Notes under the pieces: generated by a model | Seen by the model: the letters and a program-made list of their open reading frames with translations, nothing else | Database searches by the model: none | Told to the model about the DNA's origin: nothing | Source of the DNA: Escherichia coli | GTDB taxonomy: Bacteria > Pseudomonadota > Gammaproteobacteria > Enterobacterales > Enterobacteriaceae | Assembly (NCBI RefSeq): GCF_044324785.1 | Contig: NZ_CP172127.1 | Strand: one strand, 5' to 3' | DNA length: 64,000 bases | Shown here: positions 1 to 64,000 of the stretch, one piece after another | How positions within the stretch are numbered: position 1 is the stretch's first letter | Layout: the number at the start of each line of letters is the position of its first letter | Made by a program: the position numbers and the translations under genes

Positions 1-39930: not shown

Positions 39931-42483
39931 TCAGAACAATTCCTGTGCCTCGCCATTATCGATAATGGTCGTTCCCACCTCGTGCACCGCCTGTTGTGTC
40001 GGCTGCGTACCTTCGATGAAATACTCTTCGCGGCTGTTGCCACCATTAGCTAACTGCCCGGTGCTGCGATCGATATTCACCGTCACAATACCCGGCGGCG
40101 GCGTCAGCGGCTGCTCCGGCACACCTTCAAGAACGGCTTTCATATAAGCGTCCCATGCAGGCTGGGCACTCTTGGCACCGCCTTCGTAACCTGAGATCTG
40201 ATCTTTAATCGCTCCGGAAGCCGTTGTATGACCGAGATTACGACGGTGATCATCAAAGCCAATCCAGACCGAGGTCACAACGCCCGGACCGTAACCCGAA
40301 AACCACGCATCTTTCGAACTGTTAGTGGTACCGGTTTTCCCGCCGATATCGCGACGCTGCAAATCACGACCTGCACGCCAGCCAGTACCCTGCCAGCCTG
40401 GCTCACCAAAGATATTGGTGTTCAAAGCACTCTTAATCAGGAATGCCAGCGGAGTGTTGATGACGTGCGGCGCGTACTCCTGTGCGCCAGTCTTCGCCAC
40501 TAACGCCTGATTTGCCTGCTCCAGCTGCGGCATTGGTACAGAAACATTCTGCTGCTCGCGGGAGATAGCGACATCTTCAACATCGTTATTTTCCAGCACG
40601 TTCGATTTCTGCGTATCACCGTAAATCACCGGAATATCGCATTCCGGGCAGGCTACTTTCGGTTTCGCTTCGAAAATCACGCCGCCCTGATCGTTTTCAA
40701 TTTTGCTGATAAACCACGGGTCCACCAGGAAGCCGCCGTTCGCCATGACCGCGTAGCCGCGCGCCACCTGCATTGGGGTGAAGGACGCTGAACCCAGCGC
40801 CAGCGATTCGGTGTGGACAATGTTTTGCGCCGGGAAGCCGAAGCGTTGCAGATATTCTGCAGCGTAGTCGACGCCCATCGCCCGCATTGCGCGTACCATC
40901 ACCACGTTTTTCGACTGGCCCAGTCCCTGACGTAAGCGAATTGGACCGGCATACTGCGGTGGTGAGTTCTTCGGCTGCCAGTCAGAACCGGCACCTGCAT
41001 CCCAGCGGGAAATTGGCACATCGTTCAACATACTTGCCAGTGTCAGACCTTTATCCATCGCCGCGGTGTAGAGGAACGGTTTGATGTTGGAACCTACCTG
41101 ACGCAGTGCCTGGGTGGCGCGGTTAAACTTGCTCTGATTGAAATCAAAGCCACCGACCAGCGCCATAACGGCACCGTTTTGCGGATTGATCGACACCAGC
41201 GCCGAGTTCACTTCCGGCACTTGCGCCAGCCACCATGCATCGCCAACCTGACGAACCCAGATTTGCTGACCCGTTTGCAGAACATCGGTCACTTTACGCG
41301 GCGTCGGTCCCTGCTGAGTATCCGAACGGTAAGGACGCGCCCAGCGAACGCCTTCCATACTCAATACGACGGTCGACCCGTCCGCCAGCATCGCCGTCGC
41401 TTCCTGAGGATTGGCGCTGGTGACTGCGGCAGGCAGCAGCGGACCATAGGTCGGCAGCGCCTTCAACGTATCGGTAATCTTGTTGTTATCCCACGCCGAC
41501 TCGCCCACTTTCCACAGCACATTTGCCGGGCCGCGATAGCCGTGGCGCATGTCGTAGTCCAGCACGTTATTACGTACTGCCTGCTGTGCGGCCTGCTGTA
41601 CTTTGCGGGTGATGGTGGTGTAAATGCGATAACCGTCTTCATAGGCACTTTCGCCATAACGGTTATACATCTCCTGGCGCACCATTTCGCTCAGGTACGG
41701 CGCAGAGAAAGCAATCTCCGGCGCGTGATAGTTAGCGTTAATCGCCTCAGTGCGTGTCTGATCGAACTGTTGTTGGGTGATATACCCTTCATCCAGCATC
41801 CGCGACAGCACGACGTTACGCCGCGCGACGGCACGATCCATCGAGTAGAGCGGGTTGAAGGTGGAAGGCGCTTTCGGCAGCCCGGCTATCACCGCCATTT
41901 CGTTCAGCGTCAGTTGGTCGACCGTTTTACCGAAATAGACTTGTGCCGCAGCACCGACACCATAGGCGCGGTAACCGAGGTAAATCTTGTTCAGATAAAG
42001 CTCGAGGATCTCGTCTTTCGTCAGCAACTGTTCAATGCGAATCGCGAGGAAGACTTCCTTAATCTTACGCATCAGCGTGCGTTCTGGACTGAGGAAGAAG
42101 TTTCTCGCCAGCTGCTGGGTAATGGTACTCGCCCCTTGTGACGCGTGGCCGGAGAACAGCGCCACACTTGCCGCACGGAAGATCCCCACCGGGTCAACGC
42201 CGTGATGCTCGTAGAAGCGGCTGTCTTCCGTCGCGATAAAGGCTTTCACCATCTCCGGCGGGATTTGATCCAACGTAACCGGAATACGACGTTTCTCACC
42301 GTATTGAGCGATCAGCTCGCCATCGGCGCTGTAAATCTGCATCGGAATTTGCAGGCGAACATCTTTTAATGTCGCCACATCCGGCAGTTGTGGCTCGATG
42401 TAGCGGTATAGGCCATAAATCGAGCCTGCTCCCAGCAGAATGCAACAGACTGCAAGGATCAAAAAATACTTTACGAACTTCAC
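39931..42483 (-). CDS. mrcA: penicillin-binding protein 1A (bifunctional transglycosylase/transpeptidase)
   Basis: PBP1a sequence with SxxK (SNIKP) and KTGT motifs; start placed at the GTG giving MKFVKYFLILAVC (850 aa, the form I recall); an upstream ATG at 42507 would add 8 codons. Confidence 0.92.
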   Translation of the reverse strand: MKFVKYFLILAVCCILLGAGSIYGLYRYIEPQLPDVATLKDVRLQIPMQIYSADGELIAQYGEKRRIPVTLDQIPPEMVKAFIATEDSRFYEHHGVDPVGIFRAASVALFSGHASQGASTITQQLARNFFLSPERTLMRKIKEVFLAIRIEQLLTKDEILELYLNKIYLGYRAYGVGAAAQVYFGKTVDQLTLNEMAVIAGLPKAPSTFNPLYSMDRAVARRNVVLSRMLDEGYITQQQFDQTRTEAINANYHAPEIAFSAPYLSEMVRQEMYNRYGESAYEDGYRIYTTITRKVQQAAQQAVRNNVLDYDMRHGYRGPANVLWKVGESAWDNNKITDTLKALPTYGPLLPAAVTSANPQEATAMLADGSTVVLSMEGVRWARPYRSDTQQGPTPRKVTDVLQTGQQIWVRQVGDAWWLAQVPEVNSALVSINPQNGAVMALVGGFDFNQSKFNRATQALRQVGSNIKPFLYTAAMDKGLTLASMLNDVPISRWDAGAGSDWQPKNSPPQYAGPIRLRQGLGQSKNVVMVRAMRAMGVDYAAEYLQRFGFPAQNIVHTESLALGSASFTPMQVARGYAVMANGGFLVDPWFISKIENDQGGVIFEAKPKVACPECDIPVIYGDTQKSNVLENNDVEDVAISREQQNVSVPMPQLEQANQALVAKTGAQEYAPHVINTPLAFLIKSALNTNIFGEPGWQGTGWRAGRDLQRRDIGGKTGTTNSSKDAWFSGYGPGVVTSVWIGFDDHRRNLGHTTASGAIKDQISGYEGGAKSAQPAWDAYMKAVLEGVPEQPLTPPPGIVTVNIDRSTGQLANGGNSREEYFIEGTQPTQQAVHEVGTTIIDNGEAQELF

Positions 42484-42602
42484 TGGAAATTTCCCATTTA
42501 GTTTCATTTGGGCAGTTTATAAACAAACGCGCGGTAGTATAAAGGCAAGCCAGACGCATTGATATACCCGTCAGAGTGACGGGTGATAAGGAGATCATCA
42601 CA

Positions 42603-43382
42603 ATGGCATTTAAGATCTGGCAAATTGGTTTGCATTTACAACAGCAAGAAGCGGTAGCGGTTGCTATCGTGCGGGGCACAAAAGAATGCTTTTTGCAACG
42701 CTGGTGGCGGTTGCCGCTGGAGAACGACATAATCAAAGATGGGCGGGTTGTCGATGCACAGCGGCTGGCTAACACGTTGTTACCGTGGAGTCGCGAACTG
42801 CCGCAGCGTCATCACATTATGTTGGCATTTCCCGCCAGTCGCACATTACAGCGGTCATTTCCACGCCCGTCGATGTCCCTTGGTGAGCGGGAGCAAACGG
42901 CCTGGCTGTCCGGGACGATGGCCCGCGAGCTGGATATGGATCCGGACTCCCTGCGCTTCGATTACAGCGAAGACTCACTCAGTCCCGCCTATAACGTGAC
43001 TGCCGCGCAAAGCAAAGAGCTGGCAACGCTGCTTACTCTGGCAGAAAGGTTGCGTGTTCATGTTAGCGCGATCACCCCGGATGCCAGTGCATTACAGCGA
43101 TTCCTGCCTTTTTTACCTTCTCATCAGCAATGTCTGGCCTGGCGTGATAACGAACAGTGGCTGTGGGCGACGCGCTATAGCTGGGGGCGCAAACTGGCGG
43201 TGGGGATGACTAGCGCGAAGGAGCTGGCGGCAGCGTTATGCGTTGATCCCGAAAGCGTCGCGCTATGTGGCGAAGGCGGATTTGACCCCTGGGAGGCGGT
43301 TTCTGTTCGTCAGCCGCCGCTACCGCCGCCAGGTGGAGACTTTGCCATCGCGCTGGGGCTGGCGCTTGGGAAGGTGTACTGA
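42603..43382 (+). CDS. hofM: PilM-like type IV pilus / DNA-uptake assembly protein HofM
   Basis: Start set at MAFKIWQIGLHLQQQE (259 aa); first gene of the hofMNOPQ cluster. Confidence 0.88.
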   Translation: MAFKIWQIGLHLQQQEAVAVAIVRGTKECFLQRWWRLPLENDIIKDGRVVDAQRLANTLLPWSRELPQRHHIMLAFPASRTLQRSFPRPSMSLGEREQTAWLSGTMARELDMDPDSLRFDYSEDSLSPAYNVTAAQSKELATLLTLAERLRVHVSAITPDASALQRFLPFLPSHQQCLAWRDNEQWLWATRYSWGRKLAVGMTSAKELAAALCVDPESVALCGEGGFDPWEAVSVRQPPLPPPGGDFAIALGLALGKVY

Positions 43383-43921
43383 TGAACCCGCCAATTAATT
43401 TTTTGCCTTGGCGACAGCAACGCCGGACCGCTTTTCTTCGTTTCTGGTTACTGATGTTCGTTGCGCCTCTGCTGCTGGCCGTCGGGATAACGCTAATACT
43501 GCGTCTGACAAGCAACGCCGAAGCACGCGTAGACACTGTTTTGCTTCAGGCGGAACAACAACTCGCCCGCAGCTTACAGATAACGAAACCACGTTTGCTG
43601 GAGCGCCAACAAATTCGTGAGCAGCGTTTGCAAAGGCAGCGCCAGCGACAATTTACCCGCGACTGGCAATCTGCGCTGGAAGCACTGGCGGCGCTTTTAC
43701 CCGAGCACGCCTGGCTGACAACGATAAGCTGGCAGCAGGGAACGCTGGAGATCAAGGGGCTGACAACAAGCATTACCGCGTTAAACGCGCTGGAAACGTC
43801 ACTCCGCCAGGATGCTTTTTTTCATCTCAATCAGCGGGGGGCCACGCAGCAGGATGCGCAGGGACGCTGGCAATTTGAGTATCAGTTAACAAGGAAGGTT
43901 AGCGATGGACATGCTCTTTGA
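43382..43921 (+). CDS. hofN: PilN-like protein HofN
   Basis: 179-aa ORF whose ATG overlaps the hofM stop (TGATG); single N-terminal TM segment. Confidence 0.88.
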   Translation: MNPPINFLPWRQQRRTAFLRFWLLMFVAPLLLAVGITLILRLTSNAEARVDTVLLQAEQQLARSLQITKPRLLERQQIREQRLQRQRQRQFTRDWQSALEALAALLPEHAWLTTISWQQGTLEIKGLTTSITALNALETSLRQDAFFHLNQRGATQQDAQGRWQFEYQLTRKVSDGHAL

Positions 43922-44345
43922 CTGGTGGTTCGCCGCATCACCCCGCCTCCGCCAGCTTTGCTGGGCATTCTGGTTGATGATGTTAGTTACGCTCATTTTT
44001 CTGTCATCGACACACCAGGGAGAGAGCGACGCATTAATTCGACTACGGGCGAGTCATCACCAGCAGTGGGCCGCACTGTATCGCCTGGTAGACACCACTC
44101 CCTTCAGCGAAGAAAAAACGCTGCCCTTTTCGCCACTGGATTTTCAGTTATCCGGCGCGCAACTGGTTTACTGGCATCCATCCGCGCAGGGAGGTGAGTT
44201 GGCGTTGAAAACGCTGTGGGAAGCAGTGCCGTCGGCATTTACACGGCTGGCAGAGCGCAACGTCAGCGTGAGCCGTTTTTCGTTAAGCGTGGAAGGTGAT
44301 GACCTTTTGTTCACGCTACAACTGGAGACGCCGCATGAGGGTTAA
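43905..44345 (+). CDS. hofO: PilO-like protein HofO
   Basis: 146-aa ORF MDMLFDWWFAASPRLRQL...; overlaps hofN by 17 nt. Confidence 0.88.
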   Translation: MDMLFDWWFAASPRLRQLCWAFWLMMLVTLIFLSSTHQGESDALIRLRASHHQQWAALYRLVDTTPFSEEKTLPFSPLDFQLSGAQLVYWHPSAQGGELALKTLWEAVPSAFTRLAERNVSVSRFSLSVEGDDLLFTLQLETPHEG

Positions 44346-44739
44346 ACGCTGGTTGTTGGCAGGTATTGCATTGTGCCTTTTAACCGGTATGCGTGACCCT
44401 TTTAAACCGCCGGAAGATCTATGCCGGATTAGCGAACTTAGCCAGTGGCGCTATCAGGGGATGGTAGGGCGAGGCGAGCGCATCATCGGTGTAATAAAAG
44501 ACGGGCAAAAAAAATGGCGACGGGTGCAGCAAAACGATGTGCTGGAAAACGGCTGGACGATCTTACAGCTGACGCCAGACGCACTAACGCTGGGAACCGG
44601 GACAAACTGCGAACCGCCACACTGGTTGTGGCAACGGCAAGGAGATACAAATGAAGCAATGGATAGCAGCACTACTGTTGATGCTGATACCCGGCGTACA
44701 GGCGGCAAAGCCGCAAAAAGTGACACTGATGGTGGATGA
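44335..44739 (+). CDS. hofP: PilP-like lipoprotein HofP
   Basis: Start set at MRVKRWLLAGIALCLLTGM (lipobox-like LLTGMRD), 134 aa; overlaps hofO by 11 nt. Confidence 0.85.
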   Translation: MRVKRWLLAGIALCLLTGMRDPFKPPEDLCRISELSQWRYQGMVGRGERIIGVIKDGQKKWRRVQQNDVLENGWTILQLTPDALTLGTGTNCEPPHWLWQRQGDTNEAMDSSTTVDADTRRTGGKAAKSDTDGG

Positions 44740-45889
44740 CGTTCCGGTAGCTCAGGTGTTGCAGGCGCTGGCTGAACAGGAGAAGTTGAACCTGGTGGTG
44801 TCGCCAGACGTCAGCGGTACGGTGTCGTTACATCTAACAGATGTTCCCTGGAAGCAAGCACTACAAACTGTAGTGAAAAGCGCCGGACTGATAACGCGTC
44901 AGGAGGGCAACATTCTCTCGGTGCATTCCGTTGCCTGGCAGAATGACAATATCGCCCGTCAGGAGGCGGAGCAGGCGCGGGCGCAGGCAAATCTGCCGCT
45001 GGAAAATCGCAGTATAACCCTGCAATACGCCGACGCGGGAGAACTGGCGAAAGCCGGGGAGAAGCTACTGAGTGCCAAAGGGAGTATGACCGTCGATAAA
45101 CGCACCAATCGCCTTTTGCTGCGAGATAACAAAACGGCGTTAAGCGCGCTTGAACAGTGGGTAGCGCAAATGGATCTGCCGGTCGGGCAGGTTGAGCTGT
45201 TGGCGCATATTGTCACCATTAATGAAAAAAGTTTGCGTGAGTTAGGCGTGAAATGGACGTTGGCTGATGCGCAACAAGCTGGTGGCGTTGGGCAAGTCAC
45301 CACGCTTGGCAGCGACCTCTCCGTAGCGACGGCGACAACGCATGTCGGTTTTAACATTGGACGCATCAACGGACGTTTACTGGATCTTGAGCTTTCCGCG
45401 CTCGAACAAAAACAGCAGCTGGATATTATCGCCAGTCCGCGTCTGCTGGCCTCTCATCTTCAGCCTGCCAGCATTAAACAGGGGAGCGAAATTCCATATC
45501 AGGTTTCCAGCGGGGAAAGTGGCGCGACGTCGGTGGAATTTAAAGAGGCCGTCCTGGGGATGGAGGTCACGCCCACGGTGTTACAAAAAGGTCGCATCCG
45601 GCTGAAATTACACATCAGCCAGAACGTTCCGGGGCAGGTGCTACAGCAGGCCGATGGCGAAGTGCTGGCGATTGATAAGCAGGAGATCGAAACGCAGGTC
45701 GAGGTCAAAAGCGGAGAAACGTTGGCGCTGGGTGGCATTTTTACCCGTAAAAATAAATCGGGGCAGGATAGCGTACCGTTGCTTGGCGACATTCCCTGGT
45801 TCGGGCAATTATTTCGTCATGACGGAAAAGAAGATGAACGACGCGAGTTAGTGGTGTTTATCACGCCACGACTGGTTTCCAGTGAGTAA
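44651..45889 (+). CDS. hofQ: secretin HofQ (PilQ/ComE-type outer membrane DNA-uptake channel)
   Basis: 412-aa ORF with signal peptide and secretin C-domain; overlaps hofP by 89 nt. Confidence 0.92.
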   Translation: MKQWIAALLLMLIPGVQAAKPQKVTLMVDDVPVAQVLQALAEQEKLNLVVSPDVSGTVSLHLTDVPWKQALQTVVKSAGLITRQEGNILSVHSVAWQNDNIARQEAEQARAQANLPLENRSITLQYADAGELAKAGEKLLSAKGSMTVDKRTNRLLLRDNKTALSALEQWVAQMDLPVGQVELLAHIVTINEKSLRELGVKWTLADAQQAGGVGQVTTLGSDLSVATATTHVGFNIGRINGRLLDLELSALEQKQQLDIIASPRLLASHLQPASIKQGSEIPYQVSSGESGATSVEFKEAVLGMEVTPTVLQKGRIRLKLHISQNVPGQVLQQADGEVLAIDKQEIETQVEVKSGETLALGGIFTRKNKSGQDSVPLLGDIPWFGQLFRHDGKEDERRELVVFITPRLVSSE

Positions 45890-46289
45890 ACAGCCGTAAA
45901 AGCGGTAATGTTTTTACGCTGAACGTGTTTCATCTATTTGACGCGCGCAGGTATTTAGCATACAAGGAGTACCGATTTGAGAGTTGGTGCTCTTCGCTGC
46001 CTGCGTTCCATGATGATGATTTATCATTCAGGCGGCATTTTGCTGTCTTTTTTACGCTAATCTTACCCGGTGATTTATCGCCAGAGCGGTGGTAGCAAGG
46101 CAGCGCGCTTGCAGCGACCAGATATGCAGGGGGATGGGTGATTTATTCAGTTGCCAAACCCGCTGGAGTATTGAGATAATTTTCAGTCTGACTCTCGCAA
46201 TATCTTATGAGGTTTCAGTTCATGTCCTGCGGCGCTCTCTGAGCGAAGCGGGTTTATCATTAACGAATAGTCTTAGTAGTACCGAAAAA

Positions 46290-46811
46290 ATGGCAGAGAA
46301 ACGCAATATCTTTCTGGTTGGGCCTATGGGTGCCGGAAAAAGCACTATTGGGCGCCAGTTAGCTCAACAACTCAATATGGAATTTTACGATTCCGATCAA
46401 GAGATTGAGAAACGAACCGGAGCTGATGTGGGCTGGGTTTTCGATTTAGAAGGCGAAGAAGGCTTCCGCGATCGCGAAGAAAAGGTCATCAATGAGTTGA
46501 CCGAGAAACAGGGTATTGTGCTGGCTACTGGCGGCGGCTCTGTGAAATCCCGCGAAACGCGTAACCGTCTTTCCGCACGTGGCGTTGTCGTTTATCTTGA
46601 AACGACCATCGAAAAGCAACTTGCACGCACGCAGCGTGATAAAAAACGCCCGTTGCTGCACGTTGAAACACCGCCGCGTGAAGTTCTGGAAGCGTTGGCC
46701 AATGAACGCAATCCGCTGTATGAAGAGATTGCCGACGTGACCATTCGTACTGATGATCAAAGCGCTAAAGTGGTCGCAAACCAGATTATTCACATGCTGG
46801 AAAGCAACTAA
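46290..46811 (+). CDS. aroK: shikimate kinase I
   Basis: Start set at [25 protein letters not shown] (P-loop), 173 aa; the ORF track extends 67 codons upstream through the promoter region. Confidence 0.95.
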
Positions 46812-46867
46812 TTCTGGCTTTATATACACTCGTCTGCGGGTACAGTAATTAAGGTGGATGTCGCGTT

Positions 46868-47956
46868 ATGGAGAGGATTGTCGTTACTCTCGGGGAACGT
46901 AGTTACCCAATTACCATCGCATCTGGTTTGTTTAATGAACCAGCTTCATTCTTACCGCTGAAATCGGGCGAGCAGGTCATGTTGGTCACCAACGAAACCC
47001 TGGCTCCTCTGTATCTCGATAAGGTCCGCGGCGTACTTGAACAGGCGGGTGTTAACGTCGATAGCGTTATCCTCCCTGACGGCGAGCAGTATAAAAGCCT
47101 GGCTGTACTCGATACCGTCTTTACGGCGTTGTTACAAAAGCCGCATGGTCGCGATACTACGCTGGTGGCGCTTGGCGGCGGCGTAGTGGGCGATCTGACC
47201 GGCTTTGCGGCGGCGAGTTATCAGCGCGGTGTACGTTTCATTCAAGTCCCGACGACGTTGCTGTCGCAGGTCGATTCCTCCGTTGGCGGCAAAACTGCGG
47301 TCAACCATCCCCTCGGTAAAAACATGATTGGCGCGTTCTACCAGCCTGCTTCAGTGGTGGTGGATCTCGACTGTCTGAAAACGCTTCCCCCGCGTGAGTT
47401 AGCGTCGGGGCTGGCAGAAGTCATCAAATACGGCATTATTCTTGACGGTGCGTTTTTCAACTGGCTGGAAGAGAATCTGGATGCGTTGTTGCGTCTGGAC
47501 GGTCCGGCAATGGCGTACTGTATTCGCCGTTGTTGTGAACTGAAGGCAGAAGTTGTCGCCGCCGACGAGCGCGAAACCGGGTTACGTGCTTTACTGAATC
47601 TGGGACACACCTTTGGTCATGCCATTGAAGCTGAAATGGGGTATGGCAATTGGTTACACGGTGAATCGGTCGCTGCGGGTATGGTGATGGCGGCGCGGAC
47701 GTCGGAACGTCTCGGGCAGTTTAGTTCTGCCGAAACGCAGCGTATTATAACCCTGCTCACGCGGGCTGGGTTACCGGTCAATGGGCCGCGCGAAATGTCT
47801 GCGCAGGCGTATTTACCGCATATGCTGCGTGACAAGAAAGTCCTTGCGGGAGAGATGCGCTTAATTCTTCCGTTGGCAATTGGTAAGAGTGAAGTTCGCA
47901 GCGGCGTTTCGCACGAGCTTGTTCTTAACGCCATTGCCGATTGTCAATCAGCGTAA
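46868..47956 (+). CDS. aroB: 3-dehydroquinate synthase
   Basis: 362-aa [25 protein letters not shown]...; matches my memory of AroB. Confidence 0.96.
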
Positions 47957-48047
47957 CAACAAGAAAGGTCAGGCCGCTTATCAAGCGGTCTATTAGCTTC
48001 AGGTTAATTGCAACGTGGTAAGCATTAACCTTTTAGTGGGGTGTTAA

Positions 48048-49334
48048 ATGGATGAATTCAAACCAGAAGACGAGCTGAAACCCGATCCCAGCGATCGTCG
48101 TACTGGTCGTTCTCGTCAATCTTCTGAACGTTCTGAGCGTACTGAACGTGGCGAACCGCAGATCAATTTTGATGATATTGAACTTGATGACACTGACGAT
48201 CGCCGTCCGACTCGTGCGCAAAAAGAGCGCAATGAGGAACCGGAAATCGAAGAAGAAATTGACGAATCCGAAGATGAAACCGTGGATGAAGAGCGCGTAG
48301 AGCGTCGTCCGCGTAAGCGCAAAAAAGCAGCCAGTAAACCCGCTTCTCGTCAGTATATGATGATGGGCGTCGGCATTCTGGTTCTCCTGCTGTTGATCAT
48401 CGGTATCGGTTCTGCGCTAAAAGCCCCCTCGACCTCTTCCAGCGATCAAACCGCGTCTGGCGAGAAGAGTATTGATCTTGCTGGCAATGCGACCGATCAG
48501 GCGAATGGCGTGCAGCCAGCGCCGGGAACCACGTCTGCGGAAAATACTCAGCAGGATGTTTCTCTGCCGCCGATCTCTTCTACGCCGACTCAAGGGCAAA
48601 CCCCGGCGTCAACGGATGGTCAACAACGTGTTGAAGTGCAGGGTGACCTGAACAATGCGCTGACCCAGCCACAAAATCAGCAACAGCTGAACAATGTGGC
48701 GGTCAATTCTACATTGCCGACTGAACCCGCGACGGTCGCGCCTGTTCGCAATGGCAATGCATCGCGTGACACGGCGAAAACGCAAACCGCTGAACGTCCG
48801 GCCACTACGCGTCCAGCTCGCCAGCAGGCGGTGATTGAACCGAAAAAACCGCAAGCAACCGTGAAAACGGAGCCGAAGCCGGTAGCACAGACGCCGAAGC
48901 GTACTGAACCAGCTGCTCCTGTGGCAAGCACAAAGGCACCGGCTGCGACTTCTACGCCAGCACCAAAAGAGACGGCGACTACGGCTCCAGTACAGACGGC
49001 ATCCCCGGCGCAAACCACGGCAACACCAGCCGCTGGAGGGAAGACCGCAGGTAATGTTGGTTCGTTGAAATCGGCACCGTCCAGCCATTACACTCTGCAG
49101 CTGAGCAGTTCCTCTAACTACGACAACCTGAACGGTTGGGCGAAGAAAGAGAATCTGAAAAACTACGTTGTCTATGAAACGACGCGTAATGGTCAGCCGT
49201 GGTATGTCCTGGTTTCTGGCGTGTACGCTTCGAAAGAAGAGGCGAAAAAAGCGGTATCTACATTGCCAGCAGATGTCCAGGCCAAAAACCCGTGGGCGAA
49301 ACCGCTGCGTCAGGTACAGGCCGATCTGAAGTAA
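48048..49334 (+). CDS. damX: cell division protein DamX (SPOR domain)
   Basis: 428-aa ORF with an acidic N-terminus, TM segment, long low-complexity Q/P/A/T-rich linker and C-terminal SPOR domain. Confidence 0.93.
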
Positions 49335-49344
49335 TCAAGGTTAT

Positions 49345-49372
49345 CTCCCGCAATGGTTTATCGTTGCGGGAG
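49345..49372 (+). terminator. hairpin CTCCCGCAA-N10-TTGCGGGAG between damX and dam (possible attenuator/partial terminator)
   Basis: 9-bp perfect inverted repeat read directly, 11 nt after the damX stop; no strong U-tract. Confidence 0.35.
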
Positions 49373-49440
49373 TTGCCTGAAGCGCTGGATGCTGTCGGAG
49401 CTTTCTCCACAGCCGGAGAAGGTGTAATTAGTTAGTCAGC

Positions 49441-50277
49441 ATGAAGAAAAATCGCGCTTTTTTGAAGTGGGCAGGGGGCAAGTATCCCCTGCTTGATGAT
49501 ATTAAACGGCATTTGCCTAAGGGCGAATGTCTGGTTGAGCCTTTTGTAGGTGCCGGGTCGGTGTTTCTCAACACCGACTTTTCTCGTTATATCCTTGCCG
49601 ATATCAATAGCGACCTGATCAGTCTCTATAACATTGTGAAGATGCGTACTGATGAGTACGTACAGGCCGCACGCGAGCTGTTTGTTCCCGAAACAAATTG
49701 CGCCGAGGTTTACTATCAGTTCCGCGAAGAGTTCAACAAAAGCCAGGATCCGTTCCGTCGGGCGGTACTGTTTTTATATTTGAACCGCTACGGTTACAAC
49801 GGTCTGTGTCGTTACAATCTGCGCGGTGAGTTTAACGTGCCGTTTGGCCGCTACAAAAAACCCTATTTCCCGGAAGCAGAGTTGTATCACTTCGCTGAAA
49901 AAGCGCAGAATGCCTTTTTCTACTGTGAGTCTTACGCCGATAGCATGGCGCGCGCAGATGATGCATCCGTCGTCTATTGCGATCCGCCTTATGCGCCGCT
50001 GTCTGCGACCGCCAACTTTACGGCGTATCACACAAACAGTTTTACGCTTGAACAACAAGCGCATCTGGCGGAGATCGCCGAAGGTCTGGTTGATCGCCAT
50101 ATTCCAGTGCTGATCTCCAATCACGATACGATGTTAACGCGTGAGTGGTATCAGCGCGCAAAATTGCATGTCGTCAAAGTTCGACGCAGTATAAGCAGCA
50201 ACGGCGGCACACGTAAAAAGGTGGACGAACTGCTGGCTTTGTACAAACCAGGAGTCGTTTCACCCGCGAAAAAATAA
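49441..50277 (+). CDS. dam: DNA adenine methyltransferase (GATC)
   Basis: 278-aa ORF with catalytic DPPY motif (CDPPYAP). Confidence 0.96.
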
Positions 50278-50294
50278 TTCTCAAGGAGAAGCGG

Positions 50295-50972
50295 ATGAAA
50301 CAGTATTTGATTGCCCCCTCAATTCTGTCGGCTGATTTTGCCCGCCTGGGTGAAGATACCGCAAAAGCCCTGGCAGCTGGCGCTGATGTCGTGCATTTTG
50401 ACGTCATGGATAACCACTATGTTCCCAATCTGACTATTGGGCCAATGGTGCTGAAATCCTTGCGTAACTACGGCATTACCGCCCCTATCGACGTACACCT
50501 GATGGTGAAACCCGTCGATCGCATTGTGCCTGATTTCGCTGCCGCTGGTGCCAGCATCATTACCTTTCATCCAGAAGCCTCCGAGCATGTTGATCGCACG
50601 CTGCAACTGATTAAAGAAAATGGCTGTAAAGCGGGTCTGGTATTTAATCCGGCGACACCGCTGAGCTATCTGGATTACGTGATGGATAAGTTGGATGTGA
50701 TCCTGCTGATGTCCGTCAACCCTGGTTTCGGCGGTCAGTCTTTCATTCCGCAAACACTGGATAAACTGCGCGAAGTACGTCGTCGTATCGACGAGTCTGG
50801 CTTTGACATTCGACTGGAAGTTGACGGTGGCGTGAAGGTGAACAACATTGGCGAAATCGCTGCGGCGGGCGCGGATATGTTCGTTGCCGGTTCGGCAATC
50901 TTCGACCAGCCAGACTACAAAAAAGTCATTGATGAAATGCGCAGTGAACTGGCAAAGGTAAGTCATGAATAA
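50295..50972 (+). CDS. rpe: ribulose-phosphate 3-epimerase
   Basis: 225-aa [24 protein letters not shown]...; matches my memory of Rpe. Confidence 0.96.
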
Positions 50973-51723
50973 GTTTGAAGATATTCGCGGCGTCGCTTTT
51001 GATCTCGATGGTACGCTGGTAGACAGTGCTCCTGGCTTGGCTACCGCAGTAGATATGGCGCTGTATGCGCTGGAGTTGCCCGTCGCAGGTGAAGAACGCG
51101 TTATAACCTGGATTGGTAACGGCGCAGATGTTCTGATGGAGCGCGCATTGACCTGGGCGCGTCAGGAACGTGCGACTCTGCGTAAAACAATGGGTAAACC
51201 GCCCGTTGATGACGACATTCCGGCAGAAGAACAAGTACGTATTCTGCGTAAACTGTTCGATCGCTACTATGGCGAGGTTGCCGAAGAGGGGACGTTTTTG
51301 TTCCCGCACGTTGCCGATACGCTGGGCGCATTGCAGGCTAAAGGCCTGCCGTTGGGCCTGGTCACCAACAAACCGACGCCGTTCGTCGCGCCGCTGCTGG
51401 AAGCCTTAGATATCGCTAAATACTTCAGCGTGGTGATTGGTGGTGATGATGTGCAAAACAAAAAACCGCATCCGGACCCGCTGTTACTGGTGGCTGAGCG
51501 GATGGGAATTGCTCCACAACAGATGCTGTTTGTTGGCGACTCACGCAATGATATTCAGGCAGCAAAAGCGGCAGGTTGCCCATCAGTTGGCTTAACCTAC
51601 GGATATAACTACGGCGAGGCTATCGATCTCAGCCAGCCTGATGTAATTTATCAGTCTATAAATGACCTTCTGCCCGCATTAGGGCTTCCGCATAGCGAAA
51701 ATCAGGAATCGAAAAATGACTAA
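50965..51723 (+). CDS. gph: phosphoglycolate phosphatase
   Basis: 252-aa HAD-family ORF (FDLDGTL motif); overlaps rpe by 8 nt. Confidence 0.95.
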
Positions 51724-52720
51724 GCCCATCGTTTTTAGTGGCGCACAGCCCTCAGGTGAATTGACCATTGGTAACTACATGGGTGCGCTGCGTCAGTGGG
51801 TAAACATGCAGGATGACTACCATTGCATTTACTGTATCGTTGACCAACACGCGATCACCGTGCGCCAGGATGCACAGAAGCTGCGTAAAGCGACGCTGGA
51901 TACGCTGGCCTTGTATCTGGCTTGTGGTATCGATCCTGAGAAAAGCACCATTTTTGTTCAGTCCCACGTGCCGGAACATGCGCAGTTAGGCTGGGCACTG
52001 AACTGCTATACCTACTTCGGCGAACTGAGCCGCATGACGCAGTTTAAAGATAAATCTGCGCGTTATGCCGAGAACATCAATGCTGGTCTGTTTGACTATC
52101 CGGTGCTGATGGCAGCGGACATCCTGCTGTATCAAACTAATCTGGTACCGGTGGGTGAAGACCAGAAACAGCACCTGGAACTGAGCCGCGATATCGCCCA
52201 GCGTTTCAACGCGCTGTATGGCGAGATCTTTAAAGTGCCGGAGCCGTTTATTCCGAAATCTGGCGCGCGCGTAATGTCGCTGCTGGAGCCGACCAAAAAG
52301 ATGTCCAAGTCTGACGATAACCGCAATAACGTTATCGGCCTGCTGGAAGATCCGAAATCGGTAGTGAAGAAAATCAAACGTGCGGTCACTGACTCCGACG
52401 AGCCGCCGGTAGTTCGCTACGATGTGCAGAACAAAGCGGGCGTTTCCAACCTGCTGGATATCCTTTCTGCGGTAACGGGCCAGAGCATCCCGGAACTGGA
52501 AAAACAGTTCGAAGGCAAGATGTATGGTCATCTGAAAGGTGAAGTGGCTGATGCCGTTTCCGGTATGCTGACTGAATTGCAGGAACGCTATCACCGTTTC
52601 CGCAACGATGAAGCCTTCCTGCAACAGGTGATGAAAGATGGCGCGGAAAAAGCCAGCGCGCACGCTTCCCGTACGCTAAAAGCGGTGTACGAAGCGATTG
52701 GTTTTGTGGCGAAGCCGTAA
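51716..52720 (+). CDS. trpS: tryptophan--tRNA ligase
   Basis: 334-aa class I aaRS with HIGH-like (TIGNYMGA) and KMSKS motifs; overlaps gph by 8 nt. Confidence 0.96.
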
Positions 52721-52736
52721 TTTAACATTAATGCCA

Positions 52737-52762
52737 AAAACCGGGGAAACCCGGTTTTTTTT
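52737..52762 (+). terminator. rho-independent terminator of the dam-rpe-gph-trpS transcript
   Basis: Stem AAAACCGGG/CCCGGTTTT with a GAAA loop followed by a T-run; 17 nt after the trpS stop. Confidence 0.8.
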
Positions 52763-52830
52763 ATCCTCATTTGCAATAATCCGAAAAAATGTGAAGCGCC
52801 TCGCCGTTTCCACATCTCGCAGTTGCCACT

Positions 52831-52852
52831 TATCTTCATTTTTATGAAGATA
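52831..52852. promoter_or_regulatory. perfect palindrome TATCTTCAT-TTTT-ATGAAGATA about 30 bp upstream of yhfZ (candidate operator)
   Basis: 9-bp perfect inverted repeat arms with a 4-bp spacer read directly; AT-rich, so more likely a protein-binding site than an RNA hairpin. Confidence 0.45.
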
Positions 52853-52880
52853 TAAATATTCACTTTATTGAAAATTTACT

Positions 52881-53786
52881 ATGCGTCGAACGTTTATCAA
52901 AAAAGAAGGCGTCGTCATCACGACACTGGCCCGTTATTTGTTGGGTGAAAAGTGCGGTAATCGACTGAAAACCATAGATGAGCTGGCAACTGAATGCCGT
53001 TCATCCGTTGGCCTGACGCAGGCCGCGTTGAAAACGCTGGAATCAAGCGGAGCGATACGGATTGAACGCCGTGGGCGCAATGGCAGTTATCTGGTGGAAA
53101 TGGATAACAAAGCATTGCTGAGTCATGTGGATATCAACAATGTGGTGTGCGCGATGCCCTTGCCCTATACCCGTTTGTACGAAGGCCTGGCGAGCGGATT
53201 GAAAGCTCAGTTTGATGGCATTCCTTTTTACTATGCGCATATGCGCGGCGCGGATATTCGCGTGGAGTGTTTACTTAACGGCGTGTATGACATGGCGGTT
53301 GTTTCCCGACTGGCGGCGGAAAGTTATCTCACGCAAAAAGGCTTATGCCTCGCGCTGGAGTTGGGGCCGCACACCTACGTTGGCGAGCACCAGTTGATTT
53401 GCCGTAAAGGCGAGTCCGCAAACGTGAAGCGTGTGGGGCTGGATAACCGTTCGGCGGATCAGAAAATCATGACCGATGTTTTTTTTGGCGATACGGATGT
53501 GGAACGAGTCGATCTCTCCTATCACGAGAGTTTACAACGCATTGTTAAAGGCGATGTTGATGCGGTTATCTGGAACGTGGTGGCGGAAAACGAACTGACC
53601 ATGCTGGGATTAGAAGCGACGCCGCTCACAGATGATCCGCGATTTTTACAGGCCACCGAAGCCGTGGTCCTGACGCGAGTCGATGATTACCCAATGCAAC
53701 AACTGCTGCGTGCAGTTGTTGATAAACATGCCCTGCTTGCCCATCAACAACGCGTGGTGAGTGGGGAACAGGAACCCAGTTATTAA
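52881..53786 (+). CDS. yhfZ: putative DNA-binding transcriptional regulator YhfZ (N-terminal winged HTH)
   Basis: 301-aa ORF MRRTFIKKEGVVITTLARYLLGEK...; matches my memory of YhfZ. Confidence 0.85.
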   Translation: MRRTFIKKEGVVITTLARYLLGEKCGNRLKTIDELATECRSSVGLTQAALKTLESSGAIRIERRGRNGSYLVEMDNKALLSHVDINNVVCAMPLPYTRLYEGLASGLKAQFDGIPFYYAHMRGADIRVECLLNGVYDMAVVSRLAAESYLTQKGLCLALELGPHTYVGEHQLICRKGESANVKRVGLDNRSADQKIMTDVFFGDTDVERVDLSYHESLQRIVKGDVDAVIWNVVAENELTMLGLEATPLTDDPRFLQATEAVVLTRVDDYPMQQLLRAVVDKHALLAHQQRVVSGEQEPSY

Positions 53787-53802
53787 ACGAAAGGCATCTG
53801 AT

Positions 53803-54165
53803 ATGGAAACCAGACTCAACCTGCTTTGCGATGCAGGCGTTATTGATAAGGACATCTGCAAAGGCATGATGCAGGTCGTCAAGGTACTGGAAACAGAGTG
53901 CCATCTGCCGGTGCGCAGTGAGCAAGGAACGATGGCAATGACACATATGGCGAGTGCACTGATGCGCAGTCGCCGTGGTGAAGAAATAGAGCCGCTGGAC
54001 GCCGAATTGCTGGCAGAACTGGCGCAATCCAGCCACTGGCAAGCCGTTGTGCAATTGCATCAGGTGTTGTTGAAGGAATTTACACTGGAAGTTAACCCGT
54101 GTGAAGAAGGCTATTTGCTGGCCAACCTTTATGGATTATGGATGGCTGCTAACGAAGAGGTTTGA
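53803..54165 (+). CDS. yhfY: PRD-domain protein YhfY
   Basis: Start set at METRLNLLCDAGVIDKD (120 aa); the ORF track extends 14 codons upstream into yhfZ. Confidence 0.85.
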   Translation: METRLNLLCDAGVIDKDICKGMMQVVKVLETECHLPVRSEQGTMAMTHMASALMRSRRGEEIEPLDAELLAELAQSSHWQAVVQLHQVLLKEFTLEVNPCEEGYLLANLYGLWMAANEEV

Positions 54166-54195
54166 AGCTCCCGACAAATCCACGTCGCACAACCT

Positions 54196-54219
54196 AAATA
54201 TTCAAAAAAATGAATATTT
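54196..54219. promoter_or_regulatory. perfect palindrome AAATATTCA-AAAAAA-TGAATATTT about 30 bp upstream of yhfX (candidate operator or RNA element)
   Basis: 9-bp perfect inverted repeat arms with a 6-bp A spacer read directly, in the yhfY-yhfX intergenic region. Confidence 0.45.
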
Positions 54220-54248
54220 AATTCAAGGAACAGAAACGAGGCAACAAG

Positions 54249-55412
54249 ATGTTTGTAGAAGCATTGAAACGCCAGAACCCGGCGCTAATTTCCGCCGCAC
54301 TAAGCTTGTGGCAAAAGGGCAAGATCGCCCCGGACAGCTGGGTGATCGACGTGGATCAGATACTGGAAAACGGTAAGCGGCTGATTGAGACGGCGCGGCT
54401 TTACGGCATTGAACTGTATCTGATGACCAAGCAGTTTGGTCGTAATCCGTGGCTGGCGGAAAAACTGCTGCCATTAGGCTACAGCGGCATTGTGGCGGTG
54501 GATTACAAAGAGGCGCGAGTCATGCGCCGCGCCGGTTTGCCGGTGGCGCATCAGGGGCATCTGGTACAAATCCCTTGTCATCAGGTTGCTGACGCCGTTG
54601 CACAGGGCACCGACGTCATCACCGTGTTTACTCTCGACAAAGCGCGGGAAGTTTCTGCGGCAGCGGTGAAGGCCGGACGTGTGCAGTCTGTGCTGCTCAA
54701 AGTTTATAGCGACGATGATTTTCTTTATCCGGGGCAGGAGAGCGGTTTTGTACAGCATTCGCTGCACGAGGTGGTTGCTGAAATTAAGAAACTGCCGGGG
54801 TTGCATTTAGCTGGACTAACCCATTTCCCTTGCCTGCTTTGGGATGAGGCTGCCGGGAAAGTTTTGCCGACACCGAATCTTCACACGCTGATACAGGCAC
54901 GGGATCAACTGGCGAAATCTGGTATTGCGATTGAGCAACTGAACGCACCTTCTGCGACCAGCTGCACTTCGCTGCCATTGCTGGCGGAATACGGTGTGAC
55001 TCATGCCGAACCCGGTCATGCGCTGACGGGCACTATTCCGGCAAACCAGCAGGGCGATCAGCCTGAACGTATCGCGATGCTCTGGTTAAGTGAAATCTCC
55101 CATCATTTCCGTGGCGACAGCTACTGCTACGGCGGCGGTTACTACCGTCGTGGTCATGCGCAACATGCGCTGGTGTTTACGCCAGAAAATCAAAAGATTA
55201 CTGAAACCAATCTCAAAGCCGTGGATGACAGCAGTATCGACTACACCCTGCCGCTGGCAGGTGAGTTTCCGGTAAGCAGTGCAGTAGTGCTCTGTTTTCG
55301 CACGCAGATTTTTGTCACCCGTAGCGATGTGGTGTTGCTGTCCGGTATTCACCGTGGCGAACCAGAAATCGTCGGTCGTTATGACAGTCTTGGAAACTCT
55401 CTGGGGGCGTAA
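54249..55412 (+). CDS. yhfX: putative PLP-dependent alanine-racemase-fold protein YhfX
   Basis: 387-aa [28 protein letters not shown]...; matches my memory of YhfX. Confidence 0.88.
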
Positions 55413-56638
55413 TGGCGCGATTTGTGGTGTTAGTGATTGATAGCTTTGGCGTAGGGGCAATGAAAGATGTCACGTTGGTGCGTCCGCAGGATGCCGGGGC
55501 GAATACCTGTGGTCACATCCTGAGCCAGTTGCCGCATTTGCAGCTACCAGCGCTGGAGAAGCTGGGGCTAATCAACGCATTGGGTTATGCACCAGGTGAT
55601 ATGCAGCCGTCAGACTCCGCAACTTGGGGTGTGGCAGAGCTGCAACATGAAGGTGGCGATACCTTTATGGGGCATCAGGAAATTTTAGGCACGCGCCCGT
55701 TACCGCCGCTGCGGATGCCCTTTCGTGATGTGATTGACCGTGTTGAGCAGGCATTAGTTTCCGCTGGCTGGCTGGTTGAGCGTCGTGGCGATGATCTGCA
55801 ATTTCTGTGGGTCAATCAGGCGGTTGCGATTGGCGATAATCTCGAGGCGGATTTAGGCCAGGTCTATAACATCACCGCCAATCTCTCTGTGATCTCTTTT
55901 GACGACGCAATCAAAATTGGTCGTATTGTGCGTGAGCAGGTACAGGTCGGTCGGGTCATTACATTTGGTGGCCTGTTAACCGACAGTCAACGCATTCTCG
56001 ATGCCGCAGAAAGCAAAGAAGGGCGCTTTATTGGTATCAATGCGCCGCGTTCTGGCGCTTATGACAACGGCTTCCAGGTCGTGCATATGGGCTACGGTGT
56101 CGATGAGAAAGTGCAGGTGCCGCAAAAACTGTATGAAGCGGGCGTGCCAACCGTGCTGGTGGGTAAGGTGGCGGATATTGTCAGCAATCCTTATGGCGTG
56201 AGCTGGCAAAACCTGGTGGATAGCCAACGGATTATGGATATCACTCTCAACGAATTTAACACCCATCCGACGGCGTTTATTTGTACCAATATCCAGGAAA
56301 CCGACCTCGCTGGTCATGCAGAAGACGTCGCACGTTATGCCGAACGTTTGCAGGTCGTTGACCGTAACCTTGCCCGGCTTATTGAGGCGATGCAGCCAGA
56401 TGATTGCCTGGTCGTGATGGCGGATCACGGTAACGATCCGACCATTGGTCACAGCCACCATACCCGCGAAGTGGTGCCAGTGCTGGTTTATCAGCAAGGG
56501 ATGGTCGCTACGCAGCTCGGTGTGCGCACCACGCTTTCTGATGTGGGGGCTACCGTGTGTGAATTTTTCCGTGCGCCACCGCCACAAAATGGTCGCTCTT
56601 TTCTTTCCTCCCTCCGGTTTGCAGGAGACACCCTATGA
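55412..56638 (+). CDS. yhfW: putative phosphopentomutase-like metalloenzyme YhfW
   Basis: 408-aa ORF; its ATG overlaps the yhfX stop by 1 nt; matches my memory of YhfW. Confidence 0.88.
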
Positions 56639-57513
56639 GTATTGATCCGACGGGTTACACCCTCGCCCATGAGCATCTGCATATTGATCTCTCCGGCTTT
56701 AAAAACAACGTGGACTGCCGCCTTGATCAGTATGCGTTCATTTGCCAGGAGATGAACGACCTGATGGCCCAGGGCGTGCGTAATGTGATTGAGATGACCA
56801 ACCGTTACATGGGGCGAAATGCGCAATTTATGCTCGATGTGATGCACGAAACTGGCATCAACGTGGTGGCCTGTACCGGTTATTACCAGGATGCGTTTTT
56901 CCCGCAACATGTGGCGACCCGCAGCGTACAGGAACTGGCGCAGGAGATGGTCGATGAAATTGATCAGGGTATCGATGGCACGGAACTGAAAGCCGGGATC
57001 ATCGCGGAGATCGGCTCCAGCGAAGGGAAGATTACGCCGCTGGAAGAGAAGGTGTTTATTGCCGCCGCGCTGGCACATAACCAGACCGGACGCCCGATCT
57101 CCACGCATACGTCGTTCAGCACGATGGGGCTGGAACAACTGGCTCTGTTGCAAGCCCACGGAGTTAATCTTTCGCGCGTCACCGTTGGTCACTGCGATCT
57201 GAAAGACAACCTCGACAACATTTTGAAGATGATCGATCTCGGCGCGTATGTGCAGTTCGACACCATCGGCAAGAACAGTTACTACCCGGACGAAAGGCGC
57301 ATTGCGATGCTCCACGCGCTACGTGACCGTGGTTTGCTGAACCGCGTCATGCTGTCGATGGATATTACGCGCCGCTCCCATTTAAAAGCCAACGGTGGTT
57401 ATGGCTATGACTATTTATTGACCACCTTTATTCCGCAATTGCGCCAGTCAGGATTCAGTCAGGCCGATGTGGATGTGATGTTACGTGAAACTCCCTCTCA
57501 ATTTTTCCAATAA
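56635..57513 (+). CDS. php: phosphotriesterase homology protein
   Basis: 292-aa [25 protein letters not shown] (amidohydrolase HxH metal motif); ATGA overlap with yhfW. Confidence 0.9.
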
Positions 57514-57523
57514 GGACAGACTC

Positions 57524-57877
57524 ATGAAAAAGATTGGTGTTGCAGGCTTACAGCGTGAGCAGATTAAAAAAACCATTGAAGCGACGGCTCCTGGCTGTTT
57601 TGAAGTTTTCATTCACAACGACATGGAAGCGGCAATGAAAGTCAAATCCGGGCAACTGGATTACTACATCGGCGCGTGTAATACCGGTGCGGGCGCGGCA
57701 TTGTCGATTGCCATCGCGGTGATTGGCTATAACAAAAGTTGCACCATTGCCAAACCAGGCATTAAAGCGAAAGACGAACATATCGCCAAAATGATCGCCG
57801 AAGGGAAAGTGGCGTTTGGGCTTTCCGTTGAGCACGTCGAACACGCGATTCCGATGCTGATTAACCATCTGAAATAA
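57524..57877 (+). CDS. yhfU: uncharacterised protein YhfU
   Basis: Start set at MKKIGVAGLQREQIKK (117 aa); the ORF track extends 13 codons upstream. Confidence 0.85.
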   Translation: MKKIGVAGLQREQIKKTIEATAPGCFEVFIHNDMEAAMKVKSGQLDYYIGACNTGAGAALSIAIAVIGYNKSCTIAKPGIKAKDEHIAKMIAEGKVAFGLSVEHVEHAIPMLINHLK

Positions 57878-57888
57878 AAGGCACGACT

Positions 57889-59193
57889 ATGGATCTGTAT
57901 ATTCAGATTATCGTGGTGGCGTGCCTGACGGGTATGACATCGCTTCTGGCGCATCGCTCGGCGGCCGTTTTTCATGACGGTATCCGCCCGATCCTGCCGC
58001 AACTGATTGAAGGCTATATGAACCGTCGCGAGGCGGGGAGTATCGCTTTTGGTCTGAGCATTGGTTTTGTGGCTTCGGTGGGGATCTCTTTTACCCTGAA
58101 AACCGGACTGCTCAACGCATGGTTACTCTTTCTTCCTACCGATATCCTCGGCGTACTGGCGATAAACAGCCTGATGGCGTTTGGTCTTGGCGCTATCTGG
58201 GGCGTGTTGATCCTTACTTGCCTGTTACCGGTAAACCAGCTGCTGACCGCGCTACCGGTGGATGTATTAGGTAGCCTGGGGGAATTAAGCTCGCCGGTGG
58301 TTTCAGCTTTTGCACTGTTCCCGTTGGTGGCGATTTTCTACCAGTTTGGCTGGAAGCAAAGTCTGATCGCCGCCGTGGTGGTACTGATGACCCGTGTGGT
58401 GGTAGTGCGCTATTTCCCGCATCTCAATCCGGAATCCATCGAAATCTTTATTGGCATGGTGATGCTGCTGGGGATCGCGATAACTCACGACCTGCGTCAT
58501 CGTGATGAAAATGATATTGATGCCAGCGGGCTTTCGGTGTTTGAAGAACGCACGTCGCGGATTATCAAAAACTTACCGTATATCGCTATTGTCGGGGCGC
58601 TGATTGCCGCCGTTGCCAGCATGAAGATTTTTGCTGGCAGTGAAGTGTCGATCTTCACACTGGAGAAAGCATATTCCGCAGGCGTAACGCCGGAACAATC
58701 ACAAACGCTGATTAACCAGGCAGCTCTGGCGGAATTTATGCGCGGGCTGGGTTTTGTACCGTTGATTGCCACCACCGCGTTAGCCACTGGTGTGTATGCA
58801 GTTGCGGGCTTTACCTTTGTTTATGCGGTGGGCTATCTCTCGCCGAATCCGATGGTTGCAGCGGTATTAGGCGCAGTGGTTATTTCGGCGGAAGTCCTGC
58901 TGCTTCGTTCGATCGGCAAATGGCTGGGGCGCTATCCGTCGGTGCGTAATGCGTCAGATAACATCCGTAACGCCATGAATATGCTGATGGAAGTGGCGTT
59001 GCTGGTCGGTTCGATTTTCGCAGCAATTAAAATGGCGGGTTATACCGGATTTTCTATCGCAGTTGCCATTTACTTCCTCAACGAATCCCTGGGCCGTCCG
59101 GTACAGAAAATGGCGGCACCGGTCGTGGCAGTAATGATCACCGGTATTCTGCTGAATGTTCTTTACTGGTTTGGCCTGTTCGTTCCGGCTTAA
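57889..59193 (+). CDS. yhfT: putative inner membrane transporter YhfT
   Basis: 434-aa polytopic membrane ORF. Confidence 0.88.
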   Translation: MDLYIQIIVVACLTGMTSLLAHRSAAVFHDGIRPILPQLIEGYMNRREAGSIAFGLSIGFVASVGISFTLKTGLLNAWLLFLPTDILGVLAINSLMAFGLGAIWGVLILTCLLPVNQLLTALPVDVLGSLGELSSPVVSAFALFPLVAIFYQFGWKQSLIAAVVVLMTRVVVVRYFPHLNPESIEIFIGMVMLLGIAITHDLRHRDENDIDASGLSVFEERTSRIIKNLPYIAIVGALIAAVASMKIFAGSEVSIFTLEKAYSAGVTPEQSQTLINQAALAEFMRGLGFVPLIATTALATGVYAVAGFTFVYAVGYLSPNPMVAAVLGAVVISAEVLLLRSIGKWLGRYPSVRNASDNIRNAMNMLMEVALLVGSIFAAIKMAGYTGFSIAVAIYFLNESLGRPVQKMAAPVVAVMITGILLNVLYWFGLFVPA

Positions 59194-59204
59194 GGAAGGC
59201 ACCT

Positions 59205-60290
59205 ATGAAGACGTATCCTTTGCAAAGCCTGACGCTTATTGAGGCGCAGCAAAAGCAGTTTGCGCTGGTGGACACGATTTGCCGCCATTTTCCCGGCAGC
59301 GAGTTTCTTACCCGCGGGGATTTGGGCTTAACGCCGGGGCTGAATCAACCGCGCATTACCCAGCGAGTGGAACAGGTGCTGGCTGATGCATTTCACGCAC
59401 AGGCTGCGGCGCTGGTACAGGGCGCGGGTACTGGCGCGATCCGTGCGGCGTTGGCGGCTTTGCTCATACCGGGGCAGCGTCTTCTGGTGCATGACGCGCC
59501 TGTTTACCCGACGACTCAGGTCATTATTGAGCAGATGGGGCTGACGCTTATTACTGCTAATTTCAATGACCTGTCGGCACTTAAGCAGGTCGTCGAAGAG
59601 CAACAACCGGATGCGGCTCTGGTGCAGCATACGCGCCAGCAGCCGCAGGACGGGTACATTCTGGCAGATGTGCTGGCAACGTTGCGCTCGGCTGGCGTTC
59701 CTGCATTAACCGATGACAACTATGCGGTGATGAAGGTAGCGCGAATTGGCTGCGAATGCGGGGCAAATGTCTCGACTTTTTCCTGCTTCAAGCTGTTTGG
59801 GCCGGAGGGTGTTGGCGCGGTGGTAGGCGATGCCGATGTTATTAGTCGGATTCGCGCCACGCTCTACTCCGGCGGCAGCCAGATTCAGGGCGCTCAGGCG
59901 TTGGAAGTCTTGCGTGGGCTGGTGTTTGCGCCAGTGATGCACGCGGTGCAGGCGGGGGTATCTGAACGGTTGCTGGCCTTGCTCAACGGTGGTGCAGTTC
60001 CGGAAGTGAAAAGCGCCGTCATTGCCAATGCACAGTCGAAGGTGTTGATTGTCGAGTTTCATCAGCCGATTGCCGCCAGAGTGCTGGAAGAGGCGCAAAA
60101 GCGCGGTGCCTTGCCTTACCCGGTTGGTGCAGAGTCGAAATATGAAGTTCCGCCACTTTTTTATCGACTTTCCGGAACGTTTCGCCAGGCGAATCCGCAA
60201 CTCGAACATTACGCGATTCGTATTAACCCAAATCGCAGCGGTGAAGAGACGGTGCTGCGGATTTTGCGTGAGAGTATTGCGAGTATTTAA
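59205..60290 (+). CDS. yhfS: putative PLP-dependent aminotransferase-fold protein YhfS
   Basis: 361-aa ORF MKTYPLQSLTLIEAQQKQFALVDTI...; matches my memory of YhfS. Confidence 0.88.
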   Translation: MKTYPLQSLTLIEAQQKQFALVDTICRHFPGSEFLTRGDLGLTPGLNQPRITQRVEQVLADAFHAQAAALVQGAGTGAIRAALAALLIPGQRLLVHDAPVYPTTQVIIEQMGLTLITANFNDLSALKQVVEEQQPDAALVQHTRQQPQDGYILADVLATLRSAGVPALTDDNYAVMKVARIGCECGANVSTFSCFKLFGPEGVGAVVGDADVISRIRATLYSGGSQIQGAQALEVLRGLVFAPVMHAVQAGVSERLLALLNGGAVPEVKSAVIANAQSKVLIVEFHQPIAARVLEEAQKRGALPYPVGAESKYEVPPLFYRLSGTFRQANPQLEHYAIRINPNRSGEETVLRILRESIASI

Positions 60291-60349
60291 TGCTGGATAG
60301 CCCCGTTCGGCAATCAAGCTAAATTCAGCGCCGGACGGTCCCCGCAACG

Positions 60350-60395
60350 CGCCAGCATCGCCGGATGCGATGCTGGCGCATCTTATCCGGCCTAC
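60350..60395. repeat. REP element (palindromic units; 12-bp stem GCGCCAGCATCG/CGATGCTGGCGC plus ...CTTATCCGGCCTAC)
   Basis: Perfect 12-bp inverted repeat around a CCGGATG loop and a canonical REP tail between convergent yhfS and frlR. Confidence 0.6.
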
Positions 60396-60397
60396 GG

Positions 60398-61129
60398 TTA
60401 ATGTCTTTTATTATCAATCGTTAAGGTGATGCGGTTGGCGCGGCAGAAGAGTTCGGAGACGTGCACCGGTTTGTTATTCTGATCAAAGGCGATTTTGCTG
60501 ATGCGAAACAGCGGTTCGCCCAGTTCGCATTTCAGCCATTTTGCCTGCGGGCGGGTGGCGGCAAAAATATCGATAGTCTTTTTATCGCTGACCACTCGCG
60601 TGTCAAAACGCTCCTGAAATAACTGATAGGTGGAGCTTCCTTCGACGTAAATCTCATCAAAGTCAGGATAACGCGACAGCGGGATCCAGGAACTATCAAT
60701 AAACAGCGGCTCTTTATCGAGATACATCACCCGGCAAAGATGGAACACTTCGCTGTTACCGGGGATGTTCAGCTTTTCGCAAAACGGCGCGGCGCTGACC
60801 CGTTCCTGTTCGATCACTTTCTCTTTCGTCGCCTTGCCTTGTGAGACGCCAAAATCGGTAAAACCACTGACAGTAAGCAGGGCGTTTTCAACTTTCTGGC
60901 TTTGTACAAAGGTGCCTTTGCCCTGCCAGCGGATCAGTACGCCGTCTGCCACTAAGTCGCTGATGGCTTTGCGAATGGTAATGCGGCTGACGTTATATTG
61001 CGTACAAAGCTCGTTTTCGGTAGGGATCTGTTGCCCGGCCTGGTAAACCCCCTGCGCGATATCATCCAGCAACCGCTGGCGGACGGTAGCGTAGAGGAGT
61101 TGATGAGAGTAGCGGTCCGTAGCTGACAT
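60398..61129 (-). CDS. frlR: GntR-family repressor of the fructoselysine operon
   Basis: Start set at MSATDRYSHQLLYATVRQRLLDDIAQG (243 aa; GntR HTH plus UTRA domain); the ORF track extends 22 codons upstream. Confidence 0.9.
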   Translation of the reverse strand: MSATDRYSHQLLYATVRQRLLDDIAQGVYQAGQQIPTENELCTQYNVSRITIRKAISDLVADGVLIRWQGKGTFVQSQKVENALLTVSGFTDFGVSQGKATKEKVIEQERVSAAPFCEKLNIPGNSEVFHLCRVMYLDKEPLFIDSSWIPLSRYPDFDEIYVEGSSTYQLFQERFDTRVVSDKKTIDIFAATRPQAKWLKCELGEPLFRISKIAFDQNNKPVHVSELFCRANRITLTIDNKRH

Positions 61130-61197
61130 AATCGACCCTGAAATAAAGAATGAATTACACGGATTATAGGGTCGTTTTCCGGCAAGTAACAGCATGT

Positions 61198-61221
61198 TGG
61201 CGTGAAGATGCTCACGCCAAC
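61198..61221 (-). terminator. hairpin TTGGCGTGA-AGATGC-TCACGCCAA between frlD and frlR
   Basis: 9-bp perfect inverted repeat read directly; may attenuate read-through from frlABCD into frlR. Confidence 0.4.

Positions 61222-64000: not shown

Follow-up and report, generated by a model that had tools for sequence, protein, structure and literature searches.

The pilMNOPQ genes of Pseudomonas aeruginosa, Myxococcus and Thermus form a five-gene series, and the synteny ponA(mrcA)-pilMNOPQ-aroK is common to E. coli and Pseudomonas. The orthologous operon of Haemophilus influenzae is comABCDE, which is controlled by Sxy and CRP at CRP-S sites and in which ComE, corresponding to HofQ, is the DNA-uptake secretin (PMC1635313). 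In Escherichia coli, the hof genes are not transcribed in laboratory culture; Sxy together with CRP activates them from a promoter located partly in the mrcA 5' coding region (PMC1635313, PMC3330819). The yrfD (hofM) gene was induced 16-fold by Sxy in a CRP-dependent manner, and two CRP-S sites were predicted in E. coli compared with one in H. influenzae comABCDE (PMC1635313). The induced operon is functional by experiment: a hofQ::kan insertion abolished Sxy-dependent transformation, and natural DNA uptake in E. coli is very low (PMC3330819). In addition, a tac-driven type IV pilus assembly plasmid for PpdD pili included the native hofM-hofQ fragment (bioRxiv 10.1101/856302), and deletion of hofQ in UPEC led to a kidney-colonization defect (PMC2649431). 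Annotations or publications already covered the operon with its boundaries and overlaps, its control through Sxy/CRP-S and its part in DNA uptake before the present analysis.

We analyzed a stretch of 64,000 nucleotides from E. coli contig NZ_CP172127.1 (the window). Positions 42603-45889 of its + strand are occupied by hofMNOPQ (yrfDCBA-hofQ), a chromosomal E. coli operon known and annotated before. The listing of open reading frames and the sequence itself gave five frames with no internal stops, overlapping by 1 (TGATG), 17, 11 and 89 nt at the M/N, N/O, O/P and P/Q junctions, and no intergenic gaps were present in the window. The relevant features are as follows.

42327..42452, + strand: published yrfD (hofM) promoter EMSA fragment, mapped by its primers (PMC1635313), inside the mrcA 5' coding region
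42603..43382, + strand: hofM (yrfD), 259 aa, ATG start; ORF and RefSeq; cytoplasmic PilM-like actin-fold protein
43382..43921, + strand: hofN, 179 aa; PilN-like bitopic inner-membrane protein; 1-nt overlap with hofM
43836..43841, + strand: G6 homopolymer within hofN, intact in the window; frameshifts recur here in other E. coli genomes
43905..44345, + strand: hofO, 146 aa; protein in the PilO position; 17-nt overlap with hofN
44335-44739, + strand: hofP, 134 aa; ORF and RefSeq
44335..44637, + strand: conserved core of hofP, residues 1-101; signal/anchor helix and PilP-like beta-sandwich; 11-nt overlap with hofO
44638..44739, + strand: C-terminal tail of hofP, residues 102-134; the frame continues over the hofQ Shine-Dalgarno sequence (SD), ATG and signal-peptide codons
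44639..44644, + strand: hofQ SD, AAGGAG, within hofP codons R101-Q102-G103-D104, 6 nt upstream of the ATG, with an anti-SD duplex of -8.5 kcal/mol
44651..45889, + strand: hofQ, 412 aa; outer-membrane secretin with signal peptide, STN/N0, Secretin_N and secretin domains
45893..45916, + strand: weak terminator-like hairpin and T-run just 3' of the hofQ stop, from a consensus scan only
46030-46058: second weak terminator-like hairpin and T-run, from a consensus scan only

The divergent mrcA gene lies at 39931-42483 on the - strand, with the hofM start 119 nt away, and aroK starts at 46290, 400 nt beyond the end of hofQ. These coordinates confirm the placement given by a previous sequence-only reading of this DNA, divergent from mrcA and upstream of aroK. 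Its description of five intact, overlapping PilMNOPQ-like frames also held, as judged by ORF boundaries, RefSeq, Pfam and NCBIfam models, and fold matches to PilM (for HofM) and PilP (for HofP). Gene boundaries and protein lengths were identical in the RefSeq/PGAP annotation of 14 E. coli genomes.

The closest described counterpart is hofMNOPQ of E. coli K-12 (yrfD-yrfC-yrfB-yrfA-hofQ, b3395-b3391), in fact one and the same locus. A K-12-like genome has an identical order of genes, with equal protein lengths (259/179/146/134/412) and overlaps (1/17/11/89), and shares the flanks, mrcA and aroK-aroB-damX. The window carries an allelic variant only, with a nucleotide identity to K-12 hof of about 97.4%; for example, hofN has a G6 tract where K-12 has GGGGAG. 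This allele is rare, as identity of 99% or more was found in one of 5,426 complete E. coli genomes. The cluster itself was present in 5,425 of them, and the M-N-O-P-Q order was collinear in all 80 Enterobacterales species sampled.

The five-gene order is that of the P. aeruginosa, Myxococcus and Thermus PilMNOPQ systems, and the products have the corresponding features: a PilM fold in HofM, a PilN domain in HofN, a PilP beta-sandwich in HofP and a PilQ-subfamily secretin in HofQ. The AlphaFold2 (AF2) model of HofM (pLDDT 92.9, pTM 0.90) best matched P. aeruginosa PilM in Foldseek (5eoy, E 5.7e-13, and 5eou; E about 1e-12, TMq 0.69-0.74), together with Thermus thermophilus PilM (2ych), and cytoplasmic GspL and FtsA were found below PilM. 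In Pfam, the PilM model did not match HofM, and T2SSL matched only below threshold. At 259 aa, HofM falls about 95 aa short of P. aeruginosa PilM and is nearer in size to cytoplasmic GspL. HofN matched Pfam PilN (PF05137, 40.5 bits, cutoff 22.8), and its N-terminus, MNPPINFLPWRQQRR, includes INFLPWR, which we take to resemble the INLLP-type PilM-binding motif. HofO matched the HofO-specific Pfam model PF25319 (89.1 bits, cutoff 27) and had no direct Pfam match to PilO.

HofP matched Pfam HofP (PF10748, 259.9 bits), and AF2 pLDDT exceeded 90 at residues about 31-100. Foldseek matches of this core were PilP (3jc8_Pa, 5.6e-5; 2ivw, 1e-4; 2lc4; 2y4x/2y4y) and the HR domain of GspC (3oss_C, 6hcg_e). 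For both HofM and HofP, sequence identity to the matching Pil folds was 9-19%. HofP was previously called a lipoprotein, which was not borne out: in contrast to PilP, it has no lipobox cysteine. The lipobox pattern [LVI][ASTVI][GAS]C was absent from the N-terminus of HofP in the window (MRVKRWLLAGIALCLLTGMRDPF); only 3 of 70 HofP orthologues had a match to it, chance-like in character, and the cysteine at position 14 shows no conservation.

HofQ aligned over its full length (1-412 of 412) with NCBIfam NF007851 (854.4 bits, cutoff 598), scored 446.1 bits with the PilQ model TIGR02515 (cutoff 284) and matched Pfam STN, Secretin_N and Secretin above their cutoffs. It lacks the long N-terminal AMIN-type extension of the 650-730-aa secretins among its relatives. 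With the AAGGAG SD, the signal peptide that follows the ATG, the full-length NF007851 alignment and an ATG start in 76 of 80 species (under a start-calling rule that preferred an ATG near the homologous position), the claim that the secretin gene starts inside hofP is well supported. There is some likeness to type II secretion, of the HofP core to the GspC HR domain and of HofM to cytoplasmic GspL (4pht, 1yf5). However, HofQ reached 192.8 bits with GspD, below the cutoff of 351, the PilQ/HofQ models scored best, and both gene order and partners correspond to a type IV pilus system.

We regard this locus, with a probability of about 0.82, as the PpdD pilus/DNA-uptake operon hofMNOPQ, in which all five genes are under purifying selection and the 89-nt overlap is a passive run-on. 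Its products make up the alignment subcomplex of the inner membrane and periplasm, together with the outer-membrane secretin, of the PpdD type IV pilus/DNA-uptake machine. By homology, HofM would be a cytoplasmic PilM-type actin-fold protein docking on the N-terminus of HofN, HofN and HofO are predicted bitopic membrane proteins, and HofP would be a periplasmic PilP-type beta-sandwich contacting the N0 domain of the HofQ secretin. As for regulation, no CRP-S site of the TGCGA-N6-TCGCA type with two or fewer mismatches was detected near hofM in the window. The best CRP-S-like candidates, at 42338-42353 and 42419-42434, had 7 of 10 core matches and are located at the ends of the EMSA fragment; by position, they may be the published CRP-S sites.

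All five hof genes are under purifying selection across Enterobacterales, strong for hofQ and moderate for hofM, hofN, hofO and hofP. Within E. coli, piN/piS was 0.053-0.057 for hofQ, 0.16 for hofM, 0.20-0.22 for hofN, 0.28-0.31 for hofO and 0.19 for the hofP core (bootstrap upper limits at most 0.45), compared with 0.029, 0.022 and 0.093 for the neighboring mrcA, aroK and aroB. Pooled dN/dS over ten independent pairs of close species was 0.076 for hofQ, 0.17-0.31 for hofM to hofP and 0.007-0.05 for the neighbors. Constraint on hofQ matches that on the housekeeping neighbors, and the other four genes experience selection about 3-10 times weaker than hofQ, mrcA, aroK and aroB do. Selection thus differs sharply inside a single operon, with a housekeeping-like secretin and more relaxed alignment proteins. 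The sequence-only reading had proposed continued purifying selection, with relaxed signatures named as the sign against it. The dN/dS comparison supports the proposal in that all five genes are far below neutrality, but hofM, hofN, hofO and hofP do show the relaxed signature.

The same reading took the tight overlaps as an indication of purifying selection, which we could not support. The 89 nt shared by hofP and hofQ represent a passive run-on set by the HofQ sequence and are not a sign of special selection. Among 70 Enterobacterales species, this overlap ranged from -62 to +140 nt with 24 distinct values; starts of distant species were called heuristically and single values may err, but the wide spread is robust, since the positions of stops leave no ambiguity. 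When codons for HofQ residues 1-60 were resampled synonymously, the median overlap was 89 nt, with P(=89) = 0.44 and P(>=89) = 0.70. An open run-on of 29 codons in the hofP frame is therefore not improbable, since it is expected given the HofQ protein sequence.

The mechanism is as follows. In the absence of a stop before the hofQ ATG, the hofP frame continues into hofQ, where a stop in that frame requires a hofQ codon ending in T and, directly after it, one that encodes D, E, N, K, S or R. These residues are barred from the hydrophobic core of the signal peptide, such that the hofP frame stays open until the TGA in the conserved Asp-Asp codons in the first beta-strand of HofQ. In the window, the hofP stop is the TGA at 44737-44739, within hofQ codons D29-D30. 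In most taxa the stop falls in hofQ VDD or VDE codons, and 61 of 63 loci follow the rule of a T followed by GA, AA or AG. That such a remarkable-looking overlap can be fully explained as passive run-on through signal-peptide codons cautions against inferring selection from overlaps.

The 33-residue tail of HofP that results from the run-on is an unconstrained and probably disordered appendage. Its pLDDT in the AF2 model was 48-62, its sequence is not conserved and its length varies among relatives; the tail is absent in LSJC7, Mangrovibacter, Serratia, Dickeya and Pectobacterium, and Kosakonia and Phytobacter, like Pectobacteriaceae and Yersiniaceae, have lost it or have a much shorter one. 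Within E. coli, piN/piS of the overlap was 6.7 in the hofP frame compared with 0.16 when read as hofQ (dN/dS is inherently biased where frames overlap, and these values derive from just 9 polymorphic sites). Eight of the 9 sites were at hofP codon positions 1 or 2, with position 3 being the least variable. Between genera both frames appear weakly constrained (pN/pS 0.82 vs 1.16), and hence the contrast between frames is modest at that depth. The tail residues that are conserved (RQG..NEAMD.S and the terminal GG before the stop) are an exact other-frame reading of the hofQ SD, ATG, first codons and V-D-D codons. For example, RQG is invariant in HofP alignments because the hofQ SD AAGGAG is embedded there.

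Alternatively, as the sequence-only reading proposed, the overlaps, including the one of 89 nt, might be kept by selection to enforce translational coupling and a fixed stoichiometry, their presence itself signaling purifying selection. Products of the PilMNOPQ type are expected in roughly equimolar rings in type IVa pilus machines, and the short junctions are conserved: M/N was 1 or 4 nt in 56 of 73 species, N/O was 17 nt in 30 of 54 and O/P was 11 nt in 46 of 54. At 1, 17 and 11 nt, these are compact operon junctions under conservation, and translational coupling there may occur, judging from the proximity of stops and starts: TGATG at hofM/hofN fits the termination-reinitiation type, and 17 and 11 nt are borderline. 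However, conserved terminal residues may alone account for the conservation of the short overlaps, and each of the five genes has its own SD upstream (AAGGAG for hofM). The P/Q overlap varies greatly, and several lineages have kept the operon without it; its length can be predicted from the HofQ protein sequence alone, and the hofP stop 89 nt downstream of the hofQ ATG is incompatible with termination-reinitiation. We therefore consider selection for coupling an unlikely explanation of the overlaps.

A more elaborate idea, which we find somewhat less probable again, is that the HofP tail is a young overprinted peptide, which arose once the ancestor shared by Enterobacteriaceae and Erwiniaceae had lost the hofP stop, with a length dictated passively by the HofQ signal peptide. 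The tail, or hofP ribosome traffic over the hofQ SD and ATG, may have been co-opted to tune the ratio of HofP to HofQ synthesis. If this were the case, the rare -1 deletions found in this overlap, which join HofP to HofQ, would be natural experiments on this ratio.

It may also be argued that the operon is a cryptic remnant drifting to pseudogenes, its intactness in this strain being incidental. All five frames are intact and full length in the window, as had been described, but this is not general: four specific disruptions account for broken hof genes in at least 322 of the 5,426 E. coli genomes. A hofM frameshift of the O157:H7 type was found in 288 genomes, and frameshifts in the hofN G6 tract in 33 (G5 in 6, G7 in 27, compared with 2,340 exact matches to G6). 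In addition, hofQ was truncated in one genome, and the type strain of E. albertii has nonsense codons in both hofO and hofP. Length anomalies were also more frequent in hof genes (5 of 40) than in mrcA (0 of 60; Fisher p = 0.009). In N3, the nearest genome, hofN was frameshifted, which may be an assembly error because aroB of N3 was frameshifted too. The disrupted genes in O157:H7-type strains, the hofN G7 clone and the E. albertii type strain bear on how uniformly a cryptic competence is maintained in Escherichia. Together with the lack of expression in laboratory conditions (PMC1635313, PMC3330819) and the raised dN/dS of hofM, hofN, hofO and hofP, these data might suggest decay. Nevertheless, dN/dS is far below 1 in all five genes, both within E. 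coli and in the ten species pairs, constraint on hofQ equals that on mrcA and aroB, the cluster has been kept in all but one of the E. coli genomes and in every species sampled, and the operon functions when induced (PMC3330819). A drift to pseudogenes is thus improbable.

The least probable proposal, that the HofP tail is functional (e.g., contacting HofQ, peptidoglycan or DNA) and both frames are constrained, could draw on the Pfam HofP model covering all 134 aa and on the total length of 133-137 aa in Escherichia, Salmonella and Citrobacter and the common terminal GG, but the overlap lacks the marks of dual-frame coding (overprinting), as its length varies and the hofP frame is without constraint, and the low pLDDT, the coincidence of conserved tail residues with hofQ signals and the missing or shortened tails described above all argue against it.

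The 3' end of the operon is followed by the two weak terminator-like sites listed above; in the consensus scan, the count of such sites was not above that in shuffled sequence. The spacer after hofQ had a folding z of -4.2.

The five hof genes occupy 42603-45889 of the window as plus-strand open reading frames without interruption:

42603-43382, plus strand, hofM, ORF of 259 aa
43382-43921, plus strand, hofN, ORF of 179 aa
43905-44345, plus strand, hofO, ORF of 146 aa
44335-44739, plus strand, hofP, ORF of 134 aa
44651-45889, plus strand, hofQ, ORF of 412 aa

The ORF coordinates give overlaps of 1 (TGATG), 17, 11 and 89 nt, the same values as in the sequence-only reading, which had also correctly placed the cluster divergent from mrcA (39931-42483, opposite strand, 119 nt from hofM) and upstream of aroK (start at 46290). 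RefSeq/PGAP annotation has identical gene boundaries, protein lengths and overlaps in the 14 genomes that we fetched. Thus, the observation is confirmed and is already standard annotation; what was described, correctly, is a known operon. By megablast, the 3,287-bp hof stretch was present in 5,425 of 5,426 complete E. coli genomes. Previous studies showed that Sxy induces yrfD (hofM) 16-fold in a CRP-dependent manner (PMC1635313), that Sxy-dependent DNA uptake and transformation are abolished in hofQ::kan (Sinha & Redfield 2012, PMC3330819), that a hofQ deletion in UPEC causes a kidney-colonisation defect (PMC2649431), and that a plasmid built for type IV pilus assembly, driven by tac and carrying the native hofM-hofQ fragment, has been used to produce PpdD pili (bioRxiv 10.1101/856302). 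Given these data on induction, transformation, colonisation and piliation, a cryptic but functional hof system is established knowledge. Literature searches returned nothing relevant on the hofP/hofQ overlap or on hof pseudogenes.

The description of the products as PilMNOPQ-like was borne out by family and fold matches. HofN matched Pfam PilN, HofO matched PF25319, and HofP matched PF10748 along its full length. HofQ contained STN, Secretin_N and Secretin domains (Pfam) and scored above cutoff on both the NCBIfam HofQ model (854 bits; cutoff 598) and the PilQ subfamily model (446 bits; cutoff 284). Because HofM had only a sub-threshold T2SSL match in Pfam, and Pfam gives no formal link between HofP and PilP, both were tested by structure, using AlphaFold2 with alignments of 61 HofM and 58 HofP orthologues. 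The HofM model was confident (pLDDT 92.9, pTM 0.90), and in the PDB it matched PilM of P. aeruginosa and T. thermophilus best, ahead of cytoplasmic GspL and of FtsA; HofM is, however, a short form, ~95 residues shorter than PilM. The HofP model had pLDDT >90 at residues ~31-100, and this core fold matched PilP of Myxococcus, Neisseria and Pseudomonas as well as the GspC HR domain. In contrast to what would be expected of a PilMNOPQ-type system, HofP has no lipobox: the motif is absent from its N-terminus in the window (MRVKRWLLAGIALCLLTGMRDPF), and a chance-like motif was found in just 3 of 70 orthologues. The designation of hofP as a lipoprotein gene is thus not borne out by its sequence. HofP diverges fast, with 59-63% identity to the Salmonella, Citrobacter and E. 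fergusonii proteins, whereas HofQ is 85-87% identical there. HofP and HofQ of E. fergusonii (P0013 and P0095; 63% and 86%) are no closer to those of the window than the Salmonella or Citrobacter proteins, despite the close relationship of this species to E. coli; HofQ of E. albertii shares 97% identity with that of the window.

The 89-nt overlap between hofP and hofQ arises passively, as the hofP frame runs on through the signal-peptide codons of hofQ; it is not a dual-coding element kept by selection, nor does it serve as a coupling device. The tail of HofP (residues 102-134) had pLDDT of 48-62 in the AlphaFold2 model and is missing or far shorter in several lineages that keep the operon. Past position ~100, conservation among aligned HofP sequences was confined to RQG..NEAMD.S and the terminal GG*. 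Read in the hofQ frame, these are the AAGGAG Shine-Dalgarno (SD) sequence, the start of the coding sequence (ATG and the next codons, M-K-Q-W-I), and the V-D-D codons of the conserved VTLxVDDVPV strand of HofQ; the hofP TGA (44737-44739) is the T GA within GAT GAC of hofQ. Among 70 species with both genes callable, the overlap had 24 different lengths, including the following.

hofP/hofQ overlap lengths and the species in which they occur
89 nt, 18 species
62 nt, 8 species
86 nt, 6 species
92 nt, 4 species
38 nt, 4 species
80, 59 and 35 nt, 3 species each
98, 71, 4 and -7 nt, 2 species each
140 and 134 nt, 1 species each
-3 to -62 nt, Dickeya, Serratia, Brenneria and Pectobacterium

Of 63 overlapping loci, 61 had the stop where a hofQ codon ending in T precedes one that encodes D, E, N, K, S or R. 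This rule follows from the frame relation, since a stop can arise in the hofP frame only at hofQ codons starting with GA, AA or AG; the residues that these encode have no place in the hydrophobic core of a signal peptide. When synonymous codons of HofQ residues 1-60 were resampled with hofQ's own codon usage, the overlap had a median of 89 nt; P(=89) was 0.44 and P(>=89) was 0.70. The overlap is explained as a by-product of the HofQ N-terminal sequence, which predicts its length, and the earlier interpretation of the overlaps as a sign of selection was not sustained. Within E. coli, 4 of the 9 polymorphic sites in the overlap fell at hofQ position 3 and just 1 at hofP position 3, and piN/piS was 0.16 when the stretch was read as hofQ versus 6.7 when read as hofP. 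Across genera, sites varied least at hofQ position 2 (hofP position 3). Between genera, pN/pS contrasted the two frames weakly (0.82 versus 1.16), as the signal-peptide and tail segments are both loosely constrained; these values are saturated and were given little weight.

HofP-HofQ fusion ORFs are found in public protein sets (P0076, 517 aa; P0003; P0043). They result from -1 deletions at 44710-44722 (GCCGCAAAAAGTG, with A5 at 44715-44719) that shift the hofP frame into that of hofQ. A common fusion allele was rejected: A4 occurred in 1 complete E. coli genome and the C-deletion in 0.

Of the shorter junctions, hofM/hofN spans 1 or 4 nt in 56 of 73 species, hofN/hofO 17 nt in 30 of 54, and hofO/hofP 11 nt in 46 of 54. 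All three are of the compact kind common in operons, and translational coupling is plausible at them. An SD of its own precedes every downstream gene, the anti-SD duplex being -6.4 to -9.3 kcal/mol. The enforced stoichiometric co-translation proposed in the sequence-only reading is thus a conjecture for these three junctions and unlikely at hofP/hofQ, where hofQ starts 89 nt before the hofP stop and geometry excludes termination-reinitiation.

Selection was estimated within E. coli by Nei-Gojobori piN/piS in the window and 14 other genomes (where a range is given, it stems from two marginally different sets of coordinates) and between species by dN/dS pooled over ten close pairs, drawn from 80 Enterobacterales loci fetched via HofQ alignment.

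Selection on hof and flanking genes (piN/piS within E. coli; pooled dN/dS of close pairs)
mrcA, 0.029; 0.032
aroK, 0.022; 0.007
aroB, 0.093; 0.050
hofQ, 0.053-0.057; 0.076
hofM, 0.16; 0.173
hofN, 0.20-0.22; 0.291
hofO, 0.28-0.31; 0.276
hofP, 0.19 (core); 0.313

All five hof genes are under purifying selection, which is long-standing across the family; every bootstrap 95% upper limit of piN/piS within E. coli was <=0.45. Among the five, strong purifying selection is limited to the secretin gene hofQ, and constraint on hofM, hofN, hofO and hofP is ~3-10 times weaker than on hofQ and on the housekeeping genes on either side. The claim of continued purifying selection therefore stands in substance, but the selection is uneven across the genes and could not have been deduced from the overlaps. 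The hof allele of the window is unusual: in megablast against the 5,426 genomes, only strain N3 reached >=99% identity, the remaining genomes being 95-99% identical (K-12-like strains ~97.4%), whereas the mrcA allele was matched at >=99% in 401 genomes. Within E. coli, piS was 0.09-0.14 for the hof genes (leaving out hofP, 0.05), far above aroK (0.015) and aroB (0.033). Low codon bias or recombination could explain both this and the rarity of the allele.

Intact frames, as noted for the window, are not general: counting just four specific hof lesions, at least 322 of 5,426 genomes (5.9%) are affected, and the cluster is dispensable in some lineages. In evenly spaced samples, length anomalies were seen in 5 of 40 genomes for hof and in 0 of a matching 60 for mrcA (Fisher p = 0.009). 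The O157:H7-type hofM allele, found in 288 of 5,426 genomes by exact-allele query, has lost one base from the G4 run at 43355-43358, which replaces the conserved HofM C-terminus. Its ending ...ALGLALGKVY becomes ...ALGWRLGRRTDEPAN (264 aa), hofM reaches further into hofN, and PGAP calls the gene a pseudogene. At the hofN tract 43836-43841, exact G6 was found in 2,340 genomes, G7 (+1) in 27 and G5 (-1) in 6, and both variants truncate HofN. Many G7 genomes share coordinates despite different laboratories and hosts, which argues for an inherited clonal mutation. N3, the nearest relative of the window, has the G5 allele, annotated as frameshifted; its aroB is also frameshifted, so an assembly error is plausible. 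A phase-variable switch at this tract was set aside, as ±1 variants occur in just 33 of ~2,373 G6-bearing genomes, mostly in one clone, and the N3 variant may be such an error. K-12-like strains have GGGGAG at this site, a broken homopolymer.

Strain CNR20180903 has lost most of hofQ through rearrangement. At its locus (L004, 7085-7195), hofQ ends after ~18 codons and is joined to a truncated barA, and in this 4.28-Mb genome aroK, aroB and damX are no longer adjacent. In E. albertii NBRC 107761 (L016), in-frame stops occur at hofO ~codon 70 and hofP codon 34, with hofM, hofN and hofQ intact; the two stops suggest that this strain has lost the alignment proteins.

Two CRP-S sites were predicted in the yrfD (hofM) promoter, and CRP was shown to bind there weakly (Cameron & Redfield 2006, PMC1635313). 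The EMSA primers of that study map to 42327-42452, which is mrcA codons ~11-52 on the strand opposite to hofM. As the published fragment lies inside the mrcA coding sequence, the hofM transcript would be antisense to the 5' end of mrcA. A search of the hofM upstream region of the window for TGCGA-N6-TCGCA with <=2 mismatches found none. The best core matches (7/10), at 42338-42353 and 42419-42434, lie near both ends of the EMSA fragment; since they agree at just 7 positions, they are candidate CRP-S sites, with no claim that they are the published ones. The annotated mrcA start (GTG, 42483) has a weak SD (-4.2 kcal/mol), and the frame is open for 8 codons 5' of it (42484-42507), to an ATG at 42507. 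An Rfam scan of 42000-46900 at E <= 1 gave a single match, a meaningless 26-nt fragment of asponA (anti-ponA RNA) at 42329-42354 (14.7 bits, gathering score 113; E 0.39, alone not significant), and no family for the hofQ-aroK spacer. Consensus matches at this end of the operon were:

45893-45916, weak terminator-like hairpin directly after the hofQ stop, consensus match only
46030-46058, second terminator-like hairpin in the hofQ-aroK spacer, consensus match only
46151-46180, sigma-70-like site 5' of aroK, consensus match only

Such matches were no commoner than in shuffled sequence. The spacer (45880-46065) folds at -64.4 kcal/mol (z = -4.2 versus shuffled controls) into several hairpins, two of them terminator-like.

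Follow-up and report, generated by a model that had tools for sequence, protein, structure and literature searches.

The periplasmic linker of Escherichia coli DamX and the two long open reading frames antisense to it

Introduction

DamX of Escherichia coli K-12 (b3388) is a bitopic SPOR-domain protein of the divisome, which localizes to the septum and binds denuded glycans. It consists of a cytoplasmic domain, a transmembrane helix, a long periplasmic linker and a SPOR domain. FtsN and DedD are other SPOR proteins of E. coli with periplasmic linkers, and that of DamX, described as extended and mostly unstructured, is the largest among the inner-membrane SPOR proteins. We know of no FtsN-like essential (E) domain that has been described for DamX.

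Long open reading frames (ORFs) on the strand opposite a bacterial gene have been interpreted in two ways. Those in frame -1 have been explained by codon bias in the annotated gene, which generally does not account for those in the other antisense frames (Mir et al., 2012; PMC3454372). On the other hand, E. coli O157:H7 (EHEC; PMC9927249) and Pseudomonas aeruginosa (olg1 and olg2; PMC8850804) are reported to have antisense overlapping genes that are translated. These claims are based on ribosome profiling together with purifying selection on the antisense frame.

Here, damX was analysed in a stretch of 64,000 nucleotides from an E. coli genome (the window). A prediction made earlier from the sequence (the original prediction) held that the linker of this gene creates two spurious antisense ORFs of 159 and 113 aa. 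As in the EHEC and P. aeruginosa cases, the ORFs are long and lie within an annotated gene on its opposite strand. The 159-aa ORF resembles the frame -1 'shadow' ORFs of Mir et al. (2012) in being codon-aligned and in having a length that is explained by the codon usage of the sense gene. The 113-aa ORF differs from these in that it lies in another antisense frame and is explained by the local amino-acid composition. What the region encodes is almost certainly the periplasmic tether of DamX, which connects the membrane helix with the SPOR domain, and both minus-strand ORFs are almost certainly non-functional by-products.

Results and discussion

Identity of the gene and architecture of its product

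According to the ORF list of the 64-kb window, positions 48048-49334 of the plus strand hold an ORF of 428 aa plus stop codon, which is the damX coding sequence. The matching gene, 95-99.4% identical, carried the annotation 'cell division protein DamX' in all but one of 5,426 complete E. coli genomes (5,425), and a look-up in a protein collection returned 263 contigs that carry the exact protein, recorded as E. coli DamX. The gene order, read from the ORFs of the window and the RefSeq annotation of the matching K-12 locus, is aroK-aroB-damX-dam-rpe-gph-trpS; the position of damX between aroB and dam is common to Salmonella, Citrobacter and E. albertii. Annotation, gene order and the SPOR domain described below bear out the assignment to damX that had been made from the sequence. 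The locus (aroK-aroB-damX-dam), the length of 428 aa and the domain architecture are shared with K-12 DamX. Twenty nucleotide differences across damX separate the window from a BW25113 derivative (K-12), and the differences from K-12 DamX are allelic only (e.g. Ser188, encoded by TCA here, is Ala in most strains).

Pfam assigned aa 345-418 to the SPOR family PF05036 with a score of 54 bits (cut-off 21; E = 1.9e-14), and the solved SPOR structure PDB 2LFV ('Protein damX') matched aa 334-428 (E = 1.3e-55). A hydrophobic segment was present at aa 103-124 and an AlphaFold2 (AF2) model predicted a helix at aa 100-122 with a pLDDT of 65-77. In the same model aa 122-356 were without secondary structure (pLDDT <50); as the alignment underlying it was shallow (25 sequences) and its mean pLDDT was 41, the disorder is that of a model. 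The predicted layout is thus that of a bitopic protein, with one N-proximal transmembrane helix followed by a long linker, the topology itself being taken from the literature. The linker had originally been placed at 48300-49060. Because 48300-48419 codes for the last part of the cytoplasmic domain and for the membrane helix, this holds only for the remainder, and the linker proper is 48420-49067 (Table 1).

Table 1. Features of damX and of the ORFs opposite to it. Positions refer to the window.
Feature	Position	Strand	Remarks
N-terminal cytoplasmic domain, aa 1-100	48048-48347	+	E 21%, R 16%, D 13%; topology from literature
Transmembrane helix, aa 101-124	48348-48419	+	AF2 helix 100-122; 24 aa, invariant in orthologues
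Proximal linker, aa 125-240	48420-48767	+	No predicted structure; strong purifying selection; three conserved motifs
Conserved motif 1, aa 170-182	48555-48593	+	13 residues; retained in orthologues
Conserved motif 2, aa 192-207	48621-48668	+	16 residues; retained in orthologues
Conserved motif 3, aa 221-230	48708-48737	+	10 residues; retained in orthologues
Distal linker, aa 241-340	48768-49067	+	A/T/P(/K/Q)-rich low-complexity spacer; varies in sequence and length between species
Indel-prone core of distal linker	48908-49031	+	Three sequenced in-frame deletions; 12-bp TPAA indel after 48953
SPOR domain, aa 341-428	49068-49331	+	Pfam PF05036; PDB 2LFV; 88 aa in all orthologues
159-aa antisense ORF, ATG start	48609-49088	-	Codon-aligned frame; artefact
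113-aa antisense ORF, GTG start	48677-49018	-	Third codon positions coincide with damX; artefact

Composition of the linker

Over aa 125-340 the linker contains 16% A, 16% T, 12% P and 10% Q. These four residues together make up 54% of it. Their share is 46% over aa 125-240 and 64% over aa 241-340, and reaches 72% over aa 270-330; outside the linker it is 21%. The entropy in sliding windows was at its minimum at aa 291-330 (2.64 bits), compared with about 3.6 bits in the SPOR domain. Two dipeptides were enriched: PA occurred 10 times against an expectation of 4.2 (p = 0.002) and QQ 5 times against 2.1 (p = 0.04). Significant over-representation of TA and AP in the linker was not found. The description of a low-complexity Q/P/A/T-rich linker with runs of PA, TA, QQ and AP is therefore borne out for the bias, PA and QQ, but not significantly for TA and AP.

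A tandem DNA repeat was not detected in 48300-49100 (TRF, score 30) and a repeat search of the linker yielded only two-copy matches of 12-15 nt. A CRISPR-like or tandem-repeat structure was rejected on these grounds, in agreement with the original prediction. Head-to-tail DNA repeat units, such as a variable-number tandem repeat (VNTR) or contingency locus would possess, were likewise not present. As the linker has no repeat at the DNA level, it should be called 'compositionally biased' rather than 'repetitive'.

Frame of the antisense ORFs and the reasons for their length

Both antisense ORFs were found in the ORF list exactly where they had been reported, inside the damX coding sequence. They had been described as rich in R, C and W. 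This applies to the 159-aa ORF (R 24%, C 8% and 7 W, counted by eye), but not to the 113-aa ORF, 53% of which is A, V or G.

The 159-aa ORF is codon-aligned with damX, position 49088 being the third base of a sense codon. In this frame stop codons arise solely opposite the sense codons TTA, CTA and TCA, and damX has two of these, CTA124 (48417-48419) and TCA188. The ATG of the ORF is the reverse complement of the CAT codon of His347 and its stop that of the TCA codon of Ser188. The open run in the aligned frame extends from 48612 across the rest of the linker and the whole SPOR domain and continues past the damX stop, for at least 241 codons. It is only because the first in-frame ATG happens to lie opposite His347 that the ORF looks linker-sized. 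The frame is open over this distance because TTA, CTA and TCA are infrequent in E. coli and even more so in the linker, which is poor in Leu and Ser. When the synonymous codons were permuted while the DamX protein sequence was kept, the longest run in the aligned frame had a mean of 269 codons compared with the 241 observed (p = 0.60). From the codon usage of the window 2.6 aligned-frame stops were expected in the linker (216 codons) and 1 was seen. For the whole of damX these numbers were 6.5 and 2 (Poisson P = 0.04, uncorrected), the fourth lowest value among 47 genes.

The 113-aa frame follows other rules. A stop arises only where TAN follows a codon ending in T or C, or where CAN follows one ending in T. 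The open run at 48680-49087 (136 codons) covers a part of damX that is free of Tyr and His codons and has few for Gln, and His347-Tyr348 marks its end. Tyr and His are absent from the distal linker, and one synonymous change between CGC and CGT ahead of a Gln codon is enough to open or close the frame. In the synonymous-codon shuffles the mean longest run in this frame was 96 codons, compared with the 136 observed (p = 0.06, upper tail). For the 113-aa ORF the amino-acid composition is the better explanation.

Long antisense runs were also common elsewhere in the window. In 47 gene proxies the longest antisense run per gene had a median of 129 codons and was at least 190 codons in 17 of them; the adjoining rpe, which has no linker, is spanned over its whole length by an antisense ORF of 215 aa. 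Given the protein and its codon usage, the antisense open runs in damX are no longer than chance allows. The statement that the linker creates the ORFs consequently needs to be narrowed: the shortage of Leu, Ser, Tyr and His in the linker contributes, but the effect is generic (17 of the 47 genes) and the run that contains the 159-aa ORF is not confined to the linker.

The shortage of TTA, CTA and TCA in damX is a weak deviation in the direction that an antisense gene would give; three ordinary genes of the window have a lower value.

Conservation of the antisense frames and selection on them

The window was compared with 10 E. coli genomes spread over the identity ranking. The stop codon of the 159-aa ORF was missing in all 10 of them. 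The TCA codon of Ser188 is a variant of the lineage of the window, the other strains examined having Ala at this position, and the K-12 counterpart of the ORF comprises 223 aa. The 113-aa ORF was prematurely stopped in 7 of the 10 genomes, at codon 66 (codon 70 in GF4-3, which has a 12-bp insertion). As read by eye from the sequences, the CGC/CGT switch that toggles this ORF is a synonymous change in Arg258 before a Gln codon. In E. albertii, Salmonella and Citrobacter the ends of the open runs differed as well, and the 113-aa frame was broken several times. In Salmonella stops were present in the aligned frame at seven sense-codon positions (including 176, 337 and 353). A conserved start and stop, which an overlapping gene should have, was thus not observed within E. 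coli (10 of 10 and 7 of 10 genomes) or in the three other species.

At 48612-49088 the ratio of synonymous to non-synonymous polymorphisms (S:N) was 37:10 in damX and 8:39 in the 159-aa frame. In the 113-aa frame it was 29:10. Purifying selection on the latter frame was considered on account of this ratio and rejected: the ratio results from the third codon positions, which coincide with those of damX. Of the polymorphisms that are synonymous in damX, 28 of 30 were also synonymous in the 113-aa frame where 27.3 are expected without constraint, and 3 of 37 were so in the 159-aa frame where 4.1 are expected. Compared with Salmonella over codons 189-347, DamX was 73% identical, the DNA 69% and the aligned antisense translation 37%. 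Purifying selection beyond that on the sense gene was therefore not found in the S:N ratio of 8:39, in the test conditional on damX or in the comparison of 37% with 69%. The unstable ends, this ratio and the conditional test all agree with the reading of the antisense ORFs as artefacts. Selection on the antisense frames, which had been named beforehand as evidence that would contradict that reading, was looked for and was absent. In this respect the damX ORFs differ from the EHEC genes and olg1/olg2, for which such selection is claimed (PMC9927249; PMC8850804).

Family, promoter and expression evidence

A Pfam family was not assigned to either antisense ORF at E values up to 1, and the exact translations of both were absent among about 15 billion predicted proteins. 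Rfam gave no match on either strand of 47900-49500 at E values up to 1, and a structured RNA or antisense sRNA was rejected on that basis. In the RefSeq records of the ten E. coli genomes compared, no feature was annotated opposite damX. A consensus scan of the minus strand revealed no promoter-like site upstream of either antisense start; the only sites in the promoter and terminator scan were one at 49065-49094 on the plus strand and one at 48199-48172 on the minus strand, far from the antisense starts. A convincing Shine-Dalgarno sequence was not recognized by eye upstream of these starts (AGGAACTGCTCAGCTGCAGAGTGTAATG and CTTCCCTCCAGCGGCTGGTGTTGCCGTG). A promoter and ribosome-binding site belonging to the ORFs themselves were thus not detected by the consensus scans.

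A PIRT-Seq study followed up a nested gene 'within damX' (PMC12350097). It was rejected as an antisense candidate, since the primers used for its tagging show it to be encoded by the sense strand, in the +1 frame. Its open region at 48079-48300, with the TAG at 48298-48300, lies in the part of damX that encodes the cytoplasmic domain, outside the linker. The candidate was seen in one replicate only and the outcome of the western blot is not stated (PMC12350097). The conservative table of 215 new coding sequences in that study has no entry between 3,507,705 and 3,512,471, an interval that contains damX (PMC12350097). PIRT-Seq, an indirect line of evidence, gave no sign that the antisense frames are translated. 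Pervasive transcription or translation of the minus strand at a low level may occur. In a genomic SELEX paper on sigma factors damX is named only as the neighbour of a peak in aroB.

It could be argued that damX harbours genuine overlapping (shadow) genes in the form of one or both antisense ORFs, like those claimed in EHEC and P. aeruginosa. In E. coli K-12, E. albertii and Citrobacter the aligned frame has open runs of 219-305 codons, damX is depleted in the codons that generate stops in it (2 versus 6.5 expected; P = 0.04, uncorrected), and for E. coli O157:H7 and P. aeruginosa translation of antisense overlapping genes has been reported (PMC9927249; PMC8850804). However, codon usage accounts for the lengths of the runs, the ends of the ORFs are unstable even within E. 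coli and Salmonella has stops at seven positions of the aligned frame. Moreover, the antisense protein diverges faster than the DNA, the S:N ratio of 8:39 and the conditional test reveal no constraint, and a Pfam family, an exact match in the protein collection, a promoter-like site, a convincing Shine-Dalgarno sequence and a PIRT-Seq candidate are all lacking. This makes an overlapping gene extremely improbable. That the aligned frame (159 aa here and 223 aa in K-12) is translated at a low level as a young, lineage-restricted protein on which selection is undetectable as yet seems to us hardly more credible. Codon usage and amino-acid composition fully explain the two shadow ORFs.

The finding is an ordinary one and already known: a known protein with a known disordered linker, and two shadow ORFs. 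Its value is chiefly that of a negative control, as the numbers illustrate that a bacterial gene may contain a pair of antisense ORFs longer than 100 aa without any special cause being needed. Other antisense ORFs can be checked quickly in the same way, by identifying the frame, shuffling the synonymous codons, inspecting the stability of the ends across strains and determining the antisense S:N ratio conditional on the sense gene. The sole point of biological interest is a side result, namely that the DamX linker is composed of two parts and is not uniform.

Conserved proximal and variable distal parts of the linker

Within E. coli piN/piS was 0.03 for the proximal linker (aa 125-240) and 0.11 for the distal half. 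The pN/pS values against Salmonella and Citrobacter were 0.10-0.15 and 0.20-0.28 respectively. The polymorphic sites of the linker were distributed over codon positions 1, 2 and 3 as 7, 5 and 44, in keeping with selection on the sense frame. Three motifs in the proximal part (Table 1) were kept in orthologues of 44-61% identity, and the mean column conservation was 0.74-0.84 in the 12-residue blocks that hold them compared with 0.26-0.37 over aa 245-328. In full-length orthologues of this range of identity the transmembrane segment always had 24 aa and the SPOR domain 88 aa, the proximal linker measured 116-147 aa and the distal linker 41-113 aa. A query with the linker alone against 1.84 billion cluster representatives gave just 44 matches. 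Judged by these comparisons, the DamX linker does not appear to be uniform: the proximal half bears motifs and only the distal half behaves as a variable spacer.

To our knowledge, no function has been assigned to the motifs at aa 170-230. Their conservation suggests that they are short linear motifs with a role in binding, and they may be docking sites for partners from the divisome or for peptidoglycan synthases.

Length variation of the linker

When 60 complete E. coli genomes were sampled evenly down the ranking, the span was identical in 59 and 12 bp longer in the remaining one. The +12-bp (TPAA) allele, in which the insertion encodes TPAA beside a near-identical TPAP, is the commonest length variant and was present in at least 40 of the 5,426 genomes, a lower bound as the count was made with a junction-specific query. 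Because E. albertii and E. marmotae share the 432-aa state, the common 428-aa allele is probably the product of a 12-bp deletion. The rarer DamX variants of E. coli and Shigella range from 389 to 433 aa; their indels map to the distal linker and a few to the acidic cytoplasmic region. Three variants that were retrieved as DNA had lost 87, 117 and 69 nt respectively, cleanly and in frame, and always inside 48908-49031. At the edges of these deletions 2-6 nt matched exactly (microhomology) as part of longer, imperfect direct repeats, ACCAGCYGCT being an example. The larger deletions were singletons or present on a few contigs and some of them could be assembly artefacts. The variation in linker length that had been anticipated between strains is thus rare within E. 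coli, where frequent length polymorphism of the kind seen in VNTR or contingency loci was not found (59 of 60 genomes of the same length; +12 bp in 40 of 5,426). It is marked between species and there affects the distal half only (41-113 aa).

Two other views of the linker have to be weighed against this. The term 'low-complexity linker' implies that the whole linker is a featureless entropic spacer of which only the length matters. Its biased composition, the absence of predicted structure from the model and the description in the literature as mostly unstructured are consistent with this, and the distal half does act in such a way. The proximal half does not conform to it, given a piN/piS of 0.03 and three motifs that are retained at an overall identity of 44-61%; the mean conservation of the blocks that contain these is 0.74-0.84, that of most of the distal half 0.26-0.37. 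We therefore consider a uniform spacer unlikely, though to be taken seriously. Alternatively, the linker could be a hypervariable or contingency region in which frequent changes in length by repeat slippage tune the reach of DamX or evade recognition by phage or host. In-frame variants of 389-433 aa that cluster at 48908-49031 between short direct repeats, the range of 41-113 aa in the distal linker of orthologues, the cross-linking of T4 gp27 to DamX (PMC11054660) and a high synonymous diversity (piS 0.098) would fit such a region. However, the span was the same in 59 of the 60 genomes that were sampled evenly, even the most frequent length variant was found in 40 of 5,426 genomes only, and the larger deletions, singletons or confined to a few contigs, are possibly assembly errors. 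In addition, a tandem DNA repeat is absent and the piN/piS of 0.03-0.11 points to purifying instead of diversifying selection. This alternative is consequently very unlikely.

In the preferred reading, that of a tether with a motif-bearing proximal and a variable distal part, the linker spans the distance from the single membrane helix to the SPOR domain, which binds peptidoglycan. As the literature on DamX suggests, such a tether would give the membrane-anchored protein access to peptidoglycan at the septum, the denuded glycans of which would be bound by the SPOR domain; from the same literature, DamX may also act on PBP1B. The distal half drifts in sequence and length between species, and within E. 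coli it occasionally gains or loses segments in frame between short direct repeats.

The high synonymous diversity (piS 0.098) is not unique to the linker, similar values being found for rpe and gph.

Conservation and diversity along damX

The proximal linker of DamX contains three short motifs that were kept in orthologues sharing only 44-61% identity (Table), and piN/piS of the segment that holds them was 0.03. The so-called linker is therefore in part a region that bears motifs, and more than spacer alone.

Synonymous diversity was compared gene by gene over 45400-52100 of the window in eight E. coli. The value for the damX linker was 0.098, that of the cytoplasmic part 0.024 and that of the SPOR domain 0.011, with sharp shifts at about 48420 and about 49068. 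The values for aroK, aroB and dam were 0.017, 0.023 and 0.026, and diversity was likewise high in rpe (0.075) and gph (0.078). The abrupt change inside damX could possibly reflect a recombination mosaic. Constraint on synonymous sites at the ends of the gene is likewise a possible explanation.

The sole tandem DNA repeat of damX lies in the part that encodes the cytoplasmic domain, where it specifies the sequence SERSERTER. An E. coli DamX variant of 425 amino acids lacks exactly one SER unit.

Features in the damX region and elsewhere in the window
Feature	Position	Strand	Description
Open reading frame containing aroK	46089-46811	+	mechanical ORF list; extended upstream to GTG at 46089; 240 aa
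ORF upstream of aroK	46207-46242	+	11 codons; identical to PIRT-Seq candidate CDS142
PIRT-Seq 'in-damX' nested candidate	48079-48300	+	+1 frame relative to damX (PMC12350097)
Tandem DNA repeat, damX cytoplasmic domain	48122-48149		TTCTGAACG; 9 bp x 3.1 copies
Proximal-linker motifs of DamX	48555-48593, 48621-48668, 48708-48737	+	orthologue conservation
Promoter-like match	49065-49094	+	TTGAAA, 18 nt, TACACT; 9/12; consensus match only
damX-dam spacer	49335-49440		folding; two strong predicted hairpins, ~49345-49372 and ~49400-49423
Antisense ORF	50319-50966	-	215 aa; over essentially the whole of rpe

Open reading frames outside the annotation

Antisense open runs of at least 190 codons were present in 17 of the 47 genes of the window, and such matches in the ORF track are therefore expected across its whole length; the antisense ORF of rpe is listed in the Table. 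The mechanical ORF list contains aroK in an extended form, the annotated gene being 46290-46811 (174 codons including the stop).

The damX-dam spacer

Folding of the spacer between damX and dam gave a minimum free energy of -47.6 kcal/mol (z = -4.5 vs shuffles). Neither of the two predicted hairpins has a T-run behind it. The hairpins may have a role in the processing or stability of the mRNA, or may act as attenuating structures between the two genes. The promoter-like match falls within damX, towards its 3' end, and precedes dam by about 350 nt.

PIRT-Seq candidates

The nested 'in-damX' candidate is a same-strand, out-of-frame ORF of at most 73 codons that ends at the TAG at 48298-48300. 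It was detected in one replicate only, and its authors offered +1 frameshifting as an alternative (PMC12350097). CDS142 is an intergenic entry of the same candidate table (PMC12350097).

Follow-up and report, generated by a model that had tools for sequence, protein, structure and literature searches.

A conserved palindrome at the yhfZ promoter is a predicted operator of the YhfZ regulator in Escherichia coli

We analyzed a palindrome located directly upstream of yhfZ in a 64,000-nucleotide (64-kb) stretch of Escherichia coli DNA, referred to here as the window. This palindrome, O1, carries a motif that is present in three copies, is deeply conserved, keeps a fixed geometry and co-varies with the recognition helix of YhfZ, the regulator encoded next to it. 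We consider it probable that O1 is the promoter-proximal operator of YhfZ and that, together with two further copies of the motif (O2 and O3), it serves YhfZ in repressing its own cluster, with the assistance of CRP. Binding of YhfZ to these sites, the sign of its action, the point where transcription starts, the part played by CRP and the existence of an inducer are inferences from the sequence comparisons.

The yhfZ-yhfS cluster is present in ~94% of complete E. coli genomes and includes Php, the long-orphan phosphotriesterase homology protein. Our literature search found nothing on YhfZ binding sites, its regulon, or the regulation, function or inducer of the cluster, and yhfZ is absent from the supplements of an in vitro run-off study, a Shigella transcription-start map and a ChIP-exo study of uncharacterised regulators. 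The predicted operator motif and promoter model would offer a testable entry into this widespread orphan operon and would extend the regulatory network of E. coli by one regulator-site pair.

Three copies of a palindromic motif in the yhf cluster

The features discussed in the text are the following, with positions given in the window.

51716-52720, + strand: trpS coding sequence (open reading frame list; RefSeq annotation of matching E. coli records).
52736-52768, + strand: trpS intrinsic terminator, AAAAACCGGG-GAAA-CCCGGTTTTT plus a T-run, with its stem at 52736-52759 (terminator scan, inverted repeat).
52787-52808, no strand assigned: CRP-like site AAATGTGAAGCGCCTCGCCGTT, core TGTGA-N6-TCGCC, centre at 52797.5 (consensus match only).
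52823-52828, + strand: putative -35 hexamer TTGCCA (TTG invariant in the alignment; geometry).
52831-52852, no strand assigned: O1, TATCTTCAT-TTTT-ATGAAGATA (whole: TATCTTCATTTTTATGAAGATA), conserved core TTCA-N6-TGAA at 52835-52848 (sequence, conservation, weight-matrix score of 31.9 bits).
52846-52851, + strand: putative weak -10 hexamer GAAGAT, at a 17-bp spacer from TTGCCA and inside the right arm of O1 (geometry only).
52855-52876, no strand assigned: O2, AATATTCA-CTTTAT-TGAAAATT (whole: AATATTCACTTTATTGAAAATT), core at 52859-52872 (pattern match with 0 mismatches).
52881-53786, + strand: yhfZ, encoding a regulator of 301 aa whose N-terminal winged HTH (PF14502) is followed by a ligand-binding-type YhfZ_C domain (PF14503).
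53761-54165, + strand: yhfY, a small, weakly PRD-like protein, always beside yhfZ (synteny).
54195-54220, no strand assigned: O3, TAAATATTCA-AAAAAA-TGAATATTTA, perfect 10-bp arms, between yhfY and yhfX, 28 nt before the yhfX ATG.
54249-60290, + strand: yhfX-yhfW-php-yhfU-yhfT-yhfS, the presumed regulated genes (open reading frames, Pfam, synteny in 80 loci).

An earlier, sequence-only reading of this DNA had described a 22-bp perfect palindrome immediately upstream of yhfZ and just after the trpS terminator. We found the palindrome to be exact at 52831-52852, with fully complementary 9-bp arms and a 4-nt centre, and its dyad stops at its ends, where 52830 and 52853 are both T and do not extend the pairing. 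The placement was also correct, as O1 starts 62 nt past the trpS terminator and ends 28 nt 5' of the yhfZ ATG (52881). Because of this terminator, the yhfZ promoter would be isolated from trpS transcription.

When arms had to be 9 bp or longer and spacers 0-10, we counted 34 perfect palindromes in the window, compared with 3.5 +/- 2.4 in dinucleotide shuffles. Since GC-rich terminators and REP elements make up most of these 34, a single such palindrome would be unremarkable alone; O1 stands out as non-random because its motif is conserved and repeated. The 9-4-9 symmetry that had been described holds in this strain but not as the conserved unit, which is instead 8-6-8, TAT-n-TTCA-N6-TGAA-n-ATA, and the perfection of O1 in this strain is partly incidental. 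The ninth arm pair differs between strains, with TATCTTCA-AATTCC-TGAAGATA at this site in K-12 and Nissle and TATCTTCA-TTTTAA-TGAAGATA in further E. coli strains. Within E. coli, up to 4/6 positions of the O1 centre differ, with the outer eight bases of each arm remaining constant.

The palindrome had been presented as a single element. O1 itself is real, but it is one of three sites carrying the motif, and O2 and O3 had been missed. The pattern WTNTTCA-N6-TGAANAW, allowing 0 mismatches, has exactly three matches in the 64 kb, all of them within the yhf cluster. A symmetrised weight matrix made from orthologous sites was scanned over the window and scored O1 at 31.9, O2 at 28.3 and O3 at 31.9 bits, compared with 8.7 for the next site in the 64 kb and a shuffle maximum of 9.7; no site above noise was found elsewhere in the window, including the frl genes. 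O2 is an imperfect copy of the motif, located 24 bp downstream of O1 (centre to centre) and ending 4 nt before the yhfZ ATG; in 49 loci it is found at about -15 relative to yhfZ, and it is conserved in most Enterobacteriaceae. O3 is near-invariant across Enterobacterales, including its A6 spacer, even though its flanks diverge.

Other sequences resembling the motif were seen close to these sites. A 12-nt direct repeat, TTATCCTCATTT / TTATCTTCATTT, is present at 52761-52772 and 52830-52841. Its upstream copy (52761-52772), just past the trpS terminator, resembles a lone left half-site and could be due to chance. In Citrobacter, Trabulsiella and Buttiauxella the 3' end of yhfY contains an extra TTCA-N6-TGAA, located ~110 bp before O3 (L010 at 1393, L011 at 5211, L020 at 5206, L031 at 5218 and others); it is missing in E. 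coli, which has CGAA in place of TGAA. This extra match could be either an auxiliary site or a coding coincidence.

Conservation of the motif and its covariation with YhfZ

The YhfZ alignment was scanned against one genome per species, giving 80 yhfZ loci with a total of 686 kb. These loci come from Escherichia, Citrobacter, Klebsiella, Pluralibacter, Trabulsiella, Cedecea, Buttiauxella, Lelliottia and Superficieibacter, as well as from Chimaeribacter, Atlantibacter, Serratia, Photorhabdus, Xenorhabdus, Providencia, Vibrio and Photobacterium. The core TTCA-N6-TGAA occurs 174 times in the 80 loci, where ~10 occurrences are expected (17-fold enrichment), and 155 of the 174 matches lie upstream of yhfZ (107) or yhfX (48), regardless of the flanking genes. 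The cluster is syntenic over the 80 loci and has trpS as its upstream neighbour solely in Enterobacteriaceae proper; in Serratia, Xenorhabdus, Providencia, Vibrio and others the motif is kept despite the different neighbours. The motif accompanies yhfZ, across genera and phyla, independently of trpS. As a separate observation, in Photorhabdus O2 is the sole intact site and O1 has degenerated.

When orthologous sites are aligned, TAT.TTCA and TGAA.ATA are at least 90% conserved and the centre is variable. The conserved blocks in 29 aligned promoter regions are the CRP-like GTGA plus TC, an invariant TTG and the O1 half-sites, with the O2 half-sites forming a further block in most genera. The 12 Escherichia alleles compared differ in the spacer of the CRP-like site, at the 3' half of the putative -35 hexamer, within the operator centres and along the linkers; their half-sites are unchanged, except that E. 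albertii has two substitutions in the right O1 arm.

YhfZ is the sole DNA-binding protein encoded in the conserved cluster. Pfam assigns HTH_41 to residues 24-71 (PF14502, E = 6e-20) and YhfZ_C to residues 75-301, the C-terminal domain corresponds to PDB 2OZZ (residues 74-301), and the protein matches the NCBIfam family NF041241, named 'GntR family'. An AlphaFold2 model of YhfZ, obtained from 13 orthologues, has a winged-helix topology at the N-terminus, at low confidence (pLDDT 61), and its fold-search matches were used for domain type only. The best match of the C-terminal half of this model is 2OZZ; this half also aligns with periplasmic-binding-protein and LysR-effector-type structures.

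A search of 1.8 billion representative proteins detected 662 members of the YhfZ family (E <= 0.001). We examined 11 distinct loci, whose homologues share 32-48% identity and whose organisms span 27-67% GC. In the first divergent locus (L087) the palindrome is AAAATACAAAATTATGTACATT, and in its protein S42-V43-G44 of E. coli is replaced by ARG; these residues open the third helix of the model, which is the recognition helix in such a topology. The rule 'V with TTCA, R with TACA' was stated after this locus and then checked on six further ones. ARG (L090) and GRG (L094) were accompanied by TACA-N6-TGTA, SRG (L095) by TACG-N6-CGTA, and SVG (L091, L092 and L096) by TTCA-N6-TGAA. Overall, SVG is associated with TTCA-N6-TGAA in 6/6 loci and xRG (ARG, GRG, SRG) with TAC(A/G)-N6-(T/C)GTA in 4/4, six of the ten having been checked after the rule was stated; as this sample of ten loci is small, and each helix class is possibly a single clade, this covariation may reflect few independent events. 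At the one locus examined with a GNG-class homologue, neither palindrome was present upstream.

The predicted operator clearly tracks the lineage of the regulator across very different genomes, which makes binding by another protein hard to square with the data. The proposal that the palindrome is an autoregulatory operator for YhfZ is well supported by these computational results, the motif following yhfZ and co-varying with its recognition helix. The association would represent a first recognition code for the unstudied HTH_41/YhfZ family, in which a V or an R at the helix start corresponds to a T or an A, respectively, at position 2 of the half-site.

Protein site, promoter and proposed repression

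The sequence-only reading had favoured a binding site for a dimeric regulator over an RNA hairpin, and our comparisons agree with it: the half-sites are conserved as sequence and not by covariation, O2 cannot fold, and the motif travels with yhfZ. We compared 29 distinct orthologous O1 sites with column shuffles. Paired cells amounted to 85.8%, equal to the shuffled value, and no compensatory covariation was seen in these sites (0.035 versus 0.039 in the shuffles). The innermost pair of O1 (9-14, T9-A14) is unpaired in 18/29 of the sites and pair 4-19 in 13/29. As RNA, O1 would fold with an energy of -8.2 to -9 kcal/mol and a z of about -4 to -5, and trpS precedes it on the same strand, which would suit a leader stem-loop, a secondary terminator of trpS read-through or an mRNA stabiliser. 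We nevertheless regard such a hairpin, in RNA or DNA, as highly improbable. O2 shares the motif and is equally conserved, yet it forms no hairpin (-0.5 kcal/mol); the O1 stem is AT-rich and no U-run follows it; and a strong terminator already exists 62 nt upstream. In addition, the Rfam search of the O1 region returned no family match, the terminator scan, which looks for a GC-rich stem with a U-run, does not call O1, and O1 would be left untranscribed by the promoter proposed below.

Because compensatory changes, a foldable O2 and Rfam or terminator matches are all lacking, selection acts on the sequence of two symmetric half-sites, which is the signature of a dimeric DNA-binding protein. O1 also shows several features of an operator: a dyad, conserved half-sites with a free centre, and recurrence upstream of yhfZ and yhfX with rarity elsewhere, both in the window and in the 80 loci.

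The sequence-only reading would have been refuted if the palindrome lay within a transcribed leader with no promoter nearby. As far as the sequence tells, O1 instead has a conserved TTG(nnA), the putative -35 element, on one side and a -10-like hexamer on the other, and the conserved CRP-like site lies upstream of it. The TTG begins 12 nt before the TTCA of O1 in 57 loci, and the hexamer reads TTGACC in Serratia and TTGCGA, TTGCAA or TTGTTA elsewhere. The candidate -10 element, GAAGAT, matches TATAAT at 3/6 positions, and two of its bases, A2 and T6, are invariant or nearly so across the 29 aligned promoters. TATAAA (52851-56) is a better-looking hexamer, but it lies 22 bp from the -35 element; given this competing hexamer, the promoter assignment could be wrong. 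The standard sigma-70 scan of the + strand called no promoter at O1, so our promoter model is built on conservation and geometry, and the same type of scan gave no recognisable promoter at O3.

The CRP-like site matches TGTGA/TCACA at 8/10 core positions and AAATGTGA-N6-TCACATTT at 13/16 specified positions, a degree of resemblance consistent with a CRP site. Its GTGA is invariant and the TC of its right half at least 90% conserved in 29 genera-spanning sequences, and the site shows 1-3 mismatches in 78/78 loci scored. The distance from its centre to that of O1 is exactly 44 bp in 57 loci, from Escherichia to Xenorhabdus. If TTGCCA and GAAGAT are the -35 and -10 elements, the CRP-like site would be centred at about -61.5, a class I position. 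In the distant loci a single site is present immediately downstream of good sigma-70 promoters, such as TTGCAT-17-TATAAT (L094) and TTGACA-17-TATAAC (L085), and this location just past near-consensus promoters is the geometry of a repressor.

Our model suggests that a YhfZ dimer, combining a winged helix with a periplasmic-binding-protein-like sensor, would read TAT-n-TTCA and TGAA-n-ATA, whose centres are 10 bp apart. Transcription of yhfZ would start near 52858, from TTGCCA (52823-28) and GAAGAT (52846-51). With this start, O1 would span -27 to -6, filling the spacer and the -10 region, and O2 would span about -3 to +19, over the start itself. Dimers bound to O1 and O2 would exclude RNA polymerase, repressing yhfZ and the genes behind it. 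O3 may extend this control to yhfX-yhfS, by acting as a second operator, by forming a roadblock or by taking part in looping; alternatively, it could be part of a promoter that depends on an activator. With the CRP-like site at about -61.5, expression would in addition depend on cAMP-CRP, as occurs in catabolic operons, and the placement of O1, O2 and this site thus fits a geometry of steric repression combined with cAMP-CRP activation. A ligand, possibly together with the PRD-like YhfY, would then release YhfZ.

Alternative readings, related systems and variation among strains

YhfZ could bind these sites and act as an activator or a dual regulator, for instance by activating at O3 or by being switched by its ligand as LysR-type proteins are. 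The weak proposed yhfZ -10, the absence of a recognisable -35/-10 near O3 and a fold search placing the YhfZ architecture closest to full-length OxyR, BenM and CbnR, although with low TM-scores, would all suit this possibility. We consider it unlikely, as O1 lies between the -35 and -10 elements and O2 over the proposed start, a classical repressor position, and as the single sites of the distant loci lie just past strong consensus promoters that need no activator. Recognition of the sites by a regulator encoded outside the cluster, either a global one or FrlR, whose gene adjoins the cluster in E. coli, appears very unlikely. A 5-4-5 reading of the palindrome, TTCAT-N4-ATGAA, superficially resembles the FNR/CRP-family site TTGAT-N4-ATCAA, but the inner flank of the core varies (K-12 has TTCAA-ATTC-CTGAA) and the G of TTGAT is a C here, while the half-sites of the ArgR box have the opposite order (TGAAT-N4-ATTCA). 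Moreover, the motif is found with yhfZ in Vibrio and also in metagenomic lineages of low and high GC that lack frl genes, shifts with the YhfZ recognition helix, and has no above-noise counterpart elsewhere in the 64-kb window, the frl genes included.

We give almost no credence to a functionless, chance AT-rich palindrome. About 3.5 perfect palindromes with 9-bp arms would be expected per window, but chance would not account for a site that keeps its position in genera as far apart as Escherichia and Vibrio, for the three copies within the cluster or for a 17-fold enrichment in 80 loci.

Known motifs were also compared with O1 and rejected. An FNR/CRP-family 5-4-5 site does not fit, with position 3 an invariant C and the inner base varying among TTCAT, TTCAA, TTCAG and TTCAC. 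For FNR, ArgR, IHF, the HipB operator (TATCC-N8-GGATA) and the LysR box, either the spacing or key bases misfit.

The organization proposed here resembles that of autoregulated local repressors with a CRP site, such as the GntR-family proteins FadR, PdhR, ExuR and UxuR, or LacI with its O1-O2-O3. The shared features are half-sites in inverted orientation roughly one helical turn from each other, a position overlapping the core promoter of the regulator's own operon, auxiliary operators and an upstream CRP-like site; the GntR-family members also combine an N-terminal winged HTH with a C-terminal effector domain. GT-Nx-AC operators are typical of the FadR and HutC subfamilies. The YhfZ motif, TTCA-N6-TGAA, differs from these GT...AC-type operators of GntR subfamilies, and a GntR-type operator was rejected on the basis of this core and of the xRG variant, TACA-N6-TGTA, which has AC...GT, the opposite order. 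The proteins differ as well: GntR regulators have PF00392 as their DNA-binding domain with FCD, UTRA, MocR or YtrA effector types, whereas YhfZ, by prediction, has HTH_41 and the PBP-like YhfZ_C. PF00392 gave no match to E. coli YhfZ even at E <= 10, which does not support membership of the GntR family; among the homologues, a 'weak' or 'faint' PF00392 match was seen in two distant ones only. Well supported computationally, the picture is that of a classical operator design for an unstudied regulator, solid and unsurprising; local repression with assistance from CRP is a textbook arrangement for catabolic operons, and the design is therefore not conceptually new.

LysR-type regulators (OxyR, BenM, CbnR) share with YhfZ a winged HTH followed by a two-lobed, PBP-like sensor, and the low-confidence YhfZ model retrieves full-length members of this type, with matches extending over both domains. 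In contrast to them, YhfZ has no PF00126 or PF03466 match and seemingly lacks the long linker helix. A LysR box is T-N11-A, whereas O1 has symmetric T-N10-A and T-N12-A pairs and does not show the T-N11-A spacing; likewise, the LysR recognition site is typically at -65, and O1 is inside the proposed promoter.

The cluster also shares elements with the PRD-controlled PTS regulators (LicT/BglG, MtlR, LevR): a PRD-type protein, YhfY, is invariably beside the regulator, and the core contains YhfT and the small soluble YhfU. The match of E. coli YhfY to the Pfam PRD family has E = 0.0099 and that to TIGR03582 reaches 28 bits, both below the cut-offs, while clear PRD proteins occupy the yhfY position in distant loci. 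The genes from yhfX to yhfS encode PLP enzymes, a metalloenzyme, a phosphotriesterase-family protein, a DUF2620 protein and the YhfT membrane protein. Across phyla, the core consists of yhfZ, a small PRD-domain protein, DUF2620, YhfT and a phosphotriesterase-family protein (L086, L087, L091, L094 and L095), and YhfU shows a faint RpiB/LacAB-like similarity (yhfU and yhfT are at 57485-59193). The PRD protein and the YhfU/YhfT core hint at a PTS-like sensory link. Unlike the PRD/PTS regulators, the PRD here is a separate small polypeptide, in E. coli below the Pfam and TIGRFAM cut-offs, and no RNA antiterminator target or EII domain was identified at the yhf cluster. The connection of the cluster with PRD/PTS regulators is entirely speculative.

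A tentative extension of the repressor model, which we find rather doubtful, is that YhfZ and YhfY form a split PTS-style switch, in which operator occupancy would be set by the ligand and YhfY, and the state of YhfY by the YhfU/YhfT transport pair. If true, this would represent a previously unrecognised type of PRD-linked DNA-binding repressor, in a module of yhfZ, PRD, DUF2620, YhfT and PTE extending from Enterobacterales to low-GC and high-GC lineages.

Finally, we compared the locus among E. coli strains. A 401-bp query across O1 gave trpS-yhfZ matches in 5,425/5,426 complete E. coli genomes, the best being strain PCN033. The 58 bp at 52823-52880 show ~86% identity between the haplotype of the window and the K-12-type haplotype, and 2,753 genomes fall in the 80-90% band. 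This segment is far more divergent than the flanking trpS, and every difference lies outside the half-sites. A weak BLAST match of 38 bp upstream of exuR in strain TUM9757 was set aside as a chance partial match.

The yhfZ promoter region is missing from 343/5,426 complete E. coli genomes. In O157:H7 TW14359 (L003, 1622-1752), frlR directly follows trpS, and the yhfZ-yhfS cluster and the palindromes are gone. An island-boundary or integration site was considered for O1 and rejected, since the endpoint of the O157 deletion lies upstream, in the BIME region, and O1 is kept where the flanks differ. K-12 and many other E. coli carry a BIME/REP-type insertion of ~110-130 bp between the trpS stop and the shared terminator; at the same place, the strain of the window (52721-52735) and Nissle 1917 have the arrangement without this insertion.

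Follow-up and report, generated by a model that had tools for sequence, protein, structure and literature searches.

The window, by which we mean the whole 64-kb stretch of Escherichia coli DNA that was analysed, carries on its + strand the genes trpS, yhfZ, yhfY, yhfX, yhfW, php, yhfU, yhfT and yhfS, as determined by ORF mapping together with Pfam and NCBIfam assignments. This gene order matches that of K-12 (b3376-b3383 overall, with b3381-b3376 for the yhfX-yhfS block). The element under study, named O3, is located in the 83 nt that separate the yhfY stop codon (54163-54165) from the yhfX ATG (54249). Positions 54196-54219 read AAATATTCA-AAAAAA-TGAATATTT, exactly as given in the earlier note, which had described a perfect palindrome with 9-bp arms about 30 bp upstream of yhfX. 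The palindrome is real, and its perfect dyad has arms of 10 bp rather than 9 (TAAATATTCA at 54195-54204 and TGAATATTTA at 54211-54220) around a 6-nt spacer, with 28 nt between its end and the yhfX ATG. The stem had also been called AT-only, which is not strictly so, since each arm carries one C/G within TTCA/TGAA. The GAGGC sequence before yhfX is kept in most Enterobacterales, as seen in the locus comparison. The features of the region are collected in Table 1.

Table 1 Features of the yhf region, in the coordinates of the window
Feature	Position	Strand	Remarks
CRP-like site TGTGA-AGCGCC-TCGCC	52790..52805	.	upstream of yhfZ; putative function
TTGCCA, -35-like hexamer of the putative yhfZ promoter	52823..52828	+	abuts O1
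O1 TATCTTCA-TTTTTA-TGAAGATA	52830..52853 (dyad 52831-52852)	.	the yhfZ palindrome of the earlier note
O2 TAAATATTCA-CTTTAT-TGAAAATTTA	52853..52878	.	ends 2 nt before the yhfZ ATG
yhfZ	52881..53786	+	HTH_41 winged helix and YhfZ_C domain (PF14502, PF14503); predicted binder of O1-O3
yhfY	53803..54165	+	120 aa; plausibly a stand-alone PRD-like protein; adjoins yhfZ in 80/80 loci
O3 TAAATATTCA-AAAAAA-TGAATATTTA	54195..54220	.	predicted YhfZ operator at the entry to yhfX
GAGG, Shine-Dalgarno of yhfX	54238..54241	+	7 nt 5' of the ATG, 17 nt downstream of O3
yhfX-yhfW-php-yhfU-yhfT-yhfS	54249..60290	+	enzyme and membrane-protein block; predicted control via O3

The 83-nt yhfY-yhfX spacer is unannotated, and no study of it was found in the literature searched. 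It is present in 5074 of the 5426 complete E. coli genomes (~93%), at a median of 1 place per genome, and in 3155 of these 5074 genomes it is at least 99% identical. On the K-12 chromosome (NC_000913.3), O3 corresponds to 3511006-3511029, and the two boxes in front of yhfZ, O2 and O1, correspond to 3512348-3512371 and 3512372-3512395, respectively.

Perfect inverted repeats with arms of at least 10 and a spacer of at most 10 were counted in the window and in dinucleotide-shuffled windows. The expectation was 0.96 per shuffled window (sd 1.24), and 18 entries at about 11 places were observed. Every one of these repeats except O3 has several G/C pairs, and many of them resemble terminator or REP stems. 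A further perfect palindrome, at 53697-53721 within yhfZ, was considered and set aside as a by-product of the codons for QQLLRAVVD; synonymous changes break its dyad in other species.

The recurrence of the motif is a stronger case against chance than the length of the dyad. O2 is identical to O3 at 19 of the 20 arm positions, both having a 6-nt spacer, and O1, when aligned on TTCA-N6-TGAA, has the core ATnTTCA-N6-TGAAnAT that is common to O2 and O3. The TTCA and TGAA cores stand 10 bp apart from centre to centre, which is about one helical turn. With two mismatches or fewer, ATATTCA-N6-TGAATAT has three matches in the 64 kb, namely O1, O2 and O3, against 0.07 expected, and the 26-nt pattern with three mismatches or fewer has two matches against 0.00 expected. 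In another E. coli strain the spacers of O1 and O2 read AATTCC and ATTTAC, respectively, instead of the TTTTTA and CTTTAT seen here, and the arms are unchanged. The earlier note held that O3 differs in sequence from the yhfZ palindrome and deduced two distinct control inputs. Since the O3 motif recurs twice in front of yhfZ, a separate second input is not supported: O1 has the common core, O2 is nearly a copy, and all three are described by one weight matrix (see below). This points to three operators and one regulator.

From an alignment of YhfZ orthologues, 80 loci were assembled on contigs taken from one genome per species, and the genes were placed by tblastn. The loci come from Escherichia, Citrobacter, Klebsiella, Trabulsiella, Buttiauxella, Cedecea, Photorhabdus, Xenorhabdus, Serratia, Providencia, Vibrio and Photobacterium, and the identity of YhfZ across them is 45-99% (45-48% in the Vibrionaceae). 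A box occurs within 200 nt upstream of yhfZ in 78 of the 80 loci, the Vibrionaceae included, with its centre at about -39 (O1) and/or about -15 (O2) from the ATG. The two loci without such a box are those of Pluralibacter gergoviae and Xenorhabdus szentirmaii; in Pluralibacter gergoviae the gene order is yhfY then yhfZ, and a box stands in front of yhfY. Upstream of yhfX, a box is found in all 75 Enterobacterales loci, where the surrounding spacer has diverged beyond recognition, and in the locus alignment the information around O3 is confined to the box columns. The box is separated from the yhfX ATG by 41-80 nt (187 nt in Photorhabdus asymbiotica, which has an insertion) and from the yhfY stop codon by 10-66 nt. 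As the distance to the ATG varies to this extent, the position of O3 does not depend on that of the ribosome-binding site.

The positions O1, O2 and O3 fit one weight matrix across the 80 loci. This 24-nt matrix was derived from 139 distinct sites and used at a threshold of at least 14 bits to scan 686 kb of these loci, in which 215 matches were obtained, 209 of them at expected positions. The matches comprise 133 upstream of yhfZ, 74 upstream of yhfX, one upstream of yhfY (locus L040), one O3 copy moved by an insertion (locus L038), five inside php in the Vibrionaceae and one weak match elsewhere. In the 64-kb window, only 52830-52853, 52854-52877 and 54196-54219 reach 14 bits; O1 scores 30.9 bits and O3 32.6 bits. 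Among the 139 distinct sites, TTCA and TGAA are kept at 99-100% in every core column, and half-site position 5 and the A/T-rich spacer are free to vary. The AAAAAA spacer of O3 is near-invariant, unlike the variable spacers of O1 and O2. The dyad symmetry expected of an operator is thus found in the TTCA-N6-TGAA geometry of the 139 sites, and there is a phylogenetic footprint in which the contact positions are kept and the spacer and flanks drift, the A6 of O3 apart.

The gene next to the box at O1 and O2 encodes a likely binder. YhfZ matches the NCBIfam equivalog NF041241 with 373 bits, and the structure of its C-domain is 2OZZ. Across the range from Escherichia to Photobacterium, the helix-turn-helix and wing residues S42 V43 G44, Q47 and G65 R66 N67 G68 never vary, and this invariance of the putative DNA-reading residues matches the unchanged core of the box. 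By exhaustive search, the YhfZ family comprises 662 clusters at 50% identity, and the contigs of eight distant representatives were examined (P0124 was not located). Boxes stand beside homologues of only 33-38% identity on low-GC metagenomic contigs, both upstream of yhfZ and upstream of PRD/PTE/DUF2620/YhfT genes. In L083 (38% identity to the YhfZ of the window) the box is TTTTCAAAAAAATGAAGA, with 2 nt between its end and the start codon, and in L084 (35%) it is AAAATTCA-AAATAT-TGAATATT, in front of the start codon. L086/L087 (34%, GC about 0.32) has one box upstream of yhfZ, which in L086 lies just 3' of a clear TTGACA-N16-TAAACT promoter, and two more in a 284-nt spacer before PRD-PTE-DUF2620-YhfT-YhfS genes. 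L090 (33%) has one box at -15 of yhfZ and another just after yhfZ. L085, L088 and L089 (28-39%) have no box; L088 and L089 have different palindromes.

In an alignment of nine proteins, boxes accompany all six whose recognition helix starts with SVG and none of the three in which it reads GRG, SRG or GNG, a small sample. The box therefore co-occurs with the regulator gene and, as far as nine proteins tell for the helix, co-varies with the predicted DNA-reading residues. Such tracking is expected of a YhfZ operator and not of a site for a global factor, and O1-O3 are most likely binding sites of YhfZ. The literature searched describes no binding site, regulon, inducer or ligand of YhfZ.

The second regulatory gene, yhfY, encodes a protein that has no Pfam match and scores 28.7 bits against TIGR03582, below the cutoff of 69. 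Its AlphaFold (AF2) model, with a pLDDT of 93.7, is a six-helix bundle without a beta domain. Among its seven best fold matches, five (ranks 1, 4, 5, 6 and 7) are PRDs, those of LicT, GlcT and LSEI_2718, with TM values of 0.51-0.61 and weak E-values; His48 (H48) is invariant among the orthologues. From the six-helix model and the single-PRD fold matches, YhfY is plausibly a stand-alone PRD-like domain. The statement that YhfY carries a PRD domain, made when the palindrome was first reported, holds to the extent of a single PRD-like fold; YhfY lacks the CAT RNA-binding domain, the domain that defines antiterminators. Since yhfY adjoins yhfZ in all 80 loci, it is reasonable to regard YhfY as a partner of YhfZ.

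The region upstream of yhfZ has the appearance of a promoter. The best match to the CRP consensus lies 44 bp upstream of O1 (centre to centre) in all but two of the loci with O1, in which the distance is 42 and 43 bp, and a TTGnnn hexamer is strongly conserved directly before O1. If CRP occupied the classical class I position of -61.5, TTGCCA would be the -35 element, centred near -33.5, the right arm of O1 (GAAGAT) would provide the -10, and transcription would start near 52858. O1 would then be centred at -17.5 and O2 at +6.5; given this putative layout, O1 and O2 would occupy textbook repressor positions, and YhfZ would repress its own gene at a CRP-type promoter. It is possible, alternatively, that yhfZ has a leaderless start at its ATG, with the right arm of O2 (GAAAAT) as the -10. 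The conserved TTGC before O1 was also considered as part of a sigma-54 promoter, a reading rejected for want of the -24 GG and of the proper spacing. A candidate CRP site before O3, TTTGA-N6-CGACA at 54161-54176, was likewise rejected: it has three mismatches, overlaps the yhfY stop codon, stands at another spacing (39 bp) and, as judged by eye, is not conserved across genera. Published work notes a BIME upstream of yhfZ in K-12, and strains of the K-12 type have one in the trpS-yhfZ spacer.

Taken together, these comparisons make it probable that O3 is an operator for YhfZ and that, when occupied, it prevents yhfX-yhfS from being transcribed; our confidence in this is good, both the binding and the repression being predictions from sequence. 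O3 would act as double-stranded DNA, bound by a YhfZ dimer with one ATnTTCA half-site per monomer. YhfZ would also bind the tandem of O1 and O2 over its own core promoter and start region, a promoter that is apparently CRP-dependent. The occupied O3 would keep RNA polymerase off the enzyme block yhfXW-php-yhfUTS, and release might be brought about by a small molecule on the C-terminal domain of YhfZ, possibly acting jointly with YhfY, its PRD-like partner. That YhfZ represses and does not activate is inferred from position only.

Two modes of action at O3 may be considered, and they are not mutually exclusive. In the first, to which we give somewhat less than an even chance, O3 acts by occluding a weak internal promoter with GAATAT or AAAAAT as its -10. 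A consensus scan of the + strand gave no sigma-70 promoter around O3, and since no -35 is recognisable upstream of O3 in E. coli and none is conserved across genera, an internal promoter at O3 is unproven. Two candidate -10 elements recur there, formed either by the spacer plus T (AAAAAT) or by the right arm. The former has TTGATT 17 bp upstream in Xenorhabdus, and its use as a -10 would explain the near-invariant A6 spacer of O3, which simple half-site recognition does not. The right-arm candidates are GAATAT, GATTAT and GATGAT; in Citrobacter, Cedecea and Photorhabdus, TTCACC, TTCACA or TTTCCA stands 18 bp upstream of them, an arrangement identical to that at O1. Searches of Cappable-seq, in vitro run-off (ROSE), operon-architecture and expression-compendium data gave no transcription start or operon entry for these coordinates or genes.

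In the second mode, which we regard as possible but tentative, O3 is a roadblock or loop anchor for polymerases coming from the yhfZ promoter. Bound by YhfZ and having no promoter of its own, O3 would be a distal auxiliary operator that blocks the path or loops with O1/O2 about 1.35 kb upstream, and the conservation around O3 of the box only, and of no -35, fits with this. In the Vibrionaceae the second box falls within php, about 180 nt past the start of that gene, which puts it about 1.49 kb away from the box next to yhfZ; the separation of O1/O2 from O3 in the window is 1.34-1.37 kb. In both lineages the distal box thus lies just after yhfY. Photobacterium keeps the php palindrome despite a change of the encoded peptide from PQ to HH. 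As an intragenic box cannot serve as a promoter operator for php, its retention in the Vibrionaceae suggests a role of the distal operator as roadblock or loop anchor. Several observations speak against the lack of a promoter at O3. Every Enterobacterales locus keeps a non-coding yhfY-yhfX spacer of 73-140 nt (237 nt in locus L038), whereas elsewhere in the cluster, in the window and in K-12, neighbouring genes touch or overlap. Several genera have TTnnnn 17-18 nt before the -10-like right arm, for example TTCACA...GATGAT. In a distant cluster two boxes lie in the promoter-like 284-nt spacer before the enzyme genes, and a published table that reproduces an operon list has the operon begin at yhfX.

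A more elaborate form of YhfZ repression, which we think unlikely, would be a switch made of two proteins. Here YhfY, phosphorylated by the PTS at His48, would control in trans a YhfZ repressor on DNA. Cooperation between the proximal pair and the distal operator, about 1.35-1.5 kb apart, would come about through looping or a roadblock. The effector domain of YhfZ would be periplasmic-binding-protein-like, and the enzyme genes would remain silent at a time when the two regulators are made. If true, PRD signalling would here be wired in a new way, one kept from E. coli to low-GC bacteria.

YhfZ could also use the same box to activate a weak yhfX promoter. The -35 and -10 elements at O3 in Escherichia are poor, as is typical of activator-dependent promoters, and in the Escherichia/Citrobacter group 41.5 nt separate the centre of the box from the yhfX ATG. 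For E. coli, a class II activator position would mean a start at the ATG itself, despite the conserved Shine-Dalgarno sequence; the distance of 41-80 nt from box to ATG comes with no fixed downstream element, and the boxes of L086, like those over the putative promoter of yhfZ, lie on or just behind the core promoter, where a repressor is expected. We judge activation improbable.

Binding of O3 by another protein, such as a global regulator or an AT-preferring nucleoid protein (H-NS, Fis, IHF, ArgR), is still less probable. O3 is AT-rich with an A-tract, and its ATTCA/TGAAT pentamers resemble ARG-box half-sites in the opposite orientation. The geometry TTCA-N6-TGAA is, however, unlike that of CRP (TGTGA-N6-TCACA) or ArgR (TGAAT-N4-ATTCA) sites; the arms of O3 read ATTCA-N6-TGAAT and not the CRP sequence. 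The box, moreover, follows yhfZ into the Vibrionaceae and into low-GC organisms with unrelated flanks, is lost where the recognition helix of YhfZ differs among the nine proteins, and is confined to the cluster in the 64 kb and the 686 kb, bar the one weak match.

The alternative raised earlier, that the element works at the RNA level, would make the yhfY-yhfX hairpin a terminator or the target of YhfY as a PRD-type antiterminator. In its favour, besides the PRD-like fold of YhfY, is the ability of a 30-nt O3 RNA to fold back into a 10-bp hairpin, with an energy of -7.4 kcal/mol and z = -11 relative to shuffled sequences. The 56 distinct O3 orthologues, however, contain no compensatory change, and changes in one arm go uncompensated: one pair of the hairpin is broken in 30 of the 56 and another in 14. 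Pairing (87.0%) and covariation (0.037) are those of column shuffles (87.2% and 0.036). The stem consists of nine A-U pairs and one G-C pair and is followed by AUUCAAGG, so that O3 has neither the G+C-rich stem nor the U-run of an intrinsic terminator, and a terminator scan makes no call there; the Rfam scan gave only sub-threshold chance matches at O3. The box is found with other spacers too, and in the promoter region of yhfZ; YhfY consists of one all-helical domain of 120 aa and has neither the CAT domain nor the two PRDs of an antiterminator; and no RAT/terminator pairing is seen at O3. With no compensation, no U-tract and no RNA-binding domain in YhfY, RNA-level control is rejected as exceedingly improbable. 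The footprint, the three copies and the lack of RNA signals instead uphold the earlier preference for a DNA operator, with binding as a prediction.

Under the preferred reading of O3 as a YhfZ operator, the earlier interpretation is corrected to one control input instead of two, exerted on DNA instead of RNA. The cluster yhfZYXW-php-yhfUTS is present in ~93% of complete E. coli genomes, as judged by the spacer, and its function has long been unexplained; a defined box of 20-24 bp in three copies provides an experimental handle on it. The weight matrix could define the regulon in any genome with a YhfZ homologue.

Among known systems, the likeness to the BglG/SacY/LicT antiterminators lies in the PRD-like neighbour gene and in a hairpin that can be drawn. 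Unlike them, the yhf element comes without CAT, terminator or covariation and with one PRD-like domain, and it occurs also in promoter DNA that is not transcribed. With REP/BIME elements O3 has in common that it is an intergenic palindrome; unlike their many copies and G+C-rich consensus, O3 is AT-rich, single-copy per genome, as seen in the 5074 E. coli genomes, and kept at one syntenic position across orders.

The closer relatives are found among repressor systems. As in lac (O1/O2/O3) and gal (OE/OI), a promoter-proximal operator is combined with a distal or intragenic copy, and in the Vibrionaceae the distal YhfZ box lies inside the first enzyme gene like an auxiliary operator of lac or gal. 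The lac operators are separated by 92 and 401 bp and those of gal by about 113 bp; at about 1.35-1.5 kb, with two regulatory genes between them, the predicted YhfZ operators stand much wider apart. The general arrangement of O1-O3 is that of local autoregulated catabolic repressors, such as FadR of the GntR superfamily and the LacI/GalR family: dyad half-sites about one helical turn apart, an adjacent regulator gene with its own box, boxes on or after the putative core promoter, a CRP-like site upstream and a C-terminal domain resembling a ligand-binding domain. YhfZ differs from these in its pair of HTH_41 and YhfZ_C domains, which is neither a FadR/HutC/MocR/YtrA nor a LacI effector domain, and its box ATnTTCA-N6-TGAAnAT is presumably unlike the GntR-type consensus. 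As no YhfZ site, regulon or inducer was found in the literature searched, the box of O1-O3 itself appears to be undescribed, and the kind of element that it represents is classical.

The arrangement upstream of yhfZ suggests, on sequence grounds, a CRP class I promoter, because a CRP-like site and a -35-like hexamer are held at constant spacing from O1, the first of the two predicted YhfZ operators upstream of the gene. Across Enterobacterales, the CRP-like site lies 44 bp from O1, centre to centre, with only 2 exceptions, which are off by 1-2 bp, and the distance of the hexamer to O1 is likewise constant. The features are listed in the table below.

Sequence features of the window and of Vibrionaceae php
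Feature	Position	Sequence	Location
Terminator-like element	52736-52759	AAAAACCGGG-GAAA-CCCGGTTTTT, then T-run	directly 3' of trpS
CRP-like site	52790-52805	TGTGA-AGCGCC-TCGCC	upstream of yhfZ
-35-like hexamer	52823-52828	TTGCCA	upstream of yhfZ
Perfect palindrome, 10-bp arms	53697-53721	CAACAACTGC-TGCGT-GCAGTTGTTG	inside yhfZ
Operator-like palindrome	about 5457-5494 (loci L077-L081)	AAATCCTCA-ATTTAT-TGAGGATTT (example)	inside php, Vibrio and Photobacterium

Two palindromes inside coding regions were also considered. The one within yhfZ was rejected as a functional element and regarded as a codon by-product, since its sequence codes for QQLLRAVVD and synonymous substitutions abolish the symmetry in other species. 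The operator-like palindrome inside php of Vibrio and Photobacterium scores 21-25 bits and is absent from enterobacterial php; it is retained in Photobacterium although the encoded peptide differs (RNHHFIE in place of RNPQFIE).

The region upstream of yhfX varies among genera. In Photorhabdus asymbiotica (locus L038, 5350-5525), about 120 additional bases are inserted between O3, the predicted operator upstream of yhfX, and the gene, and the O3 box is thereby 187 nt from the yhfX ATG. The Xenorhabdus loci (e.g. L052-L076) carry a genus-conserved segment, CACACAGCCTTGCTGCTTTGCAG, about 15-40 nt upstream of the yhfX ATG, which includes a small hairpin, GCTGC-TTT-GCAGC, just 5' of the ribosome-binding site; this hairpin may be a structure of the 5' untranslated region.

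Cluster content and order vary as well (variants among loci L036-L076, L040 and L077-L081). The yhfW gene is absent from the cluster in Photorhabdus and Xenorhabdus, and the order is yhfY-yhfZ-yhfX in Pluralibacter gergoviae and yhfZ-yhfY-php-yhfU-yhfT-yhfX in Vibrionaceae. Despite this variation, yhfZ and yhfY are never separated. At two loci of distant YhfZ homologues whose recognition helix starts with GRG or SRG (L088, 3900-4000; L089, 60-120), the TTCA-N6-TGAA box is missing and the upstream regions carry other palindromes, e.g. GTACAA-TATT-TTGTAC; operator specificity may have diverged within the family.

Among the 5425 E. coli genomes compared, just 13 reach at least 99% identity over the 1.8-kb segment 52600-54400 of the window, and the closest YhfZ locus is that of Escherichia sp. 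MOD1-EC7003 (L002). The window probably derives from an Escherichia that is atypical or of a cryptic clade, not from a mainstream E. coli. The element directly 3' of trpS looks like a classical intrinsic terminator of that gene, and its symmetry would suffice for action in both directions. In the window (52721-52760), the yhfZ promoter region follows this terminator directly, whereas K-12-type E. coli (locus L001, 421-570) has about 130 additional REP/BIME-like bases between trpS and yhfZ, an insert that has been described as a BIME (PMC2965389).

Follow-up and report, generated by a model that had tools for sequence, protein, structure and literature searches.

The 107-bp spacer that separates the convergent genes yhfS and frlR contains a palindromic element, and this raises two questions: what kind of repeat it is, and what it does for the two transcripts that meet there. 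REPs were described about four decades ago, and those dealt with here are already catalogued in K-12, where the sites carry REP numbers; they are nothing new as such. The practical value of the present analysis lies in how an intact REP is distinguished from a decayed unit or from the scar of a BIME. The whole stretch of DNA that was analysed (the window, 64,000 nucleotides) is E. coli chromosome from glpD to frlA, in the orientation opposite to that of MG1655 3.50-3.564 Mb. All 55 K-12 genes tested mapped to the window with 92-100% identity, the gene names used in an earlier note on this DNA are correct, and strain N3 was the nearest complete genome. All REP-family elements of the window were intergenic. 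The REP numbers and coordinates for K-12 were taken from the supplement of bioRxiv 10.64898/2026.03.23.713779; the RefSeq feature tables of MG1655 that were consulted carry no repeat_region entries, and the RepRanger supplements contained no entry on these genes.

A REP is defined by a GTAG tetranucleotide, an AA/GC bulge and an imperfect palindrome, and the z2 type is 37 nt long (PMC8266576). A covariance model, R1, was built from 22 REPs, aligned before building, that came from 250 kb of MG1655 far from and unrelated to this region. The training REPs could each be assigned to one of the three types in the literature, namely y (35 nt), z1 (~30 nt) and z2 (37 nt), and all showed GTAG and, separated by the AA/GC bulge, an outer stem of 7 bp and an inner stem-loop, in agreement with the published description. 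R1 was then scanned over all 64 kb with filters off. The earlier note had listed four hairpins as REP-type elements and had proposed such a profile scan as a check. All four hairpins were found where it had placed them, and the profile divided them. The scan was decisive for yhfS/frlR (60359-60395, minus strand; 45 bits, E 7e-12, full length 1-35). The nudE/mrcA hairpin passed (39843-39876, plus strand; 18.7 bits, E 0.0016), the rtcA/malT hairpin was borderline (8871-8899; 15.6 bits and E 0.015 on the plus strand, E 0.26 on the minus strand), and the malQ/gntT hairpin failed (16721-16742, plus strand; 12.6 bits, E 0.14). When Rfam was searched at gathering thresholds over the whole window, no family was matched, REPs included, which is no evidence either way.

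The yhfS/frlR element is a single canonical z2-type REP (palindromic unit) and the orthologue of the annotated K-12 REP249, so that the claim of a true REP stands at this site. Read on the minus strand from 60395 to 60359, its 37 nt consist, in order, of GTAG, GCCGGAT, AA, GATGC, GCCA, GCATC, GC, ATCCGGC and G; the tetranucleotide (CTAC on the plus strand, 60392-60395) is thus followed by an outer stem of 7 bp, which the AA/GC bulge separates from an inner stem of 5 bp closed by a 4-nt loop. The canonical tail that had been described for it, CTTATCCGGCCTAC, was found at 60382-60395. In isolation the REP left 4 nt unpaired and folded into a 7-bp and a 5-bp helix with a 2x2 bulge between them and a loop of 4 nt, with energies of -12.9 kcal/mol (DNA) and -22.2 kcal/mol (RNA), and a repeat finder returned the REP's own stem as two 14-nt arms (60360-60373 and 60378-60391) that are 86% complementary around the 4-nt loop. 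The frlR stop codon occupies 60398-60400, so the REP begins 2 nt past it. The exact REP variant is multi-copy: a 29-mer comprising its interior and tail was found at 21 sites in other genomes, the hosts being E. albertii (seven sites), E. coli, E. whittamii, other Escherichia, Citrobacter koseri and one Pseudocitrobacter.

The earlier note had taken a 12-bp perfect stem around CCGGATG to be the stem of this REP. The stem is real, and in fact is 13 bp long, with an extra C-G pair and CGGAT as the loop: the repeat finder placed a perfect palindrome at 60349-60379, in which two 13-nt arms (60349-60361 and 60367-60379) are 100% complementary around the 5-nt loop. It is not, however, the stem of the REP; it is a separate, locus-specific palindrome that overlaps the REP and competes with the REP fold. 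The right arm is made of the REP head and interior, and the left arm is a locus-specific inverted copy of 11-13 nt that lies just past the GTAG-distal end of the REP. With energies of -18.9 kcal/mol (DNA) and -26.6/-27.2 kcal/mol (RNA), the palindrome exceeded the REP fold in stability, and it won over the REP fold in every context fold. Of the 21 copies of the REP variant, one had the left arm (GCGCCAGCATC) upstream, and this was the frlR locus of E. coli E69; because the left arm is thus seen at the frlR locus only, the perfect stem is not a REP property. The inverted copy may stem from snap-back (template-switch) copying at the REP hairpin. As far as the modelled folds go, the rival palindrome may also hinder the fold that TnpA-REP requires.

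Comparison with other strains indicated which parts of the spacer are held constant. The 51 bp made up of the left arm, the REP and the CTAC tail are identical in the window and at K-12 REP249, which also lies 2 nt past the frlR stop, and the same 51 bp are identical in Ecol_316. In the sampled genomes with a match to the frlR end of the spacer, the palindrome and REP were 96-100% identical. Unlike the window, the K-12 spacer has an adjoining G-rich repeat of ~52 bp (CCCCTCGCCCC..GGGGAGAGGGTTAGGGTGAGGGG), which we take to be 'Box C', a name that was not found in a repeat review. This Box C-like repeat lies beside the REP in MG1655 and E. coli E69, is multi-copy (three copies in 318 kb of MG1655), and has been deleted in the window except for its first nine bases (ACGGTCCCC, 60335-60343), which were recognized by alignment with MG1655 and Ecol_316; other copies all start ..cggtcccctcgcccc. 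The Ecol_316 junction falls at a 2-bp TC repeat, and the short spacer is therefore most simply explained as a deletion. Spacers of the window type are rare, being present in at most 91 of 5426 genomes, a figure that is an upper bound because counts at >=80% coverage cannot alone separate Box C-bearing from Box C-free alleles. Another copy of the Box C-like repeat is a K-12 bidirectional terminator, ID 376 (bioRxiv 10.64898/2026.03.23.713779, supplement). The gene yhfS (59205-60290) is 91.9% identical to its MG1655 counterpart, as against 95-99% for its neighbours, a clearly lower value that points to a divergent allele or to a recombination boundary adjoining the REP.

Three further candidate features of the spacer were rejected. 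An outer helix that pairs GCCGGA (60331-60336) with TCCGGC was discarded as part of the element, being not conserved in MG1655. A second, degenerate inverted REP at 60327-60361 was likewise given up, as R1 was silent there, MG1655 does not share the GCCGGA just named, and ACGGTCCCC is part of the Box C-like repeat. The palindrome as a protein operator was unsupported, since it is located at two 3' ends rather than at a promoter.

A search for hairpins followed by a T-run found none in the spacer (60291-60397). The composite hairpin is therefore the sole structured 3' feature of both operons, and because it has no U-tract, classical intrinsic termination is not expected at yhfS/frlR. In K-12, transcripts of both directions end inside the palindrome, and the locus is listed, from an earlier study, as bidirectional terminator ID 370 (3504796-3504824, labelled REP249 and Convergent, with the transcripts yhfT:yhfS:frlR:yhfU:php and the sequence GCGCCAGCAUCGCAUCCGGCGAUGCUGGCGC; bioRxiv 10.64898/2026.03.23.713779, supplement). 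The sequence of this entry is exactly the 13-bp palindrome, the K-12 call having been made at a locus with the adjoining Box C-like repeat that is deleted in the window. We conclude, with a probability of roughly 0.85, that the z2 REP249 orthologue inside a 13-bp palindrome is most likely a two-way 3'-end structure for the yhf and frlABCDR mRNAs. As we picture it, the G+C-rich, U-tract-free hairpin would stop or pause converging transcription in both directions, and would block 3'-to-5' exonucleases on the mRNA of the yhf operon and on the frlABCDR mRNA. In the yhfS transcript, the palindrome would be complete before the 3' arm of the REP is synthesized and would thus form first; in the frlR transcript, the REP fold could form first and later be replaced by the palindrome.

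The position of the REP relative to the frlR stop codon may matter in its own right. A rule that sets a distance of 16 nt between REP and stop codon reportedly originates with Liang et al. 2015. Under this rule, as described in PMC12306157, terminating ribosomes are stalled by REPs that lie fewer than 16 nt away from a stop codon, and translation is lowered. Because its GTAG is 2 nt from the stop, inside the 16-nt rule, the REP may lower the translation of FrlR and thereby cut FrlR synthesis. The effect of REPs on mRNA half-life is not uniform and depends on context (bioRxiv 10.64898/2026.03.23.713779), and local function at the yhfS/frlR REP is for that reason not guaranteed. Three mechanisms could be told apart by experiment at the frlR locus: bidirectional termination, the competing palindrome, and an effect on translation that depends on the REP.

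The palindrome is 5-6 kcal/mol above the REP fold in stability and dominates every context fold, the published terminator entry gives the sequence of the palindrome itself, and the left arm, conserved among strains, is lacking in the 20 remaining copies of the REP variant. It is thus a distinct possibility, though not the reading we favour, that the working unit is the locus-specific palindrome acting as a bidirectional terminator, with the REP as raw material whose own fold and whose transposase and gyrase properties are irrelevant. However, the GTAG, the bulge and the 3' arm of the REP are perfectly conserved too, although they lie outside the palindrome, and the frlR transcript makes the REP first, so that the REP can fold first. 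Moreover, a working palindrome and a working REP are not mutually exclusive. A further thought is that the duplication represents domestication, by which the element gained a fold unusable by the REP transposase together with a strong, U-tract-free two-way terminator. We consider this improbable; if it were true and recurrent at other REPs, it would describe a general path from mobile repeat to fixed regulatory hairpin.

The two-way 3'-end structure that we favour at yhfS/frlR can be set against the other REP-family sites of the window. Presence and absence across strains, a comparison that the earlier note had also put forward, was assessed against MG1655 and 5426 genomes, and REP content proved to be clearly polymorphic, a point that is also made in bioRxiv 10.64898/2026.03.23.713779. 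In this region, 11 significant units at seven loci were scored in MG1655, compared with a single canonical unit, a single good one and remnants in the window. GTAG/CTAC was present at 60392-60395 and at 18372-18375, and was altered or gone at 39843 (GTTA), 39804-39807 (TTAT), 8871 (GTAA), 16721 (none) and 24850-24875 (deleted). In the K-12 numbering, REP252 follows yhgF, REP253 follows nfuA, REP254 lies at malQ/gntT and REP256 at glpD/yzgL (bioRxiv 10.64898/2026.03.23.713779, supplement). REP250 and REP255 were not seen in the supplement's numbering, and the only R1 matches in the respective MG1655 intervals were a BIME at trpS/yhfZ and the malT/rtcA hairpin; judged by the numbering, the trpS/yhfZ BIME is likely REP250.

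Two of the elements in the window that the earlier note had passed over lie between genes of the same direction. One, the counterpart of REP253, is a z2-like REP 21 nt past the nfuA stop (18372-18408, plus strand; 35.7 bits, E 6e-9; -12.2 kcal/mol as DNA). The other, the counterpart of REP252, is a truncated y-type REP downstream of yhgF (24850-24875, minus strand; local R1 match at 24854-24875, 27.2 bits, E 3e-6), from which, by alignment with MG1655, a 14-nt deletion took the 3' arm and CTAC. About 30 nt beyond the yhgF REP there is an intrinsic terminator on the minus strand (24803-24823; GCCGGAGA-ATAT-CTCCGGC, then TTTTTATT), which gives a REP-then-terminator layout. In MG1655, a BIME-1 of ~130 bp (y unit, linker, z1 unit) stands between the trpS stop and its terminator; it is cleanly absent from the window (52721), where the trpS terminator (52736-52759) comes almost directly after the stop. 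The BIME-1 that MG1655 has beside glpD, REP256, is also lacking, and the window carries different DNA there.

At nudE/mrcA, the listed REP-type hairpin does match a K-12 element, REP251 (3525479-3525576; bioRxiv 10.64898/2026.03.23.713779, supplement), but it is one of the two units of a BIME-1 (RIB/RIP), of which the other unit and the linker had been missed. A degenerate z1-type unit (39778-39807, minus strand; 25 bits, E 1.6e-5), with ATAA for GTAG and collinear with z1 of the canonical BIME-1, is joined by a 35-nt linker (39808-39842) to a degenerate y-type unit (39843-39876, plus strand) with GTTA for GTAG. The linker contains the L-motif core GCAATATATTGA at 39817-39828, which is of IHF-site type; this 12-mer, exact or with 1 mismatch, was found between inverted REPs at six other loci that were inspected in MG1655 and E. 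albertii, with spacing alike. Among the sites that had been listed, nudE/mrcA was the only one with an IHF-type linker motif, and it has the BIME-1 arrangement of inverted z1 and y units whose GTAG ends face an IHF-motif linker of ~35 nt. BIME-1 linkers are reported to bind IHF (PMC3184786), and the motif makes the nudE/mrcA linker a candidate IHF site. In MG1655 the orthologous z1 unit scored 29.3 bits (25 in the window) and the y unit 30.6 bits, a score that is lowered to 18.7 in the window by an extra 1-nt deletion of the inner stem that MG1655 does not have. Beside this BIME-1 stands a canonical bidirectional intrinsic terminator (39905-39928), consisting of an A-run, GGCGC-TGAA-GCGCC and a T-run.

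A BIME-2 consists of y and z2 REPs around a short linker, and it is a reported gyrase target. MG1655 has a complete BIME-2 at malQ/gntT, in which 16 nt of linker separate a z2 unit from a y unit. In the window, alignment with MG1655 revealed a 23-bp scar (16720-16742) in which the outer REP heads TGCCGGATGCGAT and GCATCCGGCA directly adjoin, the 66 bp from between them, with both GTAG/CTAC ends, both bulges and the linker, being gone. The hairpin that had been called a REP here thus corresponds to K-12 REP254, but what fails the profile is the deletion scar of a two-unit BIME-2. The full form was found in 2329 of 5426 E. coli genomes (43%) and the 66-bp-shorter form in most other genomes, O157:H7 included; a third allele, 45 bp shorter, has the y unit only and a different flanking haplotype. 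Because these are two different nested losses on two backgrounds, they point to deletion from a full BIME and not to repeated insertion. The malQ/gntT hairpin is therefore REP-derived and is no REP unit. No hairpin with a T-run was found in 16709-16752.

With presence and absence varying among strains at nearly every site, three alleles at malQ/gntT, the trpS/yhfZ BIME-1 missing, the yhgF REP truncated, the nudE/mrcA GTAGs mutated, and the 11 significant units of MG1655 set against one canonical unit, one good unit and remnants in the window, the elements might be regarded as selfish or neutral debris of a repeat spread by the REP transposase and tolerated harmlessly at the 3' ends of genes. 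We find this somewhat doubtful. In the remnants, loops and flanks vary but stems persist, as at rtcA/malT, where the window and MG1655 differ at 0 of 14 stem positions and at 4 of 10 loop positions, and K-12 data put the ends of transcripts, or regions of Rho dependence, at REP249, REP251 and REP254. The present strain has lost several REP/BIME units that are retained in K-12, which is in line with the published idea that strain differences in REP content tune expression at the 3' ends of genes.

The rtcA/malT hairpin, also called a REP in the earlier note, is a degenerate REP-like hairpin (8871-8899) with an 8-bp stem (AGCCGGAT/ATCCGGCT), a 10-nt loop and GTAA/TTAC flanks. Its borderline profile score, its lack of GTAG, bulge and inner stem, and a moderately U-rich run after the hairpin on the malT-sense strand would fit an ordinary terminator hairpin that resembles a REP by chance and never was one, an explanation that might perhaps extend to others of these sites. 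We consider it the less likely reading, though a serious one. The two arms match the REP outer arms (GCCGGAT/ATCCGGC) exactly, GTAA and TTAC in the flanks are only 1 mismatch away from GTAG and CTAC, respectively, and the MG1655 loop contains CGCGCCAG, which is a z2-like interior. Moreover, the K-12 numbering leaves REP255 to a site between 3.548 and 3.5636 Mb, where this hairpin is the sole REP-like match, and for malQ/gntT the alleles exclude such an origin. A hairpin with a T-run was not found in 8862-8905. A decayed REP is thus the probable identity of the rtcA/malT hairpin, to judge from its sequence, and from the numbering only it is probably K-12 REP255.

The notion that the palindromes are chance products of G+C-rich intergenic DNA, which nothing favours beyond the shortness of the weaker hairpins, can be dismissed, since it is refuted by 300 second-order Markov simulations (5 complementary GCCKGAT...ATCMGGC arm pairs observed against a mean of 0.06 and a maximum of 1), by 30 block shuffles of the window (0 with a 13-bp perfect palindrome), by the covariance E-values and by fold z-scores of -3.1 to -5.9. 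The fifth of these arm pairs, unlisted in the earlier note, is at 39779-39803.

The broader claim, that every convergent junction of the window has a structured 3' boundary, did not hold, as glpR and rtcR overlap by 19 bp and bioH/rpnA is without a hairpin, its 28-bp spacer folding with only -5.8/-6.6 kcal/mol. Hairpins were found at 7 of the 9 convergent junctions, four of them REP-derived and three terminator-type only. REP-derived DNA is thus present at 4 of 9 convergent junctions, compared with ~30% of convergent pairs genome-wide in K-12 (bioRxiv 10.64898/2026.03.23.713779). A hairpin with a T-run was found at 39905-39928, 30096-30127, 30871-30894 and 1146-1170; T-run terminators thus lie at the junction beside glpD (1146-1170) and at envZ/pck (30096-30127), and at yhgE/hslO a T-run was present on one strand only. 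The yhgE/hslO spacer (34670-34693) has a 10-bp hairpin (TCCGGCAGAG/CTCTGCCGGA) with the U-run on the hslO-sense strand; this hairpin contains CCGGA and is unrelated to REPs by profile.

Some neighbouring differences from MG1655 were recorded along with these junctions. The envZ/pck spacer is 819 bp long, compared with 75 bp in MG1655, and holds a toxin-antitoxin pair on the minus strand (30125-30797), made up of a RelE-family toxin (105 aa) and a helix-turn-helix antitoxin (98 aa), which carry the annotations RelE/ParE toxin and NadS family protein in other genomes. The pair is flanked by the terminator hairpins at 30096-30127 and 30871-30894, and the segment occurs in 1324 of 5426 E. coli genomes. 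Two ORFs lie beside glpD (window 1-1177), one of 139 aa (97-516) and one of 201 aa, apparently a membrane protein (519-1124); they are annotated as hypothetical proteins, and a Pfam search gave no match for either. These ORFs are present in 2942 of 5426 genomes, and MG1655 has yzgL and the BIME-1 REP256 in their place; the yhfS/frlR query returned the equal count of 2942, which may reflect the same lineage set. Finally, glpR (4091-4849) is 759 nt long, compared with 758 nt for the MG1655 copy, which is annotated as a pseudogene; glpR is probably intact in this strain.

Comparison with known systems places each of these elements. Set against the commonest z2 form (CCTG; GACGC/GCGTC), the yhfS/frlR REP differs in its outer stem, which is y-like (CCGG), and in its inner stem (GATGC/GCATC). 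Like a REPIN, it has an adjoining inverted REP duplicate that lengthens the hairpin; unlike a REPIN, in which two full inverted REPs recur as a unit at many loci, it duplicates no more than 11-13 nt and lacks a second GTAG, and its layout is confined to the frlR locus. With a Rho-independent bidirectional terminator it shares a strong G+C-rich hairpin between convergent genes, at which K-12 transcripts end from both sides; it differs in having no U-tract on either strand, a true example of that class being the hairpin at 39905-39928. The nudE/mrcA element has the order, orientation, spacing and linker core (GCAATATATTGA) of BIME-1 and of K-12 REP251, but both of its tetranucleotides are mutated (GTTA, TTAT) and its inner stems have decayed, unlike the canonical BIME-1, and its y unit has the 1-nt deletion in addition to what is seen in REP251. 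The malQ/gntT hairpin, in turn, equals the outermost 13 + 10 nt of the orthologous BIME-2, K-12 REP254; in contrast to a complete BIME-2, it keeps only the two heads.
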